From an uncultured delta proteobacterium (GTDB lineage Bacteria; Myxococcota; Myxococcia; Myxococcales; Myxococcaceae): 64,000 bases of DNA. The position numbers and the translations under genes are program-made. Positions within the stretch are counted from its first letter, which is position 1. Every line of letters begins with the position of its first letter. The stretch covers positions 320,001 to 384,000 of the forward strand of contig CAVZMH010000022.1 in assembly GCA_963776345.1 (NCBI GenBank), in the 5' to 3' direction. The notes beneath the pieces are model-generated. The model saw nothing but the letters and a program-made list of their open reading frames with translations. It searched no databases and had not been told where the DNA came from. This document shows, in pieces, positions 1 through 64,000 of this stretch.

Positions 1-467
1 GAGCTCCGTGTCCCAGGCTTGGTAGACGGCGCCCATGCCGCCCAGGCCGAGGCGGCGCTTGATGTGGTACCGCTGACCGAAGGCCTCGCCGGTCCGGAGC
101 GGGCCCAGCTCTTCCGGCGCACCCGGGCCGAAGGCCGGCGTGTCGAACGATTCGGTGCCGCCGCCCGATTCGTGCCAGGAACGACCCGGAGGAATGGTGG
201 CCTCGGTGAACCCCGCAGAGGGTCTGCCGGGCAGCAGGGTCGCCTCCAGCGAGAACGGTGGGCTGGGGCGGTTGCCCGCGAGCGGCGAGACGCCGCCGGA
301 GCCGCCCTCGGGATGGAGCGCCAGCGGTACGTCGGCGCCGCACCGCGGGCACCGGGTGGCCAGCGGTGGACGGGATGGAGCGCCAGCGGTACGTCGGCGC
401 CGCACCGCGGGCACCGGGTGGCCAGCGGTGGGATTTCGGCCTTGCACGAGCCGCAGGCTGCGTTCAT
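1..467 (-). pseudogene. 5' part of a Ser/Thr protein kinase with N-terminal zinc ribbon; frame broken by a 62-bp duplication; runs off left edge
   Basis: Minus strand reads ...GEAFGQRYHIKRRLGLGGMGAVYQAWDTEL (kinase subdomain I). ATG at 467 gives MNAACGSCKAEIPPLATRCPRCGADV, which is in frame with the kinase only if one repeat copy is removed. Confidence 0.8.
309..431. repeat. Tandem duplication: two identical 61-bp copies, period 62
   Basis: 309-369 and 371-431 both read cgggatggagcgccagcggtacgtcggcgccgcaccgcgggcaccgggtggccagcggtgg. Confidence 0.95.
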
Positions 468-689
468 CGTGGATTCACCGGGTCGTTGCGTCCGGCGGCA
501 CTGTACAGGCGGCATCCGGGCAAGCCAACGAAGTCCGCGAGGCGCTGCGCACGGAAGATTGCGCTGCCGCGCGGGTGGCGCCTCGGGTAGGGCACGCGAT
601 GCATCCAGAGCCCGGACACCCGAGGTGCCCCAAGGCAGGAGCAGATCAAGGCGGCAGGCGAGCCGCTCTTGGGGGTGCTGAGGGCAGCT

Positions 690-887
690 CTACCAGCCCA
701 GGGGTCCGCCATCCGGATTGGGGAGGTGGCCACCATCCGGAAGCCCTCCGTCCGGCAGGAGCGGCAGGTTTCCGGGGTTGAGGTTGTTGCTGGGCGGCGG
801 GGTGCTGGTCGAATCGCCGCAGCGGGCAAGACTCACCAGGCTCATCCCGCCCACCACCAGGACTCCAAACAGCTTCTTGATGTTCAT
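690..887 (-). CDS. Small putative lipoprotein (65 aa) with PDGG repeats
   Basis: GGAGG RBS; MNIKKLFGVLVVGGMSLVSLARCGD signal with Cys; three PDGG repeats typical of myxobacterial lipoproteins. Confidence 0.65.
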   Translation of the reverse strand: MNIKKLFGVLVVGGMSLVSLARCGDSTSTPPPSNNLNPGNLPLLPDGGLPDGGHLPNPDGGPLGW

Positions 888-1140
888 CCCGTGCCTCCTC
901 GACCGCCACGCCCTCTGGAGGGAGGACACCGACCGGAACCTTCGTTGCGCCCCCCCCCCGAATTGACCGGTTCCCGACATCGAATTGGCGTGCCAACGGC
1001 GGCGGCGGCGGGACCCTCGAGCGGCAGCCCGGGGTTCCGCACGTCCCGTGTCGGTGCTTGCCCCTCATCGGAGCGGGACGTAGATCGCGAGCTCACGATC
1101 AGCGTTTGGCGGAGCGCCAGGATCCAGGCTGCAGCCGAGA

Positions 1141-2025
1141 ATGAATGCTTCCCCGAAAGAATCGAAGGAGTCCCGTTCGGTCACGCTGCTGCTGCACTGC
1201 CCCTTGCGCCTCGGCCTGGCCGCCAGCCTGACCCAGTTCATCTACACCCACGGGCGGCTCCTGTATCACGACCAGTACGTCGACCCCGAAGCCGACAATC
1301 ACTACTACACGCGCCTCAGGTGGGACGTCTCGAGCTTCGGGATGAGCGATGCGGAGATGGCCGAACGTCTCCGCCTCCTGATCGGCACCGAGCCCGACAC
1401 GGAGTGGTCGCTTCACTACTCGGATGACGTCGTCCGGATGGCCGTCTTCGTCTCCAAGGACCCCTGGTGCCTCTACGACATCCTCGCGCGCTGCCAGTCC
1501 GGGGAGTGGACGGTCGAGGTGCCGGTCATCGTCAGCAACCATCCTGACCTCGAGCCGGTGGCCCGGAGGTTTGGCGTCCCCTTCCGCGCGTTCTCCGTGA
1601 CCAAGGAGAACAAGGACCAGGTCGAGAGGGAGCAGCTGGAGCTCCTCCGGAGCCATCGCGTCGACCTCGTCGTCCTCGCGCGCTACATGCAGATCCTGAC
1701 GGGCGGGTTCGTGAAGGCGTACCCGAGCCGGATCATCAACATCCACCACGCCTTCCTTCCCGCCTTCCCCGGCGCGCGGCCGTACCACTCCGCCCGCGAG
1801 CGCGGGGTGAAGATCATCGGAGCGACCAGCCACTACGTGACGGAGACGCTGGATGCCGGCCCGATCATCGAGCAGGACGTCCAGCGCGTGACGCACCGCC
1901 ACTCGACCAAGGACCTGATCCGCTTCGGGCGGGATCTGGAAAAGGTCGTCCTGTCGCGGGCGATCTGGAGCCACCTCCGGCGAAAGGTCATCGTTCACAA
2001 GGGGCGAACGGTCGTCTTCGACTGA
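1141..2025 (+). CDS. purU: Formyltetrahydrofolate deformylase
   Basis: LVVLARYMQIL, IINIHHAFLPAFPGARPYH, RGVKIIGATSHYVT, LDAGPIIEQDV motifs. Confidence 0.95.
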   Translation: MNASPKESKESRSVTLLLHCPLRLGLAASLTQFIYTHGRLLYHDQYVDPEADNHYYTRLRWDVSSFGMSDAEMAERLRLLIGTEPDTEWSLHYSDDVVRMAVFVSKDPWCLYDILARCQSGEWTVEVPVIVSNHPDLEPVARRFGVPFRAFSVTKENKDQVEREQLELLRSHRVDLVVLARYMQILTGGFVKAYPSRIINIHHAFLPAFPGARPYHSARERGVKIIGATSHYVTETLDAGPIIEQDVQRVTHRHSTKDLIRFGRDLEKVVLSRAIWSHLRRKVIVHKGRTVVFD

Positions 2026-2080
2026 GGCCGGGTCGAGGCGCGTGGTGCAGCAGCGGCCACGCTATGGTCATGGACCATCG

Positions 2081-2917
2081 ATGGACGCTCCGGCCAGACA
2101 GGGGACGGCGCTCGACCCGTGGACCGTGGGGGCGATCGCCGTCGTCGCCTACGCCCTCGGCAACGTGGTGCACGAGGGACTGGGCCATGGCGGGGCGTGT
2201 CTCCTCGTGGGCGGACGGCCGGAGGAGCTCAACGCCATCTTCTTCGAGTGCGCGGTGGAGGGTCTCCCGTCGTCTGCCGGGCGCTGGCTCGCGGCCGGGG
2301 GGAGCATCGCCAATCTCGTCGTCGCCGCGCTGGCCTGGGCCTCGCTGAGGACGCTCCCGAGCCGATGGGGCCGGGCGCGCGATTTCGCCTGGCTGGTGCT
2401 GACGGTCAACGTGCTCCAGCCCTTCGGCTATCTCCTCTTCTCGGGCCTCGGAGGCATCGGAGACTGGGCGGTCGTCGTCCGGGGACTGCAGCCCGCCCTG
2501 GGCTGGCGGCTCGGGCTCGCCGTCCTTGGCGCGGTGCTCTACTTCTGGGTGGCGCCCCGGCTGCTGATGCCGGAGCTGGAGCCATTCCTCGGATCGGTCA
2601 TGGAGGAACGCGTGGCCCGGAGCCGCACGCTGGCGCTCGTTCCGTACCTCGCCGGAGGCACCACCTTCGTGCTGGCCGGCCTCCTCAATCCGCATGGACT
2701 CTCGCTGGTCCTGATCTCGGCGGCGGCCGCCTCCTTCGGCGGGACGTCCCTCCTCGCCTGGTATCCGGGGGTGTGGGCGCGTCGCGCTCCGGCGGGGTCG
2801 GCCGAGCCATCCCTCGGAGTCGCCCGGAGCTGGCCGTGGCTGGCGCTGGCGGCCGTGGTGCTCGGAGTCTTCGTCGGCGTGCTCGGCCCGGGCGTCGAGC
2901 TCGGCCCGCCGCGTTGA
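2081..2917 (+). CDS. Polytopic membrane protein with HEGLGH motif (possible M50-like metalloprotease)
   Basis: Multiple hydrophobic segments; VVHEGLGHGG near N-terminus; AAGGSIAN and GDW motifs. Confidence 0.6.
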   Translation: MDAPARQGTALDPWTVGAIAVVAYALGNVVHEGLGHGGACLLVGGRPEELNAIFFECAVEGLPSSAGRWLAAGGSIANLVVAALAWASLRTLPSRWGRARDFAWLVLTVNVLQPFGYLLFSGLGGIGDWAVVVRGLQPALGWRLGLAVLGAVLYFWVAPRLLMPELEPFLGSVMEERVARSRTLALVPYLAGGTTFVLAGLLNPHGLSLVLISAAAASFGGTSLLAWYPGVWARRAPAGSAEPSLGVARSWPWLALAAVVLGVFVGVLGPGVELGPPR

Positions 2918-2972
2918 CTCGGGCCTTCCGCTGCCGGTGGTCATCCTCACGGCGCCGAGGTAATCCCCATCC

Positions 2973-4487
2973 ATGCGCCAGCTTCGATCGTTCCTCGCCG
3001 TCGCCCTCGCAGCGATCTCGCTGGCCGGCTGCTCGAGCTCCTCGACGCCGCCGCCGCCTCCTCCTCCGGTTGACCCGTACCTGTACACGGCGCCGCCCGC
3101 CACGACGCCGGCCGCCAGCCTCGCCCCGGACACCTGGATCGCCCACCACCACGACGACCTGTTGCCGTTCTGGACCAGCAACGAGGCGCTCGGCGCGCCG
3201 GTCGGCAACTTTCCGACCTGGCGCGGGATGAATGGCGCGGTCACGGCCAACACCGCCCGCAAGCCGCGCATGATGGGGCGGCAGATCTACGCCTACGCCA
3301 TGGGCTACATGCTGACCGGCGACGAGTCGCTGCTCGCCAACGCCCGCGCCGGCACCGACTGGCTCCTGGCCCACGCCGTCGACACCAACGGCGGCTGGCA
3401 CGCCGACCTAAATCTCGACGGCACGCCGCTGGGCGCCGGGACCCGCTGGTCCCAGGACCTCGCCTACGATCTCATGGGACCGGCGGCGTACTTCTTCGTG
3501 ACCCGCGACGCCACGGCGGAGCAGGTGGTGCTGGCCGGGCGCGACGCCCTCTTCGATCCGGCCCGCTTCTGGGACGCCGCCAGCGGCCGGATCAAGGACG
3601 GGCTGGACGCCACCATGACCACCGAGCAGTGGATGGGGGCGACGGGGAGCTGGCAGCTGGTGGCGCAGCTCGACCCCGTCACCGCCTTCGAGCTGCTGGT
3701 CCAGCCGGTGCTCACCGATCCGGCCCGGCAAGCCCAGGCGCTCGGCGACCTGCGCACTCTGGGGACGCTGGTGCGCAACCGCTTCTGGCAGGACGGGATC
3801 TTCTGGGGCTCGACCGGCGACATCGGCACGTACGGGAGCGACCACACCGACTACGGCCACATCCTCAAGTCCTACTGGGCGCTCTTGCTCATCGACAAGC
3901 GGCTCGACGACCGGCCCTTCGCCTCGTTCCTGGCCACCAACGCGCCGGTCACGCTGGGGCAGGCCTACGACGCCAGCTACGACCGCTGGGCCAAGAGGCC
4001 CACCGGCCCGACCACGGTCGCGTACGGCTCCGACTGGTGGGCCTACGCCGAGGGCGATCAGCTGGCGGCAACGCTGGCGCTGCACGATCCAGCCTGGATC
4101 TCGAAGGTCGACCTGACCTCGACCCACTTCCGCGCCGACTACGTGGACCGGAGCCGGCCGGCGCGCGAGCTGGTCTCGTCGGTCTCGCGGACCGGGAGCT
4201 GGGTCTACCCCTGGCCCGACACCGACACCGCCAAGTGCAACGAGTGGAAGAACGGCTTCCACTCCACCGAGCACGCCCTGGTGATGTTCCTCTTCGGCCA
4301 CTACCTGGCCGGCACGCCGGCGCCGCTCTACTTCGCCTTCCCCGCGGCCCAGGTGGACGCGCTGGCGAAGGCGGCCCGCCCCTACACCTTCCAGGGGCGG
4401 TACGTGAGCCACGAGGACCTGGGGGCCATCGCGTCGGATCCGGCCGGCCGGCACAAGGTCAGGGTCCTCTTCGACCAGCTCCGGTAG
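2973..4487 (+). CDS. Lipoprotein with N-acylglucosamine 2-epimerase (AGE)-like (alpha/alpha)6 domain
   Basis: Lipobox LAGC, Pro-rich linker; GRQIYAYAMGYMLTGD, DYGHILK, WKNGFHSTEH resemble AGE-family motifs. Confidence 0.65.
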   Translation: MRQLRSFLAVALAAISLAGCSSSSTPPPPPPPVDPYLYTAPPATTPAASLAPDTWIAHHHDDLLPFWTSNEALGAPVGNFPTWRGMNGAVTANTARKPRMMGRQIYAYAMGYMLTGDESLLANARAGTDWLLAHAVDTNGGWHADLNLDGTPLGAGTRWSQDLAYDLMGPAAYFFVTRDATAEQVVLAGRDALFDPARFWDAASGRIKDGLDATMTTEQWMGATGSWQLVAQLDPVTAFELLVQPVLTDPARQAQALGDLRTLGTLVRNRFWQDGIFWGSTGDIGTYGSDHTDYGHILKSYWALLLIDKRLDDRPFASFLATNAPVTLGQAYDASYDRWAKRPTGPTTVAYGSDWWAYAEGDQLAATLALHDPAWISKVDLTSTHFRADYVDRSRPARELVSSVSRTGSWVYPWPDTDTAKCNEWKNGFHSTEHALVMFLFGHYLAGTPAPLYFAFPAAQVDALAKAARPYTFQGRYVSHEDLGAIASDPAGRHKVRVLFDQLR

Positions 4488-4716
4488 GGCGGGCCAACTC
4501 GCCGCGGCCGCGCCGCTCGCCTCGCCCCGGCCGGATGGTGGGACGCTTCGGCGTCGAGCGCTTTCTGCGCTCGGTCGGGACGGGCCAGGCGACGGCACGG
4601 CGCGAGCACGCAGAGAACTGAGCCGGCGCTCGGAGTGAATCGGGCCCGAAGCAGCTGGAGGCCGAAGACGACCCGCCACGGTACGGGGAATGCTCCGTAG
4701 GGCGGGCCAACTCGCT
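4484..4716 (+). repeat. Two GTAG-headed REP-like hairpins in direct orientation (4484-4503, 4697-4716)
   Basis: 19 identical nt gtagggcgggccaactcgc; GTAG followed by GGCGGG-CCAA-CTCGC(C/T) stem-loop. Confidence 0.7.
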
Positions 4717-4910
4717 GCACTCAATTTGCGTCGAGTTTCCGACCTCGGTGGCCACGACGCGGTGCACCAGACGCGAAGACTCCTTGAGGGGTCTGCTGCG
4801 CAAGGCTAGAAGCAGCCCCCAGTTGACGTGCGGTCGAGGAGGGGTGCGCCGGGCGCTGGAGTTCTGCGCTCGTGGTTGCCGTTGTCGGGCGATTCACAGG
4901 AGGCCGCGTC

Positions 4911-6719
4911 ATGTACCACCAGAACTACAACCCGACGGGAAACACGTTCCTGTCGACCCTCGTGGCAGCGGTCCCGATCGTCGTCCTGCTCTACTTCATC
5001 GCGCTCCACCCGCACCGGGACAAGCAGGGCGTCAAGCACCTCGGCATCTCGGCGCCCTATGCCGCCTTCTATGGCGTCATCGCGGCGTTCCTCGTCTCCT
5101 GCGTGCCGTTCCAGATGCCGGTCCTCTCCGCGATCTCGGCCTTCGTGCTCGGGGTCCTCTCCGGCTTCCTGGGGATCATCTGGATCGTGCTGGGGGCGAT
5201 GTTCCTCTACACGATGACGGTGATCACCGGGAAGTTCGAGATCGTGAAGGAGTCGATCATCCACATCTCCTTCGACCGGCGGCTGCAAGTCCTGCTCATC
5301 GCCTTCTCCTTCGGGGCGATCATCGAGGGGACCTCCGGCTTCGGCACCCCGGTGGCCATCGCCGGCGCGGTGATGGTCGGGCTCGGGTACAAGCCCTTCC
5401 AGTCCGCGGTCCTCAACCTGCTCGCCAACACCGCCCCGGTGGCCTGGGGCGCCATCGGGACGCCGATCGTCACCCTCGCGGCGGTGAGCGGGCTGGACCA
5501 GCTCACGCTCTCGACGATGGCCGGCCACCAGCTCCCCTGGGTGTCGATGCTGGTGCCCTTCTGGCTGGTCGTCACCTTCGTGAAGATGGAGGGTGGCACC
5601 TGGAAGGAGGCCTTCGAGGTGTGGCCGGGGGCGGTGGTGTCCGGCGGCTCGTTCGCCATCATGCAGTTCCTCGCCTCGGGCTGGGCTCCCACCCACCTCA
5701 TGACCGACGTGGTCGCGGGCGTGTTCTCGGTGATCTGCACCGCGCTGTTCCTGCGCTTCGTCTGGCACCCCAAGACCCGCTTCCTCCTGCAATCGGAGCG
5801 TGCATCGGCGGCGGCTGCGACCGCGGCCCAGGCCGCCGGGGACGAGAGCGGACGGTGGAAGTACAAGTACACCGTCGGCGAGACGATCTACGCCTGGACT
5901 CCCTGGGCGATCCTGATCCTCTGCTGCGCTCTGTGGGGCTGGCCGGAGACCAAGACGTTCCTCAACAACCTCTTCTCCGGGGTCAAGTTCCAGACCACCC
6001 TGCTCGGCTCGAAGTTCGGGGGCACGCTCTCGCTCCCGGTCTGGGACATGCCGCACCTGCACAACATGGTGCAGCGGATGCCGCCGGTCGCCGCAGTGAA
6101 TGCCAAGCCGGAGGCCGCGCGCTTCACCCTCAACTGGCTCTCCGCCGCCGGCACCGGCGTGTTCGTGGCCGCGATCCTCACCGGCCTGTTCCTCAAGCTC
6201 AGCGCCGCGCAGTGGAAGGAGGCCGTCGGGCGCACCCTGAACCGGATGAAGATCCCGGTCCTGGTCATCGGCCAGGTGCTCGGGCTCGGGTTCCTCACCC
6301 GCTACGCGGGCACCGACGCCGTCCTCGGCCTCGCCTTCACCTCCGCCGGCGTCCTCTACCCCTTCTTCGCCGCCTACCTCGGGTGGCTGGGCGTCTTCCT
6401 CACCGGGTCGGACACGGCGTCCAACGCGCTGTTCGGGAGCCTGCAGCGGATCACCGCCCAGCAGCTACACCTGAACGAGATCCTCATCGTGGCCACCAAC
6501 TCCACCGGCGGCGTGATGGGAAAGATGATCGACGCCCAGTCGATCATGGTCGCCTGCGCCGCCTGCTACGACGACCCCTACGAGCGCGCGCATGCGCTGG
6601 GGCCGATCTTCCGCAAGGTGTGGTGGCACTCGGTGGCCGGGGCGGCGGTGATCGGCATCATCGCGCTCCTCCAGGCGTACATCTTCACCGGGGCGATCCC
6701 GATACCGCCCGTCAAATAG
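4911..6719 (+). CDS. lctP: L-lactate permease family transporter
   Basis: AGGAGG RBS; DRRLQVLLIAFSFGAIIEGTSGFGTPVAI, ANTAPVAWGAIGTP, LTGSDTASNALFGSLQ, NSTGGVMGKMI. Confidence 0.9.
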   Translation: MYHQNYNPTGNTFLSTLVAAVPIVVLLYFIALHPHRDKQGVKHLGISAPYAAFYGVIAAFLVSCVPFQMPVLSAISAFVLGVLSGFLGIIWIVLGAMFLYTMTVITGKFEIVKESIIHISFDRRLQVLLIAFSFGAIIEGTSGFGTPVAIAGAVMVGLGYKPFQSAVLNLLANTAPVAWGAIGTPIVTLAAVSGLDQLTLSTMAGHQLPWVSMLVPFWLVVTFVKMEGGTWKEAFEVWPGAVVSGGSFAIMQFLASGWAPTHLMTDVVAGVFSVICTALFLRFVWHPKTRFLLQSERASAAAATAAQAAGDESGRWKYKYTVGETIYAWTPWAILILCCALWGWPETKTFLNNLFSGVKFQTTLLGSKFGGTLSLPVWDMPHLHNMVQRMPPVAAVNAKPEAARFTLNWLSAAGTGVFVAAILTGLFLKLSAAQWKEAVGRTLNRMKIPVLVIGQVLGLGFLTRYAGTDAVLGLAFTSAGVLYPFFAAYLGWLGVFLTGSDTASNALFGSLQRITAQQLHLNEILIVATNSTGGVMGKMIDAQSIMVACAACYDDPYERAHALGPIFRKVWWHSVAGAAVIGIIALLQAYIFTGAIPIPPVK

Positions 6720-6731
6720 CCGCCGTCCGCG

Positions 6732-6872
6732 TCACCTGGCAAGCAGGGCCGCGGCGAACACCGCGAGGCCCAGTCCCGCCATCGAGAGCAGGCGGAAGCG
6801 GATGAACAGCTGCCGGCTGGGGTTTTCGATGGCCGGCGTCCAGAGGCTCAGGGTCGCTTCGTGGGTATCCAT
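6732..6872 (-). CDS. Putative 46-aa protein with C-terminal hydrophobic helix (not in ORF track)
   Basis: GGAG about 9 nt upstream of ATG; MDTHEATLSLWTPAIENPSRQLFIRFRLLSMAGLGLAVFAAALLAR; fills the intergenic gap. Confidence 0.45.
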   Translation of the reverse strand: MDTHEATLSLWTPAIENPSRQLFIRFRLLSMAGLGLAVFAAALLAR

Positions 6873-6993
6873 GGGTGCGTTCTCCAGTGCGCCGGCATGA
6901 GTGCCGCGCGGGACTGAAGGTGCCGCCCATGGCAGCGGATCGCCAAGATATTCTTGGCCCTATCTCCATCACCTTTGGTTATGCCCCTCCCGT

Positions 6994-7659
6994 TCAGCGC
7001 GGTGTCTGCCCGGCGAGCAGCGCCTCGCCGGCGCGGACCCAGTCGTCGGCGTCGCGCTCGCCCGCTGCCGCCCGCGCCAGCTCGAGCCCGCGGCTCGCCG
7101 CCGCCCGCGAGCCGGCCTGGTCGTCGGCCGCCAGCAGCGCCTCCGAGAGGGCGAGCTGGTTGGGGGGATAGTCGGGGAAGAGCTCCGCCGCCTGCCGTGC
7201 AGACTTCAGCCCGGTCTCGGGGTCGCCCGGACCGAGCGGCCAGCCGGGGGCGCGCACCAGCACCAGCGCCAGCACCCGGGCCGGTCCGCCGTGGTCCAGC
7301 CGTGCATCGAGGCCGTTGGCCTTCTGGAGCAGCTCGACCATGGCCTTCAGTCCCTGGGTGGCGGTGGAAGGGCGCTCGCGCGCCTGGACGCCCAGCGCCA
7401 GCGCCAGGGCGTAGGTACATTCCGCCGAGGCGGGCGCCGCCCGCACGCAGCGCTGACCTGCGTCGACGGCCTTCTCGGCCAGGGCGCGCCGGACGTCTGC
7501 CGACGGCTCGTGCTCGCTCCGGTGCGTGGCCTCGCGCGCTTCGGCCGCCAGCGCGGCGGGGTCCTCCGGCACGGCCCCGGCGGCGGACGGCGGCAGCTCG
7601 CGCAGCGGCGCGGCGCAGGCAGCGGCACCGAGCAGCAGGACCAGAGGGCCGCGCCTCAC
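6994..7659 (-). CDS. TPR/TatT-like lipoprotein (BstC-like)
   Basis: GTG overlaps upstream stop (GTGA); LLLGAAAC lipobox; LDHGGPARVLALVLVRAPGWPLGPGD and LFPDYPPN motifs of TatT-like helical proteins. Confidence 0.7.
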   Translation of the reverse strand: MRRGPLVLLLGAAACAAPLRELPPSAAGAVPEDPAALAAEAREATHRSEHEPSADVRRALAEKAVDAGQRCVRAAPASAECTYALALALGVQARERPSTATQGLKAMVELLQKANGLDARLDHGGPARVLALVLVRAPGWPLGPGDPETGLKSARQAAELFPDYPPNQLALSEALLAADDQAGSRAAASRGLELARAAAGERDADDWVRAGEALLAGQTPR

Positions 7660-8474
7660 AGCTTGCGCACCGCCGCGAGCACGGTCGGGTCGAGCGGCAT
7701 GAAGCGGACCATCCGGATGCCGTCGAGCGCGCTGGCCCCGGCGGGATCGGCCGGGAGCGACAGGAGCGCCTTCTCCAGCGTGGCCCAGCGAGCGGACCCC
7801 AGCCGCTTGCCCACCGTCGACACCACCGCCGCCGGCAGCGGCTCCGAGCGGGCCAGCACCTCGAGCTCGGCGGCGAAGGGAAGCGTCGGCAGGGCGTCCC
7901 CCTGGGCGCCGTCGAGGAGCACCGCCACGTCCTCGCCCTTGACCACCCGGCGCAGCGCGGAGAGCACCTGCGCCGTCTCCGTCACCCTGGTGGACTCGGG
8001 CAGACGCCACGCCGCGCCGAGCACGCCGCGCACGAACCCGGGCGCGTAACCGGCGATGGAGAACACCGTCATGCCGGCCAGGTCCGCGGGCCTGGCGACG
8101 CGCCCCTTCTTCGCCACCAGCGTCCACCGCTCGCTGGGACCGAGCCCCTTCTGCTCCACCAGGAGCCGCGGCGTCAGCCCGAGCGCGGTGCCGTGCTGCA
8201 CGAGGAAGGGCAGCGGCACCAGCGCCACCCCTGCCTCGCGGATGCGGGTGAGGCCCTCCTTCTCGGTGGGCACGTAGGCGGCCACCACCTGCCCCGGGGC
8301 CCAGCTGGCCAGCCTGGTCACCGCGGAGGCGAAGGCGTCCATCGAGGGCTGGGCCTCCTCGGTGGTGCCTGGATAGCCGGGGGCGCAGGCGACGAAGGTC
8401 ACCGGCGGGTCGGCGGCTGCCTGCACCGGGGTGGCCGCGAGGGCAGTGGCCAGGGCAACGATCGCAGTGCGCAT
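7656..8474 (-). CDS. Periplasmic PhnD/phosphonate-binding-like protein (BstB-like)
   Basis: Signal peptide; type II periplasmic binding protein pattern (LVAKKG..ADLAG, VLSALRRVVKGEDVAVLLD, LEVLARSEPLP). Confidence 0.7.
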   Translation of the reverse strand: MRTAIVALATALAATPVQAAADPPVTFVACAPGYPGTTEEAQPSMDAFASAVTRLASWAPGQVVAAYVPTEKEGLTRIREAGVALVPLPFLVQHGTALGLTPRLLVEQKGLGPSERWTLVAKKGRVARPADLAGMTVFSIAGYAPGFVRGVLGAAWRLPESTRVTETAQVLSALRRVVKGEDVAVLLDGAQGDALPTLPFAAELEVLARSEPLPAAVVSTVGKRLGSARWATLEKALLSLPADPAGASALDGIRMVRFMPLDPTVLAAVRKL

Positions 8475-8510
8475 GGATCGACTCTACCCCGGTGCTACCG
8501 TGAGCCCGGC

Positions 8511-10788
8511 GTGACTTCCCGCTCCCGCCTCGAGCGCATCTTCGCCCGCATCGTGGCGCTGCGCGTCCCCATCCTGCTCCTCTTCGCCGCTGCTCGTCCC
8601 GGCGGCGGCCGTCCTGGCCATGCGCATCCCCTCGGAGGGAGCCATCTCCGGGCTGGTCATGCGCGACGACCCCGACTGGCTGGCCACCCGCGACTTCCAG
8701 AAGGTCTTCCCCGAGGGGCAGTTCGTGCTGCTGCTGCTCGAGTCGAGCGACCCCTTCCAGCCGGCGGCGCTGGTCGACGCCGACGCGCTGGCGGCGGCGC
8801 TCACCAGGGTGCCCGAGCTGACGGTCGTCTCCGCAGTGGACACCTGGCGGCGCGCCCACCCCGGCTTCGCGCCGACGCCCGAGGGAGCCGAGGCGCTCCG
8901 CCGCTTCGCCACCGGCACCAAGCTCCTGCGCAAGCAGGGGCTGGTCGGCGACCGGTTCCTCGGACTGGTCGTCGGCTTCCCGTCGAAGGGCGCCAGGGCG
9001 CGCGACGGGTGGCTTGCGGCGATCGACCGGGCGGCAGCCACCACGCCGTTCACCGCGGTGACCCAAGTCCGCAAGGTGGGCGCCCCCTACGTGGAGTCCT
9101 GGATCGAGCGGGAGTCGGGGCAGGCGTCGGTCCGCTGGTTCCCGGTCTTTGGCCTGCTGGTGGTCGGGCTGGCGCTCTTCCTCTACCGCTCGGTCCGCTC
9201 GCTGCTGGCGATCCTCGCGGCGCTCGGCACCGCGGTGGCGCTGGCGATGGGGGCGGGCCAGCTGCTCGGCTTCTCCTTCACCGTGGTCTCGGCGGTGGTG
9301 CCGCTCACCGTGATGGTCACGGCGCTGGCGTCGCTGGTCTACCTGCACTCCCGCTTCGTGGACCAGCCGGAGGGCGTGCCCGTCGACGAGCACCAGCTCC
9401 ACGCCCTGGCCAACAAGTTCCTGCCGGTGACCGCCTCCAGCGTGGCTGCGGTGCTGGGTTTCGCCGCGCTGGCGGTGTCGCGCATCCGCCCCATTCGCGA
9501 GATGGGGCTATGGACGGCCGCCGGCCTCGCCATCGGCTGGGTGGTGGCATTCACGCTCTTCCCGGCGCTGCAGAAGCTGCTGCGCACCCCGACCGGCCGC
9601 ACGGTCCCCATCCGCTCCGCGCTCTACGACCGGGTGGCCGAGGGAATCCCCGGCTTCACCTTTCGCTGGCGTTGGCCGCTCCTGGTCGCCTCGCTGACCC
9701 TCTCGGCGGCCGGTCTGGTGGCGCTGTTCGGCATTCCCGGGCGGCTGCCGCCGATGAGGCTGGGCGTCGACTCGCTCGACTACGTCGACCCGGGCCTGCC
9801 GATCCACCGCGACATGGTCTTCTTCCGCGAGCACGTCTCCGGGCTGAACGCCGTCCGGGTCTGGGTCAAGACGGCTCCCGGCGCGGCCGTCGACCCGGAG
9901 GTGCTGCGCGGGCTGGACCGGCTCACCACCAGGGTGGAGGCGCTGCCCGCGGTGTCCTCGGTGGTGGGTCCGACCACGTTCCTGCGCATGCGACGCGCCC
10001 TGGCGGGCCAGGGGGAGGAGCTGCCGCAGGACCCGGCCACCTTCGCCCGGCTGGCCGGCGACGTGGAGCAGCTCCTCCTCAGCCAGCCCGAGCTGCGCGG
10101 CTTCGTCGACGTGGGGACGCTCTCCAACGCCCAGCTCACGGTGCTGCTCGCTCGGGGTACGGAGGCCGACTACCAGGCGCTGGCCCGCGACCTGCGCCGG
10201 GTCTGGGACGAGGTGGTGGCCGGCGACCCCGCCTTCCAGGGCGCCAGCATGCAGGTGGTGGGCGAGTCGATCCTTCAGGCCAAGGTGGGCGCCAGCCTGG
10301 TGCCGACGCTGACCGAGAGCTTCAGTCTCACCGCGGCTCTGATCTTCGCTGCCTTCCTGGTGGTCTTCCGCAGCGCCTCGGCACGGCTGATGGCGATGAT
10401 CCCCTCGGTCTTCGCCATCCTGGTCACCTTCCTCGGAATGCGGCTGCTGGGAGGCTCGCTCAACGTGGCCACCATCCTCATCGCCACCACCGTGCTCGGC
10501 ACGACCGAGAACGACCAGATCCACTTCTTCCACCACCTGCACGAGGGGGAGGGCGCGGGCGGCCTCGACGGGGCGATGCGCCACGCGCTGCGGGTCTCCG
10601 GGCGGGCCATCGTCTTCGCCACCCTGATCAACGCCGCCGGGTTCCTGGGCCTGGCCTTCTCCAGCTTCCCGCCGCTGCGTCAGTTCGGCCTGGTGACCTC
10701 GGCCGCGTTCCTGCTCGCGATGCTCGCCGACTTCACGGCGCTGCCGGGTTCGCTGTGGCTGGTGCGGCGGGAGCGGCCTCTCCGGTAG
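8511..10788 (+). CDS. MMPL/RND family lipid transporter (BstA-like); one frameshift near 8589
   Basis: Two repeats of large loop + 5 TM; IRPIREMGLW, LGTTENDQIHF, FSSFPPLRQFG. First TM starts at GTG 8511 in a different frame from the 8620 ORF. Confidence 0.85.
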
Positions 10789-11923
10789 CGGGCGCGGGGC
10801 GGGAGATCTGGAGGTAGACGGCCTCCAGCTTGGCGACGGAGGCCTCGAGCGTCAGCCCCCGGGCGGCGGCCAGGCTCGCCTGGCGTGCCGCGGCCAGTCG
10901 ATCCGGGTGGTCGATCAGGAAGTCGATCCTGCGGGCCAGCTCCTCGGCGTCGCCGGCGGGGAAACGAAACTCGTCGCCGATCGCCAGCCGGCTCGCGGCG
11001 CTCAGCGGCGCCTCGGCGACCAGCGTCGGGAGGCCGGTGCCGAGCGCCTCGAGCAGCGCCATCCCCTCGAGCTCGACCTCGGCGGCGTGGACCAGGAGAT
11101 CCGCGGAGCGCATCAACGCCGGCATCTCCTCCTCCTCGACGACGCGGATCTCCGCCGGAAGCGGCAGGGTGGCCGACAGGCGCCGCAGCCGGTCCTCCTC
11201 CGGCCCATGTCCGCAGAGGACCAGCTGGATGCGGGCGGCGTGGCGCGAGCGGCGCACCGCCTCGATGATCACCTCGATCCGCTTCTCCCTCGCCAGTCGC
11301 GAGACCGAGAGCACCAGGAACCGGTCGCGGGAGCGCGCCTCGCGCTCGGCCGGCCCGGGACGGAACTGCGGCGGGATCCCGTTGGAGATGATGGTCGCGG
11401 GGACGGTGAGGCCGTGGCGCCGCAGCTGGTCGAGGCCGAAGGCGGTGGGGGACACCACGTGATCGGCGCGGCCGTACAGGGCGGAGATGAAGAAGCGCCA
11501 GGTCCGGTCCACCCACCACTGGGAGTGGACGCCGATGTTGTGGAGCATGTTCTCCGGAAGGAGGTGCGAGGCCGCCACCACCGGCGTCCCCAGCCGGCGC
11601 GCCAGGGTGGTGGCCCGGATGCCGAGCCAGAAGGGGAACTGGACGTGGAGCACGTCGGCGCGTCGCAGCACCGGCTCGAGCACCCGGCGCGAGGGCCAGG
11701 CGAAGATGAAGCCCATCTCCCGCATCACCCGGCCGAAGGGCGGGATGGTGAAGCGTGGCAGCCCGACGCGCCCGTCGCTGCTCTGTCCGCCGGCGATGAC
11801 GGTCACCTCGTGGCGCTCTCGCAGCGCCGCGACGAAGCGCTGCGCGGAGATGACGCCGCCGGTCTTCACGCCGTCGAAGGTGTCGATGGCGTAAGCGATG
11901 TGCAAACGGCGGGGCGTCGGCAT
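10733..11923 (-). CDS. GT4 family glycosyltransferase
   Basis: ADHVVSPT, ISNGI, SVSRLAREKRIE, ELEGMALLEALGTGLP; 3' end overlaps the convergent MMPL gene by 56 bp. Confidence 0.9.
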   Translation of the reverse strand: MPTPRRLHIAYAIDTFDGVKTGGVISAQRFVAALRERHEVTVIAGGQSSDGRVGLPRFTIPPFGRVMREMGFIFAWPSRRVLEPVLRRADVLHVQFPFWLGIRATTLARRLGTPVVAASHLLPENMLHNIGVHSQWWVDRTWRFFISALYGRADHVVSPTAFGLDQLRRHGLTVPATIISNGIPPQFRPGPAEREARSRDRFLVLSVSRLAREKRIEVIIEAVRRSRHAARIQLVLCGHGPEEDRLRRLSATLPLPAEIRVVEEEEMPALMRSADLLVHAAEVELEGMALLEALGTGLPTLVAEAPLSAASRLAIGDEFRFPAGDAEELARRIDFLIDHPDRLAAARQASLAAARGLTLEASVAKLEAVYLQISRPAPATGEAAPAAPATANPAAP

Positions 11924-12066
11924 GGCGGCTGACTATAGCCGCGCGTCCGCCGGGCTGGCCGGGAGTGTCAGCTCCGCGGGTCCCTCATCCAGGTGCGCGG
12001 CCGCTCTCACGTACCCTGGCACCCGGGCAAGCCGCTACGCTGCACTCCTTCGAGGGAGCGTCTGCC

Positions 12067-14541
12067 ATGGGCGAGCCGAAGGATGGGGGCAGCGAGATGG
12101 GCATGGAGGACACCCTCCCGCTGCTGAAGCCGGAAGGCTTCGTGAACCCGGCCTCGCCCGAGGAGGCGCGCGCGACTCCGGGGGAGATTGGCCCCTACCG
12201 GCTCCTCGAACCGATCGGCGAGGGGGGAATGGGCGAGGTCTGGCTCGCCGAGCAGCTTCAGCCCGTCCGCCGCCGCGTGGCAGTCAAGCTGATCAAGGCC
12301 GGCCTTGACACCCGGCAGGTCATCGCCCGCTTCGAGTCCGAGCGCCAAACCCTGGCGCTCCTGGACCATCCCGCCATCGCCCGGGTCATCGACGCAGGGA
12401 GCACGGCCGAAGGCCGGCCGTACTTCGTGATGGAATACGTGGACGGAGTCCGGCTCAACCTCTACTGCGACACGCACCGGCTCTCGACCCGTGAGCGGCT
12501 GGAGCTGTTCTGCCAGGTCTGCGACGCCGTTCAGTACGCCCACCAGAAGGCGATCATTCACCGCGACCTGAAGCCCTCGAACATCCTGGTCAGCGAGATC
12601 GACGGCAGGCCGCAGCCGAAGATCATCGACTTCGGCATCGCCAAGGCCGCGAGCGGCCAGCAGCTCACCGGCCATACCTTCCTCACCGAGGTGGGAGCGA
12701 TGCTCGGAACACCCGAGTACATGAGCCCGGAGCAGGCGGACCCCGGTGGCCCGGAGGTGGACACCCGCACCGACGTCTACTCGCTCGGTGTCGTGCTCTA
12801 TGAGCTGCTGACCGGCGAGCTGCCCTTCCCGCCGGAGGAGCTCCGGAGCGGGAGCCGCGAGGAGCTGCGACGTCGAATTCGCGAGGTCGATCCTCCCCGG
12901 CCGAGCACCAAGGTGACCACGCTCGGAGCGCGAGCCTCCGACAATGCGGTGGCACGGAGCACCGAGATCGGCGGACTCGCCCGGATACTCCGGGGAGACC
13001 TCGACGCCATCATCCTCAAGGCGCTGGAAAAGGATCGTGCGCGGCGGTACGGCACCGCCTCGGAGCTCGCGGCGGACATCCAGCGGCACCTCCGACACGA
13101 GCCCGTGCTGGCGCGGGCGCCGAGCGCCTCCTACCGGGTGGCGCGCTACGTCCGGCGTCACCGGGTCGGCGTGGCCATCGCCGCCGGGCTGGTCCTGCTC
13201 CTGCTCGGATTCGCCACCAGCACGGCAGTGCAGGCAAGACGGATCGCCCGCGAGCGAGATCGAGCGAATGCCGCGCTGGAGACCGCGCGCCGAGAGGCTG
13301 CTGCATCCCGACGGGTCACCGATTTCCTGACCGGCATGTTCAAGGTGTCGGACCCTAGCGAGGCGCGCGGAAACAGCATCACCGCCCGCGAGCTGCTCGA
13401 TCGCGCATCGAAGGACGTGGAGACGGGGCTGGCGGGGGACCCGGAGCTCCAGGCCAGGATGATGGACACCATGGGCGGGGTGTACGCCACCCTGGGACTC
13501 TACCCACGCGCGGTGGAGCTCCTGAAGCAGGCGGTCGCCGTCCGCACGCGCGTCCTCGGGGTGGATCACCCCGACACCCTCCGGTCGTCCAGCAAGCTCG
13601 GGACGACCTATACCCGCAGCGCCCGCTATCCCGAGGCCGAGCGCGTGCTCACCGACGCGCTCGAGCGCAGCCGACGGGTGAACGGGCCGGACCATCCGGA
13701 CACCCTGGGGATGCTCGGGAACCTCGGAGCCCTGGCCATGTTCCAGGGCAAGTTCGCACATGCCGAGGAGCTCGATCGCCAGGTCCTGGAAGGACGTCGC
13801 CGGGTGCTCGGGGCCGAGCATCCCGACACCCTCACCGCGATGAACAACCTGGCGCTGGTCGTGGCTGACCAGGGCCGTCTGGAGGAGGCGGAGCCGTTGC
13901 ACCGACAGGTCCTCGGGGTGCGAACGCGAGCGCTGGGAAGCGAGCATCCGGACACACTCGCCTCGATGAACAACCTGGGGTTGCTGCTCCGGAACCAGGG
14001 CCGGGCGGCGGAGGCCGAGGCGCTCTTCCGACAGACCGTCGAGATCCGGCTGCGGGTGCTGGGCCCGGAGCATCCCGATACCCTCGGCTCGGTCAGCAAT
14101 CTCGCCAACACGCTCATGGACCAGCACCGCGCGGCCGAAGCCGAGAAGCTCTACCGGGAGACGCTGGCCATCGAACAGCGGGTGCTGGGGCCGGACCACC
14201 CGAACACCTTCCTCGCCACCATGGGACTGGCCGCGGCCCTCACTGAGCAGGGACGCCGGAGGGAGGCGGAGGCGCTCGACCGCGCGCTCTGGAAGGCCCA
14301 GCAGCGCGTCCTCGGGCCGACGCATCCGCAGACCGCGATGACCGAGTACAACCTGGCCGGCCTCGCGGCGCTGGACGGAAGGATGCAGGAGGGTCTCGGC
14401 TTGCTCCGGGACTCGCTGGAGCACCACCTCCCGCCGTACATCGCACGGGAGATGGGGAACGATCCGGATCTCAAGGCCTTCCACGGAAACCAGCAGTTCG
14501 AGGCGCTGGTCGCGTCGGTGAAGAAGCGCGAGGCAAGGTGA
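12067..14541 (+). CDS. Ser/Thr protein kinase with TM and C-terminal TPR repeats
   Basis: IGEGGMGEV, VAVK, HRDLKPSN, DFG, GTPEYMSPEQ; TM; repeated RVLGxEHPDTL TPRs. Confidence 0.95.
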   Translation: MGEPKDGGSEMGMEDTLPLLKPEGFVNPASPEEARATPGEIGPYRLLEPIGEGGMGEVWLAEQLQPVRRRVAVKLIKAGLDTRQVIARFESERQTLALLDHPAIARVIDAGSTAEGRPYFVMEYVDGVRLNLYCDTHRLSTRERLELFCQVCDAVQYAHQKAIIHRDLKPSNILVSEIDGRPQPKIIDFGIAKAASGQQLTGHTFLTEVGAMLGTPEYMSPEQADPGGPEVDTRTDVYSLGVVLYELLTGELPFPPEELRSGSREELRRRIREVDPPRPSTKVTTLGARASDNAVARSTEIGGLARILRGDLDAIILKALEKDRARRYGTASELAADIQRHLRHEPVLARAPSASYRVARYVRRHRVGVAIAAGLVLLLLGFATSTAVQARRIARERDRANAALETARREAAASRRVTDFLTGMFKVSDPSEARGNSITARELLDRASKDVETGLAGDPELQARMMDTMGGVYATLGLYPRAVELLKQAVAVRTRVLGVDHPDTLRSSSKLGTTYTRSARYPEAERVLTDALERSRRVNGPDHPDTLGMLGNLGALAMFQGKFAHAEELDRQVLEGRRRVLGAEHPDTLTAMNNLALVVADQGRLEEAEPLHRQVLGVRTRALGSEHPDTLASMNNLGLLLRNQGRAAEAEALFRQTVEIRLRVLGPEHPDTLGSVSNLANTLMDQHRAAEAEKLYRETLAIEQRVLGPDHPNTFLATMGLAAALTEQGRRREAEALDRALWKAQQRVLGPTHPQTAMTEYNLAGLAALDGRMQEGLGLLRDSLEHHLPPYIAREMGNDPDLKAFHGNQQFEALVASVKKREAR

Positions 14542-14562
14542 TGGTCGTAGGATGGCTGGAGG

Positions 14563-15162
14563 ATGCTCGTCGACGACTTTCTTCCGGTGTACGAGGTCTC
14601 GGATTCGGTGGCCACCACGGTCCAGGCCGACGTGGCGAGGACCTGGGACGCGCTGATGGCCGTCGACCTGATCGAGGTCGGGCGGCGCCACCCGCTGGTG
14701 GGCGTCCTCGGGGCGCTCCGGGCGCTGCCGGACCTCGCTGCTCACCTGCTGCACGGCGAAGCGCCTCCGGCAGCACCGAAGACCCTCAGGCTGCGTGATG
14801 CCGCGAGCCTGCCAGCCGACCAGGGAGGCTGGGTTCTTCTCGGGGAGAGGCCGCTCGAGGAGATCGCGATGGGGATGGTCGGCAAGCTCTGGCGACCGGT
14901 GATCGCGTTTACCAAGGTCAGCCCTGAGGACTTCCGCGACTTCAACGCGCCCGGGTGGGCGAAGACGGTGTACTCGCTGTCGGTGCGCGTCCTGGACGAG
15001 AGGCGAACCCTGCTCTCCGGAACGATGCGAACTGCCACCACCGACGATCAGGCTCGCCGGTGGTTCAGGCGGTACTGGACGCTCGGAGTGGGTTCCGGCG
15101 CGCACGTCCTGGTCAACGGCCTTCTCGACGTGACGCGCGAGATGGCGGAGCGATCCGGCTGA
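14563..15162 (+). CDS. Conserved hypothetical protein
   Basis: GGAGG upstream; LVDDFLPVYE...GMVGKLWRP...ATTDDQARRWFRRYW pattern; good codon usage. Confidence 0.7.
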   Translation: MLVDDFLPVYEVSDSVATTVQADVARTWDALMAVDLIEVGRRHPLVGVLGALRALPDLAAHLLHGEAPPAAPKTLRLRDAASLPADQGGWVLLGERPLEEIAMGMVGKLWRPVIAFTKVSPEDFRDFNAPGWAKTVYSLSVRVLDERRTLLSGTMRTATTDDQARRWFRRYWTLGVGSGAHVLVNGLLDVTREMAERSG

Positions 15163-15179
15163 ACCCGGGGCGCCGCGAG

Positions 15180-15989
15180 TCAGCGGCCTGCGACCAGCTC
15201 CACCATCTCGCGCCACCGCTCGAGCGCCGGCTTCCACTCGATGGAGTTGTGGGTCGCCCGCTCGTCCACCCACAGGCGCTTCTTCCCGGGGTAGGCCTCG
15301 AAGAGCGCCCGGCCGAGATCCGCGAAGGTGACCTCGTCGCGCCCGGCCACCAGGAACGCCACCGGGCCGCCGTAGCGCGGCAGCGCCAGGTCGGCTCGCC
15401 AGCCGTCGCGGAGGAATCCCCCGGGCACGAAGGGATAGTGCCGCCGGGCGACAGCGGGCACGCTCGCGAGCGGGGTCACGAGGAGGAGGCCCGTGACCTC
15501 GCCGGGCGACTCCGCGGCGGCGAGCGCCGCGACGGCCGAACCGAGGGACTCGCCGGCGAGCAGGACCGGGCCGGGGTTCGCCCGCCGGGCCTCGCGCACC
15601 GCCTCGAGGGCGGCGGCGAGGAGCGACGCCTGCGCCGGCGAGCCCGGGCGCGGGCCGTAACCGGGGTACTCGACGAGCACGACGTCGAGCGGCAGGTCCG
15701 GGCTCGCGCGCGCGAAGACGTCCACGAAGTACCCGCGGTCGAGCGCCGAGCCGGCGTTCCCGTGGAAGACGAGCAGCGTGCCGCGCGCGCCCGGCCTCGC
15801 CGCGCGCCAGCCCAGGAAGGTGCCCGCGGGCGCCCAGGCCTCGAGCCCGAGGGCAGCGGCGGGGCGGAGCGCACGCTCGAGGTCGTACCGGTCCGGGAAG
15901 TAGAGCAGCCGGCGCTGGCCGAGCCAGGCGAGCGCGATCGCGGCGATGAGCAGGGCCGCGACGGCCGCGAGGAGGCGGAGCGGGGACAC
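15180..15989 (-). CDS. Alpha/beta hydrolase with N-terminal membrane anchor
   Basis: QRRLLYFP, FHGNAGS, EYPGYG, GESLG nucleophile elbow, AGRDEV, ATHN. Confidence 0.9.
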   Translation of the reverse strand: MSPLRLLAAVAALLIAAIALAWLGQRRLLYFPDRYDLERALRPAAALGLEAWAPAGTFLGWRAARPGARGTLLVFHGNAGSALDRGYFVDVFARASPDLPLDVVLVEYPGYGPRPGSPAQASLLAAALEAVREARRANPGPVLLAGESLGSAVAALAAAESPGEVTGLLLVTPLASVPAVARRHYPFVPGGFLRDGWRADLALPRYGGPVAFLVAGRDEVTFADLGRALFEAYPGKKRLWVDERATHNSIEWKPALERWREMVELVAGR

Positions 15990-16069
15990 GGGGAGACGGT
16001 AGCGCCCGCTGGCGTCCGCCGTCGAACAGGCGAGACGTCTGCGGTGAGCAGGCCGCGCCGTGGCGGACG

Positions 16070-17152
16070 TCAGTAGACGCCGGGAATGACGCGGAACGGG
16101 ACGCGACGGCAGTATTCCGTCCAGAGCGCGCCGTACTTCCGCGCGCACCGGCGATCGTCGTCCGCCTGGCGGGGCAGGAGGAGCGCCACGTAGTAGAGCG
16201 GATAGAGCCAGGGCCACGGGTCGAGCGGCCACCCCAGGGCCAGCGTGAGCCCGATGGCCATCGAGATCTCGCCCAGGTAGTTGATGTGCCGCGAGAGCCC
16301 CCAGAAGCCGTTGCACAGGAGGCGATGCTCCCCGTCGGAGAGGGCCCGCGGCGCGAGCACGCCGAGGAGCTTCGCCTCGGGGTGGGTCTTGAAGAGGAAT
16401 TTTTGCAGATTCGCGCCGCGCGAGAGCGACCAGCCGACGAAGAACACCCCTGCGGCGAGGAGGAGCAGTGCGACCGGCGCGTGCGGGTCGGGCTGGCGCG
16501 CCACCGACCAGAGCCCGATGCAGTAGAAGTACGGATAGAAGGCCATGCAGCCCCAGCCGAGCTTGAAGCCCACGCGCTCGGCGACGAAGTCGTAGGTGTA
16601 GAGGTGCACCTCCTCGAAGAGGAGGTACTCGAGGACGAAGAAGGTGAACAGCGCGGCGTGGAGGATGACGCCCGGTGAGGCCTGCCCCGGGTGCGCCAGC
16701 GCCTGGTGCGCCGCGAACGACAGGACGTTGAGCTCGAGCTGCACCGCTCCGATCAGGTAGAGGAACATCTTGGCGTCGACCCGTGCGCCACGGCGGCCCG
16801 CCCCCCACTGCGGATTCTCGCGGCGGCCGAGATACAGGTCCGCGACGAAGGATCTTCCGGTCGGCGACGCGCCGAGGACGATGGCCAGGGTGAACAGCAG
16901 GCCGAGTGTGCAGGCGCCGGCGAGCCCCTCCCAGCGGTGCTCCCAGAAGAAGTCCCAGCCGATGACGCCCCGGTGCGCAGCGGCGGCGTAGAGCGCGAGC
17001 ACCACCAGCAGGACGGGGAGGCCGTTGAGGCGATAGCGCAGCGGCCTTCCGTCGGCGTCGCGCACGTACCCCGAGACATGGCGCGCCGGGACGATGATGT
17101 GGAGCGTGAACACCGCCGCGTAGACCATCCAGGGCGAGAAGAATCCGAGCAT
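16070..17152 (-). CDS. ERG4/ERG24 family sterol reductase
   Basis: YRLNG, ERVGFKLGWG, ANLQKFLFK, LLCNGFWGLSRHINYLGE, RQADDDRRCARKYG, YCRRVPFRVIPGVY; TGATG coupling to upstream SDR. Confidence 0.9.
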   Translation of the reverse strand: MLGFFSPWMVYAAVFTLHIIVPARHVSGYVRDADGRPLRYRLNGLPVLLVVLALYAAAAHRGVIGWDFFWEHRWEGLAGACTLGLLFTLAIVLGASPTGRSFVADLYLGRRENPQWGAGRRGARVDAKMFLYLIGAVQLELNVLSFAAHQALAHPGQASPGVILHAALFTFFVLEYLLFEEVHLYTYDFVAERVGFKLGWGCMAFYPYFYCIGLWSVARQPDPHAPVALLLLAAGVFFVGWSLSRGANLQKFLFKTHPEAKLLGVLAPRALSDGEHRLLCNGFWGLSRHINYLGEISMAIGLTLALGWPLDPWPWLYPLYYVALLLPRQADDDRRCARKYGALWTEYCRRVPFRVIPGVY

Positions 17153-17943
17153 CACTCGAGCCCCGACACCGACTTGCCCATGATCCCGATGGCGGTGGTC
17201 CGCGGCGCGAGGCGGCGCAGCACGAAGCTGGCGAGCTTGTTCACGCCGCCGGGAATCACCAGCGGCCTCCGTCCGAGCGCGGCGAGGGTCTGCTCGACGA
17301 CCTCGGAGGCGTCGAGCGTCCCCGGCGCCTCTTTCTTCAGGGCATTGGCGTACCCCGGCGTGCGGATCGCCCCGGCGCAGCTGGCGACGACGTCGACTCC
17401 CTTCGGCGCGAGCTCCGCCCACAGGCTCTCGCCGAGGACGGTGATGAAGGCCTTGCTCGCAGCGTAGGCGGCGAGCCTCGGCGAGCCCTGGAAGCCGGCG
17501 AGGGACGACATGAGGACCAGCGCTCCACGCCTCCGTGCGACCATCGCCGGCACCAGCCCGTGCACGAAGCGGAGTGGGCCGCGCACGTTCACGTCGACGA
17601 CGCGCAGCGCGTCCTCGAGCGGGCGGTCGAGGAGCGGTGCGACGAACGAGTAGGCGGCGTTGTAGACCGCCACCCCCACCTCCAGGTCCGAGCACACTTC
17701 GCCAAGGCGTGCGAAGGACGCTGCATCGGCGAGGTCGGAGGCGATGGGTCGAACGTCGACGCCATGGCGCGCGCGGAGATCCGCCGCCGTCGTCTCCAGC
17801 ACCTCCGCGCGCCGCGCCAGGAGCACCAGGCCCATGCCGCGCGCCGCGAGCGCCTCGGCAAATGCCGCACCTAGGCCCTCCGAGGCTCCGGCGACGACGG
17901 CCCAGCGGCCATAGCGTTCGACGAACGAACCGCGGAGGGGCAT
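17152..17943 (-). CDS. SDR family oxidoreductase
   Basis: RYGRWAVVAGASEGLG Rossmann motif, YNAA, catalytic S and YAASK. Confidence 0.9.
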   Translation of the reverse strand: MPLRGSFVERYGRWAVVAGASEGLGAAFAEALAARGMGLVLLARRAEVLETTAADLRARHGVDVRPIASDLADAASFARLGEVCSDLEVGVAVYNAAYSFVAPLLDRPLEDALRVVDVNVRGPLRFVHGLVPAMVARRRGALVLMSSLAGFQGSPRLAAYAASKAFITVLGESLWAELAPKGVDVVASCAGAIRTPGYANALKKEAPGTLDASEVVEQTLAALGRRPLVIPGGVNKLASFVLRRLAPRTTAIGIMGKSVSGLE

Positions 17944-17964
17944 GGGCTCGGAGCTTAGCCCCGA

Positions 17965-18657
17965 TCACTTCTGGAAGCTGACCAGCTCCATCCCCGGCGA
18001 GATGGCGCCATCGTCGGCGACCGTCTGCGACTTCACCAGGCCGACCCCCTCTGCGATCCACATCGTGCTCTTCACGTTCATCGTCCCGAACCCAGCCTTG
18101 GCCATCTTCGCGGCGTTCGGTCCGGACATGGTGCTCTTCATCTCCATCACCGAATCGATCCTCAGCGCCTGGTAGTCGCCCGCAGGCACCTTGACCCGCT
18201 CCTTTGCCACCACCTTGCTGGTGGAGCTGGTCTCGGTGTGCACCGTCATGTTCGGCGCCTCGCTCTCGCTCGTCGTGCCGGAAGCCCAGGTGCCCCCGAC
18301 CTTCATCTGACTCAACGGTCCGAACTGCGCTCCAGTCCGGGAGATGATCCTGGTCCTGGCGGCGTGATCGGCGTCGGTGGAGTATCCCTGTGCCGTGCAT
18401 TCGCCGTGCACCACCGTCGATACGGGTGCACTCCCCCCGGGGATGCTGGTGGTGACTTCCCAGGTGAAGTGGTTTCCCTCGACCTTGGAGACGACCATCG
18501 TCACCTGCATGCCAGCCGCGGGGTAGGCGTAGACCAGCTTCTGGCCCTGCTTGATGGGGAAGTACGGGTGGTCACAGGTGCCGGCGGAGGCCGGTGAGGT
18601 CGCCAGCGTGACCACGGCGACGGTGAGCGCCGCGAGCGAGAGACGGGTCGGATGCAT
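17965..18657 (-). CDS. Secreted beta-rich hypothetical protein
   Basis: Signal peptide; HPYFPIKQG, KERVKVPAGDY, WIAEGVGLVK (DUF3108-like pattern). Confidence 0.7.
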   Translation of the reverse strand: MHPTRLSLAALTVAVVTLATSPASAGTCDHPYFPIKQGQKLVYAYPAAGMQVTMVVSKVEGNHFTWEVTTSIPGGSAPVSTVVHGECTAQGYSTDADHAARTRIISRTGAQFGPLSQMKVGGTWASGTTSESEAPNMTVHTETSSTSKVVAKERVKVPAGDYQALRIDSVMEMKSTMSGPNAAKMAKAGFGTMNVKSTMWIAEGVGLVKSQTVADDGAISPGMELVSFQK

Positions 18658-18771
18658 GGAACTCCACTTAAGGACGGTGGGCAGCAGCGGCGGACCCTAC
18701 GCTCTCGCACGGGATACGCCAGCGACGCCGGGACCTAGACGTCGACCGTCGTCCGGAGGATGTTGCCACGC

Positions 18772-19635
18772 ATGGCCAACGTCGCGTTTCTCGGGACCGG
18801 TCTGATGGGCGCCGCCCTCGCGGAGGCTGCAGCGAAACGCGGCGATCGCGTGAGCGCGTGGAATCGCACCGCGGCCAAGGCCAGGGCCCTCGAGGCGTTC
18901 GGCGTTCGTGCCGCCGAGACGGTGCCGGAGGCCATCGCCGGTGTGGACCGCGTGCACGTCATGCTGGCCGACGACGCCGCCGTCGACCCGGTCCTCGACG
19001 CGGCGGGCGAGGCGCTGCGCTCTGCGCTGGTCATCGATCACTCGACCACCTCACCGGCCGGTACCGCCGCGCGCGCCAAGCGACTCGAGGCACGGGGAAT
19101 CGCGTTCCTGCACGCGCCCGTCTTCATGAGTCCAAGAATGTGCCGCGAGGCGGGCGGCATCATGCTCGTCGCCGGACCACGGACGGCCTTCGCCCGCGCC
19201 GAGGAGGCCTTGCGCCCGATGACTGGCCGCGTCGAGTACCTCGGCGAGCGTCGCGACCTTGCCGCAGCGAACAAGCTGTTCGGGAACGCGATGATCATCG
19301 CCATCTGCGGCGGCCTGGCCGACGTGTACGCGATGGCCGCCTCTCTGGCTATCGACGCGCGCGATGCGCTCGCACTCTTCGGCAAGTTCAACCCCACGGG
19401 CGTCCTCACCTACCGGGGCGCCGCGATGGCCATTGGCGACTACACGCCCAATTTCGAGCTGACGATGGCCCGCAAGGACGCCCGGCTGATGATCGATGCC
19501 GCCCAGGGCCGGGAGCTCGCCGTCCTGCCAGCGATCGCCAAGCGCATGGATGCGCTCATCGCCCGCGGATTTGGATCCGACGACATGGGCGTCCTGGCAG
19601 TCGACGCCGTGCCGAAGAAGTCGCCGCCTCGATGA
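18772..19635 (+). CDS. Beta-hydroxyacid (3-hydroxyisobutyrate-type) dehydrogenase family
   Basis: AFLGTGLMG, WNRT, DHSTTSP, KLFGN, FELTMARKD. Confidence 0.9.
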   Translation: MANVAFLGTGLMGAALAEAAAKRGDRVSAWNRTAAKARALEAFGVRAAETVPEAIAGVDRVHVMLADDAAVDPVLDAAGEALRSALVIDHSTTSPAGTAARAKRLEARGIAFLHAPVFMSPRMCREAGGIMLVAGPRTAFARAEEALRPMTGRVEYLGERRDLAAANKLFGNAMIIAICGGLADVYAMAASLAIDARDALALFGKFNPTGVLTYRGAAMAIGDYTPNFELTMARKDARLMIDAAQGRELAVLPAIAKRMDALIARGFGSDDMGVLAVDAVPKKSPPR

Positions 19636-19743
19636 ATCGTCAGACCCCGCAGCGTGTGCAGGAGAGAACGTCGGCGCGGAAGGTCCGCTTGACGGCTGTG
19701 CGTCGGGGATAGGCTTCGGCCCGAATCTCGAGAGGGGTGGCCA

Positions 19744-20310
19744 ATGAATGCTCTTCGCCTCATCGGTGCGCTGGCAGCCCTTGCTGTCGCTTCCCCGGTC
19801 CATGCCGAGGCCCCGGCCGGGCATCTGCTCGGTCCCGGAGACAAGGCACCAGACTTCACGCTCCTGAGCAACGACTGGAAGGAAGTCAGACTCGGCGATC
19901 TTCGTGGCAAGAAGAACGTGGTGCTCGTCTTCTACGTCCTGGCGTTCACCGATACCTGAACCAGTGAACTCAAAGCCTATCAGGCTGATGGGCCCAAGCT
20001 GGAAGCAAGCGACACGGTGGTGTTTGGAATCAGCAACGACAGTCCAGCGGCAAACGCGGCATACGCTCGCCAGATCGACGTTCACTTTCCCCTGCTGAGC
20101 GATCAGAACGGCAAGGTGCTCAAGCAGTACGGCGTACCGCTCCGTTTCAAGCAGGTGGGGGCCACGAGTTACGAACTGGCGCAACGCGCGACGTTCCTCA
20201 TCGACAAGCAGGGGGTCATTCGACGCGTCGAGCTGGGTGAGGAGGCGGTCGACCCGTCGAAGACCGTGAACGCCTGCAGCCTCCTCGAGCACCGCAAGCC
20301 GGGCCCGTAG
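19744..20310 (+). CDS. Secreted peroxiredoxin-like selenoprotein (188 aa, Sec72 at TGA 19957-19959)
   Basis: Track ORFs 19744-19959 and 20017-20310 are in one frame, separated only by TGA: GDKAPDFTL...VLVFYVLAFTDT-U-TSELKAY...VFGISND...FPLLSD...RATFLIDKQG. Confidence 0.85.
19975..19993 (+). promoter_or_regulatory. Putative bacterial SECIS hairpin
   Basis: GCCUAUCA-GGC-UGAUGGGC: 8-bp stem (one G-U), G-starting apical loop 23 nt after the UGA. Confidence 0.7.
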
Positions 20311-20479
20311 TGCGACGCGCGCAACCCTTATCCGACGATGTCGAGGATCAGCTCCGCGGCTCGGCGGCACTGGAGGCCAGCCGCGGCGAAGAGCCGAACC
20401 TGACGCATGGCCCCGCCGAGCATCCGGCGATAACGGCCAGCCGGGCGAGCGGGGTGGCTCGCCCGGCTGAACGGCCCGC

Positions 20480-23212
20480 TCAGGGCTGATGCGGCGCGGA
20501 GGTGACGGTGTTCACCTGGACGTTGTCGATGATCACCCCGCAGGAATGCCCGGGCCGGACGTCCGCGCAGGTGCCGATGAAGTCCTGGGCATACTCGAAG
20601 CGAAGCTGGGCGGTGGTCCCGGCCATGCCTGGCAGCCGGAGCCGGACGTGCTGGAACCCGTTCGACGCCCCCGCCCATGCCGACATGTCCTCGAAGTAGG
20701 CCGGGTCGCCATTGCGGGGAAAGTGCTTCGGATACTGCTGCAAGGCCCCGGTCTCGAACCGATCCTCGAACGCCTCCGCCAGCACCGATCTCAGGGTATT
20801 GCCGGTGGTGAGGTCGGTGACCCGGAGGAACAACCCGTCGTACGCCAGGATGTTGAAGCTCGGGTCGTCCTCGGTATCGTAGCAGATGTCGAAGTCGACC
20901 GTCACGTACTCCGCGTTCCCCGGCACGGCGAACGCGGGGCTGAAGAGCCGTTGCCAGGCCGAGCCGTCGGTGTTGGTGTGGAACGCTCCGTTCGATTGCG
21001 TCCCGCAGAAGCCCGGGCTGCCGGGCGACCCGGGCATGATCTTCCAGTTGATCGACGGGTCACCCGTCTGCGCCACCGCCCTCCACCCAGTCGGAATCGC
21101 ACCCGAGCCGTCGAAGCTCTCGGAGATCAAGACGGTGCTCTGCGGCGTGCCGGTGAAGAGGGTGTGGAGCAGCACGGTGCGCTGGTGGTCGTCGGTGTAC
21201 ACCTCGAGGCGCAGCTCGATCGGTGTCCCCGGGATGAACGACGGCCGGGTGAAGAGGAAGAAGGGAAGGACGTTCTGCTGTGCCTCACCAGGCTTGATGT
21301 CCCGCCAGGCCGAGATCCCGAGGAGCACGTCGACGCCAGGTGTGCTGGTCGAGAGGCGGGCCACCACGTCCCTCAGCTTTTCCTTGCTCAGGGTATTGGT
21401 CACGTAGTTCCGGAGCTCGACCTTGAGGGTGAAAAGCTCGCCGGGGTCGACGAACCCGTTTCCACCGCTGTCCTTGACCGTCTCCCCCTGCCAGTCCAGC
21501 GGAGAGGCGTCGAACTTGTGGTCCGCGCTGGGGAGGATCTGCACCAGCGCATCCGGCACCGTCAGGCTCAGGTCCGGCTGGCCATCGACGAAACCCGCGG
21601 GCGGACGGGAGGCCAGGGCGAACACGGGATAGAACTTCCCCTTCATCGCCACGCACTGGTTGTAGTCCCCCAGGTTCGGCTGGCTGGTGTCATTGCCCCA
21701 GCCCGCGTGGAACGGACGATCGTTGAGCGGCAGCGGCTGGCTCCAGTGGCGGCCACCGTCGTCGGAGAACAGGTAGGACACGTCGGTGAGATCCCCCGAC
21801 GCGGCCGTGCCCTGATCGTAATAGTGCACGAAGACGCGACCCGTGTCGTTGTCCACCGTGACCGCGGGGAACCACTGAGCCCGGTCGGCGCCAGGACGGC
21901 TGTTGAGAGCGACCGGTTTGTCGAAGTGGCGGCCGCCATCGGAGCTTCTCAGCAGCATGATGTCGGCGCCGTCCTGCGAGTCGTTGCTGGCGTAGACGAC
22001 GTAGATGTTGCCCCGGTTGCGTCCCCATGACTTGTCCACGGCCATCGAGGGGAAGCTGTGCACCCGGTCGTTCCCCAAGATGTAGTCGATGATGAAGAAC
22101 GGCGCGGAGATCTCCACCGGGGCGCCCCAGGTCTTCCCTCCGTCATCGGAGCGGGCGAAGGCGATGCTGTTGCTCAGGCCCCCCGGCAGCCTCCGCCAGG
22201 CCACGTAGGCGCGGTCCTTCTCCGGGCCGAACCGTGGAATCGAGCCCGTGCCCTCGCGGATGGTGGCGCTGATGATCGCCGCGCTGGCGAAGGTGGGCGG
22301 GGTGCTGGAGAGCACGTCGTCCGAGTAGGTGCTGAGGATCTGCGTGCCACCGGGCGCGACCGGGGTGAAGTTTGTCCAGGTCATCAGGACGCGGCCGGTG
22401 CGCCGATCGACGTCCATGAACTCCTTGTCCGCTGCATCGACCGGGAAGCCGTCGGGATCCAGGACCCCGCTCGGATTGGAGGCGGCAGTCACCTCGAAGG
22501 GGCCCTCCCAGCTGTGCCCGCAGTCGCGCGAGCGGTGGATACTCATTGTCTGGACGATGGCCGGCCCGAGCGCGAAGTCCTTCACCACCAGGAGGATGGA
22601 GGAATAGACGAAGTTGCAGCCGCCCAGGTACTTCACGTCGGGGTCGCCGAAGACCTGAGGGAACCCGAAGATGTCGGGCGGCCCGCCGGGCAGCTGCCCA
22701 CCATCGGTGAACGTCTTGCCACCGTCGTCCGAGTACATGAAGCCCGACACCGAGGTCTGAGCGAGATCGAAGCCACGGAAGTCGTTGAAGCCGACGACGA
22801 TGTGCTTCCCGGTGTCGTCGATGGCAATGGACGTCTCCGCCTGCCCGCCCCGCGGAAGCTCGCCCTCGTCGAGGCAGGCCGGGTCGGCCGAGCAGTCCGG
22901 CTCCTCGCCCCCCTCGTCCTCATCGCCATCGCTCGGAGGGGGTCGGCTCACGGCGGCGCGCCCGACCGGTGCGCCCACGACCGAGGGCGCCAGGGCCGCC
23001 TTTGCCGCCGGCGCGGCCAGCCGCATCGTCACCCCGCCTTGGGCCCGGATACGCGCACGCACTGTCGCGGCGCGCTTGCCCATGCTGGACATGCCGGTGC
23101 CGGCGTGCCCGGGCCTGGCCAGAGCATCTGGCGGCCGCTCCGCGAGAGCGACTCCCGGGAGTCCCAGCGAAGCCGCCAGCAACCACACCGCGAAGACTCC
23201 GGACCTGGACAT
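20480..23212 (-). CDS. Large secreted BNR/Asp-box (sialidase-like) propeller protein
   Basis: GGAGG RBS, signal peptide; repeated Asp-boxes YSDDGGKTF, RSRDCGHSW, RSDDGGKTW, RSSDGGRHF, FSDDGGRHW; GDYN. Confidence 0.85.
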   Translation of the reverse strand: MSRSGVFAVWLLAASLGLPGVALAERPPDALARPGHAGTGMSSMGKRAATVRARIRAQGGVTMRLAAPAAKAALAPSVVGAPVGRAAVSRPPPSDGDEDEGGEEPDCSADPACLDEGELPRGGQAETSIAIDDTGKHIVVGFNDFRGFDLAQTSVSGFMYSDDGGKTFTDGGQLPGGPPDIFGFPQVFGDPDVKYLGGCNFVYSSILLVVKDFALGPAIVQTMSIHRSRDCGHSWEGPFEVTAASNPSGVLDPDGFPVDAADKEFMDVDRRTGRVLMTWTNFTPVAPGGTQILSTYSDDVLSSTPPTFASAAIISATIREGTGSIPRFGPEKDRAYVAWRRLPGGLSNSIAFARSDDGGKTWGAPVEISAPFFIIDYILGNDRVHSFPSMAVDKSWGRNRGNIYVVYASNDSQDGADIMLLRSSDGGRHFDKPVALNSRPGADRAQWFPAVTVDNDTGRVFVHYYDQGTAASGDLTDVSYLFSDDGGRHWSQPLPLNDRPFHAGWGNDTSQPNLGDYNQCVAMKGKFYPVFALASRPPAGFVDGQPDLSLTVPDALVQILPSADHKFDASPLDWQGETVKDSGGNGFVDPGELFTLKVELRNYVTNTLSKEKLRDVVARLSTSTPGVDVLLGISAWRDIKPGEAQQNVLPFFLFTRPSFIPGTPIELRLEVYTDDHQRTVLLHTLFTGTPQSTVLISESFDGSGAIPTGWRAVAQTGDPSINWKIMPGSPGSPGFCGTQSNGAFHTNTDGSAWQRLFSPAFAVPGNAEYVTVDFDICYDTEDDPSFNILAYDGLFLRVTDLTTGNTLRSVLAEAFEDRFETGALQQYPKHFPRNGDPAYFEDMSAWAGASNGFQHVRLRLPGMAGTTAQLRFEYAQDFIGTCADVRPGHSCGVIIDNVQVNTVTSAPHQP

Positions 23213-23379
23213 GGATTTCCTCCCCACGCTGGAGTGCCAGCGTTGAACCGATTCGATTCACCCACCCTCGACGAAGCGGCCCAGTGCACTACCACTTCGT
23301 CGCGTGCGACGGTGGGACGATTCCGTGGTGAGCGCGAGGGCCCGTCCCGCCGCAGTGCGGCGTCCGCTGGCGGCCTCCG

Positions 23380-23490
23380 TGCTCGGAGTGCCGCGCGGGT
23401 GCTCGAGAATGGCCTGGGCGTTGGAGGAGCGGAGGACGACGGCGACGATGCGCCGGGCGCCGCCGCACGAGGGCGCGAACGAGGAATTCA
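23380..23490 (-). pseudogene. Remnant resembling the C-terminus of IS91-like (rolling-circle) transposases
   Basis: Reads FAPSCGGARRIVAVVLRSSNAQAILEH, like the CxxCGG-x-MR-IIA...ILxHL tail of these transposases; no intact ORF. Confidence 0.4.
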
Positions 23491-23571
23491 GGTGCGCCGC
23501 GCGCACTGGAGCGCTGGTAGGTCCCTGGGTCCGGACGTACTCCCCCCGGGAGGGATTGGCCTGGGTTCGCG

Positions 23572-23716
23572 CCCGGTCGCCTCCGAGTTCCCGTTGCCCA
23601 CCTCCCCGGGAACGCTCCCTGGGCTCCCCGCGCCGGGAGGCATCACGGCCGGGCCTGACGGAAACGTCTGGTTCACGGTACCGGGCTCGGACGAGATCGG
23701 TCGCATCGCTCCCTAG
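23572..23716 (+). pseudogene. Orphan Vgb (virginiamycin B lyase-like) propeller repeat fragment
   Basis: SEFPLPT...PGGITAGPDGNVWFTVPGSDEIGRIAP* with no credible 5' gene. Confidence 0.6.
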
Positions 23717-24827
23717 CTCACCGACTCCGGGTCGAGGGAGGAACGACCCGTTGCCCGTTTCCGCCAGCTCCGCCACTTCCGCCGGTCGAGGTCCTCCGGC
23801 GGAGGCCGGCATTCAGCGCTCCGGCCACCGGGCCGGCCGCTTCTCGATGAATGCGTCGATCCCCTCGGCGGCGTCCGGTTCGAGCATGCTGAACGCCATC
23901 GACTCGCTGGTCGTCGCATAGGCACCTTCGAGCGGCTGGTCAATCTGCCGGTAGAAGGCGCGCTTTCCGGTGGCGACCACCTTCCCGCTTCGCGCCAGGA
24001 TGATGCTCACCAACCGAGCCACCTCGGCGTCGAGCGACGCCGCGGGCACGACCCGGTTCAGGAGGCCCCAGCCGAGGGCGGTGGGCGCGTCGACCAGTTC
24101 GCCCGTGAGCAGCATCTCCATCGAGCGCTTGCGACCGATGTTCCGGGCGACGCCGACGGCGGGGGTGGAGCAGAAGATTCCGACGTTCACCCCGGGCAGC
24201 GCAAATCGCGCCTCGTTCGACGCCACCGCGAGATCGCACATCGACACCAGCTGGCATCCCGCCGCCGTGGCGATCCCGTGCACGCGGGCAACGATTGGCT
24301 GCGGGATCTCGGTCATCTTGACCATCATCCTGCTGCAATCGGCAAAGAGCTTCTGCTGCCACGGCTTGTCGTCGCTGTGCGCGCGCATCTCCTTGAGGTC
24401 GTGCCCGGCGCAGAAACCCTTCCCGGCGCCAGCGAGGACGACGACCCGCGCCGTGCGGTCCGCCGCGAGCGCGTCGAGTTCCCCTTCCAGCGCCGCGATC
24501 ATCGCGGTCGAGAGCGGATTGAATCGTTCGCCCCGATTCAGGGTCAGGGTCACCACTCCGCGGTCGTTCCGCCGCAGGACGAAGGGTGTCTCGGCGGCGG
24601 CCCCTTCGATCGCATTCATGCCCGTCCACCTCGCTCTCGTTGCCTGTGGTCCTCCTCTTGTCACGCCGCATGCGCGCTCACAAGGGAGCTGCCGACCGCG
24701 CTGCGCGCATGGCCCGCTGGAGCAGGAACCTCACCAGCGCAGCCTCGAGCGCCGCCCGGCGGGAACGCTCCCTGGGCGCCCCACGCCGGGAGGCATCACG
24801 GCCGGGCCTGACGGCAACGTCTGGTTC
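23607..24827 (+). repeat. 68-bp direct repeats (23607-23674, 24760-24827) flanking the enoyl-CoA hydratase
   Basis: 65/68 identical by manual alignment; both encode GGITAGPDGNVWF. Confidence 0.85.
23813..24619 (-). CDS. Enoyl-CoA hydratase/crotonase family protein
   Basis: FCAGHDLKEM, VHGIATAAGCQLVSMCDLA, FALPGVNVGIFCSTP, EGIDAFIEKR. Confidence 0.92.
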   Translation of the reverse strand: MNAIEGAAAETPFVLRRNDRGVVTLTLNRGERFNPLSTAMIAALEGELDALAADRTARVVVLAGAGKGFCAGHDLKEMRAHSDDKPWQQKLFADCSRMMVKMTEIPQPIVARVHGIATAAGCQLVSMCDLAVASNEARFALPGVNVGIFCSTPAVGVARNIGRKRSMEMLLTGELVDAPTALGWGLLNRVVPAASLDAEVARLVSIILARSGKVVATGKRAFYRQIDQPLEGAYATTSESMAFSMLEPDAAEGIDAFIEKRPARWPER

Positions 24828-24980
24828 GTTCCAGGGTCGCCTCCTGGCGATCCACCACCCGCTGCGGGAGCGACCTCGCCTGCTGCGTCCCGGGCGTGTC
24901 GATGGAATCGTTCCTCCATGCGCCCGTTCCCCCGATCGTCCCGTCTCGACTCCTCGTGGCGGGGAATCGGGAGGTTCGTC

Positions 24981-25289
24981 ATGCGCCGTTGCGTTCTGGG
25001 TACGTTCTTGCTCCTTGCCGCCTGTGGTAGCGGAGGCCTGAGCTCACCGTCGGGGGACACTGCAGTCGACCCGCGCGCCGAGAGGGCTCGCCTCGCCTTC
25101 ACCTCGGGCGGCCGAGAGGCGCTGCGCTCCTACGCGGATATCTACGGCGACGACGCGGTGAACTCCTGCTTCGCGGCCTGGATCGACGAGGCAGGCACCC
25201 CGAGTCTGTACGAGCCGGTGGCCAAGCCCGACGTCCAGGCGCTCCGCCAGTTCCTCTGCACCTGTATCGGTGCCACCGACTGCCTGTAG
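24981..25289 (+). CDS. Small lipoprotein, unknown function
   Basis: GGAGG RBS; LLLAAC lipobox; C-terminal CxC...C. Confidence 0.65.
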   Translation: MRRCVLGTFLLLAACGSGGLSSPSGDTAVDPRAERARLAFTSGGREALRSYADIYGDDAVNSCFAAWIDEAGTPSLYEPVAKPDVQALRQFLCTCIGATDCL

Positions 25290-25420
25290 TTCCTCGCCGG
25301 GGCGCCCCCGACAGCGAACGGCAGCGATCCGTGTCCGCTTTCGCCGCTCGTTTCCGTCTTGAGGGGAGGCAAAGCCGCGCCATTGGCCTGGCGGTGCCTT
25401 TCCATCGAGGGAGACGTCAC

Positions 25421-26723
25421 ATGAGCGAATGGTGGATGCAGAGAACGATGGCCGTGGGCCTCGCGGTCATCGCGCTGGCGGCATGGAGCGCCGGGCCGGC
25501 CCGCGCCGGAGATCGAGGCCAGCGGGAGGAGCACGAGGAGAAGGTCCGCAAGAGGAGCGCCGAGAAGACGCTCTACATCTGGGCCGGTGACGCCGAGCGG
25601 GTCCGCCCGGACTTTCTGGCGGTGATCGACTTCAACGAGAACTCGGCGAACTACGGAAAGGTGCTGCGCACGGTCGCGGTTCCGCCTCCCGGCAACGTGG
25701 GCAACGAGCCGCACCACTGCCACCTCTCCACCGACAAGAACATCCTGGCCTGCGGCGGGTTGCTGAGCGTGCTCTCCGGCCAGAACGGCATCTTCTTCTT
25801 CGACGTCTCCGACGCCCGGAAGCCGGAGATTCCTCTTCTCCACCAGGGCTCCGAGCTCCAGCATCACCGACGACTTCCTGCCGCTGCCCGGCGGGGGCTT
25901 CCTGGTGACGCAGATGGGATCGGCGACGGGAGACGCGCCGGGCCGCGTGGCCGAGTTCGACCGCCACCTCCGGCTGGTGGCGGAGCATCCCGCCAACCCG
26001 CCCACCGATGGCTTCAACCCCCACGGCATCTCGGCCCGCTTCGACCTCGACCTGTTCGTCACCAGCGACTTCATCAATCCGGCGTCCACGCTCAACTCAT
26101 GGCCCGGACCGGTCGAGCTTCGCGGCGCCCTGCGCTTCTGGAACCTCTCGCGCCGCGAGATCGCGCGCACGGTCTTCCTGCCCGAGGCGCTCGGCTCGAT
26201 GGACGTGAAGCTGATCCCCAACGATCCTCACGGTCGTGCGGTGACCGCCAACATGTTCAGCGGGCTGGTCTACACAGTGGACCCCACCGACGGCAGCGTG
26301 GTGCAGTCCTTCGACTGCGAGGACATCGTTCCCCACGTCGAGGTCCCCGTCCCCGGTGGGATGGTGCAGCTGCTGGCGATGCCGGAGAGCGGGGATCGCC
26401 TCATCTTCGGCTCCTTCCAGGCCGGTCAGGTGGGTCTGCTCGACATCAGCGACCGCAGGGCCTTCAAGCAGCTCTCGGTCGTGAACCTGGGCGTCGGCGC
26501 CGGCCCCCACGACATCGACCTGACCGACGACGACGCGCGCCTGGTGGTCACCGACTACTTCCTCGACGAGGATGACTTCGGGCGGATCCACTTCGACGGA
26601 GATCGCAAGGTCCGGGTGATCAAGGTCACCCGTGACGCCCTCACCCTCGATACCCGCTTCGACCTGGACTTCAACACCGCCTTCGACCACCCGGCGCGCC
26701 CCCATGGAATCGCCATGAAGTAG
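25421..26723 (+). pseudogene. Secreted SBP56 (selenium-binding protein/methanethiol oxidase)-related propeller protein, +1 frameshift near 25826
   Basis: PDFLAVIDF...YGKV...GNEPHH; after removing one G reads KPRFLFSTRAPSSSITDDFL, then FNPHG, GAGPH, RPHG. Confidence 0.75.
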
Positions 26724-26729
26724 TGGAGA

Positions 26730-26982
26730 GCCTCCGGCGACGCTTGAACATCCACGCCACCGGCCCGAGCCAGGGGAGCGCGCCTGCGGGCGGGACGGAG
26801 CCGCAGCCGGCGCCCGAGCTTCCGCTGCCTCCGCCCCCTTGCGCCTGGGTCCCACCGTCGGCGGCCGGGGCCCGCCCCACGGTGACGGATCCCGACCCGA
26901 TCGCGGAGGCGCCGCCGACGGGGGAGGGCTTGACGAGCCCGAAGATGCGAATGCTGGTAGCCGCTCTGTTCACTGGGGACAT
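26730..26982 (-). pseudogene. Orphan 3' gene fragment ending in a MYXO-CTERM-like tail
   Basis: ADGGTQAQGGGGSGSSGAGCGSVPPAGALPWLGPVAWMFKRRRR with no upstream domain or signal peptide. Confidence 0.5.
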
Positions 26983-27170
26983 CAGTCCCCCGCCTGCTCC
27001 AGTGCCCAGCGGAGCAGGTGCACGATCGCGTCCGTTCTCTTCCCCCCGTGGCGCGCGGCGTAGGCGTCGAGGCGCGCCAGGAGGTCCACGGGAAGACGCA
27101 GGCTCGTCCCCTTCCTTGGAACAGCCGATTTCCTCGGCAACGGCGGCACCTTGCTGCTCCCCTTGGGCAT
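26982..27170 (-). CDS. Ribbon-helix-helix (CopG/Arc-like) DNA-binding protein, 62 aa
   Basis: KGTSLRLPVDLLARLDAYAARHGGKRTDAIVHLLRWAL fits the RHH strand-helix-helix pattern. Confidence 0.75.
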   Translation of the reverse strand: MPKGSSKVPPLPRKSAVPRKGTSLRLPVDLLARLDAYAARHGGKRTDAIVHLLRWALEQAGD

Positions 27171-27212
27171 GTGCGCAGTGTACCGCGCGGGTGAACCTTG
27201 TCCGGTTTTCAC

Positions 27213-27245
27213 TTGTGGTGCAGTCTGTACCACAATTTGCACCAC
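27213..27245. promoter_or_regulatory. Operator-like palindrome plus extra half-site between divergent genes
   Basis: TTGTGGTGCAG-T-CTGTACCACAA (11-bp arms, 1 mismatch) then TGCACCAC at 27238-27245, in an AT-richer gap. Confidence 0.65.
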
Positions 27246-27339
27246 GACGGAGGAACGATGGCCACCAGTTGCGACGGGTGCGGTCAGCTCTGGCAACGTC
27301 ACGGCCTCGTCGCAGGGTCGTGGTGTTCAGCCGAGGAGG

Positions 27340-27690
27340 ATGCCCGTGCCAAAGACGAACGTGGTGCCCCTGTTCGGGCCCTCCCCCCGGGATCAGTGGT
27401 TGAACGAGCTCCAGGAGGAACTCCATGGCCTGTTGGAGAGCCTCCCGGCGCGCCCATGCCGGCGGAAGCTGCCCCCTGAAGCGAAGGCGTGGCGTGCCGT
27501 CGCGCGAGCGCTCGTGACGCGCGAACTGGGAGCCAACCAGTTCGGCCGCAGCTACGCGGGCGCGCTCTGGGCCGCCGTCCAGGGCTACGCAGAGGGGCGG
27601 CTCAGCGGAGCGACGCTCCGCGCGGTCCTCCGGCGCGTCGACCTGCTCGCCTCGGAGCGGCCGCTGCGACCGATGGGAGAGACGGCGTGA
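27340..27690 (+). CDS. Hypothetical protein (start ATG 27340 or GTG 27346)
   Basis: GAGGAGG RBS; helical ~115-aa ORF starting PKTNVVPLF. Confidence 0.6.
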   Translation: MPVPKTNVVPLFGPSPRDQWLNELQEELHGLLESLPARPCRRKLPPEAKAWRAVARALVTRELGANQFGRSYAGALWAAVQGYAEGRLSGATLRAVLRRVDLLASERPLRPMGETA

Positions 27691-27706
27691 GGCCCTCGCC
27701 CCGAGC

Positions 27707-27862
27707 GCGCTGCTCCTCATCGCGGTGCTCTTTCACCTGGGGGTCGCGCTCACCCACGGCCTCGCCACCTTCGCCCTGACCATGTCCGCGGCGCTGGTTC
27801 TCTACCTCCGCCCGGCCGAGCGTTCCTCGAAGCCCGTGGCGCGCGTCCCCGTCGCGCCGTGA
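27707..27862 (+). pseudogene. 3' fragment resembling SdpB/HTTM-family membrane protein
   Basis: ALLLIAVLFHLGVALTHGLATFALTMSAALVLYLRP...*, like the FH..IA..HGL..F..M...L.LYLRP C-terminus of SdpB-family proteins. Confidence 0.5.
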
Positions 27863-27942
27863 CTCGAGGTTGGTTACCGCCGCGGTGAACTCCCGGGCTC
27901 CGCCGGGAGTACGCAACGCCGGCGAGCGTAGGATGGTGAGCG

Positions 27943-28470
27943 GTGCGCCCCGAGCAGCCGCCTGCAGAGTCGAAGACGAGCCCCGAGCGTCAGGCGTGGA
28001 TGCAGCGGACCCTGCGCGCCGCCGTGGCCCGGGCCTGCCCGTCCGACCTCGCCGCACAGAGAGAGGACCTGGTGCAGGCTGCCCTGCTGCGGGTCCTCGA
28101 GCGCGAGGAGCAAGGTGAGCAGAATCAGGTCCGGACAGCGTCTTACCTCTGGCGCGTGGCGTTCAGCGTCATCGCGGACGAGCTGCGCCGGCGCCGGGCA
28201 GAGGAGCTGAGGTCGCGGAGGTCCATGGTGGGCGAGCAGGGAACACAGGATGGAGCCACACCCCTGCCCGAGCTCGGGGTCGGCATCCGGGACTGCCTGG
28301 GGGGGCTGGCGGAGCCGCGGCGAATGACCGTGTTGCTCCACCTGCAGGGGTTCCGGGCCGAGGAGGCGTCGCGCGTGCTCCACTGGGACCTGAAGCGGGT
28401 GCAGAACCTTCTCTACCGGGGGCTCGCGGATCTGCGTCGGTGCCTCGAGGACAAGGGACTGGTGCCATGA
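27943..28470 (+). CDS. ECF sigma factor
   Basis: EDLVQAALLRV, YLWRVAFSVIADELRRR (region 2), EEASRVLHWDLKRVQNLLYRGLADLR (region 4). Confidence 0.9.
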   Translation: MRPEQPPAESKTSPERQAWMQRTLRAAVARACPSDLAAQREDLVQAALLRVLEREEQGEQNQVRTASYLWRVAFSVIADELRRRRAEELRSRRSMVGEQGTQDGATPLPELGVGIRDCLGGLAEPRRMTVLLHLQGFRAEEASRVLHWDLKRVQNLLYRGLADLRRCLEDKGLVP

Positions 28471-29132
28471 GCGACGCGGAAGTCGAGAAGCTTCGAGCGG
28501 CGTGGGCCGCGCTCCCGCCCTCGGCGCCGGGTCCGAACTGCGCCCCACCCGACGCGATCTGGGAGGCGGTGGCAGGGAAGCGTCCGGAGCACGAGGTGCG
28601 GGCGATGCTCTCCCACAACCTCGGCTGCGCAGACTGCTCGGCGCTCTGGCGGCTGGCGCGCGAGCTCGGCAGCGCGGGGCGAGAGGACGCCGCCGCAGCG
28701 CCCGCCGAGGTGGTTCCGCTCCGGCGAGCCGGGCCGGCGCGCTGGCTGGTGGGCACGGGCGCGCTCGCCGCAGCGGCCGTGCTGGCGCTGCTCCTGCTGC
28801 CCCGGCCTGGGCACCGAGAGACCACGCCGGTGGTCCGCGGCTCGGAGGACGCCGTGCTCGCGGCAGACCCGGCCGCGAAGACGCTCGATCGGACGCACCC
28901 GGTGCTCCGCTGGACGGGCGCGCCCGACGGCAGCCGGTACACCGTCGTCGTCTCCACGCGCGATCTGACCGTGCTGTACAGGAAGAGCGGACTGGCGTCG
29001 CCCGAAGTCGAGATTCCAGCGGAGTCGCTCGCCGCCGTCGTAGCCGGGGGTGAGGTCGTGTGGCGCGTCGAGGCCATCGCCCCTGGCGGCCGGCGGATCT
29101 CGTCTGGGGCGTTCCTCAGCCGCGTACAGTAG
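28467..29132 (+). CDS. Zinc-finger (HxxxCxxC) anti-sigma-like membrane protein
   Basis: ATGA overlap with sigma; C...HNLGCADC, single TM, external beta-rich domain after VVRG. Confidence 0.8.
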   Translation: MSDAEVEKLRAAWAALPPSAPGPNCAPPDAIWEAVAGKRPEHEVRAMLSHNLGCADCSALWRLARELGSAGREDAAAAPAEVVPLRRAGPARWLVGTGALAAAAVLALLLLPRPGHRETTPVVRGSEDAVLAADPAAKTLDRTHPVLRWTGAPDGSRYTVVVSTRDLTVLYRKSGLASPEVEIPAESLAAVVAGGEVVWRVEAIAPGGRRISSGAFLSRVQ

Positions 29133-29136
29133 GCCC

Positions 29137-31974
29137 GTGGGGCGGACGTTCCGCGGGTTCCTTCTGCTGTCGAGTCTGGCCGTCGCCGACGCCGGCGCGG
29201 TGCCGCGCTCGGCGGCGGAGTGCGATGCGATGGTCCGGGCGCAGCCGCGGGCACTCGCCTCGTACCGCTGCTACTGGGACCTCGCGCATGGCGGTCGTCG
29301 CCTGGAGGCCGAGCGAGGGCTGGAGGCCATTCTCCGCCGTCAACCGGAGAATCCTGGAGCGCTGCTCTATCTCGGCCTGTGCAGGGACGAGCGCGGGCTG
29401 GACGGCCGCGAGCTGTTCCGCCGGTCGATCTCCGCCTTCCAGCACAGCGGAGATCCCGAGGGTGAGGGGTACGCGCGGCTCGCGCTCTTCGCCATGGAAT
29501 GCATGGTGGGACGGAGCTGTGAGGAGCATCGCGACCAGCTCGACCAGACGGACGCGCTCGCCGCCCGCCACGGTCTGGGCGACCTCCACGCCATGGCCGT
29601 CATCTGGCGAGCCCGCGACGCCCTGATGGCGGACGACCTCGGCGCGGCCGAGCGCCATCTCCGGAAGGCCGAGGTGGCGGTCGGCCCGGACGGTCCCCTC
29701 TGGCTCCGGAGCTGGATCCTCGACCAGTTCGGATTCCTGTTCCTGGAGGAGGGGCGCTTCGCGGAGGCGCTCGACACCTTCCGCACCCGCGCGAAGCTGG
29801 TCGAGTCGCTCTCGCCTGCGGCGCACGCGGCCGCGCTGGGCGGGATGGGGACCGCCGCCCTCGAGCTCGCCCAGCGAGGGGAGCTCGACCGCGGGGAGGC
29901 CGAGCGGATGCTCCAGGAGGCGCTGGACGCCGAGGACCGGGGAGGCGTCGACCTCGGGAGCCGCTACTCGGGCTCGCTGGTGACCCGATTGCAGCTCGCG
30001 TTCCTCCACGGTCCGACCGGCGCCGCCGTCGACGAGCTGCACCACCTTCGCCGGACCCACCAGCAGAGAGGACACAACTACCCATTCCCGGTCCTCTGGC
30101 TGCTGGCGCGCTTCACCTACGAGCGCGACCACTCGGCGCTGCCCGAGGCGCTCGGGTACGCCGACGAGGCGCTCGCCCTGTGCCGACTCCAGTCGCACGA
30201 ATGGGAACGGGCCTACGGACTCCTGGTGCGCGCCGACCTCTTCTGGCGGGGTGGCGACCGCGCGCGCGGCGTGGTCGACGCGCGCGCGGCGCTGGACAGC
30301 TTCGAGCGGCTTCGCGGGAGACAGCCCGACGCGACGGTCCGTGCGAGGTATGGGGCGTCCACCGCCTTCGCCCACCAGCTCGTCGCGGGGTGGCTCCTCG
30401 ACCCGGCACGCGGGCCCCCCGATGCCGAGGCGGGGTTCGGGATCATGGAACGGCTCCGGGCCCGGGTGCTGTTCGAGAACCTGCTCGCCGCTCGCGGTCG
30501 GCGCGAGCTGCCGCACGACCTGCGCGAGCGCGGGCTCGAGATTCACCAGCGCATCTCGCAGTTGCAGAGGCGCCTCCTGGACTCGGGGTTGGGCGAGGAG
30601 CGGAAGGAGGTTCAGCGCGCGCTCGCTGCGGCCGAGAGCGAGGAGGCCACCTGGAACGACGATGTCGCCCGCGCGCTGCCCGGGTTCCGGAGCCTCGAGC
30701 TCGTGCCGCCTCGTCTCTCCGAGGTGCAACGCGCCCTGGGCGTGGACGAGGCGATGCTCCTGTTCCAGACCTGGACGCGCGAGCCCAATCCGGAGGCACC
30801 CTACGAGGACGGGAGCTCCTGGGTGCTGGCGGTCACCCGGCAGTCCGTCCGGGCACATCGGATCCCGGATGCCGAGCGGCTTCAGCCCGCCATCGAGCAG
30901 TGGCTCGCCCTGCTCGGGCGGCGAGACGGATCGGAGGCAGCAGGGGCGGCGCGACTCTACCGGGACCTCCTGGGCGAGGCCCTGGAGGGTCTTCCGGGAG
31001 GGGTGACCCATCTCGTCGTGGTGCCCGATGGCCCGCTGCACGCCCTCCCGTTCGACGCGCTACGGGCGAACGAGCGCGGCCCGCTCGTCGCCGAGCGATA
31101 TGCGGTGTCGATCACCCCGTCCGCCACGCTCTGGAAGCACTGGCGGAGCGCAGAGCCCGGGACGCGGACCGGCGCGCTGCTCGCGCTCGCCGACCCCGAG
31201 CTGCCCCGCGGTCCGGGCGCTGGAATCGCGGACGCCTGGCGGCAGACGGGCATCACGCTTGCGCCCCTCCCGCGGGCCCGCGACGAGGCCAGGGTGGCGG
31301 CGGCGGCGGGCGCGCCGGGCAGCAGGATGCTGGCGGGCGCCGAGGCCAGCGAGCACTTCCTGAAGACGGTGGACCTCCACACCTTCGACGTCCTCCACCT
31401 TGCGACCCACGCCATCGTGGACGTCGAGGCGCCGGAGCGGTCCGCAGTCGTCCTCTCACCGGGAGCCCAGGCCGAGGACGGGCTGCTGCAATCCCGGGAG
31501 ATCTACCAGCTCGACCTCGACGCGAACGTGGTGGTGCTCGCCGCCTGCCGCAGCGCCTCGGGGCTTGGTCTCCGGGGCGAGGGTGTCGTTGGGCTCGGGC
31601 GGTCGTTCTTCGAGGCCGGGGCGCATGCGGTGGTGGGGAGCCTCTGGGCGCTCCGGGACGACGAGTCCTCGGAGCTGCTCGAGGCCTTCTACCGGCGGCT
31701 CGGCGGCGGGGCCTCGCTCGCGGAGTCGATGGCCGGCGCGCGGCGGGACCGCATCCGGGGAGGCGCTCCGCCGGCCGCCTGGGCCGGGATGATCGTCCTC
31801 GGGGAGGGCGCGATCCGTCCCGTTCCGGAGGCGGTGGTGCGGGAACGGGCCCGCGGGCGGCTGGAGCACCTCGCCGCCGGCGGAGCCTTGCTGCTCGCGC
31901 TCGGGCTGGTCGCCGGCGTGGTGTGGCGACGTCGGCGGGCCCGGGCTAGTCCGGCGCACATCCAGAAGACCTGA
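29137..31974 (+). CDS. TPR-CHAT (caspase-like) protease with signal peptide and C-terminal TM anchor
   Basis: VVPDGPLHALPFDAL, LHLATHA (His), VVLAACRS (Cys), GEGVVGL, VVGSLW, WAG; C-terminal TM + RRRRAR. Confidence 0.9.
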   Translation: MGRTFRGFLLLSSLAVADAGAVPRSAAECDAMVRAQPRALASYRCYWDLAHGGRRLEAERGLEAILRRQPENPGALLYLGLCRDERGLDGRELFRRSISAFQHSGDPEGEGYARLALFAMECMVGRSCEEHRDQLDQTDALAARHGLGDLHAMAVIWRARDALMADDLGAAERHLRKAEVAVGPDGPLWLRSWILDQFGFLFLEEGRFAEALDTFRTRAKLVESLSPAAHAAALGGMGTAALELAQRGELDRGEAERMLQEALDAEDRGGVDLGSRYSGSLVTRLQLAFLHGPTGAAVDELHHLRRTHQQRGHNYPFPVLWLLARFTYERDHSALPEALGYADEALALCRLQSHEWERAYGLLVRADLFWRGGDRARGVVDARAALDSFERLRGRQPDATVRARYGASTAFAHQLVAGWLLDPARGPPDAEAGFGIMERLRARVLFENLLAARGRRELPHDLRERGLEIHQRISQLQRRLLDSGLGEERKEVQRALAAAESEEATWNDDVARALPGFRSLELVPPRLSEVQRALGVDEAMLLFQTWTREPNPEAPYEDGSSWVLAVTRQSVRAHRIPDAERLQPAIEQWLALLGRRDGSEAAGAARLYRDLLGEALEGLPGGVTHLVVVPDGPLHALPFDALRANERGPLVAERYAVSITPSATLWKHWRSAEPGTRTGALLALADPELPRGPGAGIADAWRQTGITLAPLPRARDEARVAAAAGAPGSRMLAGAEASEHFLKTVDLHTFDVLHLATHAIVDVEAPERSAVVLSPGAQAEDGLLQSREIYQLDLDANVVVLAACRSASGLGLRGEGVVGLGRSFFEAGAHAVVGSLWALRDDESSELLEAFYRRLGGGASLAESMAGARRDRIRGGAPPAAWAGMIVLGEGAIRPVPEAVVRERARGRLEHLAAGGALLLALGLVAGVVWRRRRARASPAHIQKT

Positions 31975-31986
31975 GCCGCTTCGCCC

Positions 31987-33861
31987 TCAGAGGCCCTGCA
32001 CCTTCACCGGCGACGGGCGGTTGATGAAGGTGCCGTCGCCGAGCTCGCCGTCCTGGTTGTATCCCCAGGCCCAGACCGTCCCGTCGGATCGGAGCGCCAG
32101 CACCCATCGGCCCGAGGTGGAGAGGCTGACCGCCTGGTTGAATCCGTTGGCCGCCGGGGTCGACCTGTCGGCGGTCGTTCCATTGCCGAGCACGCCATCG
32201 GCATTCGCGCCGTTGGCCAGCACGCTCCCTGCGTCGATCACCAGGAGGAAGGTGTCCGAGCCCGCAGCGTTGCTCACGCCGTCCGAGATCAGGATCGGCG
32301 AGGACCTCCCGAGCACATCGGTGTAGAGCTTCGCCGTTGCGGCGAGCGCGGTGGGGGTAAGCGCGCCCGCGAACTGAGCCACCCCTGCGGTGAACACCGT
32401 GCCGCCCCAGGCGAAGGCGGTGTTCACGTTCCCCTGAGCATCCTTCTTCCGGGCGTACGACCGGCCGAAGGCCGTGAGGAGGTCCGAGATACCGGAGAGC
32501 CCGGGGACCTGAAACGGCGTGCTCTTGAGGGTGGGAGTTCCGTCGCCGAGCTGCCCGAACGAGTTGTTCCCCCACGCCCACACCGTCCCGTCCGACTTGA
32601 GCGCCAGGGTGTGGTTCCTCGCCACCGAGATCGCGCCGATCCCGGCGACGACGAGCACCTGGGCCGGCGTCGAGTCCCCGGTGCTGCCGCCGTTCGTGCC
32701 CCGGCCGAGTTCGCCGGAGTTGTTGAGTCCCCAGGCCCACACCGTCCCGTCGTCACGGAGCGCGACGGAGAAACTGTCGCTGGCGGCGATGTCCACGAAG
32801 TGCCCGGTCAGGGCGACCTTCACCGGCACGAGCTGCGTCTGTGCACCCGCCGCGGGAAGTGGGGCGCCCCAGGCCCAGACGCTCCCGTCCGCGGCCAGCG
32901 CGAGCGAATGGTAGTGACCGGCAGAGACCCGGGTGATCGCTGGGAGGCCCGGCACTTGGACCGCGGACAACCGGTTGGCGGCAGTGGTGCCATCGCCGAG
33001 CTGGTGCTGGTCGTTTCGCCCCCAGGCCCACACGCTGCCGTCGCTCTTCACCGCGAGCCCGTGGTGCCAGCCTGCGGAGACCTGGATGACTCCCCCTGGG
33101 CTGGACACTCCGAGCAGCGCCGCATCGGAGGTGCTGTCGGAGCCGGGCACCCCGGCCAGCGAGACGATGGCCCGGAACCGCATGCCGTTGTCGCCCGCCG
33201 CGGCCGCCGGGGTGGTGTAGGTCCCCTGGGTCGCGCCGGCGATGGCGGCCCAGGTCGCCCCCTGGTCGCGCGACGATTCCCAGGCGTAGGACAGCGTGCC
33301 GCCGGTCTGTGGCACGGCGCTGACCGAGAAGGTCGCCGTCTGACCGGGGCTCACCGTCTGATCCTGTGGCTGCGCCACGATCAGCGGAGGGAGAACAGCG
33401 ACCACCAGGGGGAAGGAGAAGCTGGAGATCTCCCCGGTGATGGTGGAGCCGCTCACCGTCGCCCCGCTGACCTGCGTCCAGCCCGTCTGCCGGAACCCGT
33501 TCTTGAAGAGCATGATCCGCGCGCCAGACGGGACGCGGGCCGGATTGAAGGGGAGGGTCAGGGTCACGGGCTTGCCGAAGGTCGTCCCGTGCGGGGTGAG
33601 CGCGAAGACGTCCCCCACCGCGACCAGGTCAGCGACGGTGGGCAGTGCGGCGGCGCCGGTACCGTCCTTGGTCACCTGGACGTCGACCGACGAGGAGAGG
33701 GCGCCGGGCGGGATCACCACCCTGGCGCCCTCGGCGCTGGTCACCGTCCCCCCGGCAGGGCCGATTCCCTTGTCGGAGGGGGGAGGGGAGCTGCTGCCGC
33801 AGCCGACCAGCAGGACCGCCACCGCCCAGAGAGCCGCCGGCCTCCGCTTCAGGATGTTCAC
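31987..33861 (-). CDS. Lipoprotein with ZU5-like, Ig-like and RCC1 repeats
   Basis: GGAGG RBS + GTG; LLVGC lipobox; IGPAGGTV..IPPGAL, repeated SDGxVWAWGxNxxGxLGDGT. Confidence 0.85.
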   Translation of the reverse strand: MNILKRRPAALWAVAVLLVGCGSSSPPPSDKGIGPAGGTVTSAEGARVVIPPGALSSSVDVQVTKDGTGAAALPTVADLVAVGDVFALTPHGTTFGKPVTLTLPFNPARVPSGARIMLFKNGFRQTGWTQVSGATVSGSTITGEISSFSFPLVVAVLPPLIVAQPQDQTVSPGQTATFSVSAVPQTGGTLSYAWESSRDQGATWAAIAGATQGTYTTPAAAAGDNGMRFRAIVSLAGVPGSDSTSDAALLGVSSPGGVIQVSAGWHHGLAVKSDGSVWAWGRNDQHQLGDGTTAANRLSAVQVPGLPAITRVSAGHYHSLALAADGSVWAWGAPLPAAGAQTQLVPVKVALTGHFVDIAASDSFSVALRDDGTVWAWGLNNSGELGRGTNGGSTGDSTPAQVLVVAGIGAISVARNHTLALKSDGTVWAWGNNSFGQLGDGTPTLKSTPFQVPGLSGISDLLTAFGRSYARKKDAQGNVNTAFAWGGTVFTAGVAQFAGALTPTALAATAKLYTDVLGRSSPILISDGVSNAAGSDTFLLVIDAGSVLANGANADGVLGNGTTADRSTPAANGFNQAVSLSTSGRWVLALRSDGTVWAWGYNQDGELGDGTFINRPSPVKVQGL

Positions 33862-33890
33862 GATTGTTACCTCCGGAGATGCGGTCGCGC

Positions 33891-35972
33891 TCACTTGCAG
33901 CTCACCGTGACCTTGAAGTTGTCGAGCCCGCTCTGGTGGTCGATGAGGGTGGTGACGGTGCTGGAGATCGCGACGAGGTAGCCGACCTGAATCGGCGTGC
34001 CGGTCTCCAGGTCGAGCGGGCCCGGCGCCGAGCCGTTCACCAGGACGAAGTCCGCTGCGGTGAGCCCCTGGTACGAGACCCTCCCCCAGCTCCCGGCGGG
34101 GCCGGCCGCGCCCCGGGTGGTCCGGTAGAGTTGTCCGTCCTGGAGGAGCGCGAGGAAGTACGCGTTGGCCGCGAAGCCATCGACGCCCGAGATGTCGAAG
34201 CTGGCGTCGATGCCGCTGATGGCGCCTTGCGTGCGCGGGTCGAAGACGGCCGCAGTCAGGAGATTCTGATGGAGGAGGATGCCCACGCCGGCGAGGTGGT
34301 TCGCCACCCACCGGTACTCGCCCGGGACGCCGCCGGTGAGGCGCTGCTCGGCGTGCGCGGAGGCGGAGATGCCTGCGGTCGTTCCAGCCGCCAGCGCATC
34401 GGTCCAGTCCGCCGGGGCGAAGGTGTGGTCTTCGAAGACGACCTGTGGAGTCGGGCGGCACGCCGGTGGCGTGACGTGGACCACGGTCGACCCCGAGATC
34501 GATCCGTCCTGCACGCTCGTCGCGGTGATCGTGTAGTCGCCTGGGACCGGGGCGGTGAAGGTGACGCCCCCGCCGATCGCGGGTGTGATCGAGCCGCCGG
34601 CGGGGGTGGAGCTCCAGGCCACCCCCGACAGGTAGTTCCCCCGTCCGAGGACGGTGGCGGTCACGGTGGTCCACGAGGTCACCGGGAAGGTGTCCGGGGA
34701 AGCCCGGAGCTCGACCTGGAGCACAGTGCCTCCGGGAACCGCGGTGAAGTCGAAGTGGACGGCCGAGGTCTGCGCTCCCACCACCGTGAACGACCGGGAG
34801 CTCGAGTCGAGGAGCGTCTGGTTGCCGTCCTCCAGGATGCCGATGAGGTCGTAGGTGCCGGGCACCACCGCGGTGAAGGTGGTCCGCCCGAGGTCGCAGC
34901 GCGGCTCGCCGAGGCCGGACGGATAGGAGATCGACACGTGTTCCGCTCCAACCGCCGCGCACGGATCAGGCGTCGCTGGCGGCGCCACTCCATTCACCGT
35001 CCAGGTCACCTCGAGCGTGCCGATCGAGTTGACGTCGAAGACGAACGGGAATGCCACGTCGAGCAACGATCCAGGCTCGAGGAGACGGAGCTGGCCCGAG
35101 TCGACCAGCCCCGCGCTCGAGCCGTCGTCGCGGACGGCGTGCGCCTTGACCGTGTAGGTGTGGAAGCTCGGAAGATCGAGGAGTTTCGCTTGCCCCCACG
35201 TGCAGGGGAACTCCTCCGAGCGGACGAGCGTGAACTGGTCGAAGACGTCCACCTGCACCTTCTGGGTCCTGAGCGCGGAGCACGCCCGGTCGTCCGGGGG
35301 AAGGCCGTCCAGCGTCCAGGTGACGTCGATTTCGCCGAAGACGTGCAGGTCGAGGTGGACGGTCGTCCGCGTCCCCGGAGTCACGGTCGCAGTGGTGGAC
35401 TCGACCTGACAGGTGCCACCCAGGTTCGCGAAGCACTGGGTATCGGTCCGCAACGGTTCCGCGGTGACGGTGTGCTGCCCGGGATTGAGCTCGTCGACCT
35501 CGAGGTGGCCCACGGCGCAGCCCTGGGCGAACGGGTTCTGCCTATCCACCGACACCAGCACGTTGCCGACCTCGGCTCCGGCGCAACCGGCGTCGAGGCC
35601 CTGCGAGCCGACGGTCCAGACGATGTCCAGCGAGCCGGCGTCAGGGTTGGGGCCCGGCCCCGTGTGCACGTAGCAGTGGAGGTCGGTGCCGCAGTATCCG
35701 CCGGCGCAGTCGGAGTCGTGGAGACAGTAGGCGCAGATCGACTGCGGCACGACCCTGCAGTGCCCACCAGGGTCGAGCTGTCCGGCTGGGCAGTCCTGCG
35801 TGAGGCACTGCAGGTTGCCGCGGCACTCTCTCTTGTCGACACACCCCGCACCGACGTCCCCCGTCGCGTCGCGGACGTCGTCCGGATTGCAGCCGTGGGC
35901 CAGCGCAGCGACACAGGCGAGCGCGCAGGTGGTTGCCAGCAAGGAGCCCCGACGGTGAATCGACCTTTGCAT
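33891..35972 (-). CDS. Cys-rich multidomain lipoprotein
   Basis: LAHGC lipobox, Cys-rich N-domain, three repeated xWTV/L-G...C-G modules. Confidence 0.7.
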   Translation of the reverse strand: MQRSIHRRGSLLATTCALACVAALAHGCNPDDVRDATGDVGAGCVDKRECRGNLQCLTQDCPAGQLDPGGHCRVVPQSICAYCLHDSDCAGGYCGTDLHCYVHTGPGPNPDAGSLDIVWTVGSQGLDAGCAGAEVGNVLVSVDRQNPFAQGCAVGHLEVDELNPGQHTVTAEPLRTDTQCFANLGGTCQVESTTATVTPGTRTTVHLDLHVFGEIDVTWTLDGLPPDDRACSALRTQKVQVDVFDQFTLVRSEEFPCTWGQAKLLDLPSFHTYTVKAHAVRDDGSSAGLVDSGQLRLLEPGSLLDVAFPFVFDVNSIGTLEVTWTVNGVAPPATPDPCAAVGAEHVSISYPSGLGEPRCDLGRTTFTAVVPGTYDLIGILEDGNQTLLDSSSRSFTVVGAQTSAVHFDFTAVPGGTVLQVELRASPDTFPVTSWTTVTATVLGRGNYLSGVAWSSTPAGGSITPAIGGGVTFTAPVPGDYTITATSVQDGSISGSTVVHVTPPACRPTPQVVFEDHTFAPADWTDALAAGTTAGISASAHAEQRLTGGVPGEYRWVANHLAGVGILLHQNLLTAAVFDPRTQGAISGIDASFDISGVDGFAANAYFLALLQDGQLYRTTRGAAGPAGSWGRVSYQGLTAADFVLVNGSAPGPLDLETGTPIQVGYLVAISSTVTTLIDHQSGLDNFKVTVSCK

Positions 35973-36172
35973 GGCCTGGCACTCCTCGCTCCGAGCAACC
36001 TGGGGAGTGACGCAGCCGAGGCCTGGTTCTGCTCAACCGGACGCGTCCCACGCTCCCACGCCGGTCTCACCCCGGGACCACCAGTCCGCGCCGTCTGGAA
36101 TCCGGGTCGGGCGACACCCCGGGGAGGCCATTCCGGCGCAGCGGCGCGTCCCTCATGCGCCACGGCCCCGGG

Positions 36173-37585
36173 TCACCTCGCTGCGTGCGGCAAGGGTGGT
36201 CCGGGAAGGCCGGCGGACAGTCCGAGCCGCGCAAGCAGAGCCTGGAAACCGGGCTCGTCACGGAGGTTGGCCATCGTCGGGTCCACCCGCATCGCCAACG
36301 CGGCAGGCTCGTGCCGGGCGCACGCCTCCTCGAGGTGGGTGAGCGCCTGCTCCTTCCGTCCGAGCAGGGACTCGATCTGCGCGAGCGAGTAAGCCCCGGC
36401 GGAACCCTTCTCGTAACGGGCCAGGCGCCTGAGGCGGAGCCGTTCCAGCAGGGCCGGAGGGCCGCCGTCCGTCATCGCCGCTTCCTCCTCGGCGACCGCG
36501 GCCAGCGAGTCCGGGTCACGGAGCAGCTCGGCGAAACGCCGGCCCTCCACCAGGTACATCTGGTACTCCGCCCGGTTGAAGTGCATGTCCGCCAGGTACC
36601 GATGCGGTGAGACCAGGTCAGGCTCCGTGCGCGCGAGGCGGGCCAGAAGCTCCAGCCCCTCGCCCTGCTGACCGGCGGCATAGAGGATGAGGCCACGGTC
36701 GGCGACGATCGAGGCCGAGGTGGGCTCGAGCTCCTGTGCCCGGCCGATCTCCTCGAGCGCCTCCGCGTGCCGGCCGAGGAGCATCAGGGAGGTGGCGAAC
36801 CAGTGGTGGGCCTCGGCGTCGCGGGAGTCGAGGGCGATCGCTTTCCGGAACTCCCGCTCGGCGGCCGGCACGTCGAAGCTCCAGTTGAACGCGGCGAAGG
36901 CCAGCGAACGGTGGCCCAGCGACGAGTCGGGGTCGAGCTCCACCGCCTTCTGCGCGGCGGCGATGGCCCGCGGGAAAGCCTCGCTGTCCGGCATCAGCGA
37001 GTACTCACGCAGCAGGTTGTAGGAGTCGGCCAGACCGGCGTAGGCCGGCGCGAAGCGTGGGTCGCGCTCGATGAGGTGGGTGAAGCAGTCCACCGCCTCC
37101 TGGAGCCGCTCGGCGGTGCGCTTGCTCCAGGCATAGCGACATTCAAGATACGCGCGGGCGATCTCGGGATCCGCGCCGTGGAGGGGACGAGCGCCGCTTG
37201 ATCGAGGACTCGCGCCGGCGACCCACAGCAGTCCGGCGGTTCCGAGGACGAGGATCAGCAGGACCAGAAGGATGCCTGGACGCCAAGGCTGCGGTGATGT
37301 CTCGACCGAGCTGCTCGCCGGGGGCGAAGCGGGGGCCACCGGCGCCGGCTCGGGCATCCTCGGCGGCTCGGCCTCGAGCGCGTTGTGCTCCAGCCAGCGG
37401 CGCAGCTCGTGGGCGTAGGCGTAGACCCCGCTCCGGCCCTTGCCCGGGATGCGATGCACGGGCAGCGCGCGTTCCTTCTCCCAGCGCTTGACGGTGCGTG
37501 GATCGCGACGAAAGAACGCCGCGATCTCCTTCCACGAGTCGAGCCGTCGATCATCCTCGGCGCCGACACCCGCTCGCGGATCCAT
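36173..37585 (-). CDS. HTH-TM-TPR membrane-anchored regulator
   Basis: RLDSWKEIAAFFRRDPRTVKRWEKERALPVHR HTH, TM, TPRs (DPRFAPAYAGLADSY), LRDEPGFQALL tail. Confidence 0.8.
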   Translation of the reverse strand: MDPRAGVGAEDDRRLDSWKEIAAFFRRDPRTVKRWEKERALPVHRIPGKGRSGVYAYAHELRRWLEHNALEAEPPRMPEPAPVAPASPPASSSVETSPQPWRPGILLVLLILVLGTAGLLWVAGASPRSSGARPLHGADPEIARAYLECRYAWSKRTAERLQEAVDCFTHLIERDPRFAPAYAGLADSYNLLREYSLMPDSEAFPRAIAAAQKAVELDPDSSLGHRSLAFAAFNWSFDVPAAEREFRKAIALDSRDAEAHHWFATSLMLLGRHAEALEEIGRAQELEPTSASIVADRGLILYAAGQQGEGLELLARLARTEPDLVSPHRYLADMHFNRAEYQMYLVEGRRFAELLRDPDSLAAVAEEEAAMTDGGPPALLERLRLRRLARYEKGSAGAYSLAQIESLLGRKEQALTHLEEACARHEPAALAMRVDPTMANLRDEPGFQALLARLGLSAGLPGPPLPHAAR

Positions 37586-37953
37586 GGCGTCCCTTCGCTC
37601 CCTGTCTACCCGCGCCCTCGCGACGGGGCAAGGCGCAGCGGGATCTCGCGGGGCAGCACGGGGCACGAGGGGATCCGTACTCGCTCGCCGCCAAGAGGCC
37701 CGTGTACGCCGTGTTTCTCCGACTCGGGAAGCATCCGCCGTTCGATGGCGGGAAGGGAGACCCCTCGATGTTTCGCGTTCGCGCCGGATCGCTGGCGCCG
37801 GGACCCACGGACGGACTGGTTCCCAGCAGCAGCAACCCATTCACTGAGGCCACGGTGTTGCTCGGGGCTCCCATGCTCCTGCCGCCGGCGCGCCTCGGAG
37901 GCAGGGGCCGACAGGGACTGGGGACGAATGACACCGGAATGTGGAGGTGGACG

Positions 37954-38376
37954 ATGAAGGCTCTGACGGCGTTCGCGGCTCTGGCAATGGTGCTGGGTTG
38001 TGGCAGCAGCAGCGGGACGGACGGCGGCGGGAACCCGAATGACGGCGGTACCAAGAGCGATGGTGGCACCTCGAGCGATGCAGGCTCCGGTGGATACCTC
38101 ATCGGCGGGACCCTCCTCACCGCGGGCGCGTCCAGCCTCGTGCTCGCCACGCCTGGCGAGCCCAACCTGACCATCCCGAACAGCTATGAACCGCCCTTTG
38201 CATTCGCGAATCGGGTGCCGACTGGCACGGCCTACAACGTCACCATCTTCCGTCAGCCACAGTCGCCCCCGTGCACCGGCGTCTGCACCTGCGTCATCCT
38301 GGACGGTGGCGTGGGCATCGTCGGAAACGCCGACGTGACCAGCGTCCTGGTGGCGTGTGCGATCCAGTTGCCCTGA
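37954..38376 (+). CDS. Lipoprotein with DGG linker and Ig-like repeat
   Basis: GGAGG RBS; VLGC lipobox; TGTAYNVTIFRQP...C...ADVTSVLVAC. Confidence 0.75.
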   Translation: MKALTAFAALAMVLGCGSSSGTDGGGNPNDGGTKSDGGTSSDAGSGGYLIGGTLLTAGASSLVLATPGEPNLTIPNSYEPPFAFANRVPTGTAYNVTIFRQPQSPPCTGVCTCVILDGGVGIVGNADVTSVLVACAIQLP

Positions 38377-38608
38377 GTTCGCTTCCGGCCAGCGCCTGGT
38401 GCTGCTGACGCGGCCCCGGACCGGTCAGGCGGTTGCCGCCGGCTGACGCCGGGCGCTCCTTCGGCGCGGCGAGGCTGGGAAGGTCCGGTGCAGGCACGGT
38501 TCTTCGCCGGTGCGACGCGCCCAACGTGCGTGCTCTCCGCCGATGGGACTCCCTGCGCTCCGGACCCACATCGGTCCACGCGCCAGAGCGACGGTACAGT
38601 TCTGGTCC

Positions 38609-40072
38609 GTGACCTCGCTCCGCGTGCTCGTGCTGCTCATGGCGCTCGGGGCACGATCGAGCTGGGCGACGACCTACCCCGTCGGTCCGTCCAGGAGCTG
38701 GAAGTCACCGTGCGCCCTCGCGGCCGGAGTCGCTCTCCAGCCCGGGGACGTGGTGGAGGTCGACCCGGGGACGTACACGGATGCCTGTCAGCTGAAGGCC
38801 TCCGGCACCGAGGCCGCACCGATCATCCTCCGTGGCGTTCCCGGGCCCCGGCCGGTGTTCGACGCCGTGGGCCTGGACCTCTCCGGAGCCGGCTCGGTGC
38901 CCCGGGCCATCTTCCAGCTCACCGGGGGCAGCCACTGGCTCGTGCAGCACCTCGAGCTGAAGAACGCCGCCAACGCCTCGAACAACGGCGCGGCGTTCCG
39001 GTTGACCGCGGGCTCGCTCGACGTCGTCATCGAGGACGTCTCGGTCCACGACTGCCAGGACGGGTTCATGTCGGATGGGCCCGCGACCCTGACCGTCCGT
39101 TCGAGCGAGGTGTTCCACAACGGGGCAGGGGACGGCTACTCGCACAACTTCTACGTCCAGGGGCAGTCCATCGTCCTGGTCGGCAACCACATCCATGATT
39201 CGGTCGGCGGGCAGAACGTGAAGGTGCGCTCCCACGATGCCTTCATCGCCTACAACCTGATCGAGAACGCCGGGAACTACGAGATCGATCTCATCCAGGG
39301 ACCGCTCACCGACGCGGCGAACGCGAACGCCGCGCTGGTCGGGAACGTCGTCATCCGCCCCGCGAGCTCTGGGAACAACAGCCAGGTGATTCTCTGGGGC
39401 TCGGACGATCCTGCGGCCGCCGGACGGAACGGGAGCCTCTTCGCGATCAACAACACCTTCATCCTCGCCCATCCCTCGAATCGCCTCTTTCACGCCATCC
39501 AGCCGGCCGCGGGGAGTCAGATCCACCTGGTCAACAGCATCGTCCAGGCGACGGTCGGTGGCACGGGGCTCGCCGCCGACAGCACCACCGCGGCCATCCT
39601 CGTGGGGAGCAAAGACTGGATCTCCAGCCAGGTCACGACGGCTGGCACGCTGTCGGGCACCCTGACCGGGTCCAGCCCGGGATTCGTCAGCACCTCGGAC
39701 CTGCACCTCGCGCCGGATTCGCCCGCCATCGGCGCGGGGCTCGTTGGCGCGACATTCGTCGATGGGTCGGGAGCGACCGTGAGCGGGGTCCCCGATCAGG
39801 AGTTCGTCCTTCCGCTCGGAACCCGCCCGAGAGCTGCCGCGTCGGCCCTGGACCTCGGCGCCTTCGGGTTCTCCTCGGCGAGCGACGCAGGGACGGCGGA
39901 TGCCGGGCCGGGCGATGCCGGAGTGGACGCCGGCGGCGGGACTGCGCCGCCCGGGGATGGTTCGCTGCAGGACGTGACGGGCAGCTGCTCCACGACGGCG
40001 AGCGGCGCCCCGGCGCTCTGGCTGGCGATCGTCGTGGTGCTCGCAGTCCGACGCCGCTCAGTGAACAGCTGA
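38609..40072 (+). CDS. Right-handed beta-helix protein with MYXO-CTERM sorting tail
   Basis: LQPGDVVEV.PGTY, NGAGDGYSHNFY, GQNVKVRS; ends GSCSTTASGAPALWLAIVVVLAVRRR. Confidence 0.8.
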   Translation: MTSLRVLVLLMALGARSSWATTYPVGPSRSWKSPCALAAGVALQPGDVVEVDPGTYTDACQLKASGTEAAPIILRGVPGPRPVFDAVGLDLSGAGSVPRAIFQLTGGSHWLVQHLELKNAANASNNGAAFRLTAGSLDVVIEDVSVHDCQDGFMSDGPATLTVRSSEVFHNGAGDGYSHNFYVQGQSIVLVGNHIHDSVGGQNVKVRSHDAFIAYNLIENAGNYEIDLIQGPLTDAANANAALVGNVVIRPASSGNNSQVILWGSDDPAAAGRNGSLFAINNTFILAHPSNRLFHAIQPAAGSQIHLVNSIVQATVGGTGLAADSTTAAILVGSKDWISSQVTTAGTLSGTLTGSSPGFVSTSDLHLAPDSPAIGAGLVGATFVDGSGATVSGVPDQEFVLPLGTRPRAAASALDLGAFGFSSASDAGTADAGPGDAGVDAGGGTAPPGDGSLQDVTGSCSTTASGAPALWLAIVVVLAVRRRSVNS

Positions 40073-40204
40073 CCGTCCCCTCGCGTTGGGCCGGCGAGGG
40101 GCAGGGCCCGTCGTGCACTCCCGCGCCGGTCTCGCCCACGGGGCCGCGCCGTCCGCCCGCCGTCTGGAATCCGGGTCGCAGGGATGCGAGGGTGCCCGGC
40201 TCCG

Positions 40205-42478
40205 ATGTCCGGGCCCGCGCCGCTCCAGTCTGCTGACCAGCTCCTCGAGGACCTCAACCCACCCCAGCGCGAGGCCGTGCTCCACGGGGAAGGCCCGCTC
40301 CTGGTCCTCGCCGGCGCCGGCTCGGGGAAGACCCGGGTCATCACCCGGCGCGTCGCCCATCTGGTCCTCGCCGGCCGGGTCGCGCCCTGGCGCATCCTCG
40401 CCGTCACCTTCACCAACAAGGCCGCGCGCGAGATGCGCGAGCGGCTCGGCGTGCTGCTCGGCCCCTGGGCTACAGAGCTGAACGTGGCCACCTTCCACTC
40501 CGCCGCGGCCACCATCCTCCGGCGGGAGGCGGAGAAGGTCGGCCTCACCCGCTCCTTCGTCATCTACGACGACACCGACCAGCTCCAGCTGGTGAAGCGG
40601 GCGATGCGCGAGGAGCGCGTGGATCCGGTGCTCAACCCGCGCGACGTGGCCCGGCGCATCGACGTGGAGAAGAACGCCGGCCGCGGCCCGGACGTGGAGC
40701 GCGTGTCGCCCGACGACTACCGCGGCCTCGCCGTCCAGCGGGCCTACCGCGCGTACCAGAAGCTCCTCCGGGCGGCGAACGCGGTGGACTTCGGGGACCT
40801 GCTCCTCCTCCTGGTCGAGCTGCTCCGGAAGGATCCCCAGACGCTGGAGAAGTACCGGGCCCGCTTCCAGCACGTGCTGGTCGACGAGTTCCAGGACACC
40901 AACCCGGTCCAGTACGAGCTGCTGCAGCAGCTCGCCCCGCCGCCCGGGGCAAATCTGGTGGTGGTGGGTGACGACGACCAGTCCATCTACCGCTGGCGCG
41001 GCGCCGAGGTGAGCAACATCCTCCAGTTCCCCGATCTGTACCGCGGCGCCTGGGTGGTGAAGCTCGAGCAGAACTACCGGAGCGACGGGAACATCCTAGA
41101 CGCCGCCAACGCGGTCATCGCCCAGAACCGCCGGCGGATGCCCAAGCGGCTCTGGACGGAGAGACCCAAGGGCGAGCTCCTGCACCTCCTGATCTCCCGC
41201 GACGAGCGCGAGGAGGCGCACGAGGTGGCCCGGCGCATCCACGCCCTCCACCGGGAGGACTTCGTCTCCTACGAGCAGATGGCCGTCTTCTACCGGGTGA
41301 ACGCGCAGAGCCGGGTGCTGGAGGAGGCGCTGCGGCTCGCCCGCGTGCCGTACACCCTGGTCAGCGGTCGCAGCTTCTACGAGCGGGCGGAGATCAAGGA
41401 TGCGGCCTCGTACCTGAGGCTCATGGCCAACCCGCGCTCGGACGCGGACCTGCTCCGCATCGTCAACGTCCCGGCCCGCGCCATCGGCGACACCACCCAG
41501 GAGCGGCTGAGCGCCTGGGCCGCCGAGCAGGGCATCTCCATGTGGGAGGCGCTGGACCAGGTGGAGTCCATCCCCACGCTGCAGGCCGCAGCGCAGAAGC
41601 GGCTCCGGGGCTTTCGTGCGCTGATGGAGCCGCTGGTGCAGTTCGCGGTCGAGGCGCCCTCGGCCGCCGCGGCGCTGGAGCGGATGCTTCAAGACACGCG
41701 ACTGGTCGAGTCGCTGATGGAGGCGGGGGACGACGAGTCGCTCGGCCGGGCGGAGAACCTGCGCGAGTTTGTGGGCGCGGCGCAGGAGTTCGACCTCCAG
41801 CGGGCCGCCCGTCCGCCGCCCGGGCCAGACGCGCTCGAGGCCGAGGCCCCCCCGCTCCAGGCGTTCCTCGAGCAGATCAGCCTGGTGGCCGAGGCCGACG
41901 CCGAGGCCGGCGAGGGACGCGTGTCGCTGATGACCTTGCACGCGGCCAAGGGCCTTGAGTTCGACGCGGTCTTCATCCCCGGGATGGAGGACGGCGTCTT
42001 CCCCCACCAGCGCGCGCTCGACGAGCTCGGCGACGACGAGGAGATGGGGGAGGAGCGGCGCCTCTGCTACGTGGGCTTCACCCGCGCGCGAAAGCGTCTA
42101 TTGGTGTCGCTGGCCCAGGCCCGCTCGCTCTTCGGCGAGCTGCGGTTCAATCCACCGTCGCGCTTCCTCCGCGAGGTGCCGAAGGAGCTCTTCGACTTCC
42201 AGCCCGAGCTCCGGGCCCCCCCACCGGAGACCTCGTACGGTCGCACCGAGCGCCGCCCGCGCCCCGACGAGACCGGCCCGCGCATCGACCGGAGCTACGC
42301 CCAGGAGGCGGCGTACATGGAGGACGGCTCGGTCATCGGGATGCGGGTGCGCCACGCACAGTTCGGCGAGGGCGAGGTGATGGCCTGCGACGGCTCGGGC
42401 CCGAACGCCAAGCTCACCGTGCGCTTCCGCACGGTTGGGCTGAAGCGGGTCATCGCCCGCTTCCTCCAGCCCGCCTGA
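40205..42478 (+). CDS. uvrD: UvrD/PcrA superfamily I DNA helicase
   Basis: AGAGSGKT, VTFTNKAA, VDEFQDTN, VGDDDQSIY, LEQNYRS, TLHAAKGLEF, EERRLCYVGFTRA, C-terminal Tudor-like RVRHAQFGEG. Confidence 0.95.
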   Translation: MSGPAPLQSADQLLEDLNPPQREAVLHGEGPLLVLAGAGSGKTRVITRRVAHLVLAGRVAPWRILAVTFTNKAAREMRERLGVLLGPWATELNVATFHSAAATILRREAEKVGLTRSFVIYDDTDQLQLVKRAMREERVDPVLNPRDVARRIDVEKNAGRGPDVERVSPDDYRGLAVQRAYRAYQKLLRAANAVDFGDLLLLLVELLRKDPQTLEKYRARFQHVLVDEFQDTNPVQYELLQQLAPPPGANLVVVGDDDQSIYRWRGAEVSNILQFPDLYRGAWVVKLEQNYRSDGNILDAANAVIAQNRRRMPKRLWTERPKGELLHLLISRDEREEAHEVARRIHALHREDFVSYEQMAVFYRVNAQSRVLEEALRLARVPYTLVSGRSFYERAEIKDAASYLRLMANPRSDADLLRIVNVPARAIGDTTQERLSAWAAEQGISMWEALDQVESIPTLQAAAQKRLRGFRALMEPLVQFAVEAPSAAAALERMLQDTRLVESLMEAGDDESLGRAENLREFVGAAQEFDLQRAARPPPGPDALEAEAPPLQAFLEQISLVAEADAEAGEGRVSLMTLHAAKGLEFDAVFIPGMEDGVFPHQRALDELGDDEEMGEERRLCYVGFTRARKRLLVSLAQARSLFGELRFNPPSRFLREVPKELFDFQPELRAPPPETSYGRTERRPRPDETGPRIDRSYAQEAAYMEDGSVIGMRVRHAQFGEGEVMACDGSGPNAKLTVRFRTVGLKRVIARFLQPA

Positions 42479-42576
42479 CGCGCGCTTCACCCGCCCGTGC
42501 TATGAGTGACGGTGAAGTCGCTTCCGTGCTCCCCACGCACTCCCGTGTGGTGGCGGCCGGAGCGAGGATCGCCGAC

Positions 42577-42957
42577 ATGACCGAAGTGACACGACCCAGC
42601 GTCGCCTGCAGCCCTCTCACGCCCGGGGACCTGGGGCTCAAGGTGCTCCTCTGCGAGAACGCGGACGGAAGCGCCGGCGAGGTCTCGTTCCTCCCGATCG
42701 CCGCCTGGGTCACCCTGACCGAGTCCGAGGATGGAGCGGAGGGGACGACGCCGCCGACGTCCTGGACCTGGGAGCCGGTGGTGGTCTTCGAGCACGCGCT
42801 GTGCCTGGCTCGCACCGTCCCTCACTACCGCGGGACGGTGGCCAAGGACGTGATCGGAAAGGTCGCCCTCGGCCTGGTGAAGTCTCGCTTCGTCGCCGCG
42901 CGGGACCAGCGGCGCTCGCACAGCCCTATCTGGACGAGCAACAGCAAGAGCTTCTGA
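42577..42957 (+). CDS. Hypothetical protein
   Basis: ORF with normal high-GC codon usage between uvrD and the LysR gene. Confidence 0.55.
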   Translation: MTEVTRPSVACSPLTPGDLGLKVLLCENADGSAGEVSFLPIAAWVTLTESEDGAEGTTPPTSWTWEPVVVFEHALCLARTVPHYRGTVAKDVIGKVALGLVKSRFVAARDQRRSHSPIWTSNSKSF

Positions 42958-42979
42958 GCAGCTCGCTCCGGAGGTCGGC

Positions 42980-43885
42980 TCAGCCTTCGAGGGGGCTGGC
43001 CGGCCTCCCGCACCACAGCTCGGCGTCACGGCGGAACAGCTCGACGAGGAAGTCCAGCGTGGCCCGCACGCGCGCGACGCGGACCAGGTCGGGGTGCGCC
43101 ACCAGGAGGATGTCACGCTCGCCGACGAGTCTCGGGGTGATCCGCGCCAGGCCTCGCTCCTGTGCGGCCGCGAAGCAGGGCAGAGGAGCGATGCCGATGC
43201 CCTCGACCGCGGCCCGCGCGACCCCGGCGATGCTGTTGCCGCGCATCACCACGTTCGGCGGCGGCTTCAGCGACCGCGCCCACCGCTCGCCCTCCACCTC
43301 GGACAGGAGGTCGGCGTAGCCGATGAGCTCGTGGCCGCTCAGGTCCTCGAGTGAGGAGAGCGGCCCCTTTCGCGCCAGGTACGCGGGCGAGGCGTAGAGC
43401 GACCACCCCGCCGTCCCGGCCTTGCGGACGATCAGCTCCGGGTCGGGAGTCGGCGCGAAGCGCACCGCCAGGTCCGCCTCGCCGCGCCGGATGTCGAGCG
43501 TCCGGTTGTCGCTGATCAGCTCGATCAGCAGCTCGGGATGGCGGCTCCGCAGCTCCGTCAGGCGCTGCGTGAAGTAGCTGATCCCGGACTCGGGGATGGT
43601 CAGCCGCACGGTTCCGGCGACCCGGCCATCCGTCCCCGCGACGCAGCGCTCGAGCGCGGCGATCTGGTCTCGGATGGATTCGGCGATGGGCAGGATGTCC
43701 TTCCCCGCCGGGGTGAGGGTGAGGCCGCCGGGCCCTCGCGCGAAGAGCCGGGTCCCCAGATCTCCCTCCAGCGCGCTCAGACGGCGGCTCACGGTGGTGT
43801 GCTCCACGGACAGCTCGCGCGCCGCCTTGGCCAGCGAACCCGACCGGGCGATGGTCAGGAAGTACCTGAGATCATTCCAGTCCAT
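42980..43885 (-). CDS. LysR family transcriptional regulator
   Basis: MDWNDLRYFL...GSLAKAARELSVEHTTVSRRLSALE...LFAR; divergent from NmrA gene. Confidence 0.95.
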   Translation of the reverse strand: MDWNDLRYFLTIARSGSLAKAARELSVEHTTVSRRLSALEGDLGTRLFARGPGGLTLTPAGKDILPIAESIRDQIAALERCVAGTDGRVAGTVRLTIPESGISYFTQRLTELRSRHPELLIELISDNRTLDIRRGEADLAVRFAPTPDPELIVRKAGTAGWSLYASPAYLARKGPLSSLEDLSGHELIGYADLLSEVEGERWARSLKPPPNVVMRGNSIAGVARAAVEGIGIAPLPCFAAAQERGLARITPRLVGERDILLVAHPDLVRVARVRATLDFLVELFRRDAELWCGRPASPLEG

Positions 43886-44023
43886 CGGAGCCCCCCCAGA
43901 TTCGCACAACCGGTGTGCGGCGACGAGCGTTCCCGGGGACGGACGTCGACCCGTATACCCCTCGTCCACGACGAAGGCAGCGGGCGAGGTGGTCTCGTCC
44001 TGGCCTCGGAGGAGACGAAGGTC

Positions 44024-44977
44024 ATGGCATCGAAGAAGCCAGTCATCGCAGTGGTCGGCGCCACCGGCGCCCAGGGTAGCGGGCTCGTCCGGGCCATCCT
44101 CCAGGATCCGGCCCGCCGCTTCACCGCCCGGGCCATCACCCGGAAGCCCGACTCGGAGAAGGCCCGCGCGCTCGCCGCGCAGGGCGCGGAGGTGGTGGGC
44201 GCCGACGCAGGCGACGTCGCGAGCCTGGAGCGCGCGTTCGCCGGGGCGGCCGGGGCGTTCTGTGTCACCAACTTCTGGGAGCACTTCTCGGCCGAGACCG
44301 AGGTGGTCCAGGCCCGGAACATGGCCCGCGCCGCCGCCCGGGCGGACGTGCGGCACGTCATCTGGTCCACGCTCGAGGACACCCGGAAGCTCGTCCCGCT
44401 CTCCGACCCGCGGATGCCGACCCTGATGGGCCGCTACAAGGTGCCGCACTTCGACGGCAAGGGAGAGGCGGACGCGGTCTTCGCCGAGGAGAAGGCGCCC
44501 ACCACGCTGCTGCGCACCTCGTTCTACTGGGACAACCTCATCCACTTCGGCATGGGCCCGAAGAAGGACGCGTCCGGACAGCTGGTCCTGGCCCTGCCGA
44601 TGGGCGACAAGAAGCTGTCGGGCATCGCCGCCGAGGACATCGGCCCCTGCGCCTTCGGGGTCTTCGTGCGCGGGCCGGAGACGATCGGCCGGACCCTCGG
44701 CATCGCCGGCGAGCACCTGACCGGCGCGCAGATGGCGGCCGAGCTCTCCACCGCGCTCGGGCAACCGGTGCGCTACCAGTCGATGCCGTTCGAGGCCTAC
44801 CGCAAGCTCGGCTTCCCCGGCGCCGACGACCTGGGGAACATGTTCCAGTACTACCACGACTTCGAGCGCGAGTTCTGCGCCGCGCGTCCGCTGGAGCAGG
44901 CGCGCGCGCTGTACCCGGGGCTGCAGACCTTCCGGCAGTGGCTCGCGCGCCACGCGAAGCAGATTCCCCTGAGCTGA
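44024..44977 (+). CDS. NmrA/HSCARG family protein
   Basis: VVGATGAQG, FCVTNFWEH, IWSTLEDTR, VPHFDGKG. Confidence 0.92.
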   Translation: MASKKPVIAVVGATGAQGSGLVRAILQDPARRFTARAITRKPDSEKARALAAQGAEVVGADAGDVASLERAFAGAAGAFCVTNFWEHFSAETEVVQARNMARAAARADVRHVIWSTLEDTRKLVPLSDPRMPTLMGRYKVPHFDGKGEADAVFAEEKAPTTLLRTSFYWDNLIHFGMGPKKDASGQLVLALPMGDKKLSGIAAEDIGPCAFGVFVRGPETIGRTLGIAGEHLTGAQMAAELSTALGQPVRYQSMPFEAYRKLGFPGADDLGNMFQYYHDFEREFCAARPLEQARALYPGLQTFRQWLARHAKQIPLS

Positions 44978-44981
44978 TCCA

Positions 44982-45871
44982 GTGACCCACCACCTCGAGA
45001 CAGGGCGCCACCTCGCCGGGGTGGACGCCAGGGGCCGTCGTCTGCCCGCGAGCCTCGCCCTGGCGCTGGCCCTCCTCGCGCTCTCGGGCGCGGCCCCGGC
45101 CTGGGCTCGCCCGCGGCAGGAGGCGCCGGCGCGCCTCGCGGGCACCGGGCTCTACGCGGACCCGGCCGCGAAGACGCTCGCCCCCGGGGTGCGGACCTGG
45201 ACGCCCCAGTATCCGCTCTCGCCGCGGGAGTCCGGGCCGTGGTGACCATCGGCCCGGGCGTCGCGCACGACCTCCCCTCGGCCGGCGACTGCGAGGCCTG
45301 CCATGCCGCGGGCCGGACGCCGGTGCTCGGGTTCTCGGCGCTGCAGCTCTCGCCCGACCGGGATCCGCTCGCCCCCCATGCCGAGGCACAGCCCGACGGC
45401 GCGCTGGACCTCCCGGGGGCGGTCCGCTCCGGGATGGTGAGGAAGCTCCCCCGCGCCCTCCTGGAGACGCCGCCCCGGGTGCACGCCTCCACCCCGGTCG
45501 CCCGCGCGGCGCTGGGTTACCTGCACGGGAACTGCGGGAGCTGCCACGACCTCCGCGGCGAGCTCGCGTCGGTCGGCCTCGACCTCGTGCAGCGGTTCGG
45601 CCCCGGCGCCGGCGGAGGCCCGGCGCTGACCGCCATCGGCGTGCCGAGCCGCTACCAGGCTCCGGGCGCGCGGGACCCGATGCTCCGCGTCGCCCCGGGC
45701 AGCCCGGAGCGGAGCGCGCTGCTCCACCGGCTCTCGAGCCGCGACCCGGCGGCGCAGATGCCTCCGCTCGGCACGCACCTCGTCGACGGCTCCGCCGTCC
45801 AGCTCGTCCGCGCCTGGATCGGCGGGCTCGAGCGCAGGCCACCCGTCTCGGCGCCGCTCGTGGAGCGCTGA
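44982..45871 (+). pseudogene. Secreted c-type cytochrome-like gene split by an apparent internal deletion near 45220
   Basis: 5' piece: signal + PARLAGTGLY...TPQYPL; 3' piece in another frame: CEACH, YLHGNCGSCH, PGSPERSALL, QMPPLGT. Confidence 0.65.
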
Positions 45872-45907
45872 CCCCGCAGTCCATCCCCCAAGCAGGAGAG
45901 AACCGCC

Positions 45908-46477
45908 ATGAAGCGCATCCTCGTCGCCCTGTCCACGCTCGCCGCCCTCACCGCCGCCGCCGAGACGCCCAGGAAGCCCGACCCGAAGCAGGTCGCCCGC
46001 GGCAAGTACTTGGTGACCATCGGCGGGTGCAACGACTGCCACACCCCGCTGAAGAACACGCCCAGCGGGCCGGCGTGGGACCAGGAGCGGATGCTCTCCG
46101 GCCATCCGGAGACCCTGAAGATGCCCACCGCCCCCGCCTCGGCCGAGCCGTGGGGGCTCGCCTTCGGGAGCACCATGACCGCGTTCGCCGGACCGTGGGG
46201 CGTCTCGTTCTCGCGCAACCTGACGCCCGACCCGGAGACCGGCCTCGGCACCTGGACCGAGAAGGACTTCATCGCCACCATCCGGAACGGCCGCCACCTC
46301 GGCCGGGGCCGCCCGCTGCTTCCGCCCATGCCCTGGTTCAACTACCGCGAGGCCACCGACGAGGACCTCAAGGCCATCTTCGCCTACCTCCGATCGATCT
46401 CCCCGGTGAAGAACCGGGTGGAGGAGCCGCGCCCACCGTCCACCGAAACGGCGTCGGCCGCACCGGCCAGTCGGTGA
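45908..46477 (+). CDS. Periplasmic cytochrome c
   Basis: Signal peptide; RGKYLV..GGCNDCHTP, NLTPDPETGLG.W, LPPMPW, DLKAIFAYL. Confidence 0.9.
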   Translation: MKRILVALSTLAALTAAAETPRKPDPKQVARGKYLVTIGGCNDCHTPLKNTPSGPAWDQERMLSGHPETLKMPTAPASAEPWGLAFGSTMTAFAGPWGVSFSRNLTPDPETGLGTWTEKDFIATIRNGRHLGRGRPLLPPMPWFNYREATDEDLKAIFAYLRSISPVKNRVEEPRPPSTETASAAPASR

Positions 46478-46601
46478 GGCGCGCGTCGACAGCACAGATG
46501 CGTGTGCCCGGGGGCGGAGCAGTCCGGGCGGAGGCGCAACCCGTGCCGCACTCCGTTTCATCGGTCCGGACGCGTCGGGTGTCTCGCCCGGGAAGGACAC
46601 G

Positions 46602-47036
46602 ATGCAGACCGAGCGTGAGTACAAGGGACGTTGCCTCTGCGGCGCCGTCGAGCTGCGGGTGGTCGGGAGGCCCGCCGCGATGGGGTTCTGCCACTGCAGC
46701 TCGTGCCGGAAGTGGTCGGCCGGGCCGGTGAGCGCCTTCACGCTCTGGCCTCCCACCGCGGTGAACATCGTCCGGGGGCTGGACCAGATCGGTTCCTTCC
46801 AGAGGACCGAGCGCAGCATCCGCAAGTGGTGCCGGAGCTGCGGTGGGCATCTGCTGACCGAGCACCCCACCTGGGGCGTGGTCTACGTCTTCGCGGCGGT
46901 GCTCGAGGCGTTTCCCTTCGATCCGATGCTGCACCTGAACTACGCCGAGACGGTGCTGTACCTCCGCGATGGGCTCCCCAAGATGAAGGACCTGCCCGCC
47001 GAGATGGGCGGCTCGGGGGTCGTCCTGCCCGAGTAG
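46602..47036 (+). CDS. GFA family protein
   Basis: GRCLCGAV, CHCSSCRK, WCRSCG. Confidence 0.92.
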   Translation: MQTEREYKGRCLCGAVELRVVGRPAAMGFCHCSSCRKWSAGPVSAFTLWPPTAVNIVRGLDQIGSFQRTERSIRKWCRSCGGHLLTEHPTWGVVYVFAAVLEAFPFDPMLHLNYAETVLYLRDGLPKMKDLPAEMGGSGVVLPE

Positions 47037-47119
47037 CACCGTCACGGCGCTCCGGGACGCGTGGGCAGAGCGGAAGGAGAGGATGCGCTCCGGCCCCACG
47101 CTGGTTAGAGCGGGCGGCC

Positions 47120-47776
47120 ATGCCTTGGGCCGACTCTGGGCTGTTCGACGCCACGACGTTCGGGACGTACCTCGGCGCCGCGGCCGCGCTGGTCGCCGCG
47201 CCCGGTCCGGGGCAGGCGCTGGTCATGGCCCGTACGCTCCAGGGCGGGTTGCGGGCCGGGCTGCTCACCAGCGTGGGTCTCAACCTCGGGACGCTGGCGC
47301 ACACGGTGGCCGCGGCCCTCGGCCTCTCGGCGCTGCTGCTCGCCTCGGCCACGGCGTTCACCGCGGTGAAGCTGGTGGGCGCGGTGTATCTGGTGTTGCT
47401 CGGGACGCGGATGATCGCCGGGACCCTCGGCGACCGGCCGGTGGCGGCGCCGGACCGCGCCGGGACCGGGGCGCCGCGGGTGCAGAGCTCGCGCCTCCTG
47501 GCGCACGGCGCACTGACCGGCTTGCTCAACCCCAAGGTCGCGGTCTTCTTCCTCGCTTTTCTCCCGCAGTTCGTGCGGCCGGAGCGAGGCCGGGTCTTCC
47601 TCCAGTTCGCGGTGCTGGGCCTGGTGCTGGCGACGCTCGGCGTCCTGGGAGACTCGCTGGTCGCCATCCTCGCCGCGCGCACCGGCCGGAGGGTGACCGC
47701 CGGCGCCTGGCGGGAGCGCATCACCGGGGGCGTGCTCGTCGCCCTCGGCGTCCGGCTGGCCTTCATCCGCCGCTAG
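47120..47776 (+). CDS. LysE/RhtB family translocator
   Basis: APGPG, VKLVGAVYL, LLNPKVAVFFLAFLPQFV. Confidence 0.92.
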   Translation: MPWADSGLFDATTFGTYLGAAAALVAAPGPGQALVMARTLQGGLRAGLLTSVGLNLGTLAHTVAAALGLSALLLASATAFTAVKLVGAVYLVLLGTRMIAGTLGDRPVAAPDRAGTGAPRVQSSRLLAHGALTGLLNPKVAVFFLAFLPQFVRPERGRVFLQFAVLGLVLATLGVLGDSLVAILAARTGRRVTAGAWRERITGGVLVALGVRLAFIRR

Positions 47777-47783
47777 GGCCGGC

Positions 47784-50700
47784 TCACGGCGTCACGGTCA
47801 CCGGCATCAGGTTGTCCTCCGGGAGGCGATCGATCAGCTCGTCGAGGGGGTCGATCCCGGCCCGCGCCGGAAGCCGGTCGGTCACCAGGGTGACAGTGGT
47901 CCGCGGGCCGTCGAGCTTCCGTGGCTCGAGCGCCAGCGCCTCTCCCTTGTCGTCCAGCACCCCCACTGGGATCCAGTCGTGCACCGGGACCTCGTGCTCC
48001 GTGCCCAGCGCGTCCGCCTGGACCTTCCGCGTTTCCAGCTCCAGCGTGACGTCGTACCGGCCGTCGCCGCGCTTCCTCGCCTGGGCGGAGACGACGCGGT
48101 TCTCGTAGAGAGTGATCTGCTCGAACTGGTCGGTGAGGTAGTACTGGAACCGCTCCGGTGTGTGCCGTCTGAGCGCCGCGAGCAGGACGCGCGAGGTGGG
48201 GTACGGGGGGCCGCGGTCGCCGTACTCCTCCACCACCTCCCGGAGCGCCCGGTTCACCGCGTCCTCGCCGATGAGGTCCTGGAGCGCGTACATCACCAGG
48301 CTCCCCTTGGAGTAGTGGATGTAGCCCTGGTCCTCCACCCGCAGCAGAGGGAGCTCCTTCTTCCGCTCCGCGCTGCGTCCCGAGAGGTAGCGATCCAGCT
48401 CGTAGCGCAGGAAGCGCCGCATGACCTGCGGCCCGTAGGCGTGCTTCATCACCATCAGCGAGGAGTACTGGGCCAGGGTCTCCACCAGCACCGTCATCCC
48501 CTGGGCGTCCGCGCTGAGCACCTGATGCCCCCACCAGTGGTGAGCGACCTCGTGGGCGGTGACGTAGAGCGGGTAGTCGATGGCGTCTGGCCGGCCCTTC
48601 TCCACCTCGGCGATGAAGCCGATGGACTCCGAGAAGGGGATGGTGCTGGAGAACGACTCGGCGAACGTCGCGTAGCCGGGGAACTCGACGATGCGGAGCA
48701 CCGGGTGCTTGTACGGCCCGAACGCCCGGGTGAAGTAGTCCAGCGAGTCCTTCATTCCGCGGCGCATGCTGGCCAGGTCGTAGGTGTGCTCCGGGTGGTG
48801 GGCGATCTCCAGCGCGACGCCGTTCCAGCGGTCGTGCTCCACCACGTAGCGGGCGGAGAGGAAGGCCAGGTAGTGGAAGATCGGCCGGTCCTCCACGAAG
48901 TGGAAGTAGCGGCGGCCTCCCTCGACCCACTCCCGCTCCAGCGAGCCCGGGGCGATGACCCGCTGATCCGCGCTGGTGCTGACCGTGGCCTCGAACTGGA
49001 TCCGGTCCGCGTCGTGGGTGATGTAGTTGTTGGCCGGGGCGGCCGGGTCGTCGAGGTCGAGCGCGCGCTCCCGGGGACCGAGACCGTGCTTGCGCCGCGC
49101 CTCGTCGTCCGACAGCTCCTTCTGGGGAAAGTAGCCGAGCCCGGGCAGGTACTCGCCGTCGATGAAGGTGCCGTTCTCCACGATGCGGGTGTCGCTCCCC
49201 TCGTTCTCGAATCCGGGGTTGGCGTAGGTGAGGTGGTAGGCGAGCTCGGTCGTCGCGCCCGGGGCGAGCGGCCGGGGCAACCGGAAGGCGTGCAGGCCGG
49301 CCTCCCGGTCGGAGACCAGCTGCTCCTGTCCGCCCGGGAAGCTCAGGGCCCGGATGGTGGCTCGCGGGTTCAGGCGAACCACGAGCTCGTCGATCGGCTG
49401 TCCGGTGCGGTTGGTCAGCGTGTCCACCCCGTCGATCTCCACCCGCCGCTCGGCCGGGAAGATGTCCACCCGGGTCTTCACCGCCGTGACGCGGGGCTGG
49501 GGAAGGGCGCCGAAGCGCTGCTTGTAGCGCCGCTCGTACTGCGCCTGGGCTTCCTCGCGCGAGGAGCGGGTCTGGTACTCGTTGCGGAGGTTGGTGTTCC
49601 AGAAGATGAAGGCGCCCGAGCCCACGGCGATGGCGAGCGCCGCCCCGAGCACGGTCGCGGTCCTCCGGTCGAGGCGGGCGCGCGCCTGCTGCCAGCGCTC
49701 ACGGAAGGTCTGCGGCGTGCCCCGGACCCAGAAGAGGGACGCCGCCACGGCGAGCGCCAGGGCGATGGCAACCCAGTAGAGCTCGAACCAGAAGAGCGGA
49801 GCGACGAAGTGCCCGTACCCGTTCATGTCCGAGTAGGGGTGCGCGGGGACGCTGGCGTAGCGGAGCAGGTGGTGCTCCACGCCCAGCACCGGGAGGAGCA
49901 GCGAGAGCGCCAGGAAGGCCACCATGGCGAAGTGGCCCAGGTACTTCTGGTCGACCAGCACGTGCACCAGCACCGCCAGCGAGCAGAGGCAGGCGAAGAG
50001 GACGAAGGAGATCCCGTACAGCGAGCGGAGGTAGAGCCCGAGCTCGAAGTGGAAGAAGCCCTTGGCGGCCTGGATGGTGACGCCCGCCGCGACGACCACC
50101 AGGAGGAGCAGACCCACGATCGCCACCAGCGCGGCGAGCTTCGAGGCCACCACCGCCGAGCGGGGGGTGGGGAGCGCGTCGTAGATCTGCCCCATTCCGG
50201 CGTCGCGCTCCCGCCACACCAGCTCCCCGGCGTAGAGCGTGAGCACCACCAGGATGAAGATGGCGAACGAGCCGGCCACGATGGAGAGCACCTGGCGGGT
50301 CACCGGGTAGGTCGGCGTGCCGTACAGCTTGCCGATGTCCGGAGCCGTGGAGGCGATGAACAGCACGCCCGCCAGGACGATGACCCCGAAGAAGACGCTC
50401 TTCACCGTCTCGCGGAGCTGCAGCCCCACCAGCGCCCGGAACACCCCCCGGGTCGCCCGGGGCGAGAAGTCGAGCCGGGCGCGGGGGATGCTCGGCGGGG
50501 CGCCGCGCTGCTCGGGCTCCTCCACCGCCGGTCGCGACGCGGGCGCGCTGGCGATCGAGAAGGAGAACCGCCGGTAGGTGAAGGCGAGGAGCGACAGCGC
50601 CACGCCGGTCCAGAGCAGGCGGTTCCAGAGGAAGTCCCCCCGCAGCCCGAGGAGCCGGGTGTTCTTCTCGGCGATGGACCAGTAGTGGGTCACGCTGTCG

Positions 50701-51365
50701 ATGGCCATGAGCCCGAACGGATCCACCAGCGCCGCCACGGTCCGCCGCTCGACGTCGCCGGTCAGGTTGACCCCGATGAGGTAGCCGAGCAGCGCCACCA
50801 CCGCGCCCACGTAAACCGGGAGCATGCGCCGGGTGAGCACGGCCAGGGCGAAGAAGACCGAGGCCATCAGCAGGATGTCGGGGATGAGCACCAGGAGGTA
50901 CGGGACCGCGTAGGCCGCGAGCCGCTGGGGGCCCACCCGCGAGGCCGGCATCCAGGGGAGGATCGAGGCGAGCCACGCCCCGAGCCCGATACCCAGGGAC
51001 AGGACCAGCATCACCCCGAGCGCGCCGAGGAAGCGGCCGCCCAGGTACTCGGCCCGGGTGATGGGGCGGGTGAAGAGCAGCGGGGTGGTGTTGGCGTCGA
51101 TGTCCTGGTGGGTGGCGCGGCCGGCGATCGCGGCGTTGACCACCACGGTGAAGCTGGCGATCAGCGTCATCAGCATCGCCAGCGACCAGGGCGAGTTGAT
51201 GTTCACCTTGCCGCCGGTCCCGAAGTCGACGGTGGATCCGGGGATGGCCCCGCCCGCGGCGAGGATGAAGAACGCGGCGAGGACCAGGAAGACCGCGAAG
51301 TAGACGTAGGTCGAGATCCTCCGCAGCCGCTGGTGGAGCTCGAAGCCGGCGATCGCCAGGAGCAT
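47784..51365 (-). CDS. ABC-2 permease fused to M1 aminopeptidase domain
   Basis: About 12 TM N-half; FAESFSSTIPFSE, AHEVAHHWWGHQV, ETLAQYS, YIHYSKG. Confidence 0.9.
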   Translation of the reverse strand: MLLAIAGFELHQRLRRISTYVYFAVFLVLAAFFILAAGGAIPGSTVDFGTGGKVNINSPWSLAMLMTLIASFTVVVNAAIAGRATHQDIDANTTPLLFTRPITRAEYLGGRFLGALGVMLVLSLGIGLGAWLASILPWMPASRVGPQRLAAYAVPYLLVLIPDILLMASVFFALAVLTRRMLPVYVGAVVALLGYLIGVNLTGDVERRTVAALVDPFGLMAIDSVTHYWSIAEKNTRLLGLRGDFLWNRLLWTGVALSLLAFTYRRFSFSIASAPASRPAVEEPEQRGAPPSIPRARLDFSPRATRGVFRALVGLQLRETVKSVFFGVIVLAGVLFIASTAPDIGKLYGTPTYPVTRQVLSIVAGSFAIFILVVLTLYAGELVWRERDAGMGQIYDALPTPRSAVVASKLAALVAIVGLLLLVVVAAGVTIQAAKGFFHFELGLYLRSLYGISFVLFACLCSLAVLVHVLVDQKYLGHFAMVAFLALSLLLPVLGVEHHLLRYASVPAHPYSDMNGYGHFVAPLFWFELYWVAIALALAVAASLFWVRGTPQTFRERWQQARARLDRRTATVLGAALAIAVGSGAFIFWNTNLRNEYQTRSSREEAQAQYERRYKQRFGALPQPRVTAVKTRVDIFPAERRVEIDGVDTLTNRTGQPIDELVVRLNPRATIRALSFPGGQEQLVSDREAGLHAFRLPRPLAPGATTELAYHLTYANPGFENEGSDTRIVENGTFIDGEYLPGLGYFPQKELSDDEARRKHGLGPRERALDLDDPAAPANNYITHDADRIQFEATVSTSADQRVIAPGSLEREWVEGGRRYFHFVEDRPIFHYLAFLSARYVVEHDRWNGVALEIAHHPEHTYDLASMRRGMKDSLDYFTRAFGPYKHPVLRIVEFPGYATFAESFSSTIPFSESIGFIAEVEKGRPDAIDYPLYVTAHEVAHHWWGHQVLSADAQGMTVLVETLAQYSSLMVMKHAYGPQVMRRFLRYELDRYLSGRSAERKKELPLLRVEDQGYIHYSKGSLVMYALQDLIGEDAVNRALREVVEEYGDRGPPYPTSRVLLAALRRHTPERFQYYLTDQFEQITLYENRVVSAQARKRGDGRYDVTLELETRKVQADALGTEHEVPVHDWIPVGVLDDKGEALALEPRKLDGPRTTVTLVTDRLPARAGIDPLDELIDRLPEDNLMPVTVTP

Positions 51366-52256
51366 TCAGGCCGCCCTGGAGCGTGCGTCCGCCCCGCGTC
51401 GGACGGCGAAGTACACGTCCTCCAGCTCCGGCTCCGCCGGCCCGAAGCCGGGACCGGGCGCACCGTCGGCGAGGACGCGGACCCGCGTCCGTCCGCCCAC
51501 CAGCCGGGTGGAGATGAGCTGGAGCGACTCGCCCAGACGCGCCACCTCGGACTTCTCCACCGTGCGCTCCCACAGTCGTCCGCGCAGTCCGGCGATGGCC
51601 TCCGCGGGTTGCTGGACCAGCCGGAGCTCGCCCTGGTGCATGATCGCCATCCGGCTGCAGAGGTCGGCGACGTCGCTCACGATGTGGGTCGAGAGCAGGA
51701 CGATGACGCTCTCGCTGATCTCCGAGAGCAGGTCGTGGAAACGCACCCGCTCCTCGGGGTCGAGCCCGGCGGTGGGCTCGTCGACGATGAGCAGCCGGGG
51801 TTCCCCGATGAGCGCCTGGGCGATGCCGAAGCGCTGCTTCATCCCGCCGGAGAACGTGCCCAGCGCCCGGTGGCGCGCGTCCCAGAGGTTGGTCCGGTGG
51901 AGGAGCGCCTCCACCGTCGCGCGCCGGAGCGCACGGTCGGCGAGCCCCTTCAGCCGGGCGAGGTGGTCGAGCAGGTCGATGGCCTTCACCTTCGGGTAGA
52001 CCCCGAACTCCTGGGGCAGGTACCCCAGGAGCTTCCGCACCGAGTGCTTGTCCCGGAGCAGGTCGAGGTCGCCGAGGCGAGCCGACCCGGTGTCGGGGTC
52101 CTGCAGCGTGGCCAGGGTGCGCATCAGCGTCGACTTGCCCGCGCCGTTGGGCCCTAGCAGGCCGAACATCCCCGGACCGACGGTGAGGGTGACGTCCCGG
52201 AGCGCCTGGACTCCGTTGGGGTACCTCTTGGAGAGGTTCTCGATGACGAGGTTCAT
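51366..52256 (-). CDS. ABC transporter ATP-binding protein
   Basis: GPNGAGKS, FSGGMKQR, VDEPTAGLD, STH. Confidence 0.95.
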   Translation of the reverse strand: MNLVIENLSKRYPNGVQALRDVTLTVGPGMFGLLGPNGAGKSTLMRTLATLQDPDTGSARLGDLDLLRDKHSVRKLLGYLPQEFGVYPKVKAIDLLDHLARLKGLADRALRRATVEALLHRTNLWDARHRALGTFSGGMKQRFGIAQALIGEPRLLIVDEPTAGLDPEERVRFHDLLSEISESVIVLLSTHIVSDVADLCSRMAIMHQGELRLVQQPAEAIAGLRGRLWERTVEKSEVARLGESLQLISTRLVGGRTRVRVLADGAPGPGFGPAEPELEDVYFAVRRGADARSRAA

Positions 52257-52359
52257 CCGGCGGAGGACGCCAGACCGCCTGCTCCATTGCCAGCCATCCC
52301 CGTGGTGATCGTCGGGAAGTCGGGAGCCTTCCGGGGGGCCGGGAGGCCCGACTGCAGCG

Positions 52360-53418
52360 TCAGCGGAACCGGAACCCGAGCACCCGCCCGTCGGACGCGA
52401 GCACCCAGGCCACGTTGCCGTGCACCAGCGGCCGGGTGCGGAGCGCGCTGTCCACCCGCGCCGTCGCCGGCGAGCCGGGGCGGGCGAGGTCGATGGCCAG
52501 GAGCCGTCCCTCGCGCCCGGCCGTCGGGACGAGCACCCGGTCCTGCCACTCGGCCACGCCGCCCAGGAGGGGCGCCGGGAGCGACGCGCGCCAGGGCGGC
52601 TGCTCGCCGCGCGCATCGATGCCCAGGAGCGAGTGGTCCTCGAGCCCGACCCAGACCCGGCCCAGCGCGACCGTGGGCGGCGAGACGATGCGCTGGCCCA
52701 CCGGCACCACCCGCCGCTGCGCGCCTGTCCGCAGGTCCAGCACCAGGAGCCGGCCGGCCTGCTCGGCGGTCCAGAGCCGGTCGCCGTCGAGCACCGCCCC
52801 GGTGGCCTCGCGCACCGGCGCCTTCCAGCGGAGCGAACCGTCGTCGCCGGAGAGCAGCAGCAGCGCGGCAGGCCCGATGGCCAGCACGCCTCCCTCGAGC
52901 GCGACCAGCCCCCGGGGAGGAGCGCGGGGGCGTACGCCGAGCGAGGCGTTCCACCCTCGCCGGAGCGGCATGCCACCGCCGCGTGCCGGGAACGAGCGCA
53001 GCTCGCCCTCACGTCCGAGCAGCAGGAGCCGCGTCCCGACCGCGGCGAGCGCCGCCACCGCCGGTTGCTCGCCCGCCCGCCAGCGCTCGTGCCCGGTGTC
53101 GGCGTCGAGCGCCACCAGCGTGTCCCCGCCGGTCACCGCTCCCACCACGCCGTCGTCGGTGACCACCAGCGGGAGCTCGATCTCTCCGCCGGTCTCCACC
53201 GTCCACAGCGCCCGGCCGGCGGCGTCGAGGCGGATGACCCGGCCGGCGTCGTTGCCGAAGACCGCGCCGTCGCCGAGCGGGGTGAGCCCGGTGCGGCTCG
53301 GAGCGTCGCCCGAGGCGGTGAACACCGGCAGGAGCGGCGAGCTGCACGCTCCAAGCAGGAGGGCGGCGAGGACGACCAGGGAGCGGGCGGCCGGCGCTGG
53401 CGGAGCCACTGCCGCCAC
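52360..53418 (-). CDS. PQQ-like beta-propeller lipoprotein (BamB-like)
   Basis: LLGAC lipobox; repeated ALDADTGHERW-type blades. Confidence 0.75.
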   Translation of the reverse strand: MAAVAPPAPAARSLVVLAALLLGACSSPLLPVFTASGDAPSRTGLTPLGDGAVFGNDAGRVIRLDAAGRALWTVETGGEIELPLVVTDDGVVGAVTGGDTLVALDADTGHERWRAGEQPAVAALAAVGTRLLLLGREGELRSFPARGGGMPLRRGWNASLGVRPRAPPRGLVALEGGVLAIGPAALLLLSGDDGSLRWKAPVREATGAVLDGDRLWTAEQAGRLLVLDLRTGAQRRVVPVGQRIVSPPTVALGRVWVGLEDHSLLGIDARGEQPPWRASLPAPLLGGVAEWQDRVLVPTAGREGRLLAIDLARPGSPATARVDSALRTRPLVHGNVAWVLASDGRVLGFRFR

Positions 53419-53434
53419 GCTAGACCAGAAGGCG

Positions 53435-53656
53435 ATGAGTGGCCGCGGTCCAGGACTGACGCTGATGATTCTGGGGGTGGGCCTGATCGTGGCCGGGCTC
53501 CTGGTCTGGTCCGGGGGCCTGTCCTGGTTCGGGCGGCTGCCGGGTGACGTGCGCTGGGAGGGCGACCACTCCCGCGTGTACCTGCCGATCGTCTCGATGA
53601 TCCTGGTCTCGCTGGCGCTCTCGGTGCTGGCGTGGATCTTCCGCGGCCAGCGCTAG
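53435..53656 (+). CDS. DUF2905 family small membrane protein
   Basis: WFGRLPGD...VYLPIVSMILVSL signature. Confidence 0.85.
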   Translation: MSGRGPGLTLMILGVGLIVAGLLVWSGGLSWFGRLPGDVRWEGDHSRVYLPIVSMILVSLALSVLAWIFRGQR

Positions 53657-53671
53657 CAGCCGCCCTGGGGC

Positions 53672-54901
53672 TCAGGCCACCTTCATCCCCTTGGGAATCA
53701 CCACCACGCCCCCGGAGGTGACGTGGAAGCGCCGGCGGTCCTCGGCCTCGTCGTAGCCGATGGTCATCCCCGCGGGGATCTCCACGTTCTTGTCCACGAC
53801 CGCGCGCCGGATGCGGCAGCGCCGTCCGACGGTGACGTTCTCGAAGAGGATGCTCTCGCTCACCTCGGAGAACGAGTTGATGCGCACCTTGGGGCTGAGC
53901 ACGCTCCGGTGCACGTGGCCGCCGGAGATGATGCAGCCGTCGCAGACCAGGCTGTCGGTGGCGTAGCCGACGCGCTCGTTCTCCTCGTCGTTGAAGACGA
54001 ACTTCGCCGGCGGGTACGAGCGGTTCTGGGTGTAGATGGGCCAGCGGTCGTTGTAGAGGTTGAACACCGGGTCCACCCCCACCAGGTCCAGGTTGGCCTG
54101 GTAGTAGACGTCGATGTTCCCCACGTCGCGCCAGTAGCCGCGCTCCTTGGGCTCCTGGCCGGGGTAGCTGTTCTGCGCGAAGTCGTACACGAAGACGCGC
54201 GAGTGCCTGTACAGCTCGCTGATGATGCTCTTGCCGAAGTCGTGTGCGCTCCGGTCGTTGGCCGCGTCGCGGACGACCTCCTGCACCAGCGTCTCGGTCT
54301 CGAAGAGGTAGTTGCCCATCGAGGCCAGGCACATCCGGGGATTCCCGGGCATGGGCGGGGGGTGCTTCGGCTTTTCTAAGAAACCCTGCATCCGGCCGTC
54401 GGGCGCCACGTCGATGATGCCGAAGTCCCGGCCCTCCTCGATGGGCACCGGGATGGCGGCCACGGTGCAGTCCGCCTTCTGCGTCAGGTGGTACTCGAGC
54501 ATCCTCGACACGTCCATCCGGTAGACGTGGTCCGCGCCGAAGACGAAGATCTCATCCGGCTCCTCGTCGGTGATGAGGTTCAGGTTCTGGTAGATGGCGT
54601 CCGCGCTGCCCTTGTACCAGTCGAGCCCGGTCCGCATCTGCGCCGGCACCACGTCGACGAACTGGCCCAGGAAGCTGCTCAGCCGCCAGGCCCTCGAGAG
54701 GTGGTTGTTGAGCGAGTCGGACTTGTACTGGGTGAGCACCTTCATCTTCAGCACACCCGAGTTGGCGAAGTTCGACAGGCAGAAGTCGATGATCCGGTAG
54801 CGGCCGCCGAAGGGGACCGCCGGCTTGGCCCGCTCGCGGGTGAGCGGCTCGAGCCGGGTTCCGGCGCCCCCGGCCAGGATCATCGCCAGCGTCTTGCCCA
54901 T
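53672..54901 (-). CDS. glgC: Glucose-1-phosphate adenylyltransferase (start may be 54913)
   Basis: [49 protein letters not shown]. Confidence 0.97.
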
Positions 54902-55026
54902 CGCTCGTCCCATTTAGACACGGGAGCACACGGTGTCGAGGAGGGGGCCGGATGTGACGCCCCCGGGGATCGACCCTTCGGTCCGTGGCGGTCCGGCGAC
55001 CGCTTTGCCTAGAGTCCCCGGCCGCC

Positions 55027-55668
55027 ATGGACGTGCCCCAGCCTGAACCGGCCCCCGGAACCCTGAGCCGCCGGTCCGTCATCAAGCGCGGCCTGCTCGG
55101 GGGCGCCTTGCTCGCCGCGGGGGGCGCCGGCTTCCTCGCGCTCCGGGGCGGCGCCCTGGTGCCCCTTCCGCCCGACGGGCTCCTGGTCTTCACCCCGTCC
55201 CAGTTCGCGGTGCTCGACGCGGTGGCCCGGCGCATGGTGCGGCCCCGCACCGGTTGGCCGACGGTGGACCAGATCGGGGTGGCCCGGGCGGCGGACCGCA
55301 TCGCGGCGCGGGTCGAGCCGAGCGCGCAGAAGGAGCTGCGCCAGCTCCTCGGCCTGTTCGAGAACGGGCTCGCCGGGTTCCTCTTCGGCGGCCGCACCCG
55401 GCCCTTCACCCGCCTGGAGGGTGAGGATCAGGACCGCGTCCTCGCCGAGTGGCGGGACAGCCGGCTGGCCGTGCGGCGCACCGGCCACGCCGCGCTGCGC
55501 ACCCTGGTGCTCGCCGGTTACTACCAGTCGCCGAGCATCTGGCCCGCGGTGGGCTACTCGGGGCCGCCGGGCATCTTCGCCGACGCGGCCTCCCAGCCCG
55601 AGTGGCGGGGCGGGGACCAGCCCCGCCCCGACGGCAACGGCGTCTGGCACGGGGAGGCGCTGCCATGA
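55027..55668 (+). CDS. Gluconate 2-dehydrogenase subunit 3-like partner with Tat-like signal
   Basis: SRRSVIK twin-Arg + hydrophobic stretch; PFTRL, YY...WPAVGYSGP; ATGA overlap with GMC gene. Confidence 0.75.
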   Translation: MDVPQPEPAPGTLSRRSVIKRGLLGGALLAAGGAGFLALRGGALVPLPPDGLLVFTPSQFAVLDAVARRMVRPRTGWPTVDQIGVARAADRIAARVEPSAQKELRQLLGLFENGLAGFLFGGRTRPFTRLEGEDQDRVLAEWRDSRLAVRRTGHAALRTLVLAGYYQSPSIWPAVGYSGPPGIFADAASQPEWRGGDQPRPDGNGVWHGEALP

Positions 55669-57224
55669 GCGCGCCCGGGCGAATCCTGACCGGCCGCGAC
55701 CACCCCGTGAACACCACCCTGCACTGTGACGTGGTGGTGGTGGGCTCGGGGGCCGGCGGCTCGGTTCTCGCCGAGCGGCTCACCGCGCGCGGCCTCGAGG
55801 TCATCCTGCTGGAGGAGGGCGGGTACTGGACGCGCCACAGCTTCGACGGGCGCGAGGACCACTCGTACCCGCGGCTGTACCAGGAGATGGGCAACCGGGC
55901 GACCGACGACCAATCGGTGCTCATCCTCCAGGGCCGGAGCGTGGGCGGCGGCACCACCGTGAACTGGTGCACCTCGTTCCGCACCCCGCGCGAGGTGCTC
56001 GAGCGCTGGCGCGACCAGCACGGGGTGAAGGGGCTCACCGAGGAGGCGCTGGTCCCCCACTGGGAGGCCATCGAGAAGCGGCTCCACATCGCGGAGTGGC
56101 CGCTGGAGCGGATGAACGCCAACAACCGCGTGCTCTGGGACGGGTGCGGAAAGCTCGGGTACGCGCGCGGGCTGGTCCGGCGCAACGTGAACAACTGCGC
56201 CGACCTCGGCTACTGCGGCCTGGGCTGTCCGCTCGACGCCAAGATGTCGATGCTGGTGACGCTCATCCCCGACGCGGTGGAGAAGGGGCTGACGGTGCAG
56301 GCCAACGCCTCCGTCCGCCGGATCCTCCTGGGGAGCCGGCGGGTGGGCGGCGTCGAGGCGATGCTGCTCGACCCCGAGACGGACCGGCCGACGGGCGTCA
56401 CCCTCACGGTGAAGGCGAAGACGGTGGCGGTGTGCGGCGGGGCCATCAACTCGCCGGCGCTGCTGCTCCGGTCGGAGCTCGACGGCAACGGGAACGTGGG
56501 GAAGCGTTTCTTCCTCCACCCGGTGGTCATCATGAGCGCGCTGATGCCCGAGCCGGTGGTGCCCTGGAGCGGCGCGCCGCAGGCGGCCTACTCGCGGCAC
56601 TTCAGCGAGCGCGGTGCGGGCAAGGTGGGTTTCCTGCTCGAGGTCCCGCCGATCATGCCGCTCATCGCGGCGACGGTGTTCCCCGGCATCGGCGAGCAGC
56701 ACCAGGCGCTGATGGAGCAGCTCGCGTACATCCAGAGCACCATCGCCATCTGCCACGACGGGTTTCTCCCGGACGACGTGGGCGGGACGGTGAAGCTCCG
56801 GGACCCCCAGGAACGGCGGGTCTCCATCGACTACCCGCTCCGGCCGTTCCACTTCGAGGCCTTCCGCGCGGCGTGCAAGGAGATGGCCCGCATCCAGTTC
56901 GCGGCGGGGGCCCGAGAGGTGCGCTCGCTCCATTCGGCCCCGGTGCGGATCCAGAAGGCGGCGGACATCGACGCCGCGCTCGACGCCGCCCCCTGGGAGC
57001 CGGGCCGGGTGCGAGTGGCCACCGCGCACCAGATGGGTGGCTGCGCGATGGGCGGGGACCCGCGGACGTCGGTGGTGGACAGCACGCTCCGCTACCACGG
57101 GCTGGACAACCTCTTCGTGGTGGACGGCTCGGTGTTTCCGACGTCGCTGGGGGTCAACCCCCAGGAGACCATCTTCGGGCTCGCCCGCTGGGCGAGCCAG
57201 TTCGTCGCCGCGGCGACCGCCTGA
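55665..57224 (+). CDS. GMC family oxidoreductase (long-chain alcohol oxidase-like)
   Basis: VVVGSGAGG, VGGGTTVNW, C..LGYCGLGCP, AHQMGGC.MG, VDGSVFPTSLGVNPQ. Confidence 0.9.
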   Translation: MSAPGRILTGRDHPVNTTLHCDVVVVGSGAGGSVLAERLTARGLEVILLEEGGYWTRHSFDGREDHSYPRLYQEMGNRATDDQSVLILQGRSVGGGTTVNWCTSFRTPREVLERWRDQHGVKGLTEEALVPHWEAIEKRLHIAEWPLERMNANNRVLWDGCGKLGYARGLVRRNVNNCADLGYCGLGCPLDAKMSMLVTLIPDAVEKGLTVQANASVRRILLGSRRVGGVEAMLLDPETDRPTGVTLTVKAKTVAVCGGAINSPALLLRSELDGNGNVGKRFFLHPVVIMSALMPEPVVPWSGAPQAAYSRHFSERGAGKVGFLLEVPPIMPLIAATVFPGIGEQHQALMEQLAYIQSTIAICHDGFLPDDVGGTVKLRDPQERRVSIDYPLRPFHFEAFRAACKEMARIQFAAGAREVRSLHSAPVRIQKAADIDAALDAAPWEPGRVRVATAHQMGGCAMGGDPRTSVVDSTLRYHGLDNLFVVDGSVFPTSLGVNPQETIFGLARWASQFVAAATA

Positions 57225-57238
57225 GCCCTGGATAAGGA

Positions 57239-57280
57239 CCGAGGCCCGGGAGCGGTCGCGGTCGCTCCGCCGGGCCTCGG
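57239..57280. terminator. GC-rich hairpin between convergent genes
   Basis: ccgaggcccgg...ccgggcctcgg inverted repeat just after the GMC stop. Confidence 0.55.
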
Positions 57281-57422
57281 GTTCGGCCGTCGCCGGCCGC
57301 TCTTCTCAAGAAATGGGGTCCCGGAGTCGCGGCGGTCTCCCCACGAGTCAGAGCGCAGGAGGGGCCCATGCGCTCGAATCCGCCACGCCCCCGGGAGTCC
57401 CCCCGAGGTTCCCGCTCTCCGT

Positions 57423-57599
57423 TCAGGCCCTCGGTCCGCCCACCTGGGCGGTGTGGTTGGAGTAGTTGTCGATCAGCGCGGCGCTCGCGCCCACGTAGCC
57501 GGCGACCAGCAGCGCGCCGCTGAGGATGAAGGGGATGGGGCTCCACCGGCGGGCGGAGCGGAACAGCTGGGGATTGGGGTTGGTGGTCTCGGGCTTCAT
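57423..57599 (-). CDS. Small single-TM protein A (58 aa)
   Basis: GGAGG RBS; MKPETTNPNPQLFRSARRWSPIPFILSGALLVAGYVGASAALIDNYSNHTAQVGGPRA. Confidence 0.8.
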   Translation of the reverse strand: MKPETTNPNPQLFRSARRWSPIPFILSGALLVAGYVGASAALIDNYSNHTAQVGGPRA

Positions 57600-57637
57600 G
57601 GCGTCCTCCGTCAGGTGTCTCGATGAGGCTGGGACAT

Positions 57638-57653
57638 TGCACCGGCGGTGCCA
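57638..57653 (-). promoter_or_regulatory. sigma54 -24/-12 promoter of protein A
   Basis: TGGCACCGCCGGTGCA (GG-N10-GC), about 40 nt upstream of ATG. Confidence 0.8.
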
Positions 57654-57750
57654 GCCCGGCTCGACCCCGCCGGCCCCGGAGTTCCGGGCGGTTGTCGGCT
57701 CCCCGGTCGTGCAGGGCATTGCGCAGCGTGTGACAAGGCTCCGCCCGGAT

Positions 57751-57791
57751 GTCGCGTCCGGTGCAACGTGCCCGTTTGCGGGACGGGCGGT
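57751..57791. promoter_or_regulatory. Putative enhancer (UAS) pair upstream of A
   Basis: GTCGC-N7-GCAAC (57751-57767) and TTTGC-N7-GCGGT (57775-57791). Confidence 0.55.
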
Positions 57792-57880
57792 GTGCGCATC
57801 CGGCCCGCTCGCGGAAAGCACGACGGCCCGGGACGTCCATCGTCCCGGGCCGCCGGGTGTTGCCTGCCGCCGCCTCGCGC

Positions 57881-58045
57881 TCAGGCGATCTGGTCGACGC
57901 TCGAGGGGACCACCGAGTAGTCGCGGATCATCACCGCGGCGCCACAGAAGTACCCGAGCACCACGAGGATTCCCACGAGGAGCCCATGCGAGCGACGGCG
58001 AGAGGTCTGGAAGATGTTGGAAACGGACTCGGTCTGGGGACTCAT
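57881..58045 (-). CDS. Small single-TM protein B (54 aa)
   Basis: GGAGGAG RBS; MSPQTESVSNIFQTSRRRSHGLLVGILVVLGYFCGAAVMIRDYSVVPSSVDQIA. Confidence 0.8.
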   Translation of the reverse strand: MSPQTESVSNIFQTSRRRSHGLLVGILVVLGYFCGAAVMIRDYSVVPSSVDQIA

Positions 58046-58087
58046 CGTCATCTCTCCTCCGGCGGCATGCCGGCGCCGCGCTGCCTG

Positions 58088-58103
58088 TGCAGCGCTCGTG
58101 CCG
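58088..58103 (-). promoter_or_regulatory. sigma54 -24/-12 promoter of protein B
   Basis: CGGCACGAGCGCTGCA (GG-N10-GC), about 43 nt upstream of ATG. Confidence 0.75.
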
Positions 58104-58147
58104 GGCGCGGCGCGGCGTGGTTGCGGGCGCTTACGGGCTGAGCGCAC

Positions 58148-58205
58148 ACCGCCACCCGTGCAACCGCGGTCACGCCTGTGCCGTGGATGGTGCGTCCGGC
58201 GCAAC
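58148..58205. promoter_or_regulatory. Putative enhancer (UAS) pair upstream of B
   Basis: ACCGC-N7-GCAAC (58148-58164) and GGTGC-N7-GCAAC (58189-58205). Confidence 0.55.
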
Positions 58206-58223
58206 GGCGCCGGCCCGCTCGGG

Positions 58224-59633
58224 TCAATCCCGGACGTGGTGCCGCTTGATGAGCCGGTAGAGGTGCACCCGGTCGATGTCGGCCGAGGCCGCCGCCTGGG
58301 ACACCTTGCCGCCGTGCAGCTGGAGAAGCGCCTCGACGTACTGCCGCTCGAAGGCGTCGAGGGCCCGCCGGCGGGCTTCCGGATAGGGCACCCGGGGGTC
58401 GATGGTGTTCGGCGCGTCGTCGGCCGGACGTCCCGTCTCCTCGCCCTCGCCCGGGAGCAACGTTTCTTGAAGCACCACGCAGCGCTCGAGGTGGTTCCGC
58501 AGCTCCCGGATGTTCCCCGGCCACGCGGAGCGCTGCAGCTGGGCGATGAAGGGCGGATCCACCAGGGTGGCCTTCACCCGCGCGTCGGCGCCGAGCCCGC
58601 TGAGGAGCTTGTCGACGATCAGCGGGATGTCCTCGGCCCGCTGGCGCAGAGCAGGGAGGGGGATCTTCACCACTGCCAGACGGAAGTAGAGGTCCGACCG
58701 GAAGCGGCCGGCGTTCACCTCCGCGCGGAGGTCGCGGTTGGTGGCGGTGATGATGCGCACGTCCACCGGGGTGTAGGTGTTGCTCCCGAGCTTCCGGATC
58801 TCCCGCGCCTCGAGAACCCGCAGCATCTTCGGCTGGAGCTCGACCGGAAGCTCGCCGATCTCGTCGAGGAACACCGTGCCGCCCCGCGCCTCCTCGAAGA
58901 CGCCCACCCGCCGGTTGACCGCCCCGGTGAAGGCGCCCTTCTCGTGCCCGAACAGCTCGGACTCGAGCAGGTTGGGCGGGAGCGCGCCGCAGTCCACCAC
59001 CAGGAAGTGGTGTTCGCGCCGGCTCGACTGGCGGTGGATGGACTCGGCCGCCTGGCTCTTCCCGGTGCCGGTCTCGCCCTCGAGGAGCACGGTGGAGTCG
59101 GACGCCGCGGCACGCTCCATCAGGGCGAAGCTCATCCGCGCGGCCACCGAGGTGCCCACCAGCGAGCCGAAGCGAGGGAGCTCCGAGAGCTGCAGCTTGG
59201 TCTTCTCTCCGGAGAGCTCGAAGCGGAGCACCACCCGCCCGAGCTGGAGCAGACTCCCGTTGCGGACCGCCGCCTCCTTCACCAGCACGCCGTCGACCAC
59301 GGTGCCGTTCCGGCTCGCCAGGTCCTTGGCCCAGACGCCCTTGTCGTCGACCAGGAGCTCGCAGTGGAAACGGGACACCGTCCGCTCGTCGAGCAGGACG
59401 TCGTTGAGCGGGTGACTCCCGATGGAGGTTCGCTCGCCGGCGGACTCGAAGCTCTGGCCCGCGCCGGCACCTTCCACCACCCGCAGCCGGAAGCGGCGCA
59501 CGTCCGGAGGGCCGGCAGACCGGCCTCCGATTCCGTACGTCGCCGTCGCGTGCGCGTCCCGCTCCGCCGACGGTGGAGAGTCGACGCTGTTCGGCTCCTC
59601 GGGGATTTCCCGACTCTTCTCGCGCCCTGGCAT
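58224..59633 (-). CDS. FHA-domain sigma54 enhancer-binding protein (FHA-AAA+-Fis HTH); start may be 59639
   Basis: FHA (IGSHPLND...VSRFH...DLASRNGT), GETGTGKS, ESELFGHEKGAFTGA, FLDEIGE, WPGNIRELRN, C-terminal HTH; no receiver domain. Confidence 0.95.
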   Translation of the reverse strand: MPGREKSREIPEEPNSVDSPPSAERDAHATATYGIGGRSAGPPDVRRFRLRVVEGAGAGQSFESAGERTSIGSHPLNDVLLDERTVSRFHCELLVDDKGVWAKDLASRNGTVVDGVLVKEAAVRNGSLLQLGRVVLRFELSGEKTKLQLSELPRFGSLVGTSVAARMSFALMERAAASDSTVLLEGETGTGKSQAAESIHRQSSRREHHFLVVDCGALPPNLLESELFGHEKGAFTGAVNRRVGVFEEARGGTVFLDEIGELPVELQPKMLRVLEAREIRKLGSNTYTPVDVRIITATNRDLRAEVNAGRFRSDLYFRLAVVKIPLPALRQRAEDIPLIVDKLLSGLGADARVKATLVDPPFIAQLQRSAWPGNIRELRNHLERCVVLQETLLPGEGEETGRPADDAPNTIDPRVPYPEARRRALDAFERQYVEALLQLHGGKVSQAAASADIDRVHLYRLIKRHHVRD

Positions 59634-59667
59634 CCGCATCCGCGAACCTACTCCCGAAGGCGACGCC

Positions 59668-59716
59668 TTGACCGGCCGCGCAACAGCGGATCCCGCTCCG
59701 TGGCGCCGACCGCAAC
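59668..59716. promoter_or_regulatory. Putative enhancer (UAS) pair between the activator and protein C
   Basis: TTGAC-N7-GCAAC (59668-59684) and GTGGC-N7-GCAAC (59700-59716). Confidence 0.5.
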
Positions 59717-59767
59717 GCGGGCGACGTAAGACCCAAGTGAATTCAAGGAGATGGAGTCCGTTCGGGC

Positions 59768-59783
59768 TGGCCTCAGGGGTGCA
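59768..59783 (+). promoter_or_regulatory. sigma54 -24/-12 promoter of protein C
   Basis: TGGCCTCAGGGGTGCA (GG-N10-GC), about 58 nt upstream of ATG. Confidence 0.7.
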
Positions 59784-59841
59784 ATCCGATCCTGGCGTGG
59801 CCGGCGACGAACGCTGGCCTCCCCTTCGACCGGAGACCGCC

Positions 59842-60018
59842 ATGAAGACCTCGCAGACCTCGCTCAAGTCCTTCGAACAGATCGCCCGCAGCCGTGGCCT
59901 GGGCACGCTCGCCGTCGGCGGGCTGCTGATCGCCTTCTGGCTCGGTGGGCACGGCGCGCTCTACAGCGCCTACCGCGTCACCCGCTCCCACGCGCCGGTG
60001 GTGGTCGAGGCGGAGTGA
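59842..60018 (+). CDS. Small single-TM protein C (58 aa)
   Basis: GGAG RBS; MKTSQTSLKSFEQIARSRGLGTLAVGGLLIAFWLGGHGALYSAYRVTRSHAPVVVEAE. Confidence 0.78.
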   Translation: MKTSQTSLKSFEQIARSRGLGTLAVGGLLIAFWLGGHGALYSAYRVTRSHAPVVVEAE

Positions 60019-60027
60019 GGACGAGAG

Positions 60028-60059
60028 AGGGGCGTCGACCGGGACCCGGTCGAAGCCCT
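60028..60059. terminator. Hairpin between convergent proteins C and D
   Basis: gggcgtcgaccgg-gac-ccggtcgaagccc inverted repeat. Confidence 0.6.
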
Positions 60060-60079
60060 TCGACCCATGGGCACCGGAC

Positions 60080-60259
60080 CTACCTCGAGTGCACCAGGAT
60101 GGTCGTCTCTCCCGCGAGCGGCGGCAGGGAAGACCGGGAGAAGTCCTGCATCAGCGCCGCGGAGAGCAGGAAGTACGCGAGGATCAGCGCTCCGCCGAGC
60201 AGCAGCCCGGACTCGCCGAAGACCGCGGAGCGGGGTGCATCGAAGAGCTGTGGCTGCAT
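60080..60259 (-). CDS. Small single-TM protein D (59 aa)
   Basis: GGGGAG RBS; MQPQLFDAPRSAVFGESGLLLGGALILAYFLLSAALMQDFSRSSLPPLAGETTILVHSR. Confidence 0.78.
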   Translation of the reverse strand: MQPQLFDAPRSAVFGESGLLLGGALILAYFLLSAALMQDFSRSSLPPLAGETTILVHSR

Positions 60260-60305
60260 GATGGTCTCCCCTCGGCGCGCATCCGCCGGTGCGGCGCCTG
60301 GCGAC

Positions 60306-60321
60306 TGCACCGCGAGTGCCA
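60306..60321 (-). promoter_or_regulatory. sigma54 -24/-12 promoter of protein D
   Basis: TGGCACTCGCGGTGCA (GG-N10-GC), about 47 nt upstream of ATG. Confidence 0.8.
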
Positions 60322-60412
60322 GAGACCCGGGCCCTCGGACACCCGGGCCTGAGGCAGACCGCGCGGCGTGCCGAGAGGTGCGGATGGAGCGGGGCGAGGC
60401 GACCTCTCGCGC

Positions 60413-61456
60413 TCAGCTCCGTCGCAGGCTCGCGAGCCGCCCCTTCGTCCCGGGCCACTGCCGCTCGGGCATCCGCGAGAGCAGATCCAGCACCGTGTCC
60501 TGGAGCGTCTCCTGGGGATCCCGCGCCACGAAGCCCAGCTCGCGCTCGGCCTTCCGGGCGTCCAGCCAGAACCAGTGCTCGCCGATGTCCACGCTCGCGG
60601 CGTCCAGCGCCGGCTCGCGTCCGCGGGCCTCGGCCAGCTTCTCCAGCAGCTTCGCCCCGGCGACGTTGACCTTCGAGGGAAGCCGCAGCCGCGGCGCGGG
60701 GACGCCGGAGATGCGCTCCAGCCGGCCGAAGAACTCGGACATCGACATGTTCACGCCGAGGAGGTGCTTTCCCCCCACCTCGCCCCGCTCCAGCGCGGCG
60801 ACGAACGCCTCGGCCGCGTCGCGCACGTCGACGAAGCTGATTCCCCCGCCGGGCATCGCCGGCAGGTCCCGCTGGAGGAACTTCATCACCGTCCAGGTCG
60901 AGGACAGCCGCTCGTCGCCGGGCCCGAGCAGCAGGCTCGGGTTGAGCACCACCACCGGGGGGCCGTGCTTCCTCGTGAACTCGAGGACCAGCCGCTCCTC
61001 GTAGATCTTCGAGAGGTAGTACGGCCAGCGCCCGACGACGTCGATCGGCGGGAGGTCCTCCTCGGTCGCCACCCGCTCGGTGCGCGACACGGCGACGGTC
61101 CCGCTGGTGGACGCGAGGACCAGCCGCTGCAGGCCTCCCCGCGCCCGGACCTCCTCCAGAAGCCCGCGGGTGCCGGCCACGTGCAGCCGGTACATCGCCG
61201 GCCCGTCCGCGGGGTCGAAGGAGACCATCCCCGCGAGGTGGTACAGCACGTCCACCCCGGCCAGCGCCCGCTTCACCGCGGCGCGGTCGCCGAGGTCGCC
61301 CTGCACGAACTCGCCGTGCGACAGGAGCTCCGCCGCCGGCGCGTTGCGACCCAGCATCCGCACCCGGTGCCCCGCGGCCGCGAGGAGAGGAACGACGGCC
61401 TTCCCCAGGAATCCGGTGGCCCCGGTGACCAGGATGCTCCGTGGCGTCCCGCTCAC
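60413..61456 (-). CDS. NAD-dependent epimerase/dehydratase (ElbE-like)
   Basis: LVTGATGFLG, YHLAG, YYLSK, LNPSLLLGPGD; GTGA coupling to upstream gene. Confidence 0.88.
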   Translation of the reverse strand: MSGTPRSILVTGATGFLGKAVVPLLAAAGHRVRMLGRNAPAAELLSHGEFVQGDLGDRAAVKRALAGVDVLYHLAGMVSFDPADGPAMYRLHVAGTRGLLEEVRARGGLQRLVLASTSGTVAVSRTERVATEEDLPPIDVVGRWPYYLSKIYEERLVLEFTRKHGPPVVVLNPSLLLGPGDERLSSTWTVMKFLQRDLPAMPGGGISFVDVRDAAEAFVAALERGEVGGKHLLGVNMSMSEFFGRLERISGVPAPRLRLPSKVNVAGAKLLEKLAEARGREPALDAASVDIGEHWFWLDARKAERELGFVARDPQETLQDTVLDLLSRMPERQWPGTKGRLASLRRS

Positions 61457-64000
61457 CGCGGGCCTCCGCCGGAGCTCCGGCGGGGCCGGGCCGGCGCCGG
61501 CGCCAGCTCCACGTCAGGCTCGAGCCAGAACACGCCGCCCTCTCGCAGCCGTCTGACCGCCTCCTCGGCGATGCGGGTCACCAGCCGGTAGCTCTCGCTC
61601 CGGGCGAGGCCCTGGGCGCGGCGCCGCAGCTCGGCGATGCCCAGCGCGGGGCCGATGCGCACCTGGATCTCGGTCTGCTTCGGAATCATGCTGCCCTTGG
61701 GCAGCGCCTCGTACGCGCCGTGGATGTGGATGGGCAGGATGTCCACCCCGTACGTCAGCGCGAGGTAGCCGAGCGTCGGGTAGAACTCACGCATCTGCCC
61801 GTCGGGAGAGCGCGTCCCCTCGGGGAAGAGCAAGAGATGATACCCGTGCTGGAGCGCGTCCCCCGCCAGCCGCAGCGACTCGCGCAGGCTCCCGTGCCTG
61901 TCCATGGGGATGAGGTTGGTGAAGTTCTCGAACCAGGCCCGCTTGAGCGGAGTGTCGAAGAAGTAGTCGCGCGCGGCGAGCGAGGCCATGCGCCCGCCCT
62001 GCTCCCCCAGCGCGTACTTCACCAGCCCCATGTCCAGGTGCGAGCTGTGGTTGGCGATGACCAGGAAGTTCCTGCTCTGCGGGACATAGGCCTTGCCCGA
62101 GACATCCACCTTGAAGACGCCCCCGAACGTCGCCTTCTGCCAGAGGTCGAGCAGCGAGCGCCCCAGCGTGGCGACCGGGGCCGGCACCGGGATCTCCCGG
62201 CTGCCCGGCTCGACCTCGGTGCGCGCGGGCTGCAGGCGCTCGGCGGGCTCGGCCAGGCGCCGCGCCGCGGAGCCGAGCAGCCGCGCCAGGTCCTTCACCG
62301 TCTCCACCCCGGAGAGGTCACCCGCCTCGGGGAGCGCGATGCCCGCCGACTCGAGCGCCACCGACAGCTCGGTCAGCATCAGCGAGTCGAATCCGAGGTC
62401 CGCCGCGAGCCGTGACTCGGGCCGCACCTCGCTCGCCGGCTTGCCGATGACCTCGGCCACCAGGCGCTGGAGCCAGTCGGTGGAGCTGCCGTGGGCGGCG
62501 GGACGCGCCTTCTCCCCGGAGGCGGCGAGCTTCTCCAGCCTCCGCAGCTCGTCCATCACCGGCTTGCGCTTCACTTTCCGGGTGCTGGTCTTCGGCAGCT
62601 CGCCGTCCCAGAAGCGCAGGATCTTGATCCGCCGGTGGAACGGCAGCTCGGAGGAGATCCGGCGGAAGTGCTCCTCGAGCTCGGTCCGCACCTCCTCGCG
62701 GCGCCGCTCGCCGTACTCCGGCACGCAGAGGCAGGCCACCGTCTCGCCGCCGGCCTCGTCCGGGAGCCCCACCACCGAGAGCTCCTTCACCGAGCGGTGG
62801 TCCCCGTAGAGCTCCTCCAGCTCGTCGGGGTACACGTTCTTCCCGTTGGCGTCGATGATGACGTCCTTCTTGCGGCCCACCAGGTACAGCTGGCCGTCGG
62901 CGTCCAGCCGGCCGAGGTCGCCGGTGTGGAGCCAGCCATCGCGGAGGCTCGCCTCGGTGGCCTCGCGGTCGGCGAAGTAGCCGGCCATCACGTTGGGCCC
63001 GCGGGCGCACACCTCGCCGATGCCCTCGTTGTCCGGGCCGTCGATGCGCAGCTCGATGCCCGGCAGCGCCTTGCCCACGCTCCCCGGCACGCGCTTGTTG
63101 TCCGGCGCCTGCACGCTGAGCACCGGCGCCGCCTCGGTGAGGCCATAGCCCTCCGCCAGGTCGAAGCCCAGCTGGTGGAAGGCCTTGTGCACCTCGTCCG
63201 GGAGCGCCGAGCCGCCGGAGACCAGGAACTTGATCCGCCCGCCGAACTTCCTGTGCACCGGCCAGAACAGCAGCTTGCCCAGGTTGACGTTCTTCCGGTT
63301 CCGCAGCGAGCCGTGCGCGGACATCAGCGCCCGCATCGCCTGCTCGACGATGGCCGGCTTGGCCGCCAGCTCCTGGGTCACCTTCCGGTGGAACAGCGTC
63401 CACAGCGCCGGCACGCCGATCATCGCGGTCACGTGTCCGGACTCGAGCACCTCGCCCAGCCGGTCGGTGGTGAGCTCGTCGAGGTACGTCACCTCGGCCC
63501 CCCGGCTGAACGGAGTGAGGAGCCCGGCGGAGAACTCGAAAGTGTGGTGAAGCGGCAGGACGGAGAGCAGCCCGTCCCCCACCCCGAAGTCGAACGAGGC
63601 GGCGAGCTTCGGGACCAGCGATGCGAAGTTCCGGTGGGTGAGCATCACGCCCTTGGGCGTGCCGGTGGTTCCCGAGGTGAAGATGAGCGAGGCCACGTCA
63701 TCCGGTGCGGCGCTCTTCCGCACCGCGCCGACGCGCCCGGGCTGCCCCGGGTCCCCCTCCATCGCCTGCGCCAGCGTGGCCAGGCTCGCCTCCAGCGACT
63801 GCTCGGACAGCGTGCGCCACAGGCCGGCGAGGTCGTGCGCCGCGTCCTCGGAGAGCAGCACCACCCGGGCCTGGCTCCGGCGGACGATGGCCACGACCTC
63901 TGTCTCCATAGAGGCCGGGTCGACGGGGACGACGGTGGCGCCCGCGCGGAGGATGCCGAAGTAGGCGATGGGCCACTCGGGGCGGTTCTCGGAGATGAGC
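61453..64000 (-). CDS. Acyl-CoA synthetase-ACP-acyltransferase multidomain enzyme (ElbD-like), 5' end outside window
   Basis: IFTSGTTGTPKG, GYGLTE, TGDLG; ACP LGFDSL; PlsC NHSSHLD and FPEGTRS; frame stays open to window end (LISENRPEWPIAYFG). Confidence 0.9.
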   Translation of the reverse strand, partial: LISENRPEWPIAYFGILRAGATVVPVDPASMETEVVAIVRRSQARVVLLSEDAAHDLAGLWRTLSEQSLEASLATLAQAMEGDPGQPGRVGAVRKSAAPDDVASLIFTSGTTGTPKGVMLTHRNFASLVPKLAASFDFGVGDGLLSVLPLHHTFEFSAGLLTPFSRGAEVTYLDELTTDRLGEVLESGHVTAMIGVPALWTLFHRKVTQELAAKPAIVEQAMRALMSAHGSLRNRKNVNLGKLLFWPVHRKFGGRIKFLVSGGSALPDEVHKAFHQLGFDLAEGYGLTEAAPVLSVQAPDNKRVPGSVGKALPGIELRIDGPDNEGIGEVCARGPNVMAGYFADREATEASLRDGWLHTGDLGRLDADGQLYLVGRKKDVIIDANGKNVYPDELEELYGDHRSVKELSVVGLPDEAGGETVACLCVPEYGERRREEVRTELEEHFRRISSELPFHRRIKILRFWDGELPKTSTRKVKRKPVMDELRRLEKLAASGEKARPAAHGSSTDWLQRLVAEVIGKPASEVRPESRLAADLGFDSLMLTELSVALESAGIALPEAGDLSGVETVKDLARLLGSAARRLAEPAERLQPARTEVEPGSREIPVPAPVATLGRSLLDLWQKATFGGVFKVDVSGKAYVPQSRNFLVIANHSSHLDMGLVKYALGEQGGRMASLAARDYFFDTPLKRAWFENFTNLIPMDRHGSLRESLRLAGDALQHGYHLLLFPEGTRSPDGQMREFYPTLGYLALTYGVDILPIHIHGAYEALPKGSMIPKQTEIQVRIGPALGIAELRRRAQGLARSESYRLVTRIAEEAVRRLREGGVFWLEPDVELAPAPARPRRSSGGGPR

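Follow-up and report, generated by a model that had tools for sequence, protein, structure and literature searches.

The locus raises the question of whether an in-frame TGA ends a reading frame or specifies selenocysteine (Sec) and, if Sec is inserted, what the protein does and where. The window, that is, the whole 64,000-nt stretch of DNA that was analysed, contains one 188-codon plus-strand frame running from an ATG at 19744 to a TAG at 20308-20310, with a single internal TGA at 19957-19959 between the residues AFTDT and TSEL. Translation table 11 yields two separate ORFs of 71 and 97 aa, the splitting by standard pipelines that a first-pass annotation of this DNA had foreseen when it joined the two ORFs through the TGA. 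That joined frame is borne out: the read-through protein matches the Pfam AhpC-TSA family (PF00578) with 112.9 bits (cut-off 26), and the domain, covering residues 31-161, spans the TGA. Our reading as a whole, which we consider likely, is of an intact Sec gene encoding a likely exported peroxiredoxin, with a proposed redox cycle and a probable history of transfer. It draws on the following features.

19729..19736, plus strand: purine-rich stretch GAGAGGGG, 7 nt 5' of the ATG, a putative ribosome-binding site judging by its sequence
19744..20310, plus strand: whole gene, 188 aa if the TGA is Sec, with the AhpC/TSA domain (PF00578 match and predicted model)
19744..19806, plus strand: predicted signal peptide, residues 1-21, ending in V-H-A (hydropathy heuristic; comparable leader in relatives)
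19936..19938, plus strand: Val65, replacing the Pro of PxxxTxxC/U (alignment)
19948..19950, plus strand: Thr69 of the TxxU motif (alignment)
19957..19959, plus strand: in-frame TGA, putative Sec72, at the peroxidatic position (alignment with solved structures; conservation)
19975..19993, plus strand: bacterial SECIS-type hairpin of 8 bp, with a GGC loop lying 23 nt 3' of the UGA (conservation; model in the legend to Fig. 2 of PMC13188914)
20185..20187, plus strand: Arg148, the catalytic Arg that peroxiredoxins conserve (120/120 homologues; aligned to solved structures)
20275..20277, plus strand: Cys178 in the last helix (171-183), candidate resolving Cys (120/120 homologues; 90/95 locus matches)

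A 439-aa antisense ORF at 19051-20370 was treated as a shadow frame, homology and codon constraint both lying in the plus frame. Promoter and terminator scans of 19560-20520 returned 0 sites.

The TGA occupies the column of the peroxidatic residue, as the first reading had claimed. Its counterpart in 2ywn (FYPAAFTQVC) and in Mycobacterium tuberculosis AhpE (FFPLAFTGIC) is the catalytic Cys. In the 120 best of 4,987 protein matches, the residue at this column is Cys in 98 cases, Trp in 19 and Gly in one, and the remaining two are fragments that do not reach it. A tblastn search gave 95 matches at the 76 GTDB loci among the matches listed (at least 76 in all), and every one of the 93 matches covering the column carries TGA. 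Could the TGA nevertheless be a true stop in a pseudogene or split gene, or result from faulty assembly? Gene callers do split the gene, nine cluster representatives terminate just before the column, and one match with 81% identity (P0002) is the downstream piece only. However, the recurrence of TGA in more than one phylum, the intact flanking protein and the synonymous freezing of the hairpin described below largely refute this explanation, to which we give almost no credence. Contigs from two of four runs bridge the TGA with the codon unchanged, despite 9 and 24 differences elsewhere; those of the other two runs, X2 and X3, leave it unbridged. The proposed check of TGA against TGC or TGT came out for TGA in independent contigs and in orthologues.

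The Trp residues at the column in 19 of the 120 homologues are what would be expected if UGA were decoded as Trp under an altered genetic code. Yet the matching DNA carries TGA together with the hairpin: in a metagenome scan for which the alignment was led by a Trp-type protein, TGA was present in 79 of the 80 loci considered (best 80 of 255), with one unresolved and no Cys-form DNA recovered, so the Trp in database proteins is best read as mistranslated UGA. The gene upstream ends in TGA, the sole UCA-anticodon tRNA found in the host is of the Sec type, and Trp would eliminate the nucleophile. The chance that UGA means Trp here is negligible.

Decoding as Sec depends on machinery for which the first-pass annotation had suggested looking, and all of it is present. 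The host genome (98% complete) encodes selA (510 bits), selB (309) and selD (379), all above curated cut-offs, as well as tRNA-Sec; its selD bears an in-frame TGA and hairpin of its own. SelB was also found in five of five other carrier genomes tested. Elsewhere in the host (G000:C15:34634-34960, minus strand), a second likely selenoprotein has a lipoprotein-like leader and UxxC in an AhpC/TSA-family domain.

The 8-bp hairpin with a G-led loop reported at first pass is likewise confirmed. It has the form GCCTATCA-GGC-TGATGGGC, starts 15 nt after the TGA and agrees with the bacterial SECIS model given in the legend to Fig. 2 of PMC13188914 on four criteria: GGC loop, 8-bp stem, 23-nt spacing and energy of -9.5 kcal/mol. 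Homologous sequences were screened with a bSECIS-style filter of our own. Folding energy does not single the hairpin out from chance in any of three stretches (z -0.65, 0.27 and -0.34), and stretches of 74 and 104 nt favour a competing hairpin in which the GG loop is buried; the bases backing that rival fold are, we infer, likely covered by the ribosome at the UGA. We accept the hairpin as real because of synonymous codon freezing and pair conservation in the aligned sequences, not because of its stability. Across the 95 TGA-bearing matches, which include the gene's own copy and are related rather than independent sequences, Gln80 is CAG in 95/95, Ala81 is GCT in 85/85 and Asp82 is GAT in 92/92, while TAT occurs within the hairpin codons in 92/95. 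The same codons elsewhere in the family reach 67% (CAG), 15% (GCT), 37% (GAT) and 33% (TAT), and outside codons 73-86 no position of the same alignment exceeds 87%. The four top stem pairs are kept in 95/95; 87 of the 95 pass the filter, the other eight failing solely on energy. In a sister clade, both sides of the stem change (TAT..GAT to GTC..GGA) and the CAG-NN-TG core is found in 79/79 copies, of which only 47 pass the filter. The Gly codon immediately 5' of the UGA is GGT in 77% of homologues versus 16% elsewhere in the family, and this gene encodes Thr at that place (19954-19956); an effect of this context on read-through is possible.

The Sec-peroxiredoxin reading made at first pass is therefore supported by the TGA column, the SECIS-type hairpin and the Sec genes of the host. 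On this comparative evidence, there is very little doubt that UGA 72 is read as Sec, and the gene is almost certainly a selenoprotein of the established TxxU peroxiredoxin class, with standard recoding.

What the protein does is less straightforward, given the residue at position 65. The first-pass annotation had noted that Val replaces the usual Pro (FYVLAFT). The substitution is real but not peculiar to this gene, since the motif position is occupied by Val in 118/118 covering protein homologues, Cys forms included (among the best 120 of 4,987), and of the 92 TGA-bearing matches that cover it, 76 have Val, 16 have Ile and none has Pro. The best 150 50%-cluster representatives for a Cys-form homologue comprise 83 with Pro and Cys, 17 with Val and Cys, and nine with Val that end just before the Sec column. 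Because Cys-form homologues also have Val, the substitution is not tied to selenium; on these alignments, it is a clade-wide trait. Same-order relatives (L085-L089, L092 and L093) carry further peroxiredoxin lineages that contain TGA; the residue at the motif position in these is Pro, Val, Thr or Ile, and some of them share the same C-terminal Cys. A second Sec-peroxiredoxin paralogue lies nearby, mostly in tandem, at 18 of the 76 GTDB loci (L008, L013, L015, L018, L022, L024, L034, L042, L044, L046, L047, L048, L054, L056, L064, L066, L068 and L078), with YIKAFTxGU, YIRASTPGU or VLANTPTU as its motif.

Passages of PMC4749874 describe the motif Pro as absolutely conserved in peroxiredoxins. 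Of the elements in the PREX definition, the Thr/Ser and the distal Arg are found here (T69 and R148), whereas the Pro of Pxxx(T/S)xxC is not (Val65). None of the curated NCBIfam models reached its cut-off (bits/cut-off: PrxU 52/270, Prx-SUH 37/298, BCP 77.5/140, Tpx 53/123, AhpC 50/272). Strictly defined, the protein is no canonical peroxiredoxin; it most likely functions like one. Since the motif Pro is absent, peroxidase activity cannot be assumed, and a Sec-containing, exported but Pro-less protein might be a poor peroxidase and act in the envelope as a selenol/thiol oxidoreductase or a redox sensor instead. The replacement of Pro in every covering TGA-bearing match favours such a role, as do reviews that treat the Pro as essential (in the relevant passages of PMC4749874) and the statement in part of PMC8945050 that proteins without the motif are possibly inactive. 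Conversely, the Thr/Ser, the Sec/Cys and the Arg are all retained, and close Pro-bearing relatives (L086, L089 and others) share the leader and the C-terminal Cys. We hold the poor-peroxidase account to be unlikely, and peroxidase activity, predicted from the retained residues, to be quite likely.

The sequence with Cys in place of Sec was modelled with AlphaFold from a 64-row alignment, giving a mean pLDDT of 85 and a thioredoxin-type order of elements. Residue 72 lies at the beginning of helix 70-81, and Cys178 falls in the final helix (171-183). As noted at first pass, Cys178 is the only Cys of the protein and lies near its C-terminus; both Cys178 and Arg148 are invariant in the 120 best of the 4,987 homologues, and three tandem paralogues lack the C-terminal Cys. 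According to passages of PMC4749874, resolving cysteines in helix alpha5 make intrasubunit disulfides, and AhpE is among the proteins with such cysteines. From its modelled position, Cys178 is probably the resolving residue.

The signal peptide claimed for the protein also finds support. The N-terminus contains an Arg, a run of hydrophobic residues (hydropathy 2.69 over the best 10) and V-H-A. The hydropathy heuristic predicts a hydrophobic leader for 88 of the 94 locus matches and for 114 of the 115 proteins, a minority of relatives being without one. The host has 16 AhpC/TSA-family matches, among which this gene is the only one of the TxxC/U type with a clear leader. If the N-terminus were no working signal peptide, the Sec-peroxiredoxin would be cytoplasmic, and it is true that the leader was called by a hydropathy heuristic alone and that some relatives have none. 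Its presence in nearly all locus matches, against 0/4 of the host's Pro-bearing peroxiredoxins, makes a cytoplasmic protein very improbable, and we expect export with high confidence from the predicted leader. In Pyrinomonadaceae (L037, L052, L055, L058-L060, L062, L067, L069 and L081), the leader contains a Cys and is lipobox-like, and some of these copies may be membrane-anchored.

The proposed cycle of the exported peroxiredoxin would begin with SelB binding the GGC-loop hairpin and bringing Sec-tRNA to UGA 72. The signal peptide would direct the protein out of the cytoplasm, so that peroxide would be reduced in the cell envelope. There, the Sec72 selenolate, aided by Thr69 and Arg148, would attack the peroxide, and Cys178 of the last helix would resolve the selenenic acid to form an intrachain Se-S bond. 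This bond may then be reduced by an exported CxxC thioredoxin-like (TlpA-like) protein, itself fed by a DsbD- or ScsB-like protein of the host. Five other AhpC/TSA-family matches of the host are leader-bearing CxxC proteins, and of its two DsbD-family genes one has a long N-terminal extension and looks ScsB-like in sequence. These proteins are put forward as reductants by analogy with the ScsB-TlpA-PprX system of Caulobacter, as described in parts of PMC3322552, and we regard the chances of this identification as about even. A scan of flanking ORFs at 12 loci turned up no reductant gene conserved as a neighbour.

How did the gene reach this genome? A single marker, SelA, suggests a myxobacterial host, with 69% identity to a Myxococcaceae genome versus 51% to an acidobacterial one. 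A search of 60 relatives yielded a single close orthologue (87%), in G004, with the rest reaching no more than 49%; among the 12 same-genus genomes (66-100% complete), G004 is the only one with such an orthologue. Among the GTDB loci listed, the nearest named copies are from Myxococcaceae (79%) and a deltaproteobacterial MAG (76%), and most remaining copies are from Acidobacteriota, near 50%. A careful tree and AU tests were computed for a subset of 44 rows and 155 columns, a 126-row tree being run in quick mode only. In the 44-row tree, the four close myxobacterial-type copies form a clade (100/99) nested with Acidobacteriota, with which starred branches are shared at 96/88, 99/92 and 100/98. 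The AU test, for groups named after a tree had been seen, rejects both alternatives tried: a grouping of the four copies with the Sec-peroxiredoxins of the relatives themselves (p 0.011), and an acidobacterial-plus-unlabelled clade that leaves the four copies out (p 0.027).

The gene is less GC-rich than its surroundings, as had been claimed, at 61.9% compared with a median of 71.9% (as low in 0.8% of 3,532 crudely called ORFs), but its GC3 of 0.75 lies only at about the 9th percentile of the same ORFs. ORFs were listed at 13 loci, and 25 ORFs at 12 loci were scanned, which revealed no conserved neighbourhood; the neighbours in the window matched no relative's flank, that of the same-genus G004 included. 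Low GC and unshared neighbours fit transfer. Because the gene nests among acidobacterial copies and has a close orthologue in only one of 60 relatives, the horizontal acquisition proposed at first pass is supported: the gene belongs to a Val/Ile clade centred on Acidobacteriota and probably entered a few myxobacteria by transfer. Downstream (20480-23227, minus strand) lies a 915-aa predicted secreted BNR/Asp-box repeat protein. At 25331-26723, two ORFs of 414 and 272 aa overlap in different plus frames like halves of one secreted protein, which suggests a frameshift; the 272-aa ORF had no Pfam match.

The literature already contains Sec-peroxiredoxins as well as a peroxiredoxin that is exported, PprX. 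Sec-containing Prx (PF00578/COG1225), as described in parts of PMC13188914, PMC1088965 and PMC1794560, have the AhpC/TSA domain, the TxxU motif and the downstream SECIS in common with our protein, which differs in its Val for the Pro of PxxxTxxU, its predicted signal peptide and scores that fall well short of the cut-offs for PrxU and Prx-SUH. Table 3 of PMC1794560 includes three Sec-peroxiredoxins in Anaeromyxobacter dehalogenans, and the word 'periplasm' is absent from the main text of PMC13188914. PprX of Caulobacter crescentus, in the account given in parts of PMC3322552, is a periplasmic BCP/PrxQ reduced by ScsB via TlpA. It has an N-terminal export signal, as predicted here, and retains Cys and PXXXTXXC where our protein has Sec and Val, a comparison by description; the ScsB-like gene and exported CxxC proteins of the host also have their counterparts in that system. 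The best solved matches (E 3e-25 to 2e-20) are AhpE (M. tuberculosis Rv2238c, 1xvw) and the archaeal-type Bcp-like 2ywn and 3hjp. They share the active-site register, and some AhpE members have an alpha5 resolving Cys (passages of PMC4749874), whereas their aligned stretches contain Pro and no Sec, beginning after the leader and ending before C178.

No exported, Pro-less Sec-peroxiredoxin was found in the literature searched, which consisted of main texts and included few subscription papers. The combination of export, an alpha5 Cys and Val for Pro is apparently undescribed, and supplementary catalogues may list the clade as generic Prx. A bolder proposal, possible but rather doubtful, is that the Val/Ile clade constitutes an undescribed subfamily of envelope Sec-peroxiredoxins, common across soil Acidobacteriota and passed on to myxobacteria, that either has full activity or has shifted its preference to bulky lipid hydroperoxides. 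If so, the 'absolutely conserved' Pro of peroxiredoxins would be dispensable, and natural Sec/Cys and Pro/Val pairs would be at hand to test. The recoding mechanism itself is standard; the gene would add an envelope-located selenium branch to bacterial peroxide defence, one whose genes databases split or mistranslate as Trp. The clade, in which Pro/Val and Sec/Cys vary naturally on a shared scaffold, would make the role of the motif Pro directly testable.

Follow-up and report, generated by a model that had tools for sequence, protein, structure and literature searches.

PspF is a sigma-54 activator that is encoded divergently from its target and controls a small regulon of envelope proteins; it lacks an input domain and is restrained by PspA. 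MgrB, which carries a periplasmic cysteine pair and acts on PhoQ, resembles AcrZ, KdpF and Blr in having 45–60 residues and a single transmembrane segment (TM). MgrB binds the PhoQ kinase and inhibits it (PMC10723866). For Myxococcus xanthus, enhancer-binding proteins that carry an FHA domain have been described (Jelsbak, Givskov and Kaiser 2005; MXAN_4899), and two further papers report natural-product promoters as targets of MXAN_4899 (PMC7910581, PMC4902038). The sites of Nla28 are tandem repeats of CT(C/G)CG(C/G)AG that often lie inside genes (PMC7910581).

Here we describe a locus from an uncultured delta proteobacterium of the Myxococcaceae, located in a stretch of 64,000 nucleotides (the window), in which genes for tiny membrane proteins surround an activator whose predicted FHA - AAA+ (GAFTGA) - HTH order matches that of the M. 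xanthus proteins. An earlier note, made from the letters alone, had pointed to four ORFs of 54–59 aa, two on either side of the activator, and all four were found as described. Features of the locus are as follows, with distances of palindromes counted upstream of the promoter motif:

57423..57599, minus strand: gene A, 58 aa, single-TM protein, the most conserved paralog
57638..57653, minus strand: sigma-54 -24/-12 site of A
57718..57734, minus strand: proximal palindrome of A, from footprinting, 80 nt upstream, score 10.8
57751..57767, minus strand: distal palindrome of A, from footprinting, 113 nt upstream
57881..58045, minus strand: gene B, 54 aa, single-TM protein (56 aa from an upstream ATG, alternative start 58051)
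58088..58103, minus strand: sigma-54 site of B
58157-58173: degenerate palindrome of B, ~69 nt upstream, score 2.1 here, the strong one in relatives
58189..58205, minus strand: palindrome of B, 101 nt upstream
58224..59639, minus strand: sigma-54 activator, FHA - AAA+ (GAFTGA) - putative HTH, 469–471 aa, start at 59633 or 59639
59668..59684, plus strand: distal palindrome of C, 99–100 nt upstream, score 6.5 here, 14 in relatives
59700..59716, plus strand: proximal palindrome of C, 67 nt upstream, score 14.9
59768..59783, plus strand: sigma-54 site of C
59842..60018, plus strand: gene C, 58 aa, single-TM protein
60015..60082: hairpin in the convergent C/D gap, probable shared terminator, fold -31 kcal/mol without shuffle control
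60080..60259, minus strand: gene D, 59 aa, single-TM protein
60306..60321, minus strand: sigma-54 site of D, without a palindrome of its own

As in the PspF system, the activator lies divergent from a target and the predicted regulon is a small one of envelope proteins, but an FHA domain is present here and no Psp family match was found in the scanned proteins. The proteins A–D have the size and single TM of MgrB, and a distant subfamily with a CxxxC motif likewise has a predicted periplasmic cysteine pair; in contrast to MgrB-type regulators, however, the family has no sequence match to them, is multi-copy and stands under predicted sigma-54 control. As for Nla28, upstream sites serve sigma-54 promoters, whereas the sites here are intergenic inverted repeats with a 7-nt spacer, paired and phased. 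Finally, while natural-product promoters are the reported targets of MXAN_4899, the predicted targets here are small envelope proteins.

Genes A–D are conserved protein-coding paralogs under coding selection. Each is preceded by a purine-rich ribosome-binding site (RBS) and encodes one hydrophobic 21-mer (mean hydropathy 1.55–2.18), in agreement with the RBS and single TM ascribed to each ORF before, and GC3 is 0.85–0.95 vs 0.45–0.56 for GC2. The mutual similarity of the proteins survives comparison with 5000 shuffles that preserve the composition of N-tail, TM and C-tail separately (A–B, p<0.0002; B–D, 0.0004; A–D, 0.002; A–C, 0.006); against the same shuffles, B–C (0.066) and C–D (0.17) are not significant, but C also scores together with A, B and D in the family profile. 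Orthologs were present in 9/12 (A), 10/12 (B), 11/12 (C) and 10/12 (D) of the fetched same-genus loci, that is, homologs are conserved in synteny with the FHA activator, and this synteny is kept in up to 12 same-genus genomes. Codon-model estimates of omega (GY+F3X4) are 0.056 for A, 0.22 for B, 0.18 for C and 0.20 for D, with 2dlnL values against omega=1 of 144, 80, 141 and 105, respectively; dN/dS is thus not near 1. The cruder NG86 estimates (A 0.29, B 0.70, C 0.52, D 0.51) understate selection at the GC content found here, and the codon-model values are preferred.

No match to the family was found in Pfam, NCBIfam (48 members) or PHROGs, in line with the earlier note, whose author knew of no described family for A–D. 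Blr, DWORF and SecE appeared as sub-threshold profile hits only, the ESM Atlas returned unnamed clusters at low recognition, and a literature search, with Jelsbak 2005, Jakobsen 2004 and Volz 2012 outside its scope, found no paper on the family or the palindrome described below. This genome carries 7–8 copies and the sister genus 3–5, whereas other genera have a single-copy form with a CxxxC pair (16/18). In the tree, gene C is closer to the unlinked paralogs E, F and G than to A, B and D. A further paralog, H (C3:162428, E 1e-4), is a probable member; matches at E above ~1e-3 in long open frames were counted as generic TM matches, and a match in G313 (L083) was discarded, being the anchor at the N-terminus of a protein of 270 aa.

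The proteins are predicted to be single N-in TM helices of 45–60 residues. A stretch of 22 uncharged residues ending in L-x-x-x-Y/F is flanked by a net charge of +1.85 on the N-side and 0.04 on the C-side (48 members), a bias that is absent from the CxxxC subfamily, and the structure model shows a single helix over residues 22–53. Conservation of TM and C-tail is.95/.95 in A,.77/.70 in B,.79/.65 in C and.85/.71 in D; the TM columns are as conserved as the C-tails or more so, unlike a disposable signal peptide. Flp and type IV pilins share the short basic leader followed by G/A/S and a hydrophobic stretch, but no pilus genes were seen near the locus and the prepilin site G|F-x-x-x-E, with its glutamate at +5, occurs in 0/48 members and 0/18 of the distant form, which speaks against the polymer subunits once considered, at least those of pilin type. 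Other assignments were dropped as well: the Tat motif R-R-x-hydrophobic-hydrophobic is found in 0/48 and 0/18, and a lipobox cysteine in only 1/48 and 1/18. N-tail threonines as ligands of the FHA domain were rejected too, with a Thr before the conserved Phe in only 37/48, and complex prediction for the activator FHA and protein A (score 0.00, controls not folded) gives no evidence either way.

In FHA domains, the phosphothreonine pocket comprises Gly-Arg, Ser-x-x-His and Asn-Gly. The activator has an N-terminal FHA domain (PF00498, 52.9 bits, cut-off 20.7; best solved match GarA, E 2e-10), an AAA+ domain with the GAFTGA loop (PF00158, 220 bits) and a putative C-terminal Fis-type HTH that scores 20.2 bits in PF02954, below the cut-off of 22, in a region conserved across the clade; a conserved RBS-like block precedes the start at 59639. 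It has Gly-Ser where GarA has Gly-Arg but retains S-R-x-H and N-G, and G-S-H is invariant in 16/16 clade members. Since the Arg that usually binds phosphothreonine is replaced by Ser, the proposed link to Ser/Thr kinase signalling is less secure than the earlier note took it to be. A 377-aa kinase with a TM at its end and no sensor domain adjoins the activator in 6/8 genomes of the sister genus, but kinases are common here (43 hits), so that such a neighbourhood is weak evidence. No kinase lies within ~4 kb in the 12 own-genus loci, which sets the locus in this genus apart from the M. xanthus FHA activators, and an ortholog of the sensor-less kinase is absent from this genome.

The activator forms one clade with the 459-aa M. 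xanthus protein WP_140792883 (support 100/99; 60% identity), to which it is a sister lineage and not an ortholog (branch 82/88). MXAN_4899 is given as 459 aa in the S5 legend of PMC12773805, and from length only WP_140792883 is probably MXAN_4899. Orthologs of the activator with at least 71% identity were present in 12/12 genomes of the own genus and 8/8 of the sister genus, the two genera with the multi-copy small-protein family, and a family gene stands right behind the activator in 4/4 fetched sister-genus activator loci. Family genes are absent at all eight loci (L013-L020) of a paralogous activator with 55–59% identity, and a search for related loci with the activator returned distant activators only.

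A GG-N10-GC sigma-54 site is conserved ahead of 44/44 A–D genes examined. Moreover, phylogenetic footprinting revealed a palindrome, GTNGC-N7-GCNAC, upstream of the A, B and C orthologs, mostly paired at a distance of ~32 nt and in phase on the helix; none was found upstream of D in 11 loci examined. The 73 training palindromes cluster at 57, 67–71, 78–79, 99–101 and 109–112 nt, with a period of about 10.8–11 (R=0.79, orthologs not being independent). Shared upstream sites, 80–150 nt from the start, are present at A, B, C, E, F and G and absent from D. The distal palindrome of C immediately precedes the activator gene, which is transcribed divergently. The earlier note was silent on the sigma-54 site of each gene, the common palindrome and the paralogs beyond the locus.

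Matrices trained on relatives only were applied to 1232 promoter-like sites in the genome. The ten best sites belong to A, C, G, E, F and B, three of which (E, F and G) are unlinked to the locus, and to four small-protein or lipoprotein genes, comprising lipoproteins and a second, putatively co-regulated small-protein family, which is marked by an A-L-A-D site and by a motif conserved at the C-terminus. The palindrome occurs at 18/144 strong sigma-54-like sites; 297 column-permuted versions of it averaged 3.2 such occurrences and reached 12 at most. The exact pattern gave 13 matches in five genomes as compared to six for a reversed control; 12/13 precede family genes, one of which (L201/L219) was found through the DNA motif alone. 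Three paralogs of the sister genus (L046, L050, L056) have weak sites only, H has no promoter above threshold, and both promoter and palindrome are missing from the CxxxC subfamily; the family is thus not dependent on the activator in every case. A 42-aa TM ORF behind candidate site C14:113710 was dropped, as no match over the ORF was found in 5/5 relatives.

In large-genome Myxococcaceae, sister activators (60–64% identity) adjoin the paired palindrome in 7/13 loci from which the small genes are missing. These pairs lie at 67–72 and 100–104 nt, in 6/7 cases before a GG-N10-GC site, and stand before lipoprotein-plus-kinase operons; one such relative is an M. xanthus strain. The other 6/13 loci, among them that of the M. 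xanthus type with 459 aa, showed no pair nearby. The presence of the pair beside sister activators even without small genes ties the palindrome to this activator clade, and among the C-termini listed for the 28 activator-like proteins of the genome, only this one has the recognition helix of the clade. We therefore infer, with strong confidence, that this activator is the protein that would read the palindrome. As the palindrome is common to A–C and has further copies in the genome, the activator is likely to turn on a larger group of tiny envelope proteins as a set. The earlier proposal that it drives a diversified small-protein family gains from the sigma-54 site of each gene, from a palindrome that tracks the clade and from the co-occurrence of activator and family; judged by sequence, regulation of the small genes by the activator is well supported.

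With moderate confidence, we propose that the activator reads the paired palindrome and switches on the small genes, whose products would be single inner-membrane helices that tune a membrane partner through contacts between helices. Two activator dimers would likely occupy GTNGC-N7-GCNAC sites spaced by some three helical turns, at about -80 to -140 from the start, and loop to the sigma-54 polymerase as other enhancer-binding proteins do; activation would also reach the paralogs outside the locus and further small envelope genes. Because the C palindromes overlap the activator's own upstream region, autoregulation is likely. Gene D, which has no sites, likely borrows the pair of C, 590–640 nt away, and such dependence would explain why D stays in the cluster. 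Our best guess, by analogy with MgrB, is that the products act as uncleaved single-pass modulators: N-in proteins that might use a common F-x-x-x-R(R) patch on the cytoplasmic side, together with a helix rich in small residues, to bind a single class of membrane partner, with paralog-specific periplasmic tails possibly diversifying the effect. The favoured partner may be a membrane Ser/Thr kinase that feeds the activator, giving MgrB-like feedback; the sensor-less kinase beside the activator in the sister genus and the palindrome before lipoprotein-plus-kinase operons in the sister loci speak for this guess. A more far-reaching version is unlikely: a kinase-linked activator would fire at least ten tiny envelope genes of two unrelated multi-copy families. 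Their outer tails, conserved for each paralog and borne on a common membrane stalk, would amount to a peptide code, either displayed or released, with which myxobacteria signal through or feed back on their many membrane Ser/Thr kinases. In this version, the activator would have captured a single-copy ancestor, which thereby acquired promoter and palindrome and was later amplified in two genera.

The same regulon could also produce secreted peptides, a possibility we regard as rather unlikely. Signal peptidase I would cut after the G/A/S run and free A/V-L-x-x-x-Y peptides of 18–30 residues, a distinct signal or matrix peptide per paralog. A loose -3/-1 rule is satisfied at one aligned column in 36/48 members and 17/18 of the distant form, and a strict [AVST]-x-A occurs somewhere in the zone in 29/48 and 11/18; yet the column lies inside a hydrophobic run that extends three residues beyond the site, the full stretch having TM length, and C has a His at a neighbouring position. 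The tails are conserved per paralog, that of A being nearly invariant, but the putative signal shows the same degree of conservation. The CxxxC pair of the distant form and the A-L-A-D site and C-terminal motif of the second family would fit secretion as well. Small Psp proteins and the cyanobacterial single-helix Hli proteins are stress or structural membrane proteins under their own regulators. By analogy, the helices of the regulon might co-assemble as homo- or hetero-oligomers and reinforce or remodel the inner membrane or the envelope of resting cells, which we consider unlikely. All targets with good support are small proteins of the membrane or exported ones, many copies are retained under purifying selection, and the helix is glycine/alanine-rich, although in the 48-member set its small residues form no clear 100-degree face and, as noted, Psp matches are missing. 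The tie of MXAN_4899 to fruiting and sporulation (PMC4902038) would also suit this role.

It is improbable that the promoters are real but served by another activator, with the clustering due to tandem duplication at a convenient site. The number of activator-like proteins in the genome, the lack of palindromes at D and the ability of M. xanthus activators to act as hetero-oligomers (title of Volz 2012, cited in PMC12288465) would allow it; however, the palindrome accompanies this activator clade into genomes without small genes, the phylogenetic profiles of family and activator match, and no second protein among the C-termini listed has the same recognition helix. Least probable of all are membrane-damaging toxins, type I or holin-like, under transcriptional control. 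Size and single helix are what speaks for this role, to which the earlier note had alluded and which finds no support: Pfam, NCBIfam and PHROGs gave no toxin-family match, none was found in phages, no Rfam RNA lies at 57200-60450 (where undescribed RNAs would escape), the leaders are short, and chromosomal synteny beside housekeeping genes is stable.

Taken together, our analysis defines a small-protein family that automated annotation has left as hypothetical and points to a regulon in which nearly all products are tiny envelope proteins. In addition, it provides a concrete predicted binding site for a clade of myxobacterial FHA activators, M. xanthus proteins included, in which direct targets could be tested simultaneously with what the FHA domain does. 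If the helices do modulate membrane Ser/Thr kinases, they would represent a counterpart of MgrB for eukaryote-like kinases.

Small ORFs A–D flank a gene for an FHA-domain sigma-54 enhancer-binding protein (the activator) in a genome of 5.1 Mb with a GC content of about 72%, the cluster being bordered by GMC oxidoreductase and NAD-dependent epimerase genes:

57423-57599, minus strand, small ORF A
57881-58045, minus strand, small ORF B
58224-59639, minus strand, activator
59842-60018, plus strand, small ORF C
60080-60259, minus strand, small ORF D

The four ORFs are placed as the earlier note had claimed, each with a ribosome-binding site and a single hydrophobic helix (GC3 0.85-0.95). Their proposed mutual similarity exceeded composition-preserving segment shuffles in four of six pairs (p at most 0.006) and failed for B-C and C-D. 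The activator matches FHA and Sigma54_activat in Pfam, its Fis HTH match being sub-threshold. Directly 3' of B lies a perfect hairpin (57820-57885; fold -44 kcal/mol), which likely terminates the B transcript ahead of the A enhancer.

Activator orthologs with 80-89% identity occur in 12/12 genomes of the same genus (g1), and among 12 fetched loci A was found in 9, B in 10, C in 11 and D in 10, with order and orientation kept. Absent copies mainly reflect contig or fetch ends; A and a partial D of genome G002 were recovered by a later profile search. G005 has a degenerate B, no D was found in G010, and in G012 the C frame continues into a longer one. Codon-model dN/dS (omega) is not near 1: values of 0.056 (A), 0.22 (B), 0.18 (C) and 0.20 (D), all fitting far better than omega=1, indicate purifying selection, and the first 200 activator codons yield 0.03. 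None of 44 copies has a stop in the gene frame, whereas 40 of them show an interrupted +1 frame. Judged by their sequences, A-D are genuine genes.

Profile searches, the first restricted to 29-109 residues, collected matches that number 219 when clustered at 90% identity and 36 when clustered at 50%. Among the 120 of these 219 proteins that were listed, none has a Pfam domain, and all are unnamed or hypothetical save one 'uncharacterized membrane protein'. Matched relatives carry the label Myxococcaceae bacterium, and all convincing matches are confined to one family of the order. That no described family was recognizable is borne out: A-D matched zero Pfam families above cut-off, 48 members gave no meaningful match in Pfam or NCBIfam, seven gave none among PHROG profiles and C none in phages; a literature search found no description of the family or of the palindrome introduced below. 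Members begin with a variable N-terminus and the motif F-x-x-x-R(R). Next come about 22 residues free of charge, which include a conserved Gly and a G/A/S run, and then L-x-x-x-Y/F and an 11-26-residue tail conserved inside each paralog, not across paralogs. Prepilin, Tat and lipoprotein readings were rejected, as the respective motifs all fail in these sequences.

Other genera (g5, g6, g29, g71 and others) carry a related subfamily, present as a single copy and marked by a C-terminal cysteine pair, CxxxC (hhalign 97%, E 7e-11). It lies near class II aldolase and EutN genes, often with tatBC; at loci L064-L081 its neighbours are a class II aldolase gene, a pair of EutN/CcmL genes and, in many cases, tatB-tatC. 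Neither promoter nor palindrome was found at CxxxC loci. This distribution, compared without a root, suggests that an older single-copy gene was later captured and then amplified under the activator.

A GG-N10-GC site lies a short way upstream of 44/44 A-D genes, fitting the sigma-54 consensus TGGCACG-N4-TTGC(T/A) (PMC7910581). Upstream alignments revealed conserved blocks forming an inverted repeat, GTNGC-N7-GCNAC, present twice before A and C (spacing 32-33 nt) and once, strongly, before B; alignment and matrix searches of relatives' loci did not find it upstream of D. Its distances fall at 57, 67-71, 78-79, 99-101 and 109-112 nt, on a single helical face, for 73 sites that come from related sequences and hence carry no p value. 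An AT-rich conserved stretch between the C palindromes and promoter (59730-59760 and orthologs) occupies the position expected of an IHF-type bending site.

With matrices whose training set left out this genome but included the A, B, C, E/F and G orthologs, A ranked 1st, C 2nd, G 3rd, E 8th, F 9th and B 10th among 1232 promoter-like sites; the paralogs E, F and G lie on separate contigs and have no activator alongside. A first scan, trained on A/B/C orthologs only, ranked F and G 7 and 8 of 756, E not being listed. The palindrome occurs at 18/144 strong promoters, whereas 297 permuted palindromes averaged 3.2 and reached 12 at most. Searches for the exact pattern yielded 13 matches versus 6 controls in five genomes (12 ahead of family genes) and 9 versus 2 in five g1 genomes (8 ahead of B or C). 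A motif match also revealed a 54-aa member missed by the protein profile (single-comparison E value 8e-9; hhalign probability 50%). E and F (L021:4020-4196, L022:3811-3990) represent a recent duplication with about 250 nt of upstream DNA copied along; their G007 counterpart sits amid mobile-element-like genes (L057), and in G007 a threonyl-tRNA-synthetase-like gene lies between two family genes (L060:1713-1895 and 4000-4194). At G000:C1:54673-54793, three tandem G-G-T-G-C-A-A-C repeats precede a strong sigma-54-like site beside a further kinase-activator gene; they may form a related enhancer that serves another activator.

The remaining top-ten promoters precede two genes of a second small-protein family, a 127-139-aa lipoprotein and a 307-aa lipoprotein whose gene precedes a kinase fragment; the scanned products had zero Pfam matches. 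The second family (G000:C16:354898-355840; L216, L220-L229; 76 and 83 aa) has a TM or signal segment, then G-x-D-x-G-P-G-S-D-E, and occurs in 12/12 g1 genomes as tandem copies preceded at 87-91 nt by a strong palindrome. The conserved acidic G-P-G-S-D-E motif is missing from a third, shorter copy, and among 200 genomes one weak match lay outside g1. The 127-139-aa, two-cysteine lipoprotein (G000:C17:76170; L218, L231-L235) has the palindrome at 90-91 nt in 5/5 relatives and an apparent frameshift in this genome.

Activator orthologs at 71% or more were found in g1 (12/12) and a sister genus, g24 (8/8), only, among 207 family genomes; these two genera are also the ones in which the small-protein family reaches three or more copies. 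In 4/4 fetched g24 loci the gene behind the activator is A-like. Of 12 g24 family genes, nine have a strong palindrome at 68-69 nt, with another at 99-101 nt in seven, and the sites of the remaining three are weak. Sister activators (60-64% identity, large-genome genera) show paired palindromes at 67-72 and 100-104 nt in 7/13 loci (L203, L205, L207-L210, L213), in a cassette where they and a sigma-54 site precede an operon for a 470-520-aa lipoprotein matching no Pfam family and a Ser/Thr kinase, which converges on the FHA activator gene; a profile search gave no convincing small-protein family match in these genera. The activator, g24 orthologs and sister activators form one 100/99 clade apart from the genome's other activators, and among the C-termini listed its recognition helix is not shared by any of the other 27. 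The earlier proposal that the activator drives the family gains support from sigma-54 sites, a palindrome following the activator clade and co-occurrence in g1/g24, and the neighbouring activator very probably regulates through the palindrome. The FHA pocket arginine usually binds phosphothreonine; this position is serine throughout the clade, which argues against a straightforward route from kinase to FHA domain. An M. xanthus protein of 459 aa falls within the clade and agrees in length with MXAN_4899 (459 aa; PMC12773805), which published reports describe as regulating fruiting and sporulation as well as secondary metabolism (PMC4902038, PMC4880591, PMC11980068). In M. xanthus, the sister lipoprotein-kinase cassette offers a convenient test case.

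As to function, the A-D products may act on a membrane partner as uncleaved N-in helices, a reading we hold at about even odds because the membrane segment is conserved as well as any other protein part. Two less probable but serious alternatives are cleavage to secreted peptides and, slightly behind it, a role as structural or stress effectors. For the uncleaved helices, the likeliest partners would be membrane Ser/Thr kinases, a weak suggestion drawn from the kinase operons that the palindrome precedes in sister loci, the MgrB-PhoQ precedent of a small membrane protein acting on a kinase (PMC10723866), and a sensor-less Ser/Thr kinase adjoining the activator in 6/8 g24 genomes. The latter has a C-terminal TM and short tail, no sensor domain, and is divergent from the activator (L045:1135-2259, L048, L054:1018-2151). 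The kinase step is weak because no ortholog of this sensor-less kinase was found in this genome.

Taken together, the multi-copy small membrane protein family is real and, as far as searched, previously undescribed, and its predicted place inside a sigma-54 regulon is well supported. The type of wiring is already known; its outputs and the palindrome site are, as far as searched, new.
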